Assembly: GCA_054600435.1 (NCBI GenBank)
Contig: BAAIJX010000002.1
Location: 124,001-188,000, forward strand
Length of the DNA stretch: 64,000 nucleotides
Source: Neophaeotheca triangularis
Taxonomy: Eukaryota
Reading direction: 5' to 3'
A program made the translations under genes and the position numbers. Shown piece by piece: positions 1 through 64,000 of this stretch (positions within the stretch are counted from its first letter, which is position 1; each line of letters opens with the position of its first letter). The notes beneath the pieces are model-generated. The model did not search any database, was not told the origin of the DNA, and was given only the letters and a program-made list of their open reading frames with translations.

Positions 1-600
1 GGGAAGAAGGGCGAGGTGGGAGGGTTCCCGCACGCGGGAGCTGTTGTTTTGGACGAGTAGCTCGGTCCTTGACAGGGGTGTGAGTTTAGTTGCGAGGGAG
101 AGTAGAGACTTAAGAGAGGGGCGAATAAGGTAGTTTAACGGAGTTAGTAGGGACTTTCAGCGGCAGTAGGTGTGAACGAGGCGTCACGTCTTTCAGGGGA
201 GGGGAACTTTCAGTAGCAAGGTTTAGGTAGGGTTAGCGGTAGCTGTTACTAGTGCTATAATAGGGGTGTGTTAACGCGTTTGTGACTGTAGGCTTTAGCT
301 TAGATACCCTTTAAGAATTCTTTATGAAAGATAGGAGTTATGTTTCATATTTTAAGTTGTATGTATAGTATAGCTCGTGACTAACTGTTCCCGTGTTACT
401 TTCTACTAATGTTATACCTCCTAGTATTAACATCTGATTGTAGTAGCTTTTACGATAGTACCAAGCCGGTATATATATCAACAGTTAAGGAATGATTGTC
501 TATAGTAATCACTCTCCTTTAAGAGAACTAGAAATTCTTAACGCCTCTTATATACAAAGCGATGTTTGTTCCGCTATGAACAACAAACGATTAGGAAGCC
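1..600. mobile_element. RIP-like AT/TpA-rich degenerate repeat (probable transposon relic, truncated by window edge)
   Basis: Dense TAG/TAA/TAT/CTA words, visibly few CA/TG dinucleotides, no credible ORF, and an abrupt shift to GC-balanced sequence near 600. Element family cannot be identified. Confidence 0.55.
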
Positions 601-787
601 CTCGAATCATTATAGTACAACCTTTTAACGAGCATCAATCCCGTCGCATACGAGTTGAAGTGAAGTTGAATGTCGGCCATCGGCGGAACGTCTTCCGGAC
701 AACGACCGAAAGTCTCCCGATATCGCATCCAGCTCGACCTCGTCTCTATCCTGCCCGCGTGGAGTCCACACGCCCACTTCGCCGGCG

Positions 788-2436
788 ATGTCGATGCACG
801 CCTCCCTCGCTCGGCCGAGTCTCTCGCAAATCCACATCTGTCGACAATGTCTCCTCCGCTCACAACGCCAACGATCCCGACATCCCCAACTCCCCCTTCC
901 CATCAAAACCCGCCTCTTCGCAACCAGCACTCGCGAGAATGCAACCCCCCCGCCGATTAAAAAGGGCGCCCTAGCCCTCCTCGAAGAACGCGGCTACATC
1001 AACCAACTCGCCGGCGACCGCGACCTCCTCTCCCGCCTTTTAGATTCGCAGCGCGTGGGCTTCTACGCCGGCGTCGACCCCACGGCCCCCTCGCTGCATC
1101 TAGGCCATCTGCTCCCCTTCATGGTGCTCTTCTGGCTCTACCTGCACGGCCACGAAACCGTGTCGCTGGTTGGAGGCGCGACGGCTCGCATCGGGGATCC
1201 CAGCGGGCGTCTCACGTCTAGAACCCGCACCGTCGAGGATTCGTATTCGGAGGATTATGTTCGTATGGATGCGCAGTTGGGGCGCATCTGGGACGGTTTG
1301 AAGGGGTGTGGGGAGAAGTATGGATTCCAAGGGAGGGGGGAGTTTAGAGTCATGACGAATGCTGCCTGGCTTGATGGCTTGAATGTGCTGGACTTTTTGA
1401 GGGTAATGGGGAATAGTATGCGTGTGGGCACGATGTTGGGTCGGGATACGTGAGTGAGTCCTGCGGTTTTGAGAGTAGAGGTTTATCTTACGGTGAAATT
1501 TTTCTGGAACTGGAGCTGACTTGCACGCTTGCTGGCAGTGTTCGCAATAAGCTAGAGAAGGGCGACGGCATGTCCTTTTCCGAATTCACGTACCCGCTGC
1601 TCCAGGCGTGGGATTGGTGGCATTTGTACCGCAGCTCGAACGTCATGGTGCAAATCGGCGGAGGCGACCAATACGGCAACATCGTGGCAGGCATGGACGC
1701 CATCAAAACCATCTCCACCTCTCAACTCTCCACCACCAAAACCTCCCCGGCACAGCCCCCAATGGGCCTCACCGTCCCCCTCCTAACCACCTCCAGCGGC
1801 GAAAAATTCGGCAAAAGCGCCGGCAACGCCATCTGGCTGGACAAAACCCTCACCCCAACCTTCGACCTCTACGGCTTCCTGCTCAAAACCTCGGACCAAG
1901 ACATCGCTCGCTACCTCAAACTCTTCACTTTCCTCCCACTGCCCACCATCGCTTCAGCAATGCAAAACCACGCCGCGAACCCCGGCGCCCGCGAACCCCA
2001 GCACTTGCTTGCGCGCGAGGTGCTCGAGCTCGTGCACGGTCGGGAAGAAGCGCTGGCCGCTGAGCGCGCGCATCGCGGTAGTCGGAGACCGAGTTTAGAC
2101 GCTTTTTCTTCGCCGGCTGATGGGGAGAGTGGGCTGGAGGGCCAGGAACGTGTGAGTCTACCGCGGGAGCAAGTTGTGGGTTTGTCCATGGCGGCGGTTT
2201 TGCAAGTTGCGGTTCCCGGGAGCAGTAAGTCGGGGCTTGCGAGGATGATTTCGAGTGGGGGGTTGTATGTTGCTCGAGCGCAGAGGGGGTCAGCCGGGGA
2301 GGAGAAGGGGGAGTTGGATTTTGTGGCTTGGAGGGATCCGAGGGGTGTGGTTGGAGAGGAGGCGTTGGTTGGGGAGGGGAAATTGTTGGTGCTGAGGCTG
2401 GGGAAGTGGAAGGTCAGGGTTGTGGAGGTTGTTTGA
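788..2436 (+). CDS. MSY1: Mitochondrial tyrosyl-tRNA synthetase; exons 788-1449, 1539-2436
   Basis: YAGVDPTAPSLHLGH (HIGH), GGATARIGDPSGR, EFTYPLLQAWD, QIGGGDQYGNI, KFGKS (KMSKS-type); Arg-rich presequence-like N-terminus; intron GTGAGT..GCTGAC..CAG restores RDT|VRNKL. Confidence 0.95.
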
Positions 2437-2714
2437 GAACGCTAATTACGGGACCGAGGAGAGAAGATGGAATGCACGAGTTGGGACGTCGAGCCGGGCA
2501 GACGCTCTGCGACCTCGTACGTCGTTTGTGGTGTAGTATTAGCGCCGAGTATGTACTCTAGATTCACCACTATTGATAGGACTTGTATATTACATTCGCA
2601 ATTCACCACGATGAACATATAGCATGGGATTGCAAATGAGCCACATCAGGATAGGAGATTCCACGAAAGATCAAACTGACCACATTCAACCAACTACAGC
2701 ACATCTAAAAGCTG

Positions 2715-4155
2715 TCAGGCTTGGAACGTTTGAATCAAAGCCTGAAGATCAGCCTTTTGCCACCGGTCCACCTTGCCCTGCCACCTATCCCTAACCATAC
2801 TCCCTTTGACATTAGGCACGACGGCCACGATGCTAGCAACGGCAGTTTCAACCCTCGCCGCCGCGCCAGCCACAACAACAGTCCCCTTACCACCCTCCTC
2901 ACCCAAAACAACCACTACGGCGCTGCAGCCTCGATCAAGCACATCCTTAACCCCACCAAAGACTTCCTTCACATACCCCATATCCCCCTCCGCCCGATGC
3001 AAGCACACAACGCCACCGGCTTCGAGATGCCGCGAAATCTCACGGCTCTGGAACCTAGCAATCTCCAACAAAAGACCCGTCTCCCGCTTCCTCGCTTTCA
3101 CGGCCTCGGCTTGCAACTCCTCTACCCTCGCGACCGCTTCTTCCGGTGCCTTGCCACAGCCGACAGTCTTGCAAATGGCGTTGACGCTTTCCAGCGAAGT
3201 GGTCGACAGCCGCACGGCGCGCTCCCCGGCCGCGAAGAAGAGGCGGGAGCGCTGTTTGCTCACCGGTTGCAACGAGTGCAGCAGGATGAGCGAAATGTGC
3301 GACGTTTGCTGGAGGTGGGTGCCGCAGCAGCTGCAGACGCGAAGCGCGTGTTAGTTCTCTGTCTGGTGCGGAGGCGGTGGGTGTTTTGCGGTTGGGGGGA
3401 CGAACGTGTTGCGGTCCAGGTCGCCGATCTTGATGACCCGGACCGTGCCTCTCGACTGGTCATAATCGCCCGGCAACCGCGCGGAAGAGGCGCTTTCATC
3501 AGACGTCTCGACGGCTATGGGAAGGTTTTCCCCGATTGCGGCGACGCACTCGGCTTGCACGGCTTGCAGGACCTGGACATCGGGCTTGGAGGCCAGGTCG
3601 ACGTAGTTCAACCCGCCCTCCCTCCCCATTCCCCAGCCTACGGTCTGGAAACCCTTGGCGTTCAGGATCGCCGAGAGCAGGTGCTGTCCTGTATGCTGCT
3701 GCATGTGGTCCCAGCGTCGAGGGAAGTCGAGGTTCTGGCAGACCTTGTCGGAGACTGCGAGAGGTTGCGGCAGGTGCAGAAGACAGCGCAAACCCTCACG
3801 TACTACGCGGTTGACTTGGACGATTTGGGCATCGGCGTCGGCATCGCAGGTCCGGTGCAGGGTCCCGTGGTCTGAGGGTTGGCCGCCGCCTATGTGCGCG
3901 AGATCGTGAGCGGGAAAGCTGGTCGGTAGCTTAAGAGGCTGCTTACGCACCTTCTGGGAAGAGGACTGAGTCGGCGCATTCGACTTGCCAGGTTTCTCCC
4001 GGGCGATGTTTTGAGCCTTCGGTGGTGGCGGGCTGGGGGTTTGGGGGTTCGAGCTTCGTGCATGCTATCACTTCGGTTTGGAGAGTTTGGAGGTAGGAGT
4101 CTCGTTGGCAGGCCAGGTTGCCGACTATTTGGCTTTCCATCGTTGCAGTCATCAT
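2715..4155 (-). CDS. AlaX-type alanyl-tRNA editing protein; exons ~4155(or 4140)-3951, 3889-3406, 3330-2715
   Basis: Spliced product contains DSVLFPEGGGQPSDHG, HMQQHTGQHLLSA (HxxxH) and NTCCGTH (CxxxH) zinc-editing motifs; both introns are GT-AG and restore frame. Confidence 0.9.
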
Positions 4156-4603
4156 TTACAACGGTTTGGGATGTCGACGGGCTGGTGTGCTGATTGGATA
4201 TTTTTTACAATCGGTTTGTGACTTGCCTTGAAGTGAAGGGCAACGGCTGAGATGTACGTTAGAGTTTCAGATGTTTACGTCAGCAGTTTGCGGTTCATGA
4301 GTAGGTAGGTTGCCCTATCTATCTCAGTATTAGCAAGGAGTATGTAAGACAAAAGTAAATAATGCGAGTAGAAAGCAAAACAATACAAAGAGCTGCTTAT
4401 ACAAAAAGCAAGTAAAAGGAGTACTAAACTTCACTAGGTGGTAGCTGAACGGTAGGAGGTAATGAAGCAATGAAACAGCGTAGACCAAATTGCTACAGAA
4501 CCAGAGCTAGCTCTCAACATCCCGTACAGATCATACTCTCACAAGTAAGCTAGAAAAATTCCAACCGGATCACTTCACAAAAGAAATCCCTAATTCCCGA
4601 CCC

Positions 4604-6890
4604 TCAAAAGTCCTTCTTAGTCTCCGAATCCCCATCCAGCACGTCGTTCCCCTCAGCACCAATGATCTGGGGGGCTTTGGGAATCTTCCTTCTCAACAAA
4701 TGCCTGCTCCAGAAGTTCGGCACCGAGACGGTCATCTCGTGTTTCAGGAACTGCCTAGTCGGGACCTGGAAAACCTGGTCCAACTCCTCCAGCGTCAACT
4801 GCTTAGTCTCTCGCACAAAACAGAAAACCATGAACCACGCGATCAGGTTCAGGCCGGCATAAAAACCAAAAGCGCCCGTTTGCGTCATGGCGCTGCTCAT
4901 ACGTGGGAAAGTTAGGGATAGGATGCCCGCGAAAGTGTTGTTGATGCACACGGCCCAGGCCATGCCTTGCTCGCGCTGGATGGTGGGGAAGACTTCGGCG
5001 CTGTACTGGAAAGCTATGGGTCCTTCGCCTAGGCAGTACATGATGGTGAAGAGGTAGACGAAGAGCACGACCGGGCCGAGTTTGGATGCTGATGAGCGGG
5101 GGTCGTCGGCGAGAGTGTCGTAACCCGGGTGGAGGAGGGAGAGGCCGGCGGCGAGGAGGAAGATGCACATTAGAGGGAAGGTCTGGGGGAAGTCAGTAAA
5201 TCAATTTGGTAGAAGGCATGAAAGGGAAAAATCCTAAAAAGAAAAACACAAAAAAAATAAAATTCAATGAACTCTTTCTCTGAAGCCTTGTCTTGTGGTT
5301 GGGTTAGACTCACAATCAAAGCCAGTCGTCTCCTCCCTATCGTGTCGATCAGGAAGACAGTCGGCAGGGTGAATATCACTTGGATGGCGCCGTAGCCAAG
5401 AGAAGCATACAGAGCCTGGGTATCGCTGTAACCGACTTGGGTGAATATGGAAGAGCTGTAGAAGGAGATGACTGTGAGGCGTCAGCATCCGGCACTTGTT
5501 ATCGACTGTGTACTGCATGACTTACTGTTGATGCCACACATCTGCTGCGCGATCATGACTGTCGATGCTCCGTAATTGGAACGCCTGATACGCGGCACAG
5601 AGAAACAATCCCAAAGCCGCTGGAAGTAGCCACTGCCCTCAGCAACCTTGAGTTCTTCTTGGTAAATTACCCAAGAGTAGTACAGGTCGCGAGCGGCAAT
5701 GATATCGTGCGCTCGCAAGCGAGACATGGATCGGAAAGCTTTGGCGAGCCTCAATTGCTTCATTAACCATCGGGGGCTTTCGGGGCAAATGAAGATGCCG
5801 CACATGAGGATGAAGGATGGGATAAAAGCCGAGCCGAGCTGGAGACGCCAGGAGAGTCTACCAGTATCTTTGACGATGACATTGGCGCAGAAGCCGAGGA
5901 AGATGCCTGGGATCGACGTTAGCCTTTGCTTACGTGCTTACATGTTCCTTGAGGTCGTTCACTTACCAGCCGTGACCCACAATTGCCAAAACATGACAAG
6001 AGCACCACGAACCCGAGCGGGAGCCATCTCGGCGGAATAGATAGGAACGGTAGCATTCTTTGCTCCAATACCAATGCCCATCACGAATCTAGCGGCGAAG
6101 AGACCTTGCCACGTTTGGGCGAACGCGGAACCGATGGGCGTAGCAGTAAGACAGGCACCGGTGATGAAAATTTCACCCCGTCTACCAAAATAATGGTTGA
6201 GAGGGTCGACGATGAACGCACCACTGAGGAAGAAGTCAGCCAAAGAGTTCCCTCGTCCTTGTTGGATTTCACTCACATGAGTCCAGCAGTGAGAAAGATG
6301 ATAGCGTTGATAAGACCGATCAACCACTCGTCCCTCTGAGATCCACTGTCGATACCAAGCGCCTCATGGAAGGTGAGGTTGGCACCATTGGAACCAGTCT
6401 GGTCCCAGCCCTGCGTAGCAGCACCGACGGCGCATAAGCCGATCGAAAACCAGAGCATACGCGGGCCGTGCCATTTGTGGTTCTTCTCGTAGACCAGCGC
6501 CTCACGCTCGTCTTCTTGCAAGCCAAAGATGTCGTCGATCCTGTCCGGGTCACGTGCAACTAGAGCAGCTCTGCTAAAGAGCTCATCGTACTGCTCTAAT
6601 CCATAGTTCTGGGCGAAGAGTCGCGCATCGGCGGAGACCTGTGTCTGGGATTTGCGCTGTAGGGTGACGAGAGCGTGTTAATGGGGTGCGTTGCAGCGAT
6701 GCATTGCGGGTTTGAAATTGTGGTCTCACGGCAGGCTTACTTTGAGAGGATTCTCGATAATATTTACAGCGACACTGCCCCGACGACCACCCTGCTCGGC
6801 GGCTGAGCTGTTTCTCCTAGGCTCGGTGCCATGTGGAGCAACGCCCTTGTCGTCGAAGTGATCGGTGACACCGTCGTTAATTTTTTCCAT
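4604..6890 (-). CDS. MFS sugar porter (myo-inositol/polyol-transporter-like), multi-intron
   Basis: QGWDQTGSNGANL, GRRG loop, PIYSAEMAP, PESPRWL, QQMCGIN, YSAEVFP and ETKQLTLEELD motifs spread over exons separated by GT-AG introns. Confidence 0.92.
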
Positions 6891-8660
6891 AGTGGGAAAC
6901 GTCTGATTCACGGGGAAGGGAGTAAAGCTTCAAGCTGTGACAAGGCTTGAAATCAGCAAGAAAGGACCAAGAGCGAGAACCTCACCCTTCGAGCAGCCTT
7001 CGCGTGGCTTCATATATGAAAGCTCCCCACCCATTGACCGGACCCCGTGGCACGAGTGGGGACGCAACCTTGCGCAGGCCATGTGGGGTGGGGAGAGCGC
7101 CTCCGTGGATCCTTCGCGCCAGCGATCCTGCACTGTTTGGGCAACTTGGGGCAGTCTGTGGCGGTATAAAGAGCTTCTCGACCAGTAGCAAGGCGACGGA
7201 GACTATCACGAGACTCCGAGTATGCATAACGAGGGTCCAAGTCGCAGAAGCTAGCCGCGCATAGTTTGGTCACGATTGTTCGTCCCGCTCTGCAGTCGAC
7301 CATGTTCTTTGATCGCTTCTATGCTTACATCGCATGCTGAGAGAATGTTGCAGACCATTCGTGTTGATCTGTCCATCCTAAACCCACCCTCCGGCAAGCT
7401 TGCTAGCAAAATGTCGTAGGCGTCAAGTTGCCGTACCTTCACGAGTGTTGCAATTCATCGATGATGTCGACGGGAGAGGCATGCAGTTGGTGGTAGGTGG
7501 CGTCGCACTGTTTCCCTTGGCGCCATGCCGTCCACCAGTCTTGTAAGAGTAAAGCATGCCTAGCTCTGAACTTTGACATGCTTAGACGAGCTTTGCCGTC
7601 ACTCCCGAGCCTTGCCAGTTCTGGCTAAGCTGAGTCTTGGTATACTGCACTACGCTTAATTAGTACCTTACCTCGTACATCCACCAGGTGAGGAATGCTT
7701 GAGTAATCGTTGTGTATAAGATATGGCGATTCATCATGAGTTATCCTTGGGCACCATTGCAAAACAGCTTGAAGGGCATGTCAAGCCTACAGTACTTATC
7801 CAAAAAACCTTCCCGGGACGATGATGAGGAGGTAAGTAAAACCAGCAACGACCACGCTACGCCACGCGATCTCTTCCCCACGGCACACCCACGAGGATCC
7901 CGAGGAGACGCCCCACCATCGACCAAGCTTAGGCTAAACCCATGATACCTACTGTAGCCCTCTTCTTGTCCGTATATAGGTACATGATCGTATCTACATC
8001 GCCTCTACAGTGAGACCAGAAAAATTGGTCCACACTGGGCCGACAGGAGGTAAAAAGTCATATCATGAGCCAGCTTCAGGAGAAACAGAACAGCAAGCAC
8101 CAGTTCGACACTTGGTCGGCATCTGACTCCTCTGGTGGAGTTTAAAGGTCCCCATGTCGCATCTACGATGAGGCTCGCAGCTCGTTGGGGACATTGAGGT
8201 TGAAAGACACTTGAGCTGAGGTCTTTTGGTATGCTCACCAGGGCAAGGCATAGTGCAGCCTGTTATAACCTCATCAAATGCCGCTTTCACTGTGTAGCAT
8301 TCCGAGATACGATCAGAATTGGCTTTTATCGTCTTTTCGTTGTTGTTCTAGTTTCCGAATTGCCCGATCAACTGGAAGAGCAACACGATGGCAAGAGCTC
8401 GCCATCAACAAGTTGTGGACTTACAAATGGTCACATGCCGGTTATTTTATTTAGCAGCGAAAGCGTAGAATCAACCCTGTCAGGAACAGGGTGCAGGGCC
8501 GGACGAAGTTGCGATGGCGCTCGAGTGGCACAAGACTTAAAAGCTCGACTTTGGCAAACACTCTTCTCTGAGTTGGATTTCTGAAACCCTTCGATCAGAC
8601 CTGATACGTCCAGCAGCAAACCCACCTTTATCAGGCCTGAAAATTCGTATCCTTCGCATC

Positions 8661-10396
8661 TCACGAACCTCCACCTTTAGCCTTCCAAACCACAACCCTC
8701 TGATCGAAACCCCCACTAATCAAAACTTCCCCCTTTGCACTCTCCCCCTCCTCCTTATGCCCGGCCCACAAACACCTTACCTTACTCCCCACCTCATGAC
8801 CGCCCTTCAACTCCACAACAGCCTTCCCACTAACAGCTTCAAACCCCCTAACAACCCCATCGTCCCCATTAACCCACACCCCATCACCCCCAGGCCTCCA
8901 AGCAACCGCCGGAGTCGAATACGCCGTCTGCGGCGCCCCGGTATTGACGTGCGAACGGAGCGCCGCGAATTCGCGGTCCGCAATGGCGAGAGCGGCACGG
9001 GCTTGCGAGGCCTGAGTTTCGTGTTGAGCCGCTGCTGTGGCGTCGTCGAGGAGGGCCGCGATGGGTGGAGCCGCGGGTCTGGGGAGAGGGTTGTAGGGAG
9101 GGATTAGGAGGCGTGTGATTAGTAGTTTCATTTGGGGAATTGAGGAGGTTGCGACGGCGAGGAGGGTCGGGTCGGTGGGGTGCAGGGCTAGCGCTGAGGG
9201 GGTAAAGGCTACCCAGGCGTTGCTGTGGGGGGCGAGGTTTTGTTTTCCGAGTTCTTTTGGGGTCGTGGTGGTTGTGTAGTAGTAGATTGAGCTGGAATCT
9301 GTGCGGCTCAAGAGCAGGAGTGGGGCGTTGTCTTCGGGGTGGCGGAGGAAGAGGAGGGATTCTGGTTTTGTTGGAAGGGTGATTGTGGCAGTTGGAGTGC
9401 CTAGTTGGGGCGGGTTGGATGCCGTTGAAGGGTTGTAGATGTGAATTTTGTTGTCCCAGCCTGCGGTCGCCACCATGCAGTCGTCGCCGCCTTCGAGCAC
9501 CGCGATCTTGACGACGTATTTATTGTGGTCACGTCGTCTCTCAACGACCCTGCCTCTCAGATCGCTGAGTAGAAGTTGACCAGACATCGAAGCAGTAAGT
9601 AGATAGCGCCTCTGAAATGAGGCAAACGACAAGATCGGCCCATCTTGCAATCCCACTATCGAGTCCCGTAGTGCATGCGTGGCGGGATCCAGCAGGTGTA
9701 ACCTGCGGTCCGCAGTCGATACAAGCAGAACCCTTTGCGACGTCAGCAAAGCCACTCGTCAAAGTCTCCGACAAGCGCCCAAACCTACCTGCCCTCCCCC
9801 TCAAACTCCTCAAACCCTACAGCCAACACATTCGATTTCGCGGGTAAGGTGTCCAAGACTTTTGGCTCCTCGGGCGCTGCGGTATCATCAAAGTCAGCAA
9901 AGTCCTTACAACACCTCCTCATTTGCGCTTGACCAGCTCGCAAATCCGCCCACGAATCACCAGACTATATCATCCCTCGTACGATCGCATGCAAGACCGA
10001 ATACCCGGAAGAGAAAGACAGAAAATCCAAACTCACCGCCACCCCTCCAACCCTCGCCCTCCCCACCATCCTCCCCAACCTTCTCAAAAGACCCCGCAAC
10101 ATCAAAAGCCCTCTTCTCCTCCAACAATCTCTCAAGCGTCAAAGAACCCCGACCGCCATCAGCGAGCCCGGGGTCGAGGTTGGATTCTTCGAGGAATTGG
10201 TCGTAGGACTGGTGCCGTGGACATAGGTGTTAGCGAGGAGACACCGGAGAGTGGTGGAAGGTGGGCGGTTTATTGGACAGTTATGTGAAGCTTGCAATGG
10301 GACAGGAGTTTTGAGGTGTGTCGGACGTACGGCGGTGTAGTTGTTTGATTTCAGCCAGCGGGCTACAATTACCGCGGGTGAGTCGTGGGCGGGCAT
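8661..10396 (-). CDS. WD40-repeat protein with N-terminal LisH-like helix; 4 exons
   Basis: MPAHDSPAVIVARWLKSNNY (LisH-like); WD-type repeats (ATAGWDNKIHIY, NGDDGVVRGF, ISGGFDQRVVVW); introns near 10329-10210, 10035-9877 and 9788-9734 give a continuous frame. Confidence 0.8.
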
Positions 10397-11053
10397 TGCT
10401 TCGTCCTGACTAGTCGAGCTTCACGAGGATGTGGTTGTATGTTCTATGTGTTTATAGGTAAGGACAAGCTGAGCCCGTGGGGAAAGTGTTGTTCGACGTA
10501 TCTAGATGATGCCGTCGTGTGGGAAGAGTAGAGGCAAACATTCACTTGCCGCCGAAAGCGGGATGAAGCGCCAAGCAATCCCAGCTGAGCTCAAGAAGCG
10601 GTGGTGTTAGGGATGTATGTATTGTCTGTGTAAGGTAGTTTTTACATACTGGATGCAAGACGACGACTCATCAGAATGGCGCAGCTACACGCAGACGACC
10701 TGACCGACTACACATGTAGAAAACACTACATCGCGGCAAGAGCAGCTTCGGCCAAACAAATGCCACCACTGCCAGACAACACAAGAAGTCGACACAACAG
10801 CCACGAGGCGTGCACAGCAAGCGATGATCCTGAGTCAATATTCGCCAGGTACCCAAGACAGCTGCAGCACGAAAAGTGAAAAAGGTCAAAAACATCCATT
10901 TCCTTCCACAGCTTGCTATACACAGGTTTCACGCATGCGATCTTTTACACTACAGGCACTGGAAGCTGCACCAGAGCCAATGAACATCTGCGGCGATTGC
11001 ACGGATACGCAATCATCACTTTCTCGTTCGTGCCCAGAATGGAGGGGATTCGT

Positions 11054-13197
11054 CTACTCGACGAGCAGACTCTGCAAGCGGGCTTCGGCTGACATGACCT
11101 AAAGGGGAAAGCAAAGTCAGCGGATACGAACTTCATTCACGGGTCCACACCGCTTTTGGAAAAGGGCGAAGGGGACACAATCAACTTACCTCAACAGCCA
11201 TCCTGACCTCAAGAACCCGCCTAGTCTCGGCAACCCAATCACGGCTCAGAACCCCTGCCCAGCCTTTGAGCGCATTCATCTCACGCGCCGCGGCGTCCAA
11301 ATCGCCCTCCTCAAGCAAAACCTCAGCCCGCGACAAAGTCGCCTCGACATCATCACCCTTTGGCAGAGACCTGATGCCCGTGCGCTCGTTCTTGGCAAAC
11401 ATGAAACGGCTGAGAACAGCGCTGGCAGCGTGAGAAGCAACGCCGGCGTCCTCGGGCAGCAGGGAAGCTTTGCGGACTTCAGCGGCGACACGGCGGAAGC
11501 GGTCAATGAGGTGGGCCGGGGAGGGCAAGCCGCGTTGGTAAGCTTGCGGGTTGATGGCGCCGATGGCCGCGGCGACGAGCTTGTTGTCGTCCGAGGCGAC
11601 TTCTTTGAGGGCTACGAGCTCGTTGACGAAGGGCTGTGGCGTCTCGGTGTTGGCGAAGACGGCGTTACGGACGGCCTCGACGGCGACTTGGAGGTGTTGG
11701 GTACGAAGGGCGGCGTCGACAGTTTCGCTGGATTGGGAGGCGAGGGATTCGAGGTCGGCAACTGAGGACGACAGAGCGTCAAGTTTGGCTAGACGACCGT
11801 TGCGTTCTTGCTCGACACGCTGGGCCAGGCTGTCCGAGAATGTCTTTTGCAGCGCGATCTCTTGTTCCAAAAGAGAGTTGGCCGTTTTGCTTTGCTCAAC
11901 TTGGCGTGCGGCGTCAAGCTCCGCGGCTAGCCTTTGCTGGTAGCTTGTGCTTAGGCGCTCGCGTTCGGATTCGTATTCGTCGCGCCATTTGCTCTCTTGC
12001 TCGCGCATCTCGGTCTCAAGACGGCGGACGAGCTCACGGGCGGCCGAGTCGAACTCAGTGTGTGCATTCTTGATCTGCGCATCGGCTTCATGGGCGGTTT
12101 GCTGCTTCAGGGTTGCAATTTCGCCAATGATCTTGTCGAGGTCGGCTTTGGCGGCGTTCACTGTCGAGGAATACTTGCTGGCGTCTGGGGAGGCGTTAAT
12201 GGTGGTGATGATGTTGTTGACCATCTTCACCAAGTTCTGCACCACCGGCTCAGTAGCCTCGCTCACATTCAATTGATCGATCATAGCCCCGGGAGCGGAA
12301 GAGGTCGCCGGCGCAGGTGCGGGACCAGGCGCAGGCGCATCTTTCTTGGAGCTTTCAACAGCAGCGGCCTTCTCCTTCTTCGTAGCCGGCTCAGGCTGCT
12401 GTTGTGTAACCTCCTTCTTCGGTTTGCTCTCCTTCGAACTGCTGTGCCTACCACGACTCGACAAATCGCTCCCCTCACCCTCTTGGCTCACGCTAGGCTT
12501 GAGGCCGGCATACTTCTCAATCGTAACCTTGTTCTCACCACGCTTCTGCGGCCAGTTCCCGCTCGTCACGTCGCGGCCGGGGAAGCGGCGCTTGAATTCG
12601 CGCTCCTCAAAGTAGGCCACGGCATCCTCGCCGTAGGGCACGTACTCGGTGAAGAAGTCGTGGAAGTTGTCCGAGACGAGCGAGTAGTAGACACCGCCTG
12701 CGTATCCCAGGGTGGAGAGGACGAAGAGACCGAGGAGGAAGTTGCGGAAGCGGCGCTTGGGCTTTTTCGGGGAGGTAGGACCCGTGGCGGCGGAGCCGGT
12801 GCCTGTGGGAGGGAGATTGCCGGTGTTTGTTGAAGGCGCTGGCGCTTTGGAGTGTGTCTCGACGGGTGAAGGGGGAGCCTGGGGGATTGGCTGGGCGTTG
12901 GTGATGGACGAGACGGCGGCGGGGGGTTCCTGGGTCGCGGCTGTGGCTTCGTCACTTCGCGACCCAGGGAAGACAGTCTTGTCTGGTGCTCTCGAATCTG
13001 CGAATGCTCTCTGCATAGTTCCGAGTCAGTCAGATCAACCCGCCCTTTCCATGCTAGAATTGCTCGCTGTTCTCAAAAGGGACGATACGCACTGTGATGG
13101 GCGCTCTTATGCGTTGAGATTGCCATTGGCGACTGACGTTGGTCGCAAGGCCTTGCTCGGAGCATCTGCCGCCTCGAGCAAGGGCTAATCGCAGCAT
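11054..13197 (-). CDS. MIC60: MICOS subunit Mic60 (mitofilin); 3 exons, last exon VMSAEARLQSLLVE*
   Basis: Presequence-like exon 1, one TM helix then SDNFHDFFTEYVPYGE, long coiled coil, mitofilin domain (DRFRRVA..RKASLLPEDAGVASH..AAREMNALKGW); terminal GTAAGT..TAG intron. Confidence 0.93.
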
Positions 13198-13776
13198 GAC
13201 GGGCTGCAATGGGGTGGGAGGATGGAGGCTTGAGAAATGTCGAGGTAGCCTGAGCTGTCTGTTTTCCGCTGATGTTCCTGGATTGAAGTCGGGCTCTATG
13301 GCCGCGTTCACCCGAGGCTCTTGTGATTGGCTGGTCAGATTCCACGCTAGCTGCGGGATTCAAAGTAGTCAATGCGTTTTCGACCCGTCCAAGCTTCTAA
13401 GCTCAAAGCAAGCCCACCTACTGTACCTGAACGGTAGTAAGCATTCTCCTTCCTATGTCCATATTAAGGTAATGTGCATATCTACGCATGTCGAAAGCTA
13501 TTCTGACTCATTGCTATTTCCGAGTTACGGGTAGTCTCTCATACGAAACGAAAGAAATGCATCTAAACCAAAAATCTCCTGCTAAACGCCTACGCTAATA
13601 CAGCCATGCTACTACCCAAAGAAAGGCAATAAATCCGGGTATCACCACAGTAAAATAAAATCGCAAATTGAACACACACTGAGCGTCCCCACATCCTTCC
13701 TCAGTCTTACAGCCAATACAGCCGTAAACCCAGTCAAACCCAACACAAAACCCCCCAAAAGAAACAGCCCCCACAT

Positions 13777-16700
13777 TTAAAACACAACCAACCACCTAAC
13801 CACGGCCAGCACCCCAGCAACTAACCACTTAACCCCATTAACCACTACCACAGCCCCCCAAATCCCCCACATAACTCCCAGCACCCCCCATTCCAGCAAC
13901 TTGAACCCGACCTTCTTAAGCCACCGCCAGTGCCTCCTTCGTCGCCTAAACATAGCATCGACCGCGTCATCCACCTGCTTGACCCGCAACGTCTGCTGCG
14001 TTGTTAATTCCACCGTGAAAGCGTCCGCTTCGTCAGAGGTGTCGTGCACGCGCACGGTGAGGGTATCGGAGACTTTGGAGCGGAGGGTTTCTTGTTCCGT
14101 GGTTAGGGAGGGGAGGGCGGTAGCACGGAAGTCGGAGAGGGCGGTCTCGTATGTGTGGAGGCGGGAGGAGAGGCTTTTGGAGAGGGCGCGGGCGGCGTGG
14201 AGGGCTTCGTCGGAGCGGGGAACCAGGATGTGAGGGTGGGAGTCGGTGGTGTTTTCCGGGTCGCAGGATTCGAGCGCTGTGCGGAAGAAGGGGGAGGGGG
14301 TTGGGGGCGCAGTGAGGGATTGTTGGAGCAATTCGTGGGCTTTGATGCCCGAGGATAGGAAGAGCGTGTTTATCCGGGCGACGTCGCGAGGCGTGATGTG
14401 GAGAGTGGGGTCCGAAGGCTTTTGGCTGTTGGAAATGCTCCAGTGTCGGTTTTGACTTTGGGTTTTCTCGGATTTGGACCGTGCTGCGAAAGCATTGGAA
14501 CGAGGCATGGCGCCGGGAGATTGGTCAGAGTCATCTTCATTCTGCTGTGCAGTGGGAGATGTGACTTCTTCAAGGAAACCGTAACTCTTTCGCCGCTGAT
14601 CGAGAAGGGTGTCTGATTGCGGCGCGGGAGTCCCAGTGTCTTCGCCATCAGGGAGATTGATTTTGGGAAGATTGTCGAAACGCGAGGGCCGAGCGACTTT
14701 ACGTTGAGCGGCCTGCTGACGACCGATGGGGTCGGCCGCGGTCTCGGAAGGCGTCGCGCTCTGCTTGCGTGGCGACGTGAAAGAAGGCAAATTAGACATG
14801 TAGTATTGCGGCTTCTTTCTGCTTCGGTCGTGAGAAGATCGCGGACTCGGATCGTCACTGAGACGCGACTGCTCAGTATTAGTGCGCTCGAGGGAGCTAC
14901 GCACGGATCGATCGTCTTCTGCATCTGTTTCACCGGAAACGTTGCGGGATCGATCGTTCTTCTCGCGGCGGTCTCTGCTCCGCATACGATAGCTTTCACC
15001 TCGCATGATATCGCCTATGCGACGGCCTCGGAAGAAACGACCCACCCCCGAACCCTCTTTTGCCAGTCCGTCATTGGTGTCATTGGTCGATTCAGTGTCA
15101 GCTCGCGATAGCTTTCCCTTTACGTTCGAGTCAGTCTTGGTACGCCACGGCCCTCGCGGACGAAGCGATTCAAAGCTCATGCGTACGGGCTCAGTCGCAC
15201 CGCCACTGGCTTCTCTCGGCTTGTCCGAGTCGACCTGAGCGAAATCAGTTCGGTCAATATTGTGGGTGTCTTTGGTGGTTCCCTTGAACAGCCCAAACTT
15301 GGGGATTTTTGACTTGTGGTTCGGCGACATAGGTTTATCGTTGGAGACTGGACGGTTCATGCCAACAAAGCTCTGAGCAACCGGTGATAGGTCACCGTCG
15401 CTTTCACACCCTTCCAAAGACTCCTTAGGGTTGCTGATGGAGAGACTTGGACGGTCCACTCTACCATCGGCCGACTTTGACCGCCTGTGACTCGGTGCAG
15501 CTCCTTCGATGTCACCATTAGGTACGGCCAAGGATGACCGCTTCGTGTCTCTTGACTCCTTTCGAGCCCGCGCGTTTGGAAATTGAGTATGCTTAGAGTC
15601 CCAGTGGTCAGGCGAGGTCAACTCTGTTGGAGACTGGTTTTGCTCGTCGTCCTCTGCGATCAGCTTCTGCATGTGTCTGTCCAAAGCCCGTGTGTTGTCG
15701 TAATCCTCAAAGAGACCATGTTCGAAGTGATTTGGTCCCTGAGGGTCACTAATCGAACTACTCCGGGACCGACTCGGTGATCGACTCCGGCCGATCAGCT
15801 TGAGCTTACTGCCGGGTTTCAACGCTGATGGCAGAAGGTGTCGGCGTCTTGAATGGCGTTCTTCAGGGTCACGTTCTTCTGACCCGACAGACTGTTTGCG
15901 CTCGCTATGTCCACTTTGCCCGCTGCGTCTGCTGTCCATCGAAGGCCTTTCCTCGGCCATCATGTCTCTGCTACGCCTCAACTGATCAGCGCTCTGTCGA
16001 GCCCGCTGGGGAAATATTTTAGCTCCACGCTTGTTCTCAATGACCGTCTTGTTGTCTTCTTGCTCGACCCAGTAAGTATCGGCCATAAGCTCAGAGGGAT
16101 CGATAGACCACTCATTGTCCGGCCGTGTGTTCAACCCCCCCGCTGTACCAGCCCGTCGGTGCCTTTTGAAGCGATCGTCTGTTTCCTGCGTCTCGTCGCC
16201 CGCTTCGTCTGTGCGTGCAGGAAGGTTGACTTTATCTTCGGGCTGACGGTAATCAGGTTTCTTTGCAGCTGCCTCGACAATATCAACAAAACCCTTCACT
16301 GCCCCAAGATCCTGCCACCTTTCTGGTGGGTATGTCAGAGACCGTCTCTCGCGATTCCTCTGACGACGATTTCGAATGGCTTGTAGCGGATCATACGCTC
16401 TCCCAAGCTCGTGCTTGCTATTCTTGTATGAGAAAGTCCGTGTGATCTGTGGGAAAGTAGTGCCAGGGGAATTCTTGGAACTATACTCGTAGTTTCCGGG
16501 AGCCGTGTTGTCGGATTTCAGGGGAGGTAAATACTGCAGTAGTCGACGATGCTCGTTTGCCAGCTCAAAGTACTTTTGCGCCTTCTCCACTCTTGCCATG
16601 GTCGCTGGCGAGCAATTCTGTGCCATGAAGACTGGCTCCTCTGACCGGTCTCTCTCGTATTGGGGCTCGGGTGTGTAGCTGGCCTCTCTACTGCTCGGCC

Positions 16701-17427
16701 CATCGCTGGAAGCTTCATCAGCCAACTGACTGACCCGTCGACCAGCTGCTGATCTCCTCCGCACTGTATCGCGTCCGTATGCGCCGCTGGACCTGACTCT
16801 CGCCGAGTTTTGACCTGCCGGGACAGGCAACTGGAGGGTATTGCTCGCGTGACGCCGTCGGCTTTGACTCAAGTTGAGAGCCATCTGAACCAGCTGCGCT
16901 GGATCCAAGCTCGGGTCTCTCGACTGCGTCTGCCCATGCTCTTGACCATTTCCGTCTCGACTTTCTGGTTCAATAGGGGTCATTTCGCGAGAAAGCGGCG
17001 AAGCCCCGTGAGAAGACTCTGCAGACATCCTGTTCTGAGCAGGCCTCCTCTTGTCGACTTGCAAAGGTGAAATGTCATGAGCCTTCCTCTTTCCGTGCTT
17101 ATCTTGTTTCCCCTCCTTCTCCTCCCGCGACCGGTTGCGGAACATCGAGTCTAGCAAGAAACCGCCCGACCGTCGCGACCTGCGGCCTGTACCCGCGGAT
17201 TGGCTGTCCCCATCGCTCTGCATGCTCTGCCGACTCCTATCCGGCGTCGAAGGCTTGTCGTGACCAGTCGTCCTTGAAAGCCAGCTGCTACGCTTGCCCG
17301 AGCTCCTAGATTCGGCCTGCGAGCTGGATTCGCAATTCTGATCGGCGACTGAATGGAAGCCGACGTTGGCGACTGCGGTAGTCTGTTCGGGGGAGCTCGC
17401 GCGGTCGTTGGCGGCAGAGCTGGTCAT
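13777..17427 (-). CDS. Large low-complexity protein with C-terminal coiled coil and hydrophobic tail; MTC4-like (tentative)
   Basis: Uninterrupted 1216-aa ORF. GRAYDPLQAIRNRR resembles the YNPLQxIRNR block I recall from fungal Mtc4-family proteins; C-terminal GFKLLEWGVLGVMWGIW is membrane-like. Confidence 0.7.
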   Translation of the reverse strand: MTSSAANDRASSPEQTTAVANVGFHSVADQNCESSSQAESRSSGKRSSWLSRTTGHDKPSTPDRSRQSMQSDGDSQSAGTGRRSRRSGGFLLDSMFRNRSREEKEGKQDKHGKRKAHDISPLQVDKRRPAQNRMSAESSHGASPLSREMTPIEPESRDGNGQEHGQTQSRDPSLDPAQLVQMALNLSQSRRRHASNTLQLPVPAGQNSARVRSSGAYGRDTVRRRSAAGRRVSQLADEASSDGPSSREASYTPEPQYERDRSEEPVFMAQNCSPATMARVEKAQKYFELANEHRRLLQYLPPLKSDNTAPGNYEYSSKNSPGTTFPQITRTFSYKNSKHELGRAYDPLQAIRNRRQRNRERRSLTYPPERWQDLGAVKGFVDIVEAAAKKPDYRQPEDKVNLPARTDEAGDETQETDDRFKRHRRAGTAGGLNTRPDNEWSIDPSELMADTYWVEQEDNKTVIENKRGAKIFPQRARQSADQLRRSRDMMAEERPSMDSRRSGQSGHSERKQSVGSEERDPEERHSRRRHLLPSALKPGSKLKLIGRSRSPSRSRSSSISDPQGPNHFEHGLFEDYDNTRALDRHMQKLIAEDDEQNQSPTELTSPDHWDSKHTQFPNARARKESRDTKRSSLAVPNGDIEGAAPSHRRSKSADGRVDRPSLSISNPKESLEGCESDGDLSPVAQSFVGMNRPVSNDKPMSPNHKSKIPKFGLFKGTTKDTHNIDRTDFAQVDSDKPREASGGATEPVRMSFESLRPRGPWRTKTDSNVKGKLSRADTESTNDTNDGLAKEGSGVGRFFRGRRIGDIMRGESYRMRSRDRREKNDRSRNVSGETDAEDDRSVRSSLERTNTEQSRLSDDPSPRSSHDRSRKKPQYYMSNLPSFTSPRKQSATPSETAADPIGRQQAAQRKVARPSRFDNLPKINLPDGEDTGTPAPQSDTLLDQRRKSYGFLEEVTSPTAQQNEDDSDQSPGAMPRSNAFAARSKSEKTQSQNRHWSISNSQKPSDPTLHITPRDVARINTLFLSSGIKAHELLQQSLTAPPTPSPFFRTALESCDPENTTDSHPHILVPRSDEALHAARALSKSLSSRLHTYETALSDFRATALPSLTTEQETLRSKVSDTLTVRVHDTSDEADAFTVELTTQQTLRVKQVDDAVDAMFRRRRRHWRWLKKVGFKLLEWGVLGVMWGIWGAVVVVNGVKWLVAGVLAVVRWLVVF

Positions 17428-18405
17428 GGCTGGCCTATCACTACCTTATTGTGAAATAAGGCTGATAAAAGGATGGCGAGGGCTGCAGTGATGGTGCAGA
17501 CGTCGCCACATCATGGGCAATATAAGACGGCGAAGAGTAGGGCGGAAAGGAGAGTGGATGCGGCTGGCGTGTCTCAAGCGGCACGTCTACTTGAGACCCT
17601 ACTTGAGCATCATCAAAGCCAAGATGGGAGGAGGTCAGGGCAAGGCCAGGTTGGGTTAGGTTAGGTTAGGTTCTCGGCTCGGGTAGACCTGTGAAGCTTC
17701 AAGCGAGTGACGACCCAGCGATTTGCGGCTCCGGCTGAGTTGCATCTTTAAATTTAACTACATGTGCTCTTCGCCTGCCTCATCTCGATCTGTACTCGAC
17801 ATATGTCGTTGGCGCAACGTAAGATTGGAGACAACCTTGGAAGGTTTCACTGGTTATTTTCTCATTCCAGTTAGAAACTGCACAAAGCATCCCGCAAACG
17901 GGTTTTCCGTCCCCAAGCCTCGAGTCCACGTCAATGAGCTATTCTATGCCGTGGAAGCTTCCTCCGAGTTGGCAACTTCGATTGCTAACTACACGTGGCT
18001 ACATATTGACTCCTGCTGTGGCAAACTGCTGGGACAACGAAGGCGGGCACCGCTCATGGTGACAAGGTGAAGTACGAAGTCGAAGCGTGAAGTCAAGGTA
18101 GAGTGTTCTTCCAGGCGTTGTGAAAGCCATACCCACATTGGTGGCGCCAATGTCGCGCTAGTCTATGGCCTCTTTCCCAGGCAAAGCCTTCATCCAGCGA
18201 AGAGCCTTCTCCCAGTCGGACAACATTGCCGCCGCCCAGGGTGCCTAAACCATCTGTCCGCCAGGAAAACGACTTTACTTCCGGCAGGTTAGGTAGAGCA
18301 TTCATCCGCTCTCGGCTGGCTTTGCCTGAGAATGCCCTGAAGAGTCCTGTCTATGCCGCGTGATACAGTATATGAAGCTTGAGGTCGAACGATACTTGTC
18401 GAGAA

Positions 18406-18975
18406 TTACATGGCTTGCTGCTCCACATATCTCCTCATACTGTCGAACTGCGTCTTGCCGGTCTAACATAATTGATTAGCTTCAACACTCAGCTCTTGCA
18501 ACCTTCAGAAAAATCTCACCGATATCAAGTACCGTATATGTCCCTATCAAATCATCAGTCTACTGTCTAGCACGTGAGTACCAAGGCACGACGAGCTTAC
18601 CAAATCATGAACATGTCGATTACGCTCAAACTCATACCGCGCAAACGATCTCATCTCCTCACGAGTCGATGAAGGTGGGATCTCTGTACATCCTTCGTCA
18701 GCTCCGATACTTGTTTGCAGGCGCTGACAAGGCCAACACTAACGATGAATCGCCCTCGTAATGTCCCGAAAAAGCGCAATGGCCTTGTGGCGTTGCACAA
18801 ACTGGCATACCTGTCAGCCAGATGCCTTTGAGCAAGGTATCGAGATGATTGTGAGCCCCACGTGTTCCAAATTCAACAGCGGCTCTTTGTCGCCTCTGAA
18901 AAACGACTTCCCTTTCGAGATGGAGGCATAGTGGCGCCTCACAGGGAGGTTTAAGGCATGCTGCTGGCGCCACAT
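18406..18975 (-). CDS. LYR-motif protein, LYRM2-like; exons 18975-18862, 18801-18744, 18683-18601, 18543-18520, 18462-18406
   Basis: Four GT-AG introns give MWRQQ...LNLEH FVQRHKAIALFRDITRAIHQIPPSSTREEMRSFARYEFERNRHVHDLGHIRYLISTGKTQFDSMRRYVEQQAM*: LYR-type LFR plus downstream EF, with a presequence-like N-terminus. Confidence 0.88.
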
Positions 18976-19306
18976 ACAGCTTGCGATGACTGAACTGCGG
19001 AGATTATGGAGAAAAGGATGGAGAAGAGGAAGTGATAGGGTGCAGCACACTCAAGCAGATGTATCTCGTAGCTGTATGGTAAGATAGAGGTAGTGGCCTT
19101 GATACCTTATCGATACGGATTCTGGACCTGTATGACGAATCGACGTTCGGGGCTCCTTGGGCCGAAGCTCGCCATTCCGTCACGACCAAAACGCGACTTC
19201 GCGTCTCCCCACTGGAACATCTAACTCCTCCCAAACATACCTTACATCTCGATACTCGTCACATGACATATCGCGCTCTACCAACTTCCACAAATAGTCA
19301 ATCGCG

Positions 19307-20881
19307 ATGCCGAAACGAAAACTTCCTTCACTATCTCCCTTCCAACCCATCAACCCGCACAAAGCTCCCAAAACTACGCCTGCCATATCCTCTCCCACCA
19401 CCCCCTCAGACCACCTAATCAATTCCCTGACCGCGCTATCCGCCGACGCCTTCACAGCAGCCTACATCCCCGCCAAACTCCTCACCTATGCCCCCTCCGC
19501 TACCACCAATCCCACCCCGCACCAAAACACCTCCTACACCATAACCCTACACACGGGCCCCTCACTCAGCAATCCCGACTTCGCTGCGTGCTTCAACCTC
19601 ATCTCGCGCACAAGCCGCAAAGACTACGAAACCAGCAGCCTAGGCTGGAAACCCCGCGCCAAAACCCGCGAAATGCGGGAACCCGGCATGCGGTACCTGA
19701 TAGCGCGCACCGACCCCACAACCACCACCACCACAAACACCGCCCCCGAACCCTCAATCGCGGCCTTTGCCTCCTTCCTCCCAACCCACGACTCCGCGCC
19801 TCCGACTCCGGTTCTGTATCTCTACGAATTGCACTCGAGGCCTGAAGACCGGGGGAGAGGGCTAGGAAGGCATCTTGTTGAGATTGTGAAGGCTGTGGCA
19901 CGGGGGACTGGGGTTGAGGGGTCTATGTTGACGTGTTTTACGGGGAATGAGGTTGCCCGGGGATTTTATCGGAAAGCTGGGTTCGGGGTGGATGTCACTA
20001 GTCCAAGGGAGAGAAGGGTTAGGGGGAGGGTTGTGAGGGGCGAGTATGAGATTTTGGGGTGGTGGGTGGGATCTGAGGGAGATAGGGGAGAGAGTGGGGA
20101 GGGAGGGAAGGCTGCGGGAGGAGACAAAGATGGTGAAGACGAGGAGGATGGAATTGTCGATAAAGATGAGAAGTGGGAAGATGAGAAGTGGGAAGATGAG
20201 AAGTGGGAAGATGAGGATGCGAGCGATGCTGATAGCGGCGATGAGGCAGAAAATGGACACATAGCAGAGCGAGCAGATTCACAAGGCGAAGATAAGGAAA
20301 GACCAGGTCGCAATAGCGACAACTCTATCGATAGTACATCCACTACAAAAACATCAGAACCCTACTTCCTCTCCACCGACCCCCCAAGCTCCACACATCT
20401 AACCACCCCCTTCCTCTCAAATCTGCCTGACATCCTTCCCCCTTCCTTCAGGCCTCTCACTCTCCCACTCATCCCTCAGAAGCGAATAAACCATATCCGT
20501 AAGCAGCACCAACAGCCCCAGATTCCAAACCAACGTAATGGCATAGAAGAAATTGGCATTCCCAGATCCAGCATACAGCCACAAATGATGAAAAGCCGGG
20601 CCGAGCAGGGAGCTGTAGACCAAAGTGACAAGAGCGGGGAAAGTGTAGCGGTGGGTCGTCGCGACTGCACAAAGTTAGCGAAATCGAAACACGCCGGAGT
20701 TGGTGAATTGGCTGCCGCGGACATACGCTCAAAACCATGCCCCAGCAGCGTCAACGTTGCTAGCCAAGCTCCCGCGCTCCCAATGTGCGCGTACGGCTCG
20801 AAAATGGTTGTGATCCCCAGCATCAGGACGACGGCTGCGAGCGGTTGGCGGGAGAATTTTAGGCAGAAGGGCAGGCTGTAG
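19307..20881 (+). CDS. NAT4: N-alpha-acetyltransferase 40 (NatD) GNAT with long acidic tail; 3' end uncertain
   Basis: CFNLISRTSRKDYETSSLGW..KTREM, VLYLYEL, RGRGLG acetyl-CoA motif, MLTCFTGNEVARGFYRKAGF. The first in-frame stop is at 20879-20881, inside the opposite-strand gene. Confidence 0.8.
   Translation: MPKRKLPSLSPFQPINPHKAPKTTPAISSPTTPSDHLINSLTALSADAFTAAYIPAKLLTYAPSATTNPTPHQNTSYTITLHTGPSLSNPDFAACFNLISRTSRKDYETSSLGWKPRAKTREMREPGMRYLIARTDPTTTTTTNTAPEPSIAAFASFLPTHDSAPPTPVLYLYELHSRPEDRGRGLGRHLVEIVKAVARGTGVEGSMLTCFTGNEVARGFYRKAGFGVDVTSPRERRVRGRVVRGEYEILGWWVGSEGDRGESGEGGKAAGGDKDGEDEEDGIVDKDEKWEDEKWEDEKWEDEDASDADSGDEAENGHIAERADSQGEDKERPGRNSDNSIDSTSTTKTSEPYFLSTDPPSSTHLTTPFLSNLPDILPPSFRPLTLPLIPQKRINHIRKQHQQPQIPNQRNGIEEIGIPRSSIQPQMMKSRAEQGAVDQSDKSGESVAVGRRDCTKLAKSKHAGVGELAAADIRSKPCPSSVNVASQAPALPMCAYGSKMVVIPSIRTTAASGWRENFRQKGRL
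20165..20215 (+). repeat. 15-bp tandem repeat (GATGAGAAGTGGGAA)x3 encoding DEKWE repeats
   Basis: Directly visible: three exact copies plus a partial copy inside the NAT4 tail. Confidence 0.9.
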
Positions 20882-22057
20882 GAGAGCATGTGGAGCCAGA
20901 AAACGCCGAGGAAGAAGGCGCGGAAGGGATCGAAGATTTCGATGAAGAAGTACCACCAGAGGCCGGTGTTGGGGGTAAGGTCTGGGAGGGTTAGGGGGGT
21001 CAGGTAGAGGGAGACGAGGAAGGTGGGGCTTGGGAGTAGGAGGGTGGAGAGCGTTAGGAGGAGGAGCAGGGTTAGGAGGTAGGGGAGAAGGTAGCTGAGA
21101 GCTGAGCGCAGGGTTCTTGGGTGATGGCGGAGGTCGGGGGAGGCGGTTTTGGCGTTGGGTTTGGCGAAGGAATCGTCGAGGTGGTTAGAGGAGGTTGAGG
21201 CGGAGGAGGGTTCGGGGGGTTTGTTGTTGAATTTGAGACAAAGCCGGTCGTGGGTAAGGAGTGCTATTGGTGGTAGCAGAAAGGCTGGATGCAGGCTGAT
21301 GTAGCTCGCGATGGCCAGCGCAAAGGCCGACGTTGTCGTTTTGGCCTGACAGGCATGGCTGATGCTGAGGAGGATGAAGAAGGTTGTGAAGACGGTCGTT
21401 GGTCTTGCCAGGCAGGTTAAAATTGTAAATGGGTTTAGCAGATAGCTGTGAGATGTCAGTTTGTGGAGTCTAGGTGAGGCGTGGTTAATACTTGCACTGC
21501 TGCTGTGGCGATGGGCGGCCATGCTTGATCGCGTCTAGGGGAAAGAAAATTGCGAGTCTTTGTTGCGGCCTCAGAGTTGGCGATGTGTAAGAGGCTGTTT
21601 GCAGCACCGACGTCTAGGCCGGTGTACAGACAGACACTCAATAACCTTCCGAACCAGGTGCTAGGCGAAGGAAGGAGTGAAAACAGCGGTAGGAATAGAG
21701 GCGCCTTCAGAAGATCAGCATTGCGTTCGCTGGCCCGTTTGTGCTTCCTGGCTGACCTGGTGGAAGATGCCGCCATCGTATGGGTCCAAGCCCCTTTCGT
21801 AGAGGAAGAGACCTTCCTGTACTGCTATAATCTCAGCTCCTGCACAACATCTTAGCCACAAGATGGCACTTTAGGGGAAAGATGCTGAACGTACATCTTT
21901 TGAAGCTGTTGACTGGGGTTGATAATTCCACTCTGCCAGTCAAGACATCTGGCAATGCTGGAAACACTATCACCAGCAGTATGCGTAGCGCTGCGGCAGA
22001 CCAAAGGAGTAGAGCGACATGGTGCTCGTTGTAACTTTTTCTCATGACGGCGTCCAT
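20417..22057 (-). CDS. GAB1: GPI transamidase subunit PIG-U/Gab1, multi-intron
   Basis: RVELSTPVNSFKR, YLLNPFTILTC, DLTPNTGLWWYFFIEIFDPFR and WLYAGSGNANFFYAITLVW are PIG-U hallmarks; exact start codon uncertain (22057/22045). Confidence 0.92.
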
Positions 22058-22364
22058 GGTTTTCGACAAATCGGTTCCGGTATCATCGCCGGAATGTGTC
22101 AGTGTACATTGTCGACGCTACTTCTCGTGCCCATGTGGACGTTGATTGATGTCGAGTCGTTGTCCACATATGCCAAGTAGACACCCCCGAAACGTCGCCG
22201 CAGCCAGAAGATGCGCGGTCGGCAGAGTTGCACTTTCCCTCCGCTAGTGCCTCGAAATCTTGGCGGGCCTGCATGTCGGACTGTAACTTTTCTGCGACCT
22301 GAGCGTCTTCAACTTCTAGACCTGGTATCAGTGCAACTTTCTGAAATCGTCCCTTCTCGCAATC

Positions 22365-24588
22365 ATGCCTAGAATCAAGGAAAAAGGTGAGATTCTGTCA
22401 GTGTTGCGGTCTTCGCTGTGCAAAATACTGATCACTACTACTAGGCAAATCCGGCAATGCCAAAAACTACCTAACCCGATCGCAGGCAGTGCGCAAACTG
22501 CAAATCACTCTCCCAGACTTCCGTCGACTATGTATTTTCAAAGGAATTTACCCTCGCGAGCCACGGTCAAAGAAGCGCGTGTCCAAGTCCTCCACCCCAT
22601 CGACAACCTACTACTACACCAAGGACATCCAGTACCTGCTCCACGAGCCGTTATTGAATAAATTCCGGGACCAGAAGGCACTCGCAAAGAAGATTTCGAA
22701 AGCGTTGGGAAGGAATGAAGTCAGTGATGCGAGTAGGTTGGAGAAGAACCACACACCACGACTGCGGTTAGACCACATCATCAAAGAGCGGTATCCGACT
22801 TTTGTCGATGCGCTCCGCGACCTCGACGATGCCTTGTCCATGCTGTTCCTGTTCGCAAACCTACCGAGTTCTGACAGCGTACCGCCGAAGACGATTACCA
22901 AGTGTCAGCGCTTGACGCACGAATTTGAGCACTACCTCATTCGGACGCACAGTTTGAGGAAGAGTTTCTTGAGTATCAAGGGTATCTACTACCAGGCGAC
23001 CATCCAGGGACAGGATATCCTATGGCTGGTACCGTATCGCTTCGTGCAGAGGGCAGGGCTTGATGTGGACTTCAGGATCATGGCAACTTTCGTCGACTTC
23101 TATACCACTCTGCTTGGCTTCGTCAACTACCGGCTTTACACATCCATTGGTCTGGTGTATCCGCCTAAATTCGATGCGCTATCTGAAGAGCATGGAGCGG
23201 AGCTGGATGCATTCAAGTTGGAGGGTCAAGGCGAGAAACAGTTGGAAGATGGAAACGCAGACGTCGAGATGGATACCGAGACCCACGAGCGTGCCCAGGC
23301 TGAAGCAAACCGTCTGCTGTCTCTGCCGGAAACAGCTGAAGCTGAGCCTACATCGCCCAATACTGTACCGCAATCCTCATACGTAACCGCACCCGAGACA
23401 TCAGATCCCGCTGCTGAGGCGAAAAGCGATGAGATGCAACCCGTCGACGCCGAACCGCAAACTGGAACGACCCTCGACACTTTCTCTTCCATCGATGCCT
23501 CTGCGGACGCTCTCCTCCAACCGTCTCGCACCTCTGACGCAGCGATCGCAGCCCAGCTCTTTGAACCATTCACCATCTTCCTTTCCCGCGAAACCCCTCG
23601 ACACCCGCTAGAATTTCTCCTAAAGTCCTTCGGTTGCAAGCGAGTAGCCTGGGACAGCACCCTAGGCGAAGGCTCGTACTGCTCCGAAAGTGACAAACGC
23701 ATCACGCATCAGATTGTCGACCGTCCCGAGATCCCTCTTCCCACACCACCCACAACAGATGCCGAGGAAGACCTTGACTCTGACGGCGAAGTCATCCCGC
23801 GCAAGACGCAGGTTCGCGTGCCAGGAAGGACATACATCCAACCGCAGTGGGTCTGGGACTCGATTAACATGGGCAAACTACAGCGCCCTGACCTTTACGC
23901 TTCCGGCGCGGAACTTCCACCCCACCTCAGCCCCTGGGTCAAGCCCAAAGCCGGCGAATACGACCCTACGGTTCCGCTCGCAGAGCAAGAAGCCGAAGGC
24001 GAGGCTGAGGCAGCAGCTTTCGACGCAGAGGAAGTCGACACTGGCAGTTCTGGCGAAGAAGTCGATGGTGTCCGCGGCGATTCGGAAACTGAAGCTTTGG
24101 AAGAAAATCTCACAGCCCGCGGCGGCAAAGAAGTTGCCCAAGGAGAGGGCATGGACGTCGGTCTCGCGGACTCTGAAGACGACGAAGAGACCGCTGCCGC
24201 CTCTGACGAGGATGACGGCGAATGGGGCGGTTTCTCCGGCGACGAAGACGCGGATCCCACGCTCTCCGGTGCCGCAAAAGCTGCCCGCGACCACCAGGCC
24301 GAACTCGAGGCTGAGGCACTAGGGCTTCCGACTTCGAAGAAGGCTGATGGGGGTAAAGCTGCTGTCGCTCGTCAAGCTGCGCAGGCCAAGCGCACAAAGG
24401 AGGAAAGGGCCAAGGAGGAGGAGATCGAGCGTCGCAAGCAGATGGCGCCACGACGCAAGAGGAAGATGTACGAGAAGATGGTTTACAGCAATGCGCGCAA
24501 GGATGAGGAGGCGGAGAAGTTGAGGGGAAAGAGGAGACGTATCGAGCAGGAGCAGGCAAAGGGAAAGAAGGGTGCGGCTCAAAAGTAG
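22365..24588 (+). CDS. NOP7: Pescadillo homolog; exons 22365-22386, 22445-24588
   Basis: MPRIKEK|GKSGNAKNYLTRSQAVRKLQITLPDFRRLCIFKGIYPREP; BRCT region (ITHQIVDRP..YIQPQWVWDSIN); LPPHLSPW; acidic/basic C-terminus. Confidence 0.97.
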
Positions 24589-25016
24589 GATAGGTTGTTC
24601 AATGGGAGGCATTTAGTGAGATTTTTGGCGTTTTCTCTTTTTTACGTGGCATCAGGGATGGTAGGTAGGCAGCGTTGGCGTTGCGGATGCGGATGGGTTT
24701 TGCATAGATAGCTCACGAATGCGTTGCTATTGCACCATGTCTGCCACAAGGAAAGAGCCTCTTTCGTTTCTTTCGAATGCACTATGGTCGACTGGTTTTT
24801 GGTGACACGTGACATCTGATTGTTTAGCAACGTTGCCAGCACATGATAGTGACCGCATTCATGTGAAGATGAGGCGGAGGATGACCCTGATTCCCATTGC
24901 CAAGACCGTGTCATGACTTCATCTCATCAACTATTGGATTGCTCAAGCCAAACATCGCAAAGACAACCGAAACGGCCAACTACCACTTTTTATCGCCATC
25001 ACCATCATTGGCCACT

Positions 25017-25688
25017 ATGGGCGGCTCAGCATCCAAAACCGCACGCTCGGCTGGCGCAGCAGCCCGCCAGTACCCCAAACGCACCCCAGCACCCACCTCG
25101 GGCTCTGCGAACACCACAACCACCAACACCCCCCAGACCACCACCAACAGCCCACCGCAACCCCCACCCGCCCCGACCTCCTCCGCAGGGCCAACAGTCC
25201 GCCCTCAACCCCGCGCCACAGGCTCGCGCTCCGAAGCCATCAACCTCGACGCCTCCGACCCGGACTTCGCGCGCTCGCTGCGCTCCCTAGGCCCCGTGCA
25301 ACCCAACCCCACCATGTCCCCGACCTCCGCCTTCCAGCACCCCGGCAATACCAACCGCAACGCTACCCAGTCGCAGCGGAGTTCCATCTTCCCCGACCCG
25401 CGTCAGAACCCCGCGGTCGCTGTTCTCGAATCGCGTGCGCAGTTGCAGGCACAGGCTGATGAGGAGGGGGAGAGGTATGGCAAGAGTGGGTTTGAGGGGA
25501 GGGAGTTTTTGGACGTTTTTACGATTCGGCAGATTATGGTTTTGCGGGATGGGAAGGGGGAGAGTGGGGAGCAGATTGAGCGGCGGTTGGGGCTGAAGAG
25601 AGGGACGGTGGAGAGGTTGGGGCCGAGGGGGGTGGTTGCTGTGGCGGATGAGGCTGGCAGGGCCGAGAAGGAAATTAGTATGGTTTGA
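25017..25688 (+). CDS. Conserved fungal protein with predicted N-myristoylation start and C-terminal helix-turn-helix
   Basis: MGGSASK start; D(A/P)xDPDFARSLRSLGPV block; C-terminal FLDVFTIRQIMVLRD..EQIERRLGLKRGTVERLG is HTH-like. Confidence 0.75.
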   Translation: MGGSASKTARSAGAAARQYPKRTPAPTSGSANTTTTNTPQTTTNSPPQPPPAPTSSAGPTVRPQPRATGSRSEAINLDASDPDFARSLRSLGPVQPNPTMSPTSAFQHPGNTNRNATQSQRSSIFPDPRQNPAVAVLESRAQLQAQADEEGERYGKSGFEGREFLDVFTIRQIMVLRDGKGESGEQIERRLGLKRGTVERLGPRGVVAVADEAGRAEKEISMV

Positions 25689-27088
25689 GGGGTATTTGGC
25701 TAAGGGTTTATTGAGTTGCCCCTAAGGGTGGGTTGCTGTTGGAGGCTTGGGTATGCTTTTTGGGTGTGCTTCGAAAGGAGACTGCTACTCGGCAGCTTCC
25801 CGACCAATTTGCGCGTCGTTTTATGGAATGCTCCAAAAAGCGCAAAATGACAAAGAGGGTCCGTGAAGGCTGATTGCCATGCTAGAGGTTTGCTGTTGTA
25901 GATGCCGTCAGGAGCCAGAGGCGTCTATGGTCATCGGGATAACCCTAGGCGGCGCGGCAATGAAGACACGAAGACAGCAGCGGGGGCCCAACATGGTAAT
26001 AGCTACGCCGTAGCATCCCCGCGTATCGGCTGACAATCGCCATGCGTCGGACATTGGCAACTTGATGCGGGCCGGAGGTTTGTGGACGATGTTTAGGAAG
26101 ATGAAAAGATCGCTTAGCCTGCGATCAGAAGCACCACTCGAAATGAACTGTAACACTACTACAAGCTACATATCGTACTGTACACTATCAACAAACGAAT
26201 TTCGCTGATATCGCGGCGGCATTCACTTGCAAGTCAGCCATCGCTGGAAGTGAGCCAGAAACTGATTTGGCACGTCAGTCGATCGACTGTACCATTACAT
26301 TAATCTCAGCTTCGGAGAGCACATCAATCCTCAAAGCGTATTCGCGTCAGCGCCAGTCATCAAGCACGTCGTATGCGACCTTTGCGTTGGCAACGATAGA
26401 AACGTAGCGCGCTAGGAAGAACACTACGGATTCAAGAAAGGGTCGCATGCCTTGGACGAGACCTGCGCAACTCAACAGCTTGCCGTGCCAACCCAGCTGA
26501 TGCATCGCTACCTAGGTATATGAAACAACCCGAGGAGTTTTTCAGCCCCGGCATTATGCGTTGATTGGATCATAAGCATCACGATCGAGCTCCCTCAACT
26601 CGAGATGCGCACTTGGAGCACATTGCTAAGGGGTCTGTGAGGGGAAGACCGCTAGATCGTCCTTATTTATATACACGAGAGCTCCTATGTGTCCCGCCCT
26701 TTCCACGCTTCATTGGGAGACTAGAGGACGACTATTATTGCGCTATCATAGCGCTAGGAAAACAGTCGCAGATGTGTGAGAGTCGCAATGCTTCTCGTAC
26801 CTGGCGACATGAGTAGGTCGTACAACACTCTATCGTTCTCCAAGTGTGAAGAGGACGTCCGTGGACGTCGTCGTTTCTCGCACGGTCCAACGACTTTCGT
26901 CTCACCTCGGCTGTCAACAACACTTCCAAGGTTCACTCTAATAACCTCGTTATGTAGGCCAACATCCGACGAACTCCAGCACCCGAGCAATCCTCAAACA
27001 GTAGGACATCAGACAGTAGGAAGAACACCTTCCACAAACCTTCTCTCATCTTGAACATCAAAACTTCCTTTATTCCATCAAACCCAGC

Positions 27089-28117
27089 ATGCGCGCCATC
27101 CACCTCCCCGCCTTCGCTCCTAACCCCTCCCTCCTCACCCCCTCTAGCATCCCGACCCCCACCCCAAAAGAAGACGAATACCTCATCCGCGTCACCCACT
27201 GCAGCCCCCAGCACGCCGACATCCTGCACGCCCAAGGCAAACACCAAAACAACAATGCCAAGCGCGGTTTTGTGCACCCTCCTTTTGTGCTAGGCTTCGA
27301 TTTCGCCGGCGTTATCCAGAGCGGACCGAGCGAAAGCGACGGCAGGGGTTTGGAACAGGGCGACAGAGTTTTTGGCGCGGCGTTGGGAGCTTTCGCCGAG
27401 TTTGTGTGTGCTAAGAGTGAAAGGATACGAAGGGTACCCGAGGGCTTGGGGAGTGAGGTTGCGTGTGCGGCTTCCGGGCAGGCGGTAAGTTATGCGGCGG
27501 TTGTAGAGATTGCTAAGGTCGCAAGGGGAGAGACGGTTCTAGTCTCGGGCGCGAGTGGTGGGTTGGGGAGTGTGTGTTGTAGTGTTGCTAAGGCGGCCGG
27601 GGCGAGGGTTATTGCTCTTGCAGGGGATGAGGAGAAAGCTAGGGTAATGCGGGGGCAGATGGGGGTTGAAGTGGTTGTTATGCAGGGGGAGTGGGTTAAG
27701 GAGGTGCTGGGGGTGACGGGTGGACAGGGCGTAGATGCCGTGATGGATAATACTGGCATGGTGAATGATGCTCTACGCTGTTTAGCGTATGGTGGCCGCA
27801 TTGTCATTCTCGGGTTCGCGGCGAGAAAGGGTGTTATGGAAGAGGTTAAGATGAATAAGCTTCTTTTGAAGAGTGCTACAGTGATAGGGTATAGGTTTGG
27901 AGAAAGTGGTCGCCGACACCCTAGTGATCTTGAACGAACGTGGGAAGGCTATCTCAAGATGCTGGAATCGGGTCACGCTACACCAATGCTATATGGGAAT
28001 TACAACGGGCTGGAAGACATTGGTAGAGCACTAGGAGATCTGGCCGAGCGGAAGGTACATGGCAAGATTGTAGTTAAGATTGCGGATGACAAAGACACGG
28101 AAAAGGCAAAGTTGTGA
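27089..28117 (+). CDS. Medium-chain dehydrogenase/reductase, zeta-crystallin/quinone-oxidoreductase-like
   Basis: PFVLGFDFAG, GDRVFG..GAFAEF, VLVSGASGGLG nucleotide-binding motif, GKIVV C-terminus; no catalytic Zn Cys/His motif; intronless 342 aa. Confidence 0.9.
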   Translation: MRAIHLPAFAPNPSLLTPSSIPTPTPKEDEYLIRVTHCSPQHADILHAQGKHQNNNAKRGFVHPPFVLGFDFAGVIQSGPSESDGRGLEQGDRVFGAALGAFAEFVCAKSERIRRVPEGLGSEVACAASGQAVSYAAVVEIAKVARGETVLVSGASGGLGSVCCSVAKAAGARVIALAGDEEKARVMRGQMGVEVVVMQGEWVKEVLGVTGGQGVDAVMDNTGMVNDALRCLAYGGRIVILGFAARKGVMEEVKMNKLLLKSATVIGYRFGESGRRHPSDLERTWEGYLKMLESGHATPMLYGNYNGLEDIGRALGDLAERKVHGKIVVKIADDKDTEKAKL

Positions 28118-28581
28118 CCTACTCCTCTCGCCGGTCGTCCCTCTCGCTGCTACCCGGACTACTTCTCGTTTACGAAGTCAAAGACACCGGCCAATCTAAG
28201 GAGTCTGCTCACGCGACCTTCAGTAGACAGACCTCACTAGAGCAAAAGCCGAAAACGACAAAGTACTGACCCAGCACTGTGCCCCACCGGCTTCCGCAGC
28301 AGGTAAGTCGCTCCCATCTATGTGCAGCCAAGCCAAACGAAAAGCGCCGGCCCAAAGACCTAGCACCCATCGACTCATACCAACACGGCTAACGCCCAAA
28401 CCCAAAAGTAAAAGAGCAAAAAGAACCCAGACCCTCAACTCGCTCCTACCCCCTCGCTCGCAAACCCCCAAATCCCCAACCCGGCCCGCCCAAAGCAGCC
28501 AGCCAGCACCCACCCACCGCTACTCCCCTCAAAAGCGCTCCCACAACGCCGTTGCCCTCCCTTCCCCCTTGCCCCAGCCTT

Positions 28582-28761
28582 CTACAACCCCCTCTCCGCC
28601 CCAGCCACAGCTTGCAGGTTCTCGGGTTTTCGCGCACACTTGGCGCAAAGCTCGCGTTTCTTGATAACCGGCCCTACGAGCATTTTGCAGTGGCATTTGT
28701 CGTTCATGTAGGTTGTTGTGCTGTGGAGGCATTGGTAGGATGTTTGGGAAGCGAGACACAT
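28582..28761 (-). CDS. Candidate 59-aa Cys/His-rich small protein
   Basis: MCLASQTSYQCLHSTTTYMNDKCHCKMLVGPVIKKRELCAKCARKPENLQAVAGAERGL*; ATG preceded by an A-run; falls below the 60-aa ORF track cut-off. Confidence 0.5.
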   Translation of the reverse strand: MCLASQTSYQCLHSTTTYMNDKCHCKMLVGPVIKKRELCAKCARKPENLQAVAGAERGL

Positions 28762-28805
28762 TTTTTTATCCCTTGTTTAGGCTTGGGGGATGGGTTCGGG
28801 GGGTT

Positions 28806-28856
28806 TGGCTGATTTGATTGATTTGGTTGGTTGGTTGGTTGGTTGGTCGGTTGGTC
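28806..28856. repeat. (TTGG/TTGA)n microsatellite
   Basis: ttggctgatttgattgatttggttggttggttggttggttggtcggttgg is visible directly. Confidence 0.8.
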
Positions 28857-29344
28857 TAGGTGGTTGATTGTTCGGTGGATTGGTTCTTGGGCGGGTGGAG
28901 GACAGGTTTGATAGGAAGATGGTTTTGATCCGTGGAGGAGAGTTGTCGAAGGTGAATGGGTCGACCGACGTAGAGTAAATTGGTTGGGAAAAGTGATAGG
29001 AAGTGCAGAAGGAATCGCAGCCTCGAGGGCCGTTTTCAAGATCCGTCGTGCTCAGTCACTGCAATCGAAACGTCACGGATGGAATGGCGAACACAGCCTT
29101 GAACACCCCAGTGTTGTAAGTAAGAAGCTAACTCCCCATGCAATCGTTATCACATCACTCATGACCCAAAATACAGCCCCAAGCCACCCAAACACAACCA
29201 CAAAAAGCTCTCCAAAACAGACTTACCTTCCGTACGCATTCTCGAGTCTCTTCGATTTTCTTCTCCCGGAGCACAAGCAACCACTCATCCTCTCGGAAAC
29301 GCAGCCACTACCTGTGCACCCAAAATCCCCGATGCCTTACCCAA

Positions 29345-31826
29345 TTACTCCCCCCACCTCCTAGCATCGAACAAATCCACACTCCTCTGCAACTTATGCA
29401 CAACCCTGGGCGCAGCGAGGAGAGCGGGAGAAGAAGCAGGGCCGGCAGCATGGTAGCCAGCACGTAGTTGAGAAGCTGAAGTTGATGGAGACTGGAAGTA
29501 TCTACAAAAAAGGAAAGGGGCTTGGGTCAACCTCTCTCTTATTGGAAAAAAAAAAAAGGGTGGCAGCGACGGCAACGCTAACCGAACAGTAGCGCTCTGT
29601 TTCCAGCGCCATGCGGTCCCATCCTTTCTTCGCGCTCAGCATGTCAGAAAACGAATGAAGAGACTTACGCATCATCATCTCTGTTCCCCGCAATTCCCAA
29701 CCCAGCAGCTTCATCATCGCGTCCACTAGCCGCCGCGGCAGCCGCGCTGGCCATAGCGGCATCGACATCGTCGTCGGCAGCGGTGACGGCAGTGACAGGG
29801 GCGGTTTCTTCGCTGTCTCCTGGAATTGTGCCACTGAGACTGCCGGTCGCAGGTTCTTCGTCGTCGTTGGTGGTGTGAGCGGCGTCGTCAGCCTTGAGAC
29901 CGAAGGGGACGTTGCTGCCGTTTTCTTCGTCGGCGTCGAGTTCGAGGAGGAAAGTTTCCCAGAGTTCGATGAGCTGTTGACATACATAGTCAGTAAAATG
30001 ATACATGAAAGCGAGTTGTCGAGGAATAATAAACTCACCTGCTTTTGCGCCTCAACAGCAGTTTCCAGAAACGTCTCAACCCCGCTCTTGAAATCCTCCA
30101 CCTTCTCCTTTTCAAAGCGTTCCAATTCCTGCCGCATCAAGCGTCCCATATCCTCGAACAGCAGCCTTGAAGCGTTGACCTTACGCTCAGCGTCCGCAAC
30201 ATCCGCCTGCATCTGGCCGATCCTCTCTTGTTGCGTGCGACCCGCGCGTAGAAGCTTCTCCTGCTGCTTTTTCACCTCTTGCAATTTGGACTCAGCCGAA
30301 TGCCAAGAGTGATAGGCCTTTTGGCGTTGCTCGAAAGCTTTCTTCACGCTGCCAATAAGTCGGATGTACTCGTCGATTACTATGCCGAGGGTGAGGACGT
30401 CTTGCATTGCCTGGCGTTGGTAGAGTTCCTGGATGCGTTCTTGCAAATCGCCTAGGGAGTCAAGTGGGCCGCTGAGGGATGCGCTGAGTTCAACGGCTGC
30501 GAGGTTGTGCAGGGAGTTGCTAAATTCGCCGCAGCTTTCGGCTAGGGCTTTGCGTTGGCCTACGACTGTGTCTGCGGATTTTTGGAGAGCTTTAAGTTGA
30601 TTTTCCAAAGCATCGAGGTAGATTTTGCGGTCGTGGAACCAGTCGTCGTGTTCGATGAATTTGCCTCCGCCGCCGCCGCCTCCGAGTCCAATGCTGCTCA
30701 TCAAGCCTTTGCTCTCGCCTGCGCCAAGAAGTGGGTCTTTGCGGTCTTTGTGCTTAATGTCCACGTTGAAGGCCTCACTCTCGAGGAATGTCTTAAGATC
30801 ACCATCATGTTGCAAGACGGGGTGAGCTGCGATTTTGTTGATCTGTCTCTCTAGTGCCATGCGTCTGCTCTCGACGAACTCCGTATTGAATCTTCCGACT
30901 GCTTGCTTCTCCGGGGGTGGAGGAACGACAACGCCAGGGTTGTTTGTATGAAGCTGGTTGTAAAGCCATAGGAAATCGCGATACCGGCGCGTCACGGTGA
31001 AGGACGGGTTGAGGTAGGCTTTGGAGGTTGTTTTCGTGATAACAGAGTAGACAGTGTGAGAGTTGGTAGCATTGCCGACAGTATGGGGATCTCCGACGGT
31101 GATGTTGAATGTGGGTTTTGACGCCTGCTCCACGGACATGGAAGGGTGAGGCTGGCGCATGCGGTTGTCGAATTGTGGCGGTTGAACGGGAGGGGGGACC
31201 CGGGCGCCATTGGAAGGAGAGCTCGCATCATTTTCAAGGTCATTGCTGTGGATAGAGGAATCGCCCGTGCTCGGTCTACCGCCTTGCGACTGTCCAGGCC
31301 TGCTAGCGAGCTCTTTCGTCGGGGGTGTTGGGGCAGGTGGCTCTTCCGTCGGCTCCATACCTAGAGGGCCAAGAGGGCCCATCGAGTCGTCGATACTCTC
31401 GAGGACAGTTGATTGTGTGAGGTTTCCATGACGTCTGTTTGGCCGGCTCTTTACAGGGGCTGGCTTTGCGCCGCTGACGGGTGAGGGAGAGGAAGCGGGT
31501 TTGGTCTGCTGCGACGGCGGTGATGGCACTGCAGTTGTTTGTAAGGTGGAGTTCTCCCTTGAGCATGTCTGTCTCAACATACCTGAAGGCGATTGATTCT
31601 CCTCTTCCTGTGCCGCGGCCTTGGGGAGATTGTGGTTTGAATGCGAGCGCGACGGAACATCTATCAGCTGTGTTAACAGGTGTGCGGGAGTGGGGAGTCG
31701 CGGGAGAGGCTTGAGCATACCATCCCAGGGAGAGCTGCCTTCGTCCATGTCGGGCCAAGGGTTTTTAAGGGGGTTAGTATGGAGAGAAGAGGAGTTGTTG
31801 TCGTGATAGTCGTTGTCGTCGGCCAT
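29345..31826 (-). CDS. VPS5: Retromer sorting nexin Vps5 (PX-BAR)
   Basis: PX (ITVGDPHTVG..RRYRDFLWLY..VPPPPEKQAVGRF..VESRR) plus BAR domain; introns 30039-29976 and 29668-29502; probable extra in-frame 5' introns and an alternative start at MDEGSSPW. Confidence 0.93.
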
Positions 31827-33799
31827 GTCGCTCGCTGCCTTCCAGCTTGCTTAGGTTGACGTCTGTCTCGTGGAGCTCTCCCGTAGCCGTAGGTACCGTA
31901 CTAGGTGCCTAGGTACCGTGTACATCGGCAACTCCGCGCGTCAATCGCCCGGTCCGTGCCACTGCAACTCTCCAGCTGCTGGTGTTTCCTGAGTTCCTCA
32001 CCTCGAGCGACTTCACCACGACTGCTTCCCTCCGTCAAAAGACTCTTTGATTGTGTGGAAATGAAGAAACCGTGCGCTACTGGTCGAGATGTGGATGACC
32101 TCGTCCGAGATGACGGTAGCCGAAGTGGAATCGATCGCTGGGTCCTATCGAGAACAGCGCCCTAGGCCACTTGGCTGTCTGTCTTGTGGCCCTTGCGCTC
32201 GTTCCTTACCAACCTCACCTGGCCAGGCACAGGTCAAAGTACCGGCGACAATGACACGACACAGACACGACACAAGAGTTGTTCTTTGCCATGCCGTAAT
32301 GTCCATTAAAAGCGGATTCTACTGGCCCAGTGGCTTCGGCAACTCAAAAGGCTTGGCCTCAGGCCAACTTATACGCTTCCATCGATGTCGCCTCATCCTA
32401 TGCTCCGCTCTTGTGAGATCATATCGATCGTGTAATGCTAGCTTAGCGGCCTTCACGGCGAAGCGTTCGCGTGCGGTCTGCCCAGCTCGTCTATTAACAA
32501 TTACCCTTCTATCACGGCTTTGTTACGTCGTCTTCTGCACGACCTGTGTCACCTCCACTTCTTAGATTTAGATACCTAGTCGCTAGTGAGTCAACAGGGA
32601 AGAGCAAGCAGTCCTTGATCGGGCTTGCTAGGAGTCATTCAACCCCTAGTGGCTGGTAGGCTCAAAAAGAATCCACCGCAGCGCATTTACAAGTATATTC
32701 GCAAGCTTATAACTCCCTCCAATCCATGCAGTGTAGTGATAATCAGCTAGTCATACATACTGGGACAGACATTGACGAGGATTGCCTCCATTTACTAGCA
32801 CAGCATGTAGAGTCAGTACTTTTCGTGTTTTCTAAGGCGGACGCCGTCAAACTAGCCCGAGAGCTCCTGATTCGATAGAATGCTAGGTGTGTTTGCGGTT
32901 AGGGCAGAGCAATTCCAGGCTTCGGACTCGGGAAGAAGGTCGCTCCCAACCCTGTCACAGCTGATGCACGTTATGTCAGAACATGCGTCGGAAAGTGAAA
33001 ACCTGGCGCTCTGTAAGCTGCGGAATCAATGTGGCAGCAGTGTCGATACTCGTCGCCCTCATGAACAGGGCTGGACCGTGAACAACAGGGATTTCTCAGC
33101 CATGGGCGAAGAGCTACTACTCCCCTCAGCCAACAAGGGGTAAAAATTTACTCCGCCACATGTTTCGAGCAAACCCTTTTGAACCCTCGAGTAAACTTGA
33201 AAAGGGAGGGGACTTGATCTTCAAGGCAAACGAGATAGCAAAAAGGAACTCCACTCTAACGAACGAAGGTAGCAAACTCCGATTGAACGGTAAGAGAATC
33301 CCCGAGTAATCTCAAGAGGCCAGCGTTTGACTTTACAAGAGTCCGATTCGAACGCCCGTCTAATCCGGTAGAGACTGTTGTCTCAGGTGGTGGTGTTGCG
33401 TCAGCTGAACTTAAGCCAGTGTGACGCTCCAGCCATTGGGCCAATCGATGTTTCAAGACTTTTGATGGGGGATTCGGCGGAAGGTTGAATATATGGTCTG
33501 GAGAGATTGCGAGGTTGGTATCGATTGAGCCGTTGGTGCCTCAGGAGATGCGCGTGTGGGCTGTACGGTTGTGTCGCTAGGTTTCCTCGCCTACCTTGGA
33601 TGTCCTTTTGTGCTTTCGCCCATGTGCGAGTCATGGATCTTCCTACATAGTATCCAGTCCAGATCGACCACCGCCTCTTTTCTTCGTACGACCTGCCAGA
33701 TATTGGCAAATTCATCTCCTGTCATGTTGCGTCAAGCTCACAACTGATCGACACCTCCTCATTCAAGAGACTTTTTGAGAACAGCAAAGTCTCGACCTC

Positions 33800-35077
33800 T
33801 CACAAGCCGCTCTCGCTTCGTTCCCGGAACGCAAATATAGCATCTGCGCATGCCTTTGCGTTCACTATCGGAACATCATGCCCGCCTTCCAGGACATCGA
33901 CGTGCACGTTCTCTTCCCCAAAAGCGCTTTTAACATCCTCTGACGTCTCATCCTTCACAACAACACCATCAGTCTCACCTAGTAGCACCAACACTCTCTT
34001 CTCCCTCAGCGCCATCGCCTTCGCTTCCTCATCGGCCGACGCTCTTCTACCAACTTTCTGCCTTTCGCCAACGATTTTCCACCTCCCATGCTGCTCCATA
34101 ATAGGCGCATTCTGGATGCCCGAAACAAAAGCCGGCACAAACCCCGGGTGCTCCTCCAACTGCCACGCCACTGCATTCGCTACACTAATACCCGGCCGAT
34201 GTGGAAAAAGCGACGCCTCTGAATCTCTCGCAAGTGCCGGATGCCCAACCGCTCCCTCCTCCTCATTCCCTTTCGGCATTTCGCCAACAGCCGCCTTTGC
34301 AGGCCCAGTCGTAGCCTCGGGATTTCCTGCCTTCCCCTTCTCCTCCGATGTCGAAGATCCTCCACCCCTCAATCGCCTCGCCACCAACCACCCCACAAGC
34401 CCTGTAGGCAAAAGTCCCGAATACAAGAATTTCGAGCCCGTCCCAATCCTACTCGGTCTCATGACCCCACTCGGCGCCAAAAGCACCAACCCCCCAACCA
34501 ACCGCGGAAACCACGAAGCAAAACCCGCCGCAATCCCGCCACCAAGACTATACCCAACCAGCGTAAACCTCTCGTCGCCCAACCAGCCAGTGGGGCAGGG
34601 GCTCGAAGCCAGCACGTGGAAGATCACGTTGCTGAAGAAGTTGAGATTCTGCGGCATAGTCTCGGGGTCAGGGCAGTCGGAATACCCACGGCCTGGGAGA
34701 TCGAAGAGACAGACGCGGCAGTGGTACTCGTTGGCTAGGACGTGTGCGAGCGAGGCCAGCGAGACGCAAGGGGTGCTGATGCCGTGGATGAGGAGGATTT
34801 TGCGGCCGGTCTCCGGGCCGAATTCGTAGGCTCGTTGGCTGCCGTAGGGAGTTGGGATGTCTCTAGCGCCTGGGAGGGCAGTTGGCGGGTATGGGTGATT
34901 GGAGGAGAGCGTTCGGGGTTGGGTGTGCAGTGGCGAGCGATAGATTTCGGGTTCTTGCTTAGCTTGGGAGAGAAGGTGGTAGGCTAGCCTCGTTGCGGTT
35001 GAGGCTGCTATGGGGATTGTGATGAGGAGTGTGAGAATCTTTTTGTCCCGCCAGTCGAGGCGGTTGAGGATGCCCAT
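33800..35077 (-). CDS. Alpha/beta hydrolase with N-terminal membrane anchor
   Basis: LLIHGIS oxyanion motif, FDLPGRGYS, GYSLGG nucleophile elbow, LGETD acid, GGHD His; intronless 425 aa. Confidence 0.9.
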   Translation of the reverse strand: MGILNRLDWRDKKILTLLITIPIAASTATRLAYHLLSQAKQEPEIYRSPLHTQPRTLSSNHPYPPTALPGARDIPTPYGSQRAYEFGPETGRKILLIHGISTPCVSLASLAHVLANEYHCRVCLFDLPGRGYSDCPDPETMPQNLNFFSNVIFHVLASSPCPTGWLGDERFTLVGYSLGGGIAAGFASWFPRLVGGLVLLAPSGVMRPSRIGTGSKFLYSGLLPTGLVGWLVARRLRGGGSSTSEEKGKAGNPEATTGPAKAAVGEMPKGNEEEGAVGHPALARDSEASLFPHRPGISVANAVAWQLEEHPGFVPAFVSGIQNAPIMEQHGRWKIVGERQKVGRRASADEEAKAMALREKRVLVLLGETDGVVVKDETSEDVKSAFGEENVHVDVLEGGHDVPIVNAKACADAIFAFRERSESGL

Positions 35078-36944
35078 GATTTTGTTCGATCGTTGGTATC
35101 TCGATGTGTAAATTGTCCCGTTGTCTGATCTTGATGTATGCCTTTATTGCTGTCTATGCTGACCGACGCAGAAAACCCGGTGATTTTGCGATATTACTTT
35201 ATCGCAAATTCGCTTTACAATGGGAATGAAAAAAAATGCAATACTCTATGTACTATATCTATATCCAAAAGACCACACGACTAGAAGCCCAGAGCATTTC
35301 GGGTATTGACACTCGCCTCGGCAGCTGAAAGAACGGCTTCCATTGGACAATTTGAATTGGAGCTAACGAACGAGCAAATTCCCCGGCAAGCTGCAGGCTG
35401 AATCCAAGCGTTGCCGTAAGATCAACGAGGATGCTGCTCGTCGCTCAAGAAGCCACTCGGTGAGAGAACAACAAGACGGGAGACAATCGCCCGAATTGTA
35501 CAATTCCCTCCACACATCAGCGCGAGAGGTGGTGGACCTATCGAGTATCTTCAACAATTCAAGACGGCCGATATCATACAACGTGCACCATCTACATCAA
35601 CAGCAACATCGCCACCACTCCTATCTTTTCCCGGCATAGTCTTCCCCAGCTATGATGATTCCGCCATAGTCACCGCAACCTACCTTCCGTGACTACTCGT
35701 GGCGTTTGGTTGCCCATCAGACCTCTTTTTCTGGTCACGTCAAAGGCGAACAATGCTGTCAAGTCACAGTCATGTACTGGTCCTTACGCGCCATCCCTTG
35801 TAGTGTCTATTGACGTATGGACAGTGGTGGTGATTTTGACATCTTTAAAGCCGCATTTGGTACTGGTGACCTCTTCATACGATATAGGCTCCAAGTCAAG
35901 GCGAGACGTCGCGGGAAGCGCGTCCATGTGCTGCCGGTTTGGCATACTTGAAAAGTCATGCCCGCCGCCCGTAAGCTGGCGCTCCACGCCGTCATCAGAA
36001 AAGGCTCCGGATAGCTCGAGTTTGTCTCCCGTTCGATTCCAATTGCAGGCGCTTAGCCTCATCGGAATGTGACCGGCGCCTTGAAGGACGGGTTCGATAA
36101 CCGGGCCATCTGAATGGCGTTATTTCTTTTCTCCTCAATCTGCCGAAAACAACTCAACAGAGCTTTGAGATATTTTGTGGTATTCCCTTGGCTCGCTGGG
36201 ATGAGTGTGGACTTTTTAAGTTGAGAAGGAGAAGCATTCGGATCGATAGAGATGATACCTCGCAGACCACGAGGCCCTGCGCTATGCTCGGAAGTTGTAG
36301 GACCGAGAAGAATGCACGGCACAATCGCATTGGGTATGTGTTCTCATTGGTAGGCTGTGCGAATCGAGGCCACTTCGCCGCTAATCCAGGGCCAAATGCT
36401 GTCTTAATCCCCTTCAGCGTGAAGATCGCCATCGCGAAGGATCTTGTAGGAAGAACCAAAGGCTCTCCTCAACGCCTAGCATCATTGATCGCTGTGAGGA
36501 AGCGGATCGCAAGTGGTCTAAGGAGTCTTCTGCACTGTGAAGTCTCACACCAGGGCCCTTTTGTCAGAGCTCATGAAGGCTCAAAATGTTACAGTGGTGC
36601 AACGAGAGCGCTCTCTTTCTGTGTGATATTCTGCCCCGGCTGGTGGCCCCTAGCTGCGACTATCACGCGAAGAGCGATTCTTCTGGTTTGTATCTTGTTT
36701 TGGAATGCGAAAAAAAAAAGAAAAAAGAGGGAATAGTATTGCATTGAGCGTTCATCTGCTTGCAGCATATTGCGCATCTCGAGGCACAGACCACTACGCT
36801 AACCCGTTCCTGAGTCGCTGTTTACATTCCAAGGGACCACGACCACCTACAGCCGGGCAGTACATTCACTTCCTTGGATATTGTCGCGGGTCGACGCAAC
36901 GACTGATCGAAACAACTTGCCACATTGAATACCAGTCCGCAAAG

Positions 36945-38590
36945 ATGGCCTCACCCAGCCGTCTTCCCTCAGTCCGTCGCAAACCCGGCACCTCCGGAGG
37001 TAGCGCAAGTAGGCCGGTCTCCTTGATCCACGTACGGCACCCGTCCCCTTTTGGCCGGTGGACATAATTGCTGAAGCTAGGTAGGACGTTTCATTGAGAC
37101 CACCAGCAGATTACAAGAGCGAGGCTGTCGGGTTGAAGAGGCGGAGTTTGCTGCCGCAGTGCTCCCGCGATGATTTGAGGGAGAAGGTGTTGGAGCATGG
37201 ATCGGGTGGGGAAGAGACGGTGAGGGCGGCGCGGGAGGATGCTTTGGCTGCGTTGGAGGAGAGGAGAGATATTCCACCGCCGGCCTCGGTGACGCAGAGT
37301 TCCAGGCTCGCAAGGCCGACGTCTATGCGGCCTCCTGCTCCTCCTTCGCAGACAGCTAGACCGCGTTCTGTGAGATTGGAGAAAGGGGAAAGTGTGGCGG
37401 ATAAGCCAACGTCCGGGAATAGGAACAGCATGTCGTCTCAGGCCGGGTCAATGGCAAGCAAACGTGCCCCTGTTGTTTCGAGTAGTGGGTTGCAAAGGAC
37501 GGCTTCAGTAAGGACAGCGCAGAGCTCTACGCCTCTTGCCCGTTCAGCCAGCACTCAAAGAAAGCCGCCCACACATTCGAGGAACGCAAGTACTGCCTCC
37601 ACGAACAACATAGAGGTATCCGGAAAACGAGACTCGGTACAGCGAAAGCGGCCCGCATCAATCGACACAGATCAAGAAAGCCGTCCCAGCAGCGGCGCCT
37701 CCGCGAGATCACCCCACACCTCAACGAATGCACGTCCAAGCGCTCGTACGCAAATGCCGCCACCCTCACGGCCTTCTTTCACAACATATCAGCAACACTA
37801 CTCACCAGCAAAGTCCACCCTGCCCAAACCACCTTTGCCACCAGCCAAACCGTCTAAGCCCGCTATACCGAGCCAGAACGAGCCAGCCGCGACTTTCGAA
37901 ACGACAAAACAACAGATTGAATTGCTGCAGCTATCGCTACTACATCAAGCTTCGGGTAAAGTGCAGCGCGAGTACGAAGCCAGCGCGAAGCGTAAATTGG
38001 GCAAACGGCACGCACAGCTTTGCAGGAAGTTTGAAAGCATTAAAACGGCGGAAACGGAGCAGACTAGGCTTGGCAATTTGGAGGCACTGGCCGCGTGGAG
38101 TGGTACAGACACTGCGATCTTGCTGGAAAATTTGCAAGTGCTCGGAAGGGTCTATGGTGAAGTGTCGGTGCTGGCGACAGAGGGTAGTCGGTACAGCGAG
38201 CTGGTCAGGGAATTTGAGTCTTGGACTGACAACGCTGAGGCGAAGCTCGAGAATGGAAATGGAGAGGTAGGTTTCGTGGAACCTCTGCGGGATGAGTGGC
38301 GGGACGTGCAGGCTTCGTTGGCTCTAAAGTTGCGGACGTCGCAAAGAGAGTTGGGTACCTTACCGCCGGTGCCACGGGGGCTTGAGCAATCGAGTCTTGG
38401 GGTCATGCTGGGATGTTGCCATGGTTTGGTTAGGGGAATGAGTAAGGAGATTGATGTTATGTCGGCTGTTGAGAGGGAAGTGCTTGCGAGGGAAAAGCGG
38501 AGGGTCGACGAGGCAGTGAAGCGTACACTCAAAGGGGGTGTGGATGACAGGAAACGGCCATGGACGCCTGCATGGCAGAAGGCTGGGTAG
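36945..38590 (+). CDS. Uncharacterised protein: Ser/Arg/Pro-rich N-terminus plus coiled-coil C-terminus
   Basis: ~500-codon open frame with RPSFTTYQQHYSP and QIELLQLSLLH blocks; exon 1 inferred (36945-37004) via a GC-AG intron. Confidence 0.75.
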
Positions 38591-38903
38591 AATGATTGTT
38601 CTGCGGGTTACGTGCGTGATTGCTTTGACGAGCGTTGGAAATGATACCCTTTGTTGATGTTACCATTACAAATCTAAGATAAGATGCGGGAAGTGAAGTG
38701 AAGAGAAGGTGAATAATGTTTCCAACAAACCCCTCACGCCCGCGGCTTCCCCCATTCGAGAGAGCACCTGCAAAGCAAAACGTGGGGTAATGGAAGTTGG
38801 CGGGCTTAGGTTTACAACACATATGGAACCCTCAAGTTCCTACATCTCCGTCGACAACTTTTCCCCTTAAGCCCGTCCCTAACTGACATATTTCCCCGCC
38901 AAG

Positions 38904-41672
38904 ATGGAAACGCCAATGAATAACAACACACCGCAGAGTCTGGGTCCCGGTACGGAGAGTGGCAGGGGCAAGAAGCGCAAGAGCAGCCCACGGTCAATGG
39001 TGCCTCGGTCGCGAACAGGATGGTGAGTGAGTGAGTGAGACTGGAGAGAGAACAATGAACGGGCCGCGTCGGGCGACATGCCAAAACAACAAAACCCACG
39101 TCGTTGAAGTATTATTCCTTAGGTACACACCGGCTAACCTTCCTCTCATATGTTGTAGCCTCACTTGCCGTACGCGAAAGGTGCGCATACATCACCCCTC
39201 CTCCCCTCCTCTCCGTACCTCGAGGTCGTGTTCGAGACGGCAGCGCTGACTTTTCCCGTGTAGCTGAAATGCAGCGAGGAGCGCCCCGTCTGCGCGCAAT
39301 GCGTCAAAGCCAAGCGCGAGTGCGTACCCAGCTCCGGCATCACCTTCCGACACCAGCAGAACCCGTCGATGAATGGCAAAATCGAGGGCGACGACGGCAG
39401 TTTGAAGAGCTTCTACGGCTACAAGGAGACTTTTGGTAGGGAGAGCGTATGGGTCGATGTGCCGCAGCACCTGACGTTCGTGCACACCAACAATCCATAT
39501 GAGGATGAGGATGGCGAGGTATTTGCGGCGAACCCCCAGAATCAGACGCAGAACGGTGGCAGGACGGGCTCTCAGGGGCAGCAGAGGCAGCAGAGTGGGC
39601 AGTGGGATTATGAGGGCGGCGGGGATGCATATGCTTCTGGCAATGGCGGTGACGCATGGGGCCAGAATCAACAAATGTACGCAACGCATGGACTAGAGGC
39701 TCTCAGCGCCGTCGCCAGTAGCCAGGACCAGTACAGCTACGCGCCACCACCGGCTCCCATGAGCATGCATACGGAGAGGCCGCCTTCACAGCATTCACAC
39801 CCATCCATGTCCGCCAATACGAGTCCGCAGCAGAACAACGCATTGCCTCCGAGCCAGGGACTGGACTTCATCCTCAACCCACCTGCCGTGCCTGACGCGA
39901 CCAACAACATCGACCCCCAGCTGAGCGATCAGACTCCCGATCAGAAGCCACAGCCGCCACAATTCCAGCAGCAGCAACAGCAACAGCATCCTCCCCAACA
40001 GCAGGAGACGCCGCAAAGCCCTGGCAATGTACGTACCAACCCGCTGCAGCCCGTTAAGCAGCCTTACTTACCAATGCAAGGACACCATCGCGTCGATTCT
40101 ACGAGCCGAGATCCAGCAATAGAGGACCCTGAGCTGTGCTTTTTGCTGCGCGACTACTCGGAAAGAGCTGGCCTATGGATGGACCTGTTCGACCTGGGCT
40201 TGTTCTTTTCGGCGAGTGTGCCTTTGTGGGCAGTATCTTGCCCATTGCTCTTGTACTCGGCCGTCGCATTATCTGCGAAAAGTCTCAGTAGAGTCGACGG
40301 TAGGAAGCCCATCGTGTATGGACAAGGCTCTTCTCCGTCGACGCAGAGCAATATGAAGCACTGGCCCGGGTACCCTATGAACTCCGAGGAATGGCTCAGG
40401 AAGGGTCGAGAATACTATGACATTGCTGTCTCTTTGTTGAGGCAATCGCTCTCTGGCGCCTCGCGCCCTTCCACGTCTTCGCTACCCACAGATGCTACAT
40501 CGTTCACGATAACCATGGCACAAGGCGCACCACTCCCCGCGCCTGACTCGGACGAGCTCGTGGCAGCGACCGCAATACTCTGTGTGTACGAGTTTCTAGA
40601 TGCCAGTGGCGCCGAATGGAGCAGGCACCTAGACGGCGCAAAGAGCTTGTTCGAAATTGCAAAAGATCGCATGATACCCTTAACACTACCACCGTCTCCT
40701 GTATCGTTAGCGCAGCAAGTCACGCGGCAGCTCGCTGGTCACATAGACCATGACACTTCAAATCCCGGCAGATCCGTCAGCAGTGCTCGAGTGGCCATTT
40801 TCTGGAATTTCGCACGTCAAGACATGCTCAGCGCATTCATCAATCACACACAGACACGGCTTGACACATCAGACCTGAAGATGTGGCGAGGCGGAGGCCT
40901 AAAGCTAACCACAGAAGGCTTCATCTGTCCCTCGAACCCCAAACACCCCGACTACCACCCCGAAACCGCAATGTCCGACGACACAATCTCCAACGCACTC
41001 ATCTGGTTGACGATGAAACTCGTCAATTTCATCGCCGCCGGCGACGAAGTCACCTCCAGCCCCTCTCCCCTCGGCCTAGGCGTCCGCCAACGCGAACTCC
41101 TAACCTATTGGGAAGGTCTAGACACACAGCTACAAACCTGGCACGCAGGGCTCCCAGACTCCTTTCACGCGCCCGCCCGCCATCGTCCTTCCAAAGAAAC
41201 TCCCTTCCCCGCCAGCGACGAAGAATGGTTCCCTCGTTCCATGTGCGCGAGCACCATGCAGCACTTCCACTTCGCGCGCATCCAACTCCTTCACAACAAA
41301 CCCGAGCTCTCCACCGGTCACCGCTCAGCTTCCAGCGCCCCTGGCACATCCCTCGCAGCCCGCCACGCTACTTACACAGCCATCTTGCACCAATCCCGGC
41401 GCCACGCCAAGGAGATCGTGGCTATCGGGCTCGGCCGCACCGACGAGGGCGCGCGCGTGCACGCCGTGCAACCTCTTTGGACTGCTGGACTTGTGCTGGG
41501 GAACGAAAACGCTGCTGGAGAGGGCGCGGTGGTGAGCGACGAGACGGTTTACTGGAGGCGCACTATCGTTGGCTTGTTGAGGGGAATCGAGAGGGACATG
41601 GGTTGGGCTAGTGAGTATAGGGTACGGGGGCTGTTGGACCTTTGGGGGCTAGAAGAGAATTGGGGCTTGTAG
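38904..41672 (+). CDS. Zn(II)2Cys6 transcription factor; exons 38904-39022, 39159-39180, 39264-41672
   Basis: Splicing gives SRTGCLTCRTRKLKCSEERPVCAQCVKAKREC; Gln-rich linker; fungal TF domain (WMDLFD, ILCVYEFLD, WSRHLDG, FWNFARQD). Confidence 0.93.
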
Positions 41673-44600
41673 GTCATATGACGCTACTGAGGAGCTCCGC
41701 CAAATGATGGGAGAGTGACGTGAACGGGTCGTTTTGTTTCCGATTGATGAACGAGGAGGCTGGGGGAGAGTCATTCGGTGGCAATTGGACCCGATACTCT
41801 GGCTCCCGGGCTCGCTTACCGAGCCTGGCTCATATTCCAGTTCGGTCCCCGGGGCGAGCTACGCCGGTGCTGTAGCTGTGGACGGCACTCTTACTGACTC
41901 TGATGAGGAACGACTACTATGAATAATAATCCACGATACCTGCCTATTTCTATTTTTCGCTACCACCACGTGCGGCCGTCCGTTTCCACTGCATAATCCT
42001 TGCGGATCGTGAGTATCAACCGTTGCACGCCACAGCGCCTCATCAAATGGCGATTCTAGGTTCCACTACTGCCTGCCTGCGCCACCCCATCCACTCGCTC
42101 GTTGCTACGCCAGTAATTCTAGTCCTATCCCTCTCTCCCGCGCTATCGAAAACCTCTCCTCTTCTCGAGTTACTACTTGCCCCGGCGTGCCCGAGTTGCA
42201 AACACACCCACGACTCGTTCAACGTATGATCCACCGTGTCCCGATACCTCTGCAGTCTCCTCCAAGAACGGGGGTGTAGAAACTCCCTGCTGGGATCCGG
42301 ATGGCGAGGAGGGGGATAAAGTGCTAATTTCGCTACTTTGAATCTCATCATTATTTCCGCGTGATTCATGGTCTTTTGCATTCCCTGTGGGGGAAGCAGT
42401 CGTCCCGCGAGATCTAGAAAAGAGCCGGCTGCACGCGACTGCCGCCGCAAAACTTTCGCAATACGTTGAAAGAGTAGGGTACTACAGATTCTGAAACAGA
42501 CGGCGTCGCGAGAGCAGTCCGGTTCGGCATGGAGGAGAGGAAGAGGAAGAGGAAGAAGGAAAAGCGTGATGTGGCATGTGACGCGCGCCTGCACTCGTTC
42601 CCATTGGGAAACCCTGCACGTCGCGTTATCGCAAGCGTTCGTCCACGGTGTTCGCTCTGTTCTGCTTGACTTGGCCGTCGCGGCACTTTGCAGCCATGTG
42701 TGTGTGTACTCTTGTAGACTTGCACATCTCTTGTTCCGGTTCCTGGGCATGTGTATTCTCCGGACTTTGGCTGCTCTGGGTTGCGGACTTGTAGGAAGCT
42801 TGACATGGTTCGATTTTCTTGGTCTCTTCTAGAGGAATACGTCACTACTGGTGTGTGTCTTTAGTGATGTTTGGGTTTTCTTGGGAGCTGTGAGTGTTTT
42901 GGGTAGAAGAAAGGGCTTGTTCGGTTTCCCCGGGTGTTTGCATGTGACACTTTTAGTCTTTTGATTTGGCTGTGGTATTGGAGAAGTGTCGGGATTGCAC
43001 GGGGGAACGAGCGTGGCGATGGGTTCTTTTGCACGTGGCGGCATGAAGTAGGTTTTTGACTTGCATGTGGTTTGGTGGTGTGTACACGTTCGTATCTTTC
43101 ATGGCGTTATGATAGACTGAGAAGGGCATTTGAGAGGGTTGGGGCTGGCGATGCAAGGGGTGTGGCACAAGGTATAGTCTATTGCTTTACGACGGTAGCC
43201 CTGCCATGCCAACTTTCTCTGCTATGCCGTGGTCATGGCGACGAGGACAGATCAACAATATTAATGAAGAGGTGAGGTTGGCATAGTGGAGTCTTGGAGC
43301 GGGGAACGGGAGCTTCGAAGCCAAACTTCAAAGTATCCCTGTACTGGGAGGCTGTACCTAGGTAGACACTCGACTGTCATAGGAATGTGGGTGGCGAGAT
43401 TGATCGTGGAGGTATTTGAGACTTCGCGATTGGTCGTTCTATTTCGATTTTTTTCGCAACGTATAATAATAAGGCGCTACTATGGCATCGATTAGTTCGA
43501 GCCAGCTGTTGTCGGAATAACGATTGCAACTACTATCTCGTTGAGGCTCCGTAGCCAGGTAACTGGGTACTACTAACTTCTACTTCCTCGTTCCCGTGGC
43601 GGTACCAGAGTACGTACAAGTGATACCACCATCGTTGGCGTCGCTCCCGCCGATCGAATCGTCTCTCCCGGTAACGGTCACCCAGCCACCCAGCCACCCG
43701 CTCTCCCCGTTGCTCGATCTTTGGGCCCCCTTCGGTGGACTCTCTGTTTCTGCGAGCACGTCGTCGAGGCAACTCCTCCCCGACTGTGCCTGTCAGCCTC
43801 TACCGCGACCGTTTGACTGTAAAAAAAAAAGACTTTGAGACTTTGAAACTTCACTGACCATTGTAGGTAGATCGCCCATTATCTTCTAGAGTCGAGAGAC
43901 GACGATCTCTATAAAATGATAGTTAATATTAAGACGTGCAACTGTCTTGCCTCCGGTTGCCTTCTCGATTGAGCCAACCACGCCAGCCTTCCACCAGCGC
44001 CTGATTTAGCGCGGTGCTTGCTTTTAGTGCCACCTCATCATGCTGTGAGATGAGAGCAGGCGGCAGAGGCTCAGAGCCACATAACGTAGTTCGAACATGC
44101 TGCCGTGCTACCCAGCCCTGCGTCTGCTTTTGCTTCTGCATCTGCGTCTGCATCTGCATCAGCGTCATGACCTCGTCGGGCGGAGCTCCCAAGACTAGGG
44201 TTTCTCATCTTCACCCTAGCTTCCAAGAAATTAGTAGCTAAAGAGGATTAGATGCCCAAGAAATGGCAGTTTTACGGTCTTGTCGCTGCCCCATCAATGT
44301 TTGCATGGATGGATCAGAATAACGTGATAAGATGGGCGTGGGAGACAAAGCTGGCAAGATCCGATCGAGTGGATGAACGCCAACGTCGGCCCAATCTGAA
44401 CCTGATCGAGGAGCGGCCCGTCATGCACGCTCGGACTTTTGAAAGCTTTTGATTGGCCACCCCAACGTCAATTCATCGAATATCCCAGCTGCTGTACTTT
44501 TCGAGATCATCCCGCTCCAAGTGATGCGCTCACACTCCGCATCCCCACCATGAAGTCCGAAAACTGTCATCCTCTATAGTCTATACCTACAACCAGGTCA

Positions 44601-45221
44601 CGTCAGGCTTGTCTTCGTCCATCTCTCTTTCTCGATTGCCACTTGGAGAAAATGGGTCCGTGGAAATGACCGAGGAGCCATTCTGTCTAGCTAATCCCTC
44701 GATTCGTCGACGAGCTTTAAGCCTCCTGAGCTATACCATGGGCTATCTCGGGCGTTGCCCTGATCGACCTGTGCGACGCCACGAGCGGGAGATGCTTATC
44801 GTGTCCAGGCATCTACCGCCCTTTTGCGGTCCACTACCCTCAACCGTTGGCCCGTATGGCTGTCCGAGTTGCAAAATGACAGACGCTACTCGAGCTAATC
44901 CAACATCAGAAGGCTGTGAACGGACCGCGGCATGTCTCAAAGAACTTCACTCTGGCCCAGGGATATGGATTTGCCTTGGCCGTAATATATAGAAGCTTGG
45001 CCTCTCAGCCTCTTCCGTTGTCATGTTGGATTGAAGTTTACAGCCTCGTGGATACCTGTCTTGGTTTTTTTTTCTTTCTATCTTTAACGCATTGGCAGTT
45101 GTGGAGCACATCGTGCCATCAGTGCAATTTGGGCTTGGTTGCCTGCATATATTGCTGTAGCTCCTCCCTCGCTCTCCCGGATTTCTTCGAAGACCTTCAG
45201 TTGCCACATACACTTTTTAAT

Positions 45222-47387
45222 ATGACAAGCTTACTATCTGCATTAGCCCTTGGGCTTGCTGCAACTACCCCAGTATTGGCACAACAAGGTCAAAGGGGAG
45301 GATGGTGGAGGGGACAAGGTCAGAGCGCTGGCAGTCCCGAGTACACAGAGAAGTTCCAGCATCCGCTGTACAATCCAGACGTTGCACAGATCGCTTAGTA
45401 TGTCCAACGTCCAGATCCCTTCCATGGTTCCATTGCTAACCCACGTGCAGCTCAGAAGAGATCGATGGGCGGACGATCGACTATTACGAGCTCTCAATTA
45501 CGAACTTCACCCAACAAATATATCCTAATCTGGGACCGGCGCACCTCGTCGGCTTCAATGGAACGACCCCTGGACCTACGTTTTGGGTGGAGCGAGGGCA
45601 TGAGACGGTAGTGAGGATAACAAACGACCACGACATGCCTTCCAACGTTCACCTTCACGGCTCGCCCAACCATGCCGTGTGGGATGGTTGGGCCAACGAT
45701 TTGATCGACCCCGGACAATACAAAGATTATTACTTCCCCAACTACGAGTCCGCAAGACCGATCTGGTACCACGGTCACCGTGACCAGCACACTGCCAACG
45801 ATGCTTACGAAGGTCAAGCGGGCGTGTACATGATCTACGACCCCGAAGAGGACAAGCTTGGCCTGCCAAGCGGTAACTACGACACTTTGCTTATCATTTC
45901 CGACAAGAGATATCAGGAAGATGGTAATATCGCGTGGGACGACCGGGAAGTGATGAATGTCTTTGGCGACATCATTCAAGTCAACGAGAGGCCGTGGCCT
46001 TACAAGAATGTCGAACCTCGCAAGTACCGTTTAAGGCTATTCGACATGTCGCTGAGTAGGCCTTACGACCTCTACTTTGAAGACCCCGATGGCGAGTGGA
46101 TTGACTTCAAGGTCATTGCCTCTGACGCAGGCTTGCTGCGCAACTCGATCGACTCCAACGATGTCACCATCTCGCCCGGTGAGCGGTACGAAGTTGTCAT
46201 CGACTTTGCCGGCTACGAGGGCAAGGACATCTACCTCAAGAACAAGCTTCAGATGAACCAAGTCAACGAATTTGACAGCACAAACGACATTATGAAGTTC
46301 ACAGTCGGCGACAAGGTTAGCGACACCACCAACAATGGTGACGTTCCCGAGATTCTCAACGACAATATCGCCTTTCCACCGGACAAGGGCAATGTCGACA
46401 GAGTCTTCAACTTCCAAATGGGTGGCGACGATGTGTGGACTATCAACGGTGTTTCGTTCGACAACGTCAACAACCGTGTCCTCGCGAAGCCCCCTCAAGG
46501 TACCGTCGAGCTTTGGGAGTTCAGGCACACGGGTGGTCCATCTGTGCATCCCGTACACGTCCACCTCGTCGCTTTCCAGGTCATCAGCCGCGAGGGTGGC
46601 CGCCGTGGCCTCCTGCCCTACGAATCCGCCGGTCTCAAGGATGTCGTTCTGCTCGAGCCCGGCGAGGTCGTTCAAGCACTCGCATACTTCGGCCCGTGGA
46701 ACGGACTGTAAGCAAATTATCTCCTCCCACCCGTCAAAACACACCCAACTAACAACCCCACCCCCCAGCTACATGTTCCACTGTCACAACCTAATCCACG
46801 AAGACAACGCCATGATGGCAGCCTTCAACGTCTCGCGCCTCGAGCTGCTCGGCTACGAAGACTACGACGTCAACCTCGCCGACCCGATGGGCAGCAAATA
46901 CAGCGCCAAAGACCAGCCGGCGCCGGAGCCCGTCGACGCCGTCCGCGAGCTCGCCGCCCTGCACGCTTACAAAGACCCCTACGGCCTCAAAGCCGCGCAA
47001 AAGAGCTACTACGCCGAGCACGGCGGCTACCCGGCCGCCACGCCCACGGGCCAGCAACAAGGCGGCCCTCCCATGAGTTTCGGCGACGGTTTCGCCGTCC
47101 CCCACAATTTCGCCGGTCCCACGCCCGCTCCCAACTACAACGGCCGCAACCACTGGTTCGGCCAGCCCGGCAGCGGCCAGGGCGGCGAGTTCGGCGGACC
47201 CCCTGGTGGTGACCAGGAGCAGGAGGGCGGCCCTCCGAGCGACGATGGCGACTCGCCGCAAGGTCCGCCCCAAGGCCAGTCTGGCCCACCCCAAGGCCGG
47301 CCTCAAGGTCAAAACGGCCCGCCCTCCGGCAGCGGTGGTTGGGGCGGACGCGGTGGCCATGGGCGCGGAGGCCGTTGGGGAAGGTAG
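45222..47387 (+). CDS. Secreted multicopper oxidase, bilirubin-oxidase/CotA type; exons 45222-45397, 45451-46707, 46769-47387
   Basis: Signal peptide MTSLLSALALGLAATTPVLA; copper motifs VHLHG, WYHGH, HPVHVH, HCHNLIHEDNAMM (axial Met); WDGWA and GLKDVV typical of BOD-like enzymes. Confidence 0.92.
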
Positions 47388-49165
47388 AGGAGATTTGAGA
47401 GAGATTCCCGCGATCTTGCCTGTCCGTCCTCTCTGGCTTGCTTCCCACCTCTCCAACTCGGCCGCGCTTTTTACGTTTTTGTGAATGTTGTACATACCCG
47501 CCTGTCGCTTTGGGCTTTTTACTTGATGCGGAGATAGATTACTTGTGATATTTAGCTTAATGTAATGTTTTTTGTTTGGAACCATTTTTTTCGGAACAAG
47601 TTTTAGTTTTGGTACAGAGCGAATCGGGTATGTCTGTTCATTGTCTCTCCGATTTTCATAAAATATCTTCGATGGTTTTGTCAGACACAACCTTAGGCTT
47701 AGTGTATCCTGTTTTGAGTGAGTTGGGAGAACATGCGAAGGAGGAGATTCATGCCTGAGGCATGTCTGCTAAGAACACACATCCGGATCTTGTGATTCTA
47801 GACAGTAGTTTAGTTCTCCTGCTAACCGATCGTTTTTAATCTCTCGCCTTGCGTGTACAGCATAGCTGGCCAACCCGCAAAAACTACCTTGACCCCCGAC
47901 GAGGCCGCCGAGGTCCTCGTCAATCTTGTATTAACAAGCATTATCATTCAAGCAATCTTGGAGCATACCCTAAGGGTACGATTTTCGTTGCTGTCGTCGG
48001 AGATGTTTTGATCAGCACGTATCATGGCATGGTCAGTCAAGCGGTAGGGAGGATCACCACCCTTCAAGTCTACAGAGAAGCGAACCCTTAGGGTGAGAGT
48101 TTGAGTGAACGCTTTCTTGGAGACGGGCGATAAAAGAGGGATTACAACTCAATATTTTTATCACCATAGCAATCGTATGTCAACTCTTTTAGACTTGACG
48201 TGCGGAATAGTAACCGTGTTTCTAAGTCGGGCAGTCTCACACCGTTCTTGTTCACGTGTCGCGCGACTCGCGAGATGAGGCTCTGCAAACAAGAGTGGAC
48301 CAAGCTCCACACGCACGCTCGCTAGGCAAAGCTTCGGCCAGAGACTTCGACCAGGTACTTGCATCAATCTTCGGCTTGGTTCGCTTCCGATGGTGTTGTG
48401 GATAAAGGAAGGATGCTTTTTTTTTCATCTCTTTTTTTTTTACGACATGATTAATGGCCGCAGCTCATGCATGGCAGCATCGATACAATCGATGGGTGAG
48501 AAGAAAGGGGAGTAATGATTCAGAAGACGGGCGCCCATGCTCAAGCGATACCAAGAAACGCGGCAAGAAATGATGCGAATTAAACATAGCCCTAGATGCT
48601 ACTAAAACCAAGAATGCTTAGCGACGCCAATACGACGAGTCTAAAAGTGGGCCGGTGGCTGATGAACGGCACACTTCCCCCCCCCCTCCTACGCAACGCA
48701 CCGGCCGTTACAGCGGCCACAACCCGAGTCCACCTCGATACAGGGCTGACAGTCGGATAGCAAACACGGCATTCTATACAGCAAACCAAAGCCCAAACAA
48801 GCCAAATCTGGAGTCTGGAGCTTTACTTCGTGGAGAACAGCCGCTCTGGAGTCTTCTTTGATGATCGAAGCGGGGTGACAACTGCGGAGATTCAGACGTC
48901 TTCCATCCCTCTTCAACCCTACGAGGTACAACGACCCTCAAAGTCTACGGAATCGGTAGGCGAGCTAGGTGGGTCGTGTGTGTTATTCTTGTCTCGTTTT
49001 TCCCAAGGTATACCCCCCTCGGTCAACTCCTAGCCTTGCTTACCTTTCTCTCCTCTCCTATTTTCTGCTGCTGCTTTCTCTTCTTAAGGCCCTGTCGCGG
49101 GTCTTCCTCTACTTTCTTCAGATCCATCCCCTCCACAACAGCCTCGCGACAATCCCCAGCCTAAC

Positions 49166-51245
49166 ATGTCGCACGAAAAGGACCAAACAAACACGCAGGA
49201 CTTCGTCCCCGACCAAGTCTCCCCCGCGAGCTCCAAGGACGGCGACAGCAATGCTTCCGAAAAGGGCGTCTCGGACCCCGAACTGGGGCCTCGCGGATCT
49301 CACACCAACACTGGTGCAGCGGCAGGGCTTACACAAGAGCACCGCGACTACCTGATTCAACGACACGGCACTCTCGACCTCGACCCCCTACCGGGCTGCG
49401 ACGGCGCCGATCCGATGAACTGGCCGCAATGGAAGAAGCTTTGCAATCTGGGCTTGGTAGCCTTCCACGCACGTGAGCCAACCCCTTCTCGATGCGACAA
49501 GACTCGTCACAAAAGCAGCGAAGAACACGCCAGCAAGAGATCAAAGGTTTAACTAACGGCCCAATCCCAGTCATGACGACCTTCTTCGCCGCCGGAATCA
49601 TCCCAGCATACGAAGCCATGGCCGAAGAATTCAACACTTCCATCCACCACTGTTCCTACCTGACCAGCTTGCAAATCGCCATCTTGGGATATGCGCCCTT
49701 GATCTGGAAACCGCTGGCGAACCGCTACGGCAGGAGACCCATTTTCCTCATCAGTGTGCTCGGCTCGCTCGTTTGCAACATTGGCTGCGCCGTCGCTCCT
49801 GGTTATGGGTCTATGGCGGCGTGCAGAGCGCTCGTGGCGTTGTTTATTGCGCCGCCCATTGCCATTGGTAGTGGCATTGTTACCGAGACTTTCTTCCGAA
49901 AGGATCGCGGCAAGTACATTGGTGTTTGGACTGTGAGTTGCCGCCATCTTGGAAGGACTGGCTTGATCATTTGATCATTTGCTGACAATTCCCAGCTGTT
50001 GGTGACTCTGGGCCCACCTTCGGCTCCATTCTTCATGGTATGTAGTACCAGTCCAGACTCGAGCAAAGCCGCACAGCTAACGTGGATACAGGGTTTTGTG
50101 GCATACCAAACTGGTGACTACCGCTGGATCTATTGGATCTTCGTAATCGTAAGCCGTTCCAAACCGCCTCTCGCTGGCTAAAGACTTTCCACTGACACTT
50201 TTTCTTCCAGATCAACGCCGTCCAATTCGTCCTCTACCTCTTCCTCGGCCCCGAAACCCGCTACATCCGCCAAGGCGTTCCCCACGAAGGCTCCCCCTTC
50301 AAGCAAGAGTACATCCACGGCCTGCAGTTCAAACGCATCGACCCGACCCCAATGACATTCAAAGAATTCATCGCTCCGTTCAAGCTCTTCACTTACCCAG
50401 CCGTCGTGATCCCATCATGCGCCTACGCCATCGTCTTCACCTACGTCGGCGTCCTCCTCACCGTCGAGATCCCGCAGCTCTTCGTGCCGAAATTCGGCTT
50501 CAACGAGCAGCAGATCGGTCTGCAGTTCTTGGGCATCATCATCGGCAGCATCATCGGCGAGCAGCTCGGCGGCAGGCTGAGCGACTGGTGGATGAACCAC
50601 CGCACCAAGAAGCTCGGAACGCGGCCAGAAGCCGAGTACAGGCTCTGGCTCGCTTACCCCGGTTTCCTGCTCGCCATCGTCGGGCTCATCGTCTTCGGCG
50701 TGCGCTTCCAGCAGGCGCCGCAGGGTGATTGGAACGTGACGCCCATCGTAAGTCTACACCTTTGGTAAGCCTGCGGAACTTTTCAAAAACCTGACTTTGT
50801 CCTAGATCGGTATCGCCATCGCCGCAGTCGGCAACCAAGTCATCACCAGCGTCCTGGTCACCTACGCCGTCGACTCGCACCTCGAACACAGCGCCTCCAT
50901 CGGCGTTTTCGTCAATATCGTCCGCCAGACCTGGGCTTTCATCGGTGAGTTGCCCTCTCTCTCTCCATACGGTTTCCCCACGCACCGCTACGTCCATTCA
51001 AAAGAAGAGGAAAGGAAACACCCGCTAATTTGGATACCAAAACAGGCCCCTTCTACTTTCCGGACATGCTCGACGCCCTCAACGTCGCAGGCACGTGCGG
51101 GCTGCTCGCCGCCCTAATCGCCGTCCCCGCTGCTGCTTCGGTCTTCCTGCTGCAATTTATCCGCGAGCGCAAGCAGAAGCAGAAATTGCGTGGGAGCGTG
51201 GAATCTGCCGCTGAGGGCCAGGGCGTGGTGCCCATGCGCCAGTAG
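49166..51245 (+). CDS. MFS transporter, DHA1-like, multi-intron
   Basis: LDLDPLP..DPMNWPQWKK, LANRYGRRP motif A, ETFFRKDRG, FLGPETRY, GGRLSD..PEAEYRL; about six GT-AG introns. Confidence 0.9.
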
Positions 51246-51807
51246 TCTGCTGTGGTTTTTCATTGTAATTTGTTCTTTGCTTCAAATCTAGGCTAGCTTA
51301 GTCCACCGGCGTAGTACGCTGTAATCCTTTGTTTTCTTCTTGTTGGTTTTCAATTCAGTACATCGTGGATTATCGATTGGGGTCTACGTGGAAAGCTAAT
51401 GTGTTGTGTCTGTATTGCGCTTAGTCGAACCGCTGGGAAGGAAGGCGGGACTGGGTTTTGAAGGTATTTAATTCTGGAAGGATTTGGGTTAAGAATACAC
51501 TCGATCGCTGGCGTTAAGCTACTGCTGAGGCGAGCAGATCGAAGACCGGCCAGTCATCTGGTCGCATTGTCAGCCGAGATTTCGTGAGTCAAGGGGCTTG
51601 GAAGTGAGGAACTGTGCAGAGCGGTAAGTCAAGTAATGTCTACCTTCAACGTCCGATCTTGCGCTTCTCTACCGCTCACTAGCCCCTCCCCAGCCTCGTA
51701 TCCGCGCTACCAATCCGTGGCAATGCGTTGATAGTGCGCAGCGTCAACTGCCCCATCGCTTCCTAAGGCTCAAGCCCTGCGAAGCACCCCGATGGCCGCA
51801 GAAGCTA

Positions 51808-52327
51808 CTAATTCGGCACCAAATGAAAGCCCTGCATAGCCTTCTTGACAGCCGCAACATTCAGTCCAGAGTCCAAATAAATGGCCCCGAGCAGCGCTTC
51901 CACAGCCGTCGCGAGCTTCTTGTCCGACAGCCCGAACATCTCGTCGTGGCGATCGGCCGGCACGATCCAGTTGCTGAAACCCGCGTACCGGCCGGCGCGC
52001 GCAAGGTTCGCGTTGCTGAGAACGCCCGAGACTTCGTTGCTGGCCGTCGCTTTGTGGAAGGGGTTTCGTTAGTGGATGGGGGGTGGGTTCGGGAGACTGC
52101 GAGTTCGGGAGCGAACCTGTGGTTGCGGCGCTGGGCATCCATTCTAGCAGGAGGACGGTTTTGATGACGCTGTCGCCTAGGAGCGCGAGGCGGTTGTTGT
52201 GGTTGATGCTGCCTGGTACGTGTCTTTGGTTGATGGCTTTCCAAATCAAGTCGAGGTCGGTGAAGGTGTGGCCGGTGAAGGCTCTGATACCTTCTTGGAC
52301 CGCTTCGCAGATGATGAGATCTGCCAT
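51808..52327 (-). CDS. Stand-alone RNase III-domain protein A (150 aa); exons 52327-52117, 52049-51808
   Basis: GHTFTDLDLI..NNRLALLGDSVI..LSNANLA..KKLATAVEALLGAIYLDS; intron GTTCGC..ACTAAC..AAG, phase 1; no dsRBD. Confidence 0.88.
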
Positions 52328-53270
52328 GGTGGGGAGGTAGGTGTGGGTAGTTGCGTGGCGGGGGTATAGGTTGTTTGTGCGTGAGTGCCACTGGCGTATT
52401 CAACGGAACAGGCCAATGGTGGGTGAGAGGAGTGGTGGTGCGGTTCAGCGGTTGTGCGTTGCATGAATGTAAGCGAAGTTAATGGTAGTGGAAGGAGGAA
52501 GGTTTCGTGAAGAAGAGCTTCTGGATGACTTGGATGAGGTGAGGTGAGGTCCCAAGCGGGTAGTTGCTCCTTCCCAAACTTCACTTAATGCCCCCCACAC
52601 GTGACGACGCCACTCACGAAGCAGAGAGATCAAGTCGCTCCCGGCGAACATTCCATCCGATCTCAACCTGGTGATTGGTCTCTATAATCAATTTCATCCA
52701 AGCTGTCGACGCCCTTTCCATGATCGCCTCTTATAGCAAGAACCAGAGGACCAAGCCTGTGACACATCCAACGCTCCTAAACAATCCAGGCATGAACAAC
52801 TCTCGGTGACCATCCGACTCGAGAATCCTCCGCACGGTCGTTCGACGTCGCTGTCTCCGCTCGACTATCCCTTCGATGCTGATAGCGCTTCCCGGGTCGA
52901 CGACATGTTTGTATTGCCAGACACTTCGAGCTTCTCTGTATCCCTCGTGGAAACAGTTTGTGCTACGATTCCTCGCCAAGGGTGGAGTTTGTGTGATCCA
53001 TCACGAAAGATTCTTCAACAAGATGAAGTCGGAGGTGTATTCTCTTCCCGTCTCGGCATCAGGCTTTCTCTTTCAACAGTCACCGTACTTGTATCCATCG
53101 TGATCATCTCTAGCTTGTATAAATGAGTCGGCAAGGTTGAATAGTACAGTATGAATTTAGGCTTAGTGGTATTATTTTGCTTCTTCGCCAGGTAACAAGG
53201 AGCATGCCGCTCCTTCGCCTCGAACAACGTTACATTTAGCCAGAGCGGCCCGGAAGGCCTGGGAACAGTT

Positions 53271-54907
53271 CTACCTGACGTCATTCTGTTTCCCTTGCTC
53301 GCGCAAATCAACCGATCCATCCAGCGACATGGCTCGCTGCTTGTCCAAGTCTATCTCTCCGATTTTACCAGTCCCGAGCATATCCCCGAAGCCTTCTCCA
53401 ATCTCTTCCAGTGACTTGCCTCCAGTCTCTGGTAGGAAGAAGAAGTAGATCAGGGCTGCAGCGCAGTTTGTGGCAATGAACAAAGAGTAGTACCTCCACG
53501 ATACGTCGCGGATAGCAAGCGGCGTGACCTGCGAAAGGGCGATTGCAACGACCGCTTTAGTAAAGACGGCGAAAGCCAGACCCTTCGCACGCAGGGCCGT
53601 TGGCAACAGCTCGCTGGGCACGACCCAGATCATGGCGTTAAAGAAGACGGCGTAGCAGAAGGAGTAGAGGAAGATGAAGGCAATCGAAGCACGAGCGCCA
53701 GCTTGATTCGATGAGGCCGTTCCGTCGGGGTTGGATCCGAACTCGGCGCTTAATGCCATGCAAATGGCGAGCATGACGCTCAAAGCAATCGATCCGGACC
53801 ATAGGGTAATTTTGCGCGGCCATCGATCGGCGACGACTACGAGGTAGAAGATTTGACCGAGAATACCCATCATGCCGTAAACACCGCTAATTAATAGAGC
53901 CGTCTGACCGGTGAATCCAACTGCGTCGTAGAAGATGTTCTGAAAGTTCTGAATGACCGAGGAACCGGACAGCTGCCCCATGGTCACGATGAAGGCGGCT
54001 AGAGCAGTCCGCTTGATATACCTCTTGCTGAACATGGACCGGACGGATTGTATCCACGACAGATTCAACGACTGCTCGAAACGAATCTGTTGCTGGATCT
54101 GCAACAGCTCTTGGTCGGCCAGCCCGTCGGAACCGTTCCCGTGTAATTTGATCAACGTGTTTTTCGCTTCCTCGTGACGGTCCTGCTGGACAACTGCACA
54201 AAAAAGTCAGCTCCTGTTTACCAGTGATGGTGTGAGAAGAGCTGGAAGACTTACGCCAACGTGGGGAGAATGGGACGAAGAACAGCAAGCCGGCCATGAG
54301 CACGGGAATGGGGATTTGCATGCCAAGCGGCACTCGCCATTGCACGTCTCCAGAGGCGAAGGATCCAGCGTAGCCGATCCAGTTCGCGACGCCGAAGCCG
54401 ATCGCGATCATCATACCTTGCATGCCCACCAAGAAGCCTCGCGTCGATGGTGGTGCGACTTCTGCCAAGTACATGGGTACAAGAGACAGAAGCTGCCCGG
54501 AAGAGATGCCTCCGACCAGTCGGCCCACGATGAGCATACCAGGGTTGACGGCGGCGCATTGCAGGATTCCCGCCACGATGTTGAGGAATAAAGACAATTC
54601 CATGGTCCAGCGTCGACTGAACTTATCGGCAAGGTAGCCCACCGTCAAACCCCCAACGGCTTGACCGGCGTTGTACACCGAGACGATGGCGCCCGAGAGC
54701 TGGACATCCTCCCTAGACGGGCCATACATGTAGACTCGGAAGGAATCGTGTCCGAAGGTTGTAGCGACAATGCCTGAGTTCCGGTCGTCAGCTTGAGGTT
54801 CACTGTTGACATTGTAAGGAAAACGATCACGTACCCGAATCGAGGCCATAATTGAAGCCGCCCAGTGCTACCACACAGGCAATAAGAAGGATAATTGGTC
54901 GAATCAT
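53271..54907 (-). CDS. MFS sugar porter; exons 54907-54835, 54773-54255, 54193-53271
   Basis: LGGFNYGLDSG, ADKFSRR, PMYLAEVAP..RG, PFSPRWL, QLSG, SELLP..LRAKG, PETGGKSLEEI. Confidence 0.92.
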
Positions 54908-55349
54908 TGTCGAGTGTATAAAGTACAGGTACAAGCCCGGGGTTGACGTTCGCAATCGATCTCTTTCTCCTCAAGGCTGCTTCTTATATCTACACCTTCA
55001 GTGTTTTTGCTCCCGCCCTAGTCCTCGGCAATGTGATACAGCAGCTCATTGCCGTAGTCGACGATTCTTCGAGATCTACATCGCCAAGTGCACCGGGTGA
55101 TCGAGAAGCGAGACACGTGAGTGCTATTGAAGGGACCGAAGGCATCCGATGACCAATTTAGCGAGCCTAAGAGCAGCCAAGTCGGTTACTCCAATCGACC
55201 TTCTATACTTGATGCTACCGTTTCGAAGCCAATCCCCACGGTGCCCCAGATCCCCCGGGTTTTCGCTCGCCACACTGGACGATTGCCTCTCCAAGCCTTA
55301 TTACCGTGGGGGTTGACAAGGGCTCCCCCCGCTTCAGGGGTGATATGTT

Positions 55350-55366
55350 CGGTGCGAGATACACCG
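55350..55366. promoter_or_regulatory. CGG-N11-CCG Zn2Cys6 site (RhaR/Gal4-type) in divergent promoter
   Basis: CGGTGCGAGATACACCG, with extended dyad CGGTG/CACCG, lies between the transporter and GH78 start codons. Confidence 0.55.
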
Positions 55367-55580
55367 AGTATCGAACAAGTACCGAGGATTGCTCTAGTAT
55401 GCGTGGGAGCTGACCGCCTTACCCAACCTCACCTCGGTCCAGCACACCCCGTGGAATTGAAAACACTGGGGCCGTTGTCGTAGAGCAGTCGTAGGTGCAA
55501 GGCAAGATGCAGACAGTACTCGTTTATAACAGACGAGGCGAGGGAGGGTTTTACGCTTGTTCAAGCATCAGTCCATCGCC

Positions 55581-58337
55581 ATGGCAAACCCCAGAGTTAC
55601 GCCCCCGACGTTCGAACACCACCACAGCGGCCTAGGTATCGGTGTCAGTCGCCCGCGCATTTCATGGCGCTTCCTTGCTGGCGAAGAAACGGCCTCCGCT
55701 TGGGAACAAACGAGTTACGAAGTCGAGATTGCGCTTCAAGGTAGCCAACCCACGACCTACAGCGTTGACGGCTCCCAGTCGATTGTCGTTCCCTGGCCAG
55801 GTGAAGCCCTCCGATCGCGACAGTCTGCCGTTGTACGAGTGCGCTCGTTCGGAATCTCAGCGAATTCATCGAACCCAACGCCCACTGATTGGTCCAAACC
55901 CTCAACAGTGGAAGCAGCATTGTTGCACGATGAAGATTGGGGAGCTCAATTCATCACTTCCACCTCGCGCGTTCGTCATCCGGATGGTCCTTTCCAGCCC
56001 CTAAGGTTCCGTAAAACTTTCGAACTGCCGCAGGATCGCAAAATCGCAAGAGCGCGTTTGTACGTCACGGCGCTGGGCATCTTCGATGTGTACGTCGACG
56101 GGCGTGCGACGAGCGATGAGCTTCTAGCACCTGGCTGGACGAGCTACAGTCACAGGCTGACCTACCGAACTCTTGATGTCACCAATTCATTGGAAAAGGA
56201 TGGCACCACCCATGTTGTCTGCGCGGAGTTAGCGGAAGGCTGGTATGCTGGACGGCTCGGTTTCTTGGGTGGGAAGCGGGATATCTATGGCGAAGACCTC
56301 GCAATCATGGCCCAGCTCGAAGTAACGTTCGATGGAGAGGATCAACAGCCCTGGAGGCTGATTTCGGACGAAAGCTGGCAATGGACCAAGAGCGCAATCC
56401 AGCGAAGTGAGTTTTACGACGGCGAGGTTTACGACGCTTCCAACGAGTTTGACTGGCTGGGTCCTAGTATCGAACATCAGCCGGAAGCATCGTGGACGGC
56501 GGCAAAAGCTCTGCCTCCGATTGCTGCAAGGCTGGCCACGTTGGACGCGCCTCCCGTCCGGGTCACGGAAAAGCTGCCCCCGGTCGAGATATTCCAGAGC
56601 AAGAGCGGCAGGACCGTCGTCGACTTCGGCCAGAATCTAGTTGGAAAGGTCGAGGTGCATCTCCCGGAGCTGCCTCGAGGAAGTCAGATCACACTGAGGC
56701 ATGCAGAAGTGATGGAAAACGGCGAGCTTGGTGTGCGGCCCCTTCGTGAAGCGAGATCCGAGGACATTTACATCTCTTCCGGCAAAGGGCCAGTGACATG
56801 GACACCGACATTCGCGTTCCATGGCTTCCGATTCGTGCAAGTGGACGGGTGGAAGGTTGCGAAGTCGGACATTGAAGCGTTGGTTATGCATAGTGATATG
56901 CCTCGACGAGGAGAGTTTTCATGCTCCAACAGCTGGGTCAACAAACTGCATGAGAATGTGGTCTGGTCGATGCGAGGCAATTTCGTCTCCATTCCTACTG
57001 ATTGCCCGCAGCGGGATGAGCGTCTTGGATGGACCGGAGATATCCAGGCTTTTACGCCTTCTGCCTCTTTCCTGTACGACACTTCAAGCTTTCTTGGAAG
57101 CTGGTTGGAGGATGTGATGGACGAGCAGTTGGAGTCAGGCAAGGGAGGCATCCCACCCCTGGTAGTCCCCGGGGCCGCACTTCCACCAAACTGGCCCCAT
57201 ATGCCACAGGCAGTTTGGGATGATGTGACCGTACTCACTCCTATGGATTTGTTCCGTGCCAATGGTGATAAGGCAGTACTGGAGCGGCAACTCCCAAGCA
57301 TGAAGGCCTGGCTCGACCAAGGTATCGATCGAGGAGACGACGGTCTCTGGAATCCCGATAGATGGCAATTATCGGACTGGCTGGACCCCGGCGCTCCGCC
57401 CATGGATCCCGGGTACTCACGAACAGACAATGTTATGGTTGCCGATGCCTATCTTGTCCATGTCACAAGGACAATGTCCGAAGTCTGCAGCGTTCTTGGA
57501 CATGCCGAGCTCGCCAAGCAGTACAGTGGTGATGCCGACCGTCTCAGGAGCCTTTTCCAGCACAAATACATCACCCCGGCGGGTCACCTCATGAGCAACA
57601 CGCAAACAGGTCTCGCGTTGGCCATTCAATTCGGCTTGTACACGGATCAAAAAAGTCTGTCAGTGGCCGGGCAAGATTTACGAAAGCAAGTTCGTGCTGC
57701 CAAGTTTCACATTAGCACGGGCTTTGCGGGAACGCCGGTAGTCACCCACGCCCTTACGACCACCGCACAGTCACAGCTGGCCTATCGTATGCTGCTCGAA
57801 AAGACATGTCCGTCCTGGTTGTATCCAGTAAGCATGGGAGCCACGACAGTCTGGGAGCGCTGGGATTCCATGCTAGAAGATGGATCGATCAACCCAGGCA
57901 AGATGACGTCCTTCAACCATTACGCTTTCGGCTCCGTTGCAAACTGGCTGCACAAGACTGTCGGCGGAATTAGCCCAGCTGAACCTGGCTGGAGGAAAAT
58001 CTGCGTGCGACCGGTACCTGGCGGGAACATCACAAGCGCACGTGTGTCGTTTGACGGTCCATTCGGAATGATAGATTGCTCCTGGAGTCTGAAAAAGGAC
58101 CGAGCAGAGAGAGAGCCACAGAAATTTGAAATGTCTCTGGTGGTACCGCCAAATTCGTCGGCGGAGGTCACGCTACCAGGTGATCTCGAGCAGTCAATCC
58201 AGGGCAAGACGAAGAAGTCGGTCGTTGTAAAGAGCGGCAGACATGTCTTTTCCTGTGATTATGATGCGGGTGAATGGCCTCCAAGCGCAATTTATGCTGC
58301 CAACCAGAAGGTTCCCAAGCCGGACATAGCAGAGTAG
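55581..58337 (+). CDS. Alpha-L-rhamnosidase, GH78, intronless, no signal peptide
   Basis: LAPGWTSY, VVDFGQNLVG, FHGFRFV, SIPTDCPQRDERLGWTGD, GATTVWERWD, MTSFNHYAFG. Confidence 0.95.
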   Translation: MANPRVTPPTFEHHHSGLGIGVSRPRISWRFLAGEETASAWEQTSYEVEIALQGSQPTTYSVDGSQSIVVPWPGEALRSRQSAVVRVRSFGISANSSNPTPTDWSKPSTVEAALLHDEDWGAQFITSTSRVRHPDGPFQPLRFRKTFELPQDRKIARARLYVTALGIFDVYVDGRATSDELLAPGWTSYSHRLTYRTLDVTNSLEKDGTTHVVCAELAEGWYAGRLGFLGGKRDIYGEDLAIMAQLEVTFDGEDQQPWRLISDESWQWTKSAIQRSEFYDGEVYDASNEFDWLGPSIEHQPEASWTAAKALPPIAARLATLDAPPVRVTEKLPPVEIFQSKSGRTVVDFGQNLVGKVEVHLPELPRGSQITLRHAEVMENGELGVRPLREARSEDIYISSGKGPVTWTPTFAFHGFRFVQVDGWKVAKSDIEALVMHSDMPRRGEFSCSNSWVNKLHENVVWSMRGNFVSIPTDCPQRDERLGWTGDIQAFTPSASFLYDTSSFLGSWLEDVMDEQLESGKGGIPPLVVPGAALPPNWPHMPQAVWDDVTVLTPMDLFRANGDKAVLERQLPSMKAWLDQGIDRGDDGLWNPDRWQLSDWLDPGAPPMDPGYSRTDNVMVADAYLVHVTRTMSEVCSVLGHAELAKQYSGDADRLRSLFQHKYITPAGHLMSNTQTGLALAIQFGLYTDQKSLSVAGQDLRKQVRAAKFHISTGFAGTPVVTHALTTTAQSQLAYRMLLEKTCPSWLYPVSMGATTVWERWDSMLEDGSINPGKMTSFNHYAFGSVANWLHKTVGGISPAEPGWRKICVRPVPGGNITSARVSFDGPFGMIDCSWSLKKDRAEREPQKFEMSLVVPPNSSAEVTLPGDLEQSIQGKTKKSVVVKSGRHVFSCDYDAGEWPPSAIYAANQKVPKPDIAE

Positions 58338-58771
58338 AGTAGGCTAGACATCAAGTTAGCATGCCTTCGGCAATGAATGTCGAACATCGGAGATCGACTT
58401 AGACGTGTGAAGTCCCGTTCATCCGTTGCGCCTAGACATGTCTTGAGTACTCGTGTCTTTCCTCAAGACATGTCTTTCACCAGACACAGGTTCCGACTCG
58501 AAGACACCTCTCTGCTTTTCGAATGTGAGTACTCGAGACGATATATGTATGGCCTTCGCAGCAAGCCACAACTGTTCAATCTTCCCACTCATACGTTCAC
58601 CTGCTTGTGCTGGCTCATTAAGGTCATTCCTAGGTACTTTTCTTCAATCGTCCATTCGCCCTTCTTCGGACGAGAACAAGCGTCGATCGATACCCGGACC
58701 AATATTGATTGCTGGCAATCACACCCCTAAACTCGGAACTCGGAACTACAGGCAGCGCCTTACAACTCACA

Positions 58772-59322
58772 ATGGGGATCAAGATCGCTCGTTGCGCGAA
58801 GCCAGATACCACTGAGTTCGTCGAACACCTACTCAACTATACTTTCAAAGACACCTCGCTGGTAATGGAGGCAGTCCAACAAGCCAACCGCAGTTCCGGT
58901 AAACCAGATCAAAGGCTCGCCCTGCTCGGAGACACTCTCCTCAAGCACGCCGTGTTGCTCGATTGGTACCCGACCGCTAAGACAACCTGTAAGTACGTCT
59001 CATCAATGTTCCACACAGCGAGGCCAACTGACATCGGAGGTCTTTAGGTCAGGGACACTTTCTGGTGGTCAGGTTACTCAGCAATGCCAACCTCGCGGCT
59101 GCGGCTAGGGAAGTTGGTCTCGATAGACATATCGTCCGCCACCCACAGGCCATGCGCAATCCCAAGCACAGTCCCATTTCCAACTGGAAGGCCGCTACTG
59201 CGGTGGAAGCGCTGATCGCGGCGGTGTATCTCGATTCTGAATTCGATCTGGATGCGGTCAGGGCTGCGATGCAAGGTTTTGGACTGCTCCCGAAAGAAGC
59301 GAAGGCGTCGGAATCATCGTGA
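58772..59322 (+). CDS. Stand-alone RNase III-domain protein B (163 aa); exons 58772-58988, 59048-59322
   Basis: NYTFKDTSLV..DQRLALLGDTLL..LSNANLA..KAATAVEALIAAVYLDS; intron GTAAGT..ACTGAC..TAG, phase 1; no dsRBD. Confidence 0.88.
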
Positions 59323-59821
59323 GCACCTCGACTCTGGTGCTCGAACATGGAAAATTGGTGCATTCCCAAGACGCGGGTCGTCAGCGCGTGAACACGCTTG
59401 TTGGGCACTTCGCTAAAGTAGCATTGCGGGCGGGGCAAATTTCGTTCTCCCCGGAGGATTCGAAAGATCAGTGCGCTCGTTACAGCTCGGGGCTGAACGG
59501 GCGAACAAACAAACAACACAATTCCCTAGAGTAGCAGAAGTCTAAGTCAAAAGGTTCTTTTCGCTGGCGAAGGGAATTTGAGACTAGCAAGCGGGCTGCT
59601 GGACGCTCTTCGCGGCCTTGACTAGATTAACAACATCCCCCTTTCGGCGATGATAATCGGTCCAAAACGTTGGATATTACCTTGATGGGAAAGCTGGGTC
59701 GATTTAAACACTGAGGTTACGGTGTGTACAACTCTCTATGTGGGATGAGAGGGAAGTGGTAGATAGAAGAGGGGAGGCGGGAAGGAAAGGGAGGGAAGGG
59801 AAGGAATAGTAAGGAATAGTC

Positions 59822-59886
59822 AGGCAAGGCAAGGCAAGGCAAGGCGAGGCAAGGCAAGGCAAGGCAGAGTAAGGCAAAACAGAGCA
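59822..59886 (+). repeat. (AGGCA)n pentanucleotide microsatellite
   Basis: About 9 near-perfect AGGCA/AGGCG units, then degenerate copies. Confidence 0.9.
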
Positions 59887-60513
59887 TATTAAGAGAGAAA
59901 AATAAAAGGCAAGGAAATGGACTCGAGACTATCAAGAGATTATCAACAATTTTCGCTAAAGTCTTAGGGGTGGGTTTTTGGAGAGAGTAATGAAAGAGCG
60001 AGAAGATCCGTAGCCGTAGTGCATGATCCGTAGCTTGTAGTTACTACTATACCCCCCCTTTGTCGATCTGCTTTGCCTTGCCCTGCCCTGCTTTGCTCTG
60101 CTTTGCTTAAAACTGCCAAAACCCCATCGCTGTGCGAGAACTGAAGCTACCATGACCCGTCCGTACTGCCGTAACTCATTTACTACCGTAGTAGTCGGAC
60201 ATGACGCCAAGTCCTTGAACTCCCATCATACCGAGTCGTCGTGTGTCAGTCAATACACCACGTATAACCCCGGCTCAAAACGCCTTGCAATTCCCCCATT
60301 GACCCATAGCACATCGCAACCGAAGCAAATTCCACTCTCCAGCCTCCTCGGTATCTTGTCAGAGAAGCATGCTACCGCTCAGTTGATGAGAAGAAAATAA
60401 AAAGAACACTAACGCCCGCTTCCATATGATCACGCCCGCTTTTTCGCTCAAGCTCCCTTTTCCTCTCTCGCAGAATGTCGAGATTATTCGTAAGTAAGAT
60501 CGTAGACGCGCTC

Positions 60514-62760
60514 TCAAGAAGGCGCACACTCCCCATTACCAGGCGGCGGGGAAGCCATATCGGCGTCGTGATCTTGGTCGTCGGAAGGGGCCTCGTCATC
60601 GACCCAGGCGTCTTCGTTCTCGGCACCAGAGGTGGCTGCTAGACTGCCAGTAGCAGGAGCGTTGGCGGGGCCGTTTCCAGTCGCAGCGGTAGTCGTGGCA
60701 GCGCTTCCGTTCTGGCCGCCCCCGTTCTGACTAGCGCTGTTTTGACCTCCCCCATGGTGGTGGTGTGCGTGAAAACCCCCAGCGCCCCCGCCGTTGAGGC
60801 CAAGGGTGTTACCCGTGCCGCCGGGCGTGGGATTCGCTTGCAGCCAATTGGCGGGAAAGGAGGCGGAGAGGTAGGGGTTACCGTTAGGCATGGTACCTTG
60901 GGTGAAAGATGGCGCGGGTGGGGCTAGGGGGTTGGTGGTGGTGTTAGCTGTGTTGGGTGGTTGGGGTGCGGTGTTGTTGCCGTGGGCTATTGAGGGGTTG
61001 GGAGTGTTTGTGTTAGGTTGGGTACCGTTGGGGTGGGGTTGGTTGTTGGGTGGATGTGGTGGATGAGTGTGGGGACCACCTGGGGCGAAGGCACCGGCGA
61101 GTTGGTTTAAGAGGCCATTGAGAGCTTGTTGGCCGGCTGCTGCTCCGGGAGCTGGTGGTGCTGGGGGTGGTGGGCCGAACACGCCAGGAGGCATAGGTCC
61201 GCCGAACAGACCGCCGGGAGCGAAGGGATCAAGGTCTGTGCCTGCAGGCATACCGACGTTGTACTCTTTGACGAAGACGGCAAGTTGGCGTTGAATCTCG
61301 CTCTGATGGGCGATGCATACGAAGTATCCTATCTCGCCCGCATCTTCACAGCCAGGTGCCATGTGGAGGGGAAGGTCGTTGTGGGCGGGATTTGGGTCGA
61401 TCATACGGCGCTCATGTTGGGTGAGGTTCATGTCAAAGGGGGAGGGGTCGCTACCAAGTCCATCGAATTCGGGAGCAGGTTCGCCTGTTGTAGGGTCGAC
61501 GAGTGAGGGCATCATCGGGTCATCTTCGTCGGTGAAGTCGTCTTCCATGCCAAAACCGTCGTCATCATCGGCCATGTTTTCGGCGTCGTGAGGGTCCGGT
61601 TGGGTGAGGAAGTAAGCTTTCTGGCCAGCTTCTTGACAGTACATGAGATGCAGGTGGTCGAGCTGTTTTAGTTTCTGTAAACCCTTGAGGATGGGTAGCC
61701 AGGAGCCTGAGGTGAGGTCGACCCAGGTGAATTCGACTTTCTTGGCATCGTGCATGGTAGACAAGGTTTTCAATATGGTAGGCTCCTTCATGGCTACGCT
61801 GTGGACTTTGAACGTTTGAAGTTTGGTAAGATCCAGCCCAACTATTACCGCGCTGAGAAGTGATCCAGAATACTTCTCCCCGTCAGAGGAATACTCTAGG
61901 TCCTTCAAGTTGGGGAAGAGAGACGAGAAACTTTTGACCATTGCGCGAGCTTCGGCTCCCTTTAGAGGTTGCTTGGCATTGGGGCTGAGCTGACGACCCT
62001 TGAGGTAGATGCGCAAGTTCTTGACGTTGGTGAATGCTTTGCGGAGTGCCAGGCTCTCATCTTTGTTGAAGTTCAAGTCTTTTGCGAAGAGACCGTGGCG
62101 CTTGCATTTGAGGTTGGTATCGAGACTGAGGAGTGTGTCGATGCCACTTACGGCGACAGACTCTATAGTGGTGCGCCATACGTGAGACAGGAAGGTGATG
62201 TAAGCGGTGTTTTTGCGATCGTCACCGGGAGCGAGTGTTGGAGGGTGACCTGTGAGACGTGTAATTCGGCGGAAGCCACGAATGTCGACAGAAGAGGGCA
62301 GACAGGAGTAGCTGTCGGTGATGGAGAGGTCGGTGAGGGCTGGCAGTTTCTTGAAGGCCTCAACGATGTAGTCTTTGGCTCCACCAGTCTTGATGAGCTT
62401 CTGTTGGTCGTTGTAGTACTCCTTGTGGGCTTCGGCCTCCCTCACGTTGGGGATCCAGCAGCTGCAGTCATGTGGACACTTCCATACAGGGTCAGAGAAG
62501 TAGCCAGCGCAAAAGGAGACGTCGCGGAGATATTTGTTGAGCTTGACATTGTGGGCGATGTTGACGAGGACCTTGAGACTGTCGGTGGTGAAGAGAAAGC
62601 CCTTTGCGGTGAAGTATTCCGTGGCAAACTCGTGGAGGGACCTATTCTCGACGGTGCGACAGGTCAGACGGAAGTTGAAGATGTCGTCAGGACCCAAGCG
62701 AGCGGCGATGTTGGAGATTAATTCCTCTGGGAGACGGTCGAGCGCGGGACTTGCGGCCAT
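60514..62760 (-). CDS. F-box protein with LRR-like middle and Pro/Gly/Asn low-complexity tail
   Basis: N-terminal LDRLPEELISNIAARLGPDDIFNFRLTCR F-box; LxxLxL repeats (LPALTDLSI, FPNLKDLEY, LKQLDHLHL); intronless. Confidence 0.8.
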   Translation of the reverse strand: MAASPALDRLPEELISNIAARLGPDDIFNFRLTCRTVENRSLHEFATEYFTAKGFLFTTDSLKVLVNIAHNVKLNKYLRDVSFCAGYFSDPVWKCPHDCSCWIPNVREAEAHKEYYNDQQKLIKTGGAKDYIVEAFKKLPALTDLSITDSYSCLPSSVDIRGFRRITRLTGHPPTLAPGDDRKNTAYITFLSHVWRTTIESVAVSGIDTLLSLDTNLKCKRHGLFAKDLNFNKDESLALRKAFTNVKNLRIYLKGRQLSPNAKQPLKGAEARAMVKSFSSLFPNLKDLEYSSDGEKYSGSLLSAVIVGLDLTKLQTFKVHSVAMKEPTILKTLSTMHDAKKVEFTWVDLTSGSWLPILKGLQKLKQLDHLHLMYCQEAGQKAYFLTQPDPHDAENMADDDDGFGMEDDFTDEDDPMMPSLVDPTTGEPAPEFDGLGSDPSPFDMNLTQHERRMIDPNPAHNDLPLHMAPGCEDAGEIGYFVCIAHQSEIQRQLAVFVKEYNVGMPAGTDLDPFAPGGLFGGPMPPGVFGPPPPAPPAPGAAAGQQALNGLLNQLAGAFAPGGPHTHPPHPPNNQPHPNGTQPNTNTPNPSIAHGNNTAPQPPNTANTTTNPLAPPAPSFTQGTMPNGNPYLSASFPANWLQANPTPGGTGNTLGLNGGGAGGFHAHHHHGGGQNSASQNGGGQNGSAATTTAATGNGPANAPATGSLAATSGAENEDAWVDDEAPSDDQDHDADMASPPPGNGECAPS

Positions 62761-64000
62761 GGTGGTGGAGGAGGTGAGGTGTAGAGGCACAAGGCTGCAA
62801 TCAGCAATCAGCGCGTATAGGTTTTGTCTGGATTTTGACGTCAGTTGGCTTGAAATGGTGAAAAAGTACTATGCTAGGTACGTAGATTGTTGGGATAATA
62901 CGTACCTCTCAGCGTGAATACCAGACAGATGCAGCAGTGTTGTATGAGGATTGAAAGGTTTCGACACTGGAGGTGGCCGTTATGTTCGGGCAGCAGAGGT
63001 AGGTTTATTAGGACTTTCCAGGTTAGGTAGAAGCTCGTCAGTCGGTCGGTAGTCAGAAGCTCAAGGCCTCCAGGCTGCACGTTACTGGCAAATGTCTTGG
63101 CACGGTGCACGGACATATGGCATAGATGCCTGCTCACAACCTTAAGCGTGAATGAAAGTGAACGCGACACCAGTCTTTTCTTACCTGTCAAAAAGGAGGA
63201 AAAAAGAAGAAAGGACATGCCGCCAGTAACTTTGCGAATGGGAGACCATCCATAGTAATCCCGGCCTGTGCGACCGTCGTGTGGGCACATGCATACCGAC
63301 ACGTTTTCAGAAGTACGACGGATAGACACGCTCTTGAATGGCATCTCGAATGGCTTAGAATAGGTTTTCCATGCCCAACAGTAGTCTTCCCATCATGTCT
63401 CAGGGAGACCTGTAACATCACAAGCTAATCTCCCTGGGGTACAGGTAGTCGTGGAAGAAGCGTCAACAAAATTGGTGCCGTCGGTAGCTTTGGCTGGCCT
63501 GCCCTGCCCACCGCGTTCCCGCTTATCTGCGGACTGACGGATAGCAGCAGGCTTGGTACAGACAGCCAGATAGCAGGAGAAGCGGCCAACGACTTGTGCT
63601 GTCGTTCAAAGCAGCTTGCTCCATAGTCCAATGTGACCTCAATATCAGGTACGCCGCCCCCACGAGCTGGGCACTGCCCTGGTGTTGTAGAGAGTGAGTG
63701 GAGAAGCGCTTAGCTTGGCGGTAGTACTGTAAGTTAACGTTAAGTGCAGTAGCAGTATTCGCAGGTGCATACAGTATGCACCGCCACGGGTTAAGCGCTT
63801 TCCCCAGAAAGCAACGCGGTTAAGATAAGATAACGCTATTATTAGGTAGGTATCTGGTATCTTATCAGGCTTTGCTGGGGACGAATCTGAAACAACCTTT
63901 AGCCCCCCGACTGCAGGCCCACCTCGTGGCTGTTAGTTCGAGACCGACGACGGGAGTCGTCAAGGTATCTGGATGTATGTCATGTTGTTGCTCGATCAAC

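Follow-up and report, generated by a model that had tools for sequence, protein, structure and literature searches.

RNase III enzymes such as bacterial RNase III, Rnt1, Drosha and Dicer are treated as strict two-metal cutters of dsRNA, and their degenerate relatives as dead scaffolds. Degenerate RNase III proteins serve as silent partners in trypanosome editosomes, the catalytic residues of the mitoribosomal protein mL44 are degenerate, and the full carboxylate set is kept in Mini-III. According to the available part of PMC3867540, A. aeolicus RNase III holds two Mg ions by the four carboxylates E40, D44, D107 and E110, with E110 bridging both metals. The same text presents Mini-III as catalytically active and reports cleavage without a dsRBD both for Mini-III and for E. 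coli RNase III deprived of its dsRBD. R3B2 of Mucor is described in the accessible part of PMC8136814 as still being a Mg-dependent RNase, acting on ssRNA only.

The window, that is, the whole stretch of 64,000 nucleotides of Neophaeotheca triangularis DNA that was analysed (contig BAAIJX010000002.1), contains two small RNase III-type genes, which will be referred to as genes A and B (Table 1). The earlier note had proposed genes of 150 and 163 aa in an inverted, outward-facing layout about 6.4 kb apart, and both gene models were confirmed. Gene A on the minus strand and gene B on the plus strand are intact two-exon genes encoding 150 and 163 aa, respectively; they are divergently oriented with their 5′ ends toward each other and their 3′ ends outward, and the start codons are 6445 nt apart. 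The second exons alone were recognized by PF00636 (E 4.9e-7 for gene A; E 7.4e-9 and 36.8 bits for gene B). The spliced product of gene A is identical, letter for letter, to the database protein P0007 labelled Neophaeotheca triangularis, and thus an independent public annotation contains the same intron. The product of gene B was not found in the protein database searched, and the gene may be absent from public annotation. P0036, an ORF of another assembly, is identical to gene B exon 1 in 72 of 72 residues. This comparison yielded no change over the 72 exon codons versus two changes in the 18 read-through intron codons beyond the shared junction codon; the one-sided chance for this contrast, calculated by hand from the P0036 counts, is C(18,2)/C(90,2) = 0.038. 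An alternative AG at 59038-59039, upstream of the gene B intron end, would lead into a stop codon. The sugar transporter and rhamnosidase genes located between A and B look incidental, and an Rfam scan of the window at the gathering threshold detected no non-coding RNA.

Table 1: Features of genes A and B and of the genes lying between them, numbered from the first letter of the window.
Feature	Position	Strand	Details
Gene A exon 1	52117..52327	-	211 nt; ATG 52327..52325; residues 1-70 + one base, including N45-R-L-A48-L-L-G-D52
Gene A intron	52050..52116	-	67 nt, phase 1, GTTCGC...CACTAAC...AAG
Gene A exon 2	51808..52049	-	Stop TAG 51810..51808; SNANLA, A-T118-A-V-E121-A-L, YLDS
Sugar transporter (MFS), at least 2 exon ORFs	53271..54867	-	PF00083, E 3.6e-44 and 6.2e-37; upstream of gene A, same orientation
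GH78 alpha-L-rhamnosidase, one 918-aa ORF	55581..58337	+	PF17389, E 2.2e-124, and four more rhamnosidase domains; upstream of gene B, same orientation
Gene B exon 1	58772..58988	+	217 nt; ATG 58772; residues 1-72 + one base, including Q47-R-L-A50-L-L-G-D54, DWYP
Gene B intron	58989..59047	+	59 nt, phase 1, GTAAGT...CTGAC...TAG
Gene B exon 2	59048..59322	+	Stop TGA; SNANLA, A-T123-A-V-E126-A-L, YLDS

The two genes had been regarded as true paralogs, and in the tree they are indeed sisters with a support of 99/94. The similarity of their products is far beyond chance, with a protein identity of 39-43% (64 of 165 columns in the global alignment), 39% for exon 1 (E 1e-13) and 46% for exon 2 (E 3e-14). 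All five motifs noticed earlier (RLALLGD, LSNANLA, ATAVEAL, YLDS and AMQGF) are present in both; the WYP-type motif reads DWYP in gene B and occurs as the variant EWMP in gene A, and SNANLA is found in both. Branches of A and B are long (0.9 each). Grouping of gene B with other Capnodiales copies instead of gene A was rejected by the AU test (p = 0.028, lnL difference 11.0), for which the Capnodiales group was named after the tree had been seen. Comparing A and B over 148 codons resulted in dN 0.58 and dS 1.76, and the ratio is 0.33 rather than near 1, a rough value as dS is near saturation (pS 0.68). An inverted segmental duplication was considered and rejected; no inverted DNA repeat joins the flanks of A and B (10 pairs were found in the search, all short and none linking the two genes), and divergence is saturated when the two genes are aligned as DNA. 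A six-frame scan of the whole 64 kb window with the family profile, which includes A and B, detected only the four exon ORFs of these two genes. The phase-1 intron splits the codon right after W-x-P-x-A-x-T-T in both, exactly as had been noticed. Read-through inserts at the same spot in the metagenome gene calls P0023, P0025, P0026 and P0027 suggest that the shared position probably belongs to the family and is not specific to the pair.

Both products had been described as stand-alone RNase III-domain proteins without dsRBD, PAZ or helicase, and Pfam finds no second domain in A or B. The scores for A (P0007), 44.1 bits with PF00636 and 44.5 bits with PF14622, exceed the respective cut-offs of 27 and 35. 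The TIGR02191 equivalog, which was the only NCBIfam match, reached 40.5 bits compared to its cut-off of 166.25, with positions 28-129 of 219 (the nuclease half) being matched. Fold comparison was done on A, for which AlphaFold2 produced a model with a pLDDT of 94.4 and a pTM of 0.89. Foldseek identified E. coli RNase III (7r97) as the best match of this model (TMq 0.77), with a probability of 1.00 to many RNase III chains. VIA-align resulted in Z values of 15-18 against RNase III structures, led by RTL4 (9h4a; Z 18.2, rmsd 2.1, 136 aligned) and C. jejuni rnc (Z 17.6), so that the RNase III classes are tied. Judged from the model, the fold of A is that of a generic RNase III domain. The family profile matched 43 solved chains, the best single-domain one being E. 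coli RNase III (74.6 bits), followed by Drosha and plant DCL1.

The earlier note had also raised the possibility of homodimers, and a homodimer of A through the usual RNase III interface was predicted with a score of 0.84 compared to 0.01 for the best control. The predicted interface comprises residues 41-74 and 129-135 including the signature helix; contacts are 100% concordant between runs, with a partner pLDDT of at least 90. Of 30 proteins solved as one-chain pairs, 21 attained the mark set for this score, compared to none of 23 solved as single chains (17 of 29 pairs and none of 30 single chains for eukaryotes). The run was made without a family alignment, and the score for A may reflect a memory of solved RNase III dimers. 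Identity between A and B amounts to 9/20 at interface positions and 55/128 elsewhere, i.e., there is no conservation signal. On the basis of the prediction, the proteins most likely act as homodimers, and an A/B heterodimer is possible.

Searches with the family profile showed that A and B belong to a large group of fungal proteins. Named database matches, from which the taxon range is taken, are distributed over six classes of the Pezizomycotina (Dothideo-, Lecanoro-, Sordario-, Leotio-, Eurotio- and Orbiliomycetes), and 117 representatives of 50%-identity clusters were obtained at E <= 1e-30. Gene A scores 157 bits with this profile. Members are about 145-170 aa in length and made up entirely of a single RNase III-fold domain, and most named species are represented by only one or two of them. 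Two family-type domains per chain were present in three of the 150 best representatives (P0133, P0139 and P0184), which may be merged gene models. A Pfam scan for extra domains in 17 longer family proteins revealed RNase III models only, plus a Dicer_dimer fragment in P0215. Named members are annotated merely as hypothetical or as 'RNase III domain-containing', and no source assigns a function. In agreement with the earlier impression that a functional description is lacking, no paper on the family was found in the full-text literature, the coverage of which excludes subscription journals, and the locus tag of a Botrytis member had no match there; the supplementary tables of a fungal Dicer survey (PMC12663654) may list members. 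For the window, the outcome is more modest: A and B represent a lineage-specific duplicate within a family spread across the Pezizomycotina rather than a new or special two-gene system.

A further feature of the family concerns the active site, the positions of which are named here after the bacterial residues. The signature E-R-L-E-F-L-G-D with its catalytic Glu reads N-R-L-A-L-L-G-D in A and Q-R-L-A-L-L-G-D in B, and both align with the Dicer sequences ERLEMLGD and QRLEFLGD and with the Drosha sequence NERLEFLGD. At the four carboxylate positions A carries A48, D52, T118 and E121, and B carries A50, D54, T123 and E126; two of four are thus kept in each, and the five-position patterns are N-A-D-T-E and Q-A-D-T-E, respectively. 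A and B thereby fit the family pattern, with Ala at the signature Glu and with the L-G-D Asp and the V-E-A Glu retained. Over the 192 family domains scoring at least 100 bits, the E41 position is Ala in 188, a count that is partly circular as the profile was made from Ala-bearing members and the 100-bit line was set after Glu-type domains had topped out at 87.6 bits. The D45 position is Asp in 183 and the E117 position Glu in 184 of these domains, whereas the D114 position varies (T 88, A 32, S 31, D 27, Q 7, N 5). At the E38 position K (121) is followed by Q (32), R (23) and E (5); this Lys, carried by most members, is absent from A (N) and B (Q). Conservation of the Asp and the Glu in 95-96% of domains despite a mean column identity of about 26-36% argues for a retained metal site. 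Structural reasons could also account for conserved residues of this kind. A standard dsRNA nuclease, as had been suggested, is unlikely, as both A and B have lost the first metal-binding Glu of the signature and the leading Asp of DxxE, a loss that is common to the family. With half of the usual catalytic residues absent, A and B are probably not ordinary dsRNA cutters.

We favour the explanation that A and B are dimeric RNA-gripping proteins with a reduced, probably one-metal site and functional sister paralogues of an unnamed Pezizomycotina family, and consider the chances of this being correct to be about even. A duplication within this lineage would have given rise to A and B, both remaining functional and both retaining the RNase III fold and the canonical dimer helix. 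In the valley between its subunits, the dimer would grip RNA that is double-stranded or structured. Of the two metal sites, one would have been lost and the other kept, given a carboxylate-to-metal assignment which we take to be valid. The proteins would then be metal-dependent RNA binders, or RNases with a reduced or changed chemistry making a slow, nicking or substrate-restricted cut, and would not be classical two-metal cutters of dsRNA.

The main rival is a non-catalytic pseudo-enzyme, a dimer that binds dsRNA or structured RNA without cutting and acts as a shield, a sensor or a competitor of Dicer/Rnt1 for dsRNA, which we regard as rather unlikely though a serious candidate. Absence of two of the four catalytic carboxylates throughout the family, together with the retained fold and predicted dimer interface, is consistent with such a protein, and E. 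coli RNase III needs no metal to bind dsRNA according to the available part of PMC3867540. However, a pure binder needs neither the remaining Asp nor the remaining Glu, yet these are kept in 183/192 and 184/192 domains, and carboxylates without a metal in the RNA valley would repel RNA. In addition, absence of the same Glu has not abolished RNA cleavage by R3B2, as stated in the accessible text of PMC8136814. Loss of two out of four metal ligands is, on the other hand, what would be expected for a dead enzyme, which speaks against the one-metal reading, as does the absence from A and B of even the Lys found at the E38 position in most of the family.

Three further explanations appear to be less well compatible with the data. 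A or B might be the silent partner of a catalytic RNase III domain, or the two might pair with each other; the resulting dimer would be asymmetric and would cut a single strand or no strand at all. The conserved dimer helix would agree with this, and the two-domain chains P0133, P0139 and P0184 would fit a habit of hetero-pairing; yet these may be merged models, most named species are represented by only one or two family members, no partner is indicated, and the A/B interface is no better conserved than the rest (9/20 versus 55/128), making this explanation improbable. We consider it quite improbable that A and B are minimal Mini-III-like dsRNA endonucleases with standard chemistry, working either as homodimers or in the form of a split enzyme made up of A and B. 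Stand-alone RNase III domains of Mini-III size, devoid of a dsRBD, together with the dimer predicted for A, might suggest such an enzyme, but the signature Glu and the first DxxE Asp are missing in both, and the 43 solved-structure matches include no Mini-III-named chain, while E. coli RNase III reaches 74.6 bits. Finally, the long branches (0.9 each) and the failure to find the B product in the protein database could point to decaying, functionless duplicates with frames merely still open. This is very improbable in view of the intact frames, the usable splice signals, the presence of all family motifs and a dN/dS of 0.33; moreover, exon 1 of gene B is unchanged in the second assembly, whereas its intron has changed.

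Coming back to the reading with a reduced metal site, the family is large, conserved and unstudied, and has lost exactly two of four metal ligands while the other two are guarded; it therefore offers a natural test of one-metal RNase III function and of its substrate. It is present in many plant-pathogenic and industrial ascomycetes, e.g., Botrytis, Parastagonospora, Penicillium and Diaporthe. Such fungi are the subject of active research on RNA silencing and mycovirus defence, yet surveys of fungal RNase III centre on Dicers. A similar situation was encountered in Rokubacteria/Methylomirabilota, where in five out of five genomes searched the sole PF00636 match lies at the coordinates of a 147-aa gene without dsRBD; these genomes are metagenome bins that may be incomplete, and the ORF of the gene, located after fabF, was read in one of them (L001). 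Related proteins have A in place of the first Glu and T or S in place of the first Asp, and the same pair of losses has thus arisen at least twice. As a bolder proposal, which we put forward tentatively and think unlikely to hold in full, the filamentous ascomycetes might possess a distinct catalytic class of RNase III, a stand-alone homodimer in which metal site A has been given up by replacement of Glu with Ala and of Asp with Thr, Ser or Ala. A single metal, bound by the Asp and Glu that remain and in many cases assisted by a Lys in the E38 position, would serve for cutting or nicking a restricted RNA substrate. The losses in the Rokubacteria gene would then represent an independent origin of the same chemistry, and an A/B heterodimer with an asymmetric valley could form in the present species.

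Among the known systems, Dicer and Drosha differ in having two tandem RNase III domains and helicase, PAZ or dsRBD modules compared to the one domain of A and B. mL44 shares the RNase III fold with A (Z 17.1, rmsd 3.4, 140 aligned). Grouping with mL44/mL57, which the earlier note had kept in mind, was not seen by sequence: PF22935 (mL44) has no match in A and reaches 17.4 bits in P0001, below its cut-off of 27, and no mitoribosomal chain is among the solved-chain matches of the family profile at E <= 0.01. Compared to mL44, the domain spans residues about 10-145 of 150, so that neither a targeting peptide nor a C-terminal module could be accommodated. The highest structural score of A, tied with others within about 1 Z, was obtained with plant RTL4/NFD2 (9H4A), which is likewise eukaryotic, has only one RNase III domain and plays a role that is poorly understood; however, it belongs to another kingdom, and similarity at the sequence level is weak (E 4e-7, 32.9 bits, 21% identity).

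In architecture A and B resemble Mini-III (MrnC) of Firmicutes and plastids, which comprises just a single RNase III domain (about 140-150 aa), has no dsRBD and is a homodimer (PMC3867540, available part). This part of the earlier comparison stands for the single-domain products of 150 and 163 aa, whereas the catalytic carboxylates, two of four, do not agree with it; unlike Mini-III, A and B are encoded in the nucleus of a fungus and interrupted by a spliceosomal intron, and no Mini-III-named chain is among the 43 solved-chain profile matches or the 50 structure entries listed. Mucorales R3B2, as far as the accessible text of PMC8136814 goes, is likewise a fungal RNase III-fold homodimer in which the signature Glu (E40 position) is replaced, in this case by Asn52; it differs from A and B in keeping three carboxylates, in having two dsRBDs and no RBM4, and in being a protein of the Mucoromycota. 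Bacterial class 1 RNase III (E. coli rnc, 7R97; A. aeolicus, 2NUG) has a dsRBD, unlike A and B, in which E40/E41 is replaced by Ala, D107/D114 by Thr and E37/E38 by N or Q (Lys in most of the family). Nevertheless, A has the same fold (TMq 0.77, Z 16.9, rmsd 2.4, 139 aligned) and in the prediction the same dimer helix, and the equivalents of D44/D45 and E110/E117 are kept in both A and B.

The earlier note was borne out in its basic observation, as two two-exon genes encoding paralogous RNase III-fold proteins, designated gene A and gene B, could be read from the window, which has a G+C content of 51-59% and looks like fungal DNA. Each of the five motifs that had been listed as shared was found in both products, and both introns are of phase 1 and split the codon directly following W-x-P-x-A-x-T-T. 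Comparing A and B exon by exon yielded 39% identity (E 1e-13) for one pair and 46% identity (E 3e-14) for the other, and 64 of 165 columns are identical in a global alignment.

Gene models of A and B and the genes located between them (window coordinates)
Feature	Position	Strand	Details
Gene A, exon 1	ATG at 52327	minus	211 nt
Gene A, intron	52116..52050	minus	67 nt; GTTCGC...CACTAAC...AAG; phase 1
Gene A, exon 2	TAG stop 51810..51808	minus	242 nt; product 150 aa
MFS-type sugar transporter	about 53271..54867	minus	between A and B
GH78 alpha-L-rhamnosidase	55581..58337	plus	between A and B
Gene B, exon 1	ATG at 58772	plus	217 nt
Gene B, intron	58989..59047	plus	59 nt; GTAAGT...CTGAC...TAG; phase 1
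Gene B, exon 2	TGA stop 59320..59322	plus	275 nt; product 163 aa

The spliced gene A product is letter-for-letter identical to the database protein P0007, labelled by NCBI as a hypothetical protein of Neophaeotheca triangularis, and the public annotation thus contains the same gene A intron. The gene B product was absent from the protein collection in both length ranges searched; gene A is present in the public record as P0007 and gene B may be unannotated there. Of gene B, only exon 1 was found, within P0036, a 91-aa ORF of another assembly: all 72 exon residues are identical, and 2 changes lie among the 18 intron codons that this ORF reads through after the shared junction codon. The chance that random placement puts both changes into the intron is C(18,2)/C(90,2) = 0.038 by our own arithmetic, a small hint that the exon may be under constraint.

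To place the two genes, a maximum-likelihood tree of 49 rows was calculated, comprising A, B, 34 members of the family to which both belong, the bacterial-like protein P0064 and 12 bacterial RNase III nuclease domains, and omitting fragments, intron read-through calls and near-identical Hortaea copies. A and B were recovered as sisters with a support of 99/94, on branches of 0.9 each compared to a median end branch of 0.45. The best tree grouping B with the other Capnodiales copies to the exclusion of A was 11.0 lnL worse (p-AU 0.028), a comparison that involves long branches and a group named after the tree had been seen. Between A and B, dN was 0.58 and dS 1.76 over 148 codons; the resulting ratio of 0.33 is rough, with dS near saturation, and is far from the value near 1 that the earlier note had held to speak against its reading. 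Sisterhood in the tree and this ratio together indicate that the pair is an old lineage-restricted duplicate with both copies under purifying selection. In four metagenome calls of 160-163 aa (P0023, P0025, P0026 and P0027), 16-19 additional in-frame residues are found at the site of the A/B intron, between W-Y-x-G-x-x-K-G and G-N-x-L-V-S; a prokaryotic gene caller appears to have read through an intron here. Because these inserts occupy the same site, the intron position is probably a trait of the whole family rather than a mark of the A/B pair.

The order at the locus is A(-), transporter(-), rhamnosidase(+), B(+). Between the flanks of A and B, no inverted repeat was detected at the DNA level. 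Scanning the window in all six frames with the family profile, which includes A and B, revealed no third copy or remnant, and Rfam returned zero matches in the window. Since nothing seen at the locus connects the sugar genes functionally with the RNase III-like genes, the placement of the latter around the former is treated as incidental. Viewing the linked pair as a special system, as the earlier note did, went too far, as it represents a lineage duplicate within a wider family. An (AGGCA)n microsatellite with 11 repeat units (59822-59877) is located about 500 nt 3' of gene B, and a related repeat in opposite orientation (60067-60108) follows about 200 nt beyond it; as an imperfect inverted pair, the two are 80% complementary over 40 nt.

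Using profiles of A, B and their relatives, a coherent family with members of about 145-170 aa was gathered. It includes Dothideomycetes (Hortaea, Teratosphaeria, Oleoguttula, Meristemomyces, Elasticomyces, Recurvomyces, Cryomyces, Parastagonospora, Plenodomus, Pseudocercospora), Lecanoromycetes (Psora, Physcia, Gyalolechia, Schaereria, Bacidia), Sordariomycetes (Diaporthe, Gaeumannomyces, Madurella, Cladorrhinum), Leotiomycetes (Botrytis, including B. cinerea BCIN_16g04530, Cadophora, Lachnellula), Eurotiomycetes (Penicillium) and Orbiliomycetes (Arthrobotrys). All named members are called "hypothetical", "RNase III domain-containing protein" or "ribonuclease III" at source. Among 1.84 billion cluster representatives, 117 matched the family profile at E <= 1e-30 and 8046 at E <= 1e-10, a set that also contains ordinary RNase III proteins. 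In a protein atlas, A was nearest to an Ascomycota cluster of 117 members. Its neighbours by language-model features in the same atlas included three stand-alone RNase III-domain clusters of 148-170 aa with mostly archaeal labels (Methanobacteriota). No informative extra domain was present in 17 longer family members. Three of the 150 best representatives, P0133 (1310 aa), P0139 (786 aa) and P0184 (810 aa), contain two family-type domains per chain and no Pfam domain other than RNase III, and in P0139 and P0184 the L-G-D Asp is also lost in one domain (EASIE, LASTE). Such chains could represent naturally occurring tandem pseudo-dimers, which would fit hetero-pairing, or result from the merging of gene models. 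A full-text literature search, with subscription journals outside its coverage, retrieved no publication on the family and no match to the Botrytis locus tag, consistent with the statement in the earlier note that no functional description of such a linked pair in fungi was known; the supplementary tables of a fungal Dicer survey (PMC12663654) may list such proteins.

The gene A product scored above the cut-offs of both Pfam RNase III models (PF00636, 44.1 bits; PF14622, 44.5 bits), and PF00636 was already passed by the second exons of A and B alone. From NCBIfam, only TIGR02191 (bacterial RNase III) was returned, matched in its nuclease half with a score of 40.5 bits, below the cut-off of 166.25. 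The AlphaFold2 model of A, calculated from a 33-row family alignment, is confident (pLDDT 94.4, pTM 0.89) and shows an ordinary RNase III domain. Together with the sister position in the tree, these data support the description of A and B as stand-alone paralogues with an RNase III fold. The top Foldseek match of the model was E. coli RNase III (7r97, TMq 0.77). VIA-align gave Z-scores of 18.2 for plant RTL4/NFD2 (9h4a; rmsd 2.1, 136 aligned), 17.6 for C. jejuni RNase III, 17.3 for fly Dicer-1 and 17.1 for mammalian mL44; because these are tied, the class of A cannot be told from the modelled fold alone. With the family profile, the best single-domain solved chain was E. coli RNase III (74.6 bits), and Drosha domains reached 42 and 49 bits, followed by Arabidopsis DCL1, and Rnt1 27 bits. 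Neither a mitoribosomal chain nor one named Mini-III was among the 43 solved chains matched; at the sequence level, a grouping with mL44 or mL57 was not seen.

In RNase III, two Mg ions are held by E40, D44, D107 and E110 (A. aeolicus numbering; E41, D45, D114 and E117 in E. coli), and E110 bridges both ions, as described in PMC3867540. By alignment to Dicer, Drosha and bacterial enzymes, A and B retain the D44 equivalent (Asp52 and Asp54, respectively) and the E110 equivalent (Glu121 and Glu126), whereas E40 is replaced by Ala48 and Ala50 and D107 by Thr118 and Thr123; the E37 position (E38 in E. coli) is occupied by Asn45 and Gln47. E40 and D107 are ligands of one and the same metal. An active-site census covered 364 proteins with 336 complete domains, 192 of which scored at least 100 bits with the family profile, a line set after a gap had been seen, as Glu-type domains (ordinary RNase III, Dicers) score at most 87.6 bits. 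Ala occupies the first Glu position in 188 of the 192, a count that is partly circular since the profile was derived from Ala-bearing members. The Asp is kept in 183 and the last Glu in 184 domains. The first Asp of DxxE is represented by T (88), A (32), S (31), D (27), Q (7) or N (5), and the E38 position by K (121), Q (32), R (23) or E (5). The Botrytis cinerea protein P0284 is one of the Lys-type members. The ligand loss is thus no local accident of A and B. With two metal ligands lost and no chain named Mini-III among the 43 solved chains matched, designating the pair Mini-III-like nucleases was an overstatement. The family, a conserved and unstudied group of RNase III proteins across filamentous ascomycetes that retain half of the active site, is itself more interesting than the A/B pair.

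The dimer proposed in the earlier note is likely, judging from the prediction. The A homodimer scored 0.84 compared to 0.01 for the best control, with 100% contact agreement between runs and a partner pLDDT of at least 90, in a calculation run without the family alignment, whose pass may reflect memory of solved RNase III dimers. Among proteins solved as one-chain pairs, 21 of 30 reached the dimer mark, compared to 0 of 23 single-chain proteins (17 of 29 and 0 of 30 for eukaryotes). The signature helix is part of the predicted interface (residues 41-74 and 129-135), so two A subunits probably enclose the usual valley. As regards the putative A/B heterodimer of the earlier note, conservation between A and B was not raised at the interface (9 of 20 residues identical vs 55 of 128 elsewhere). 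Nuclease-domain dimers can handle RNA without a dsRBD, as described for Mini-III and truncated E. coli RNase III (PMC3867540).

The loss of two ligands argues against a classical two-metal cut in the family. The two remaining carboxylates are kept at 95-96% despite a mean column identity of only 26-36%, which argues that metal would still be bound. Based on both observations we tentatively favour a one-metal site in the valley, with one ion expected per subunit, where RNase chemistry would be reduced or altered. A protein that binds RNA and does not cut it ranks second and appears less likely, as acidic groups in the RNA groove would be of no gain to a pure RNA binder.

The one-metal reading can be compared with two cases. 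Mucor R3B2 resembles the family in that the signature Glu is replaced, by Asn in R3B2 and by Ala in the family, yet it is described as a Mg-dependent RNase acting on ssRNA only, an activity unchanged in N52E or N52D variants (PMC8136814). The second case is a 147-aa RNase III-domain ORF lacking a dsRBD, located directly after fabF on the Rokubacteria/Methylomirabilota contig L001 (L001:4001-4444; see also L002-L030 and L081-L085), whose relatives show E/S-A-D-T/S-E at the five active-site positions. In all five genomes of this group searched (metagenome bins of unknown completeness), the sole PF00636 match has the coordinates of the 147-aa gene. As these relatives also combine Ala with Thr or Ser, the double loss of the first Glu and the first Asp has arisen at least twice. 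By analogy, the comparisons with R3B2 and the Rokubacteria proteins support the idea that a reduced site can be active.
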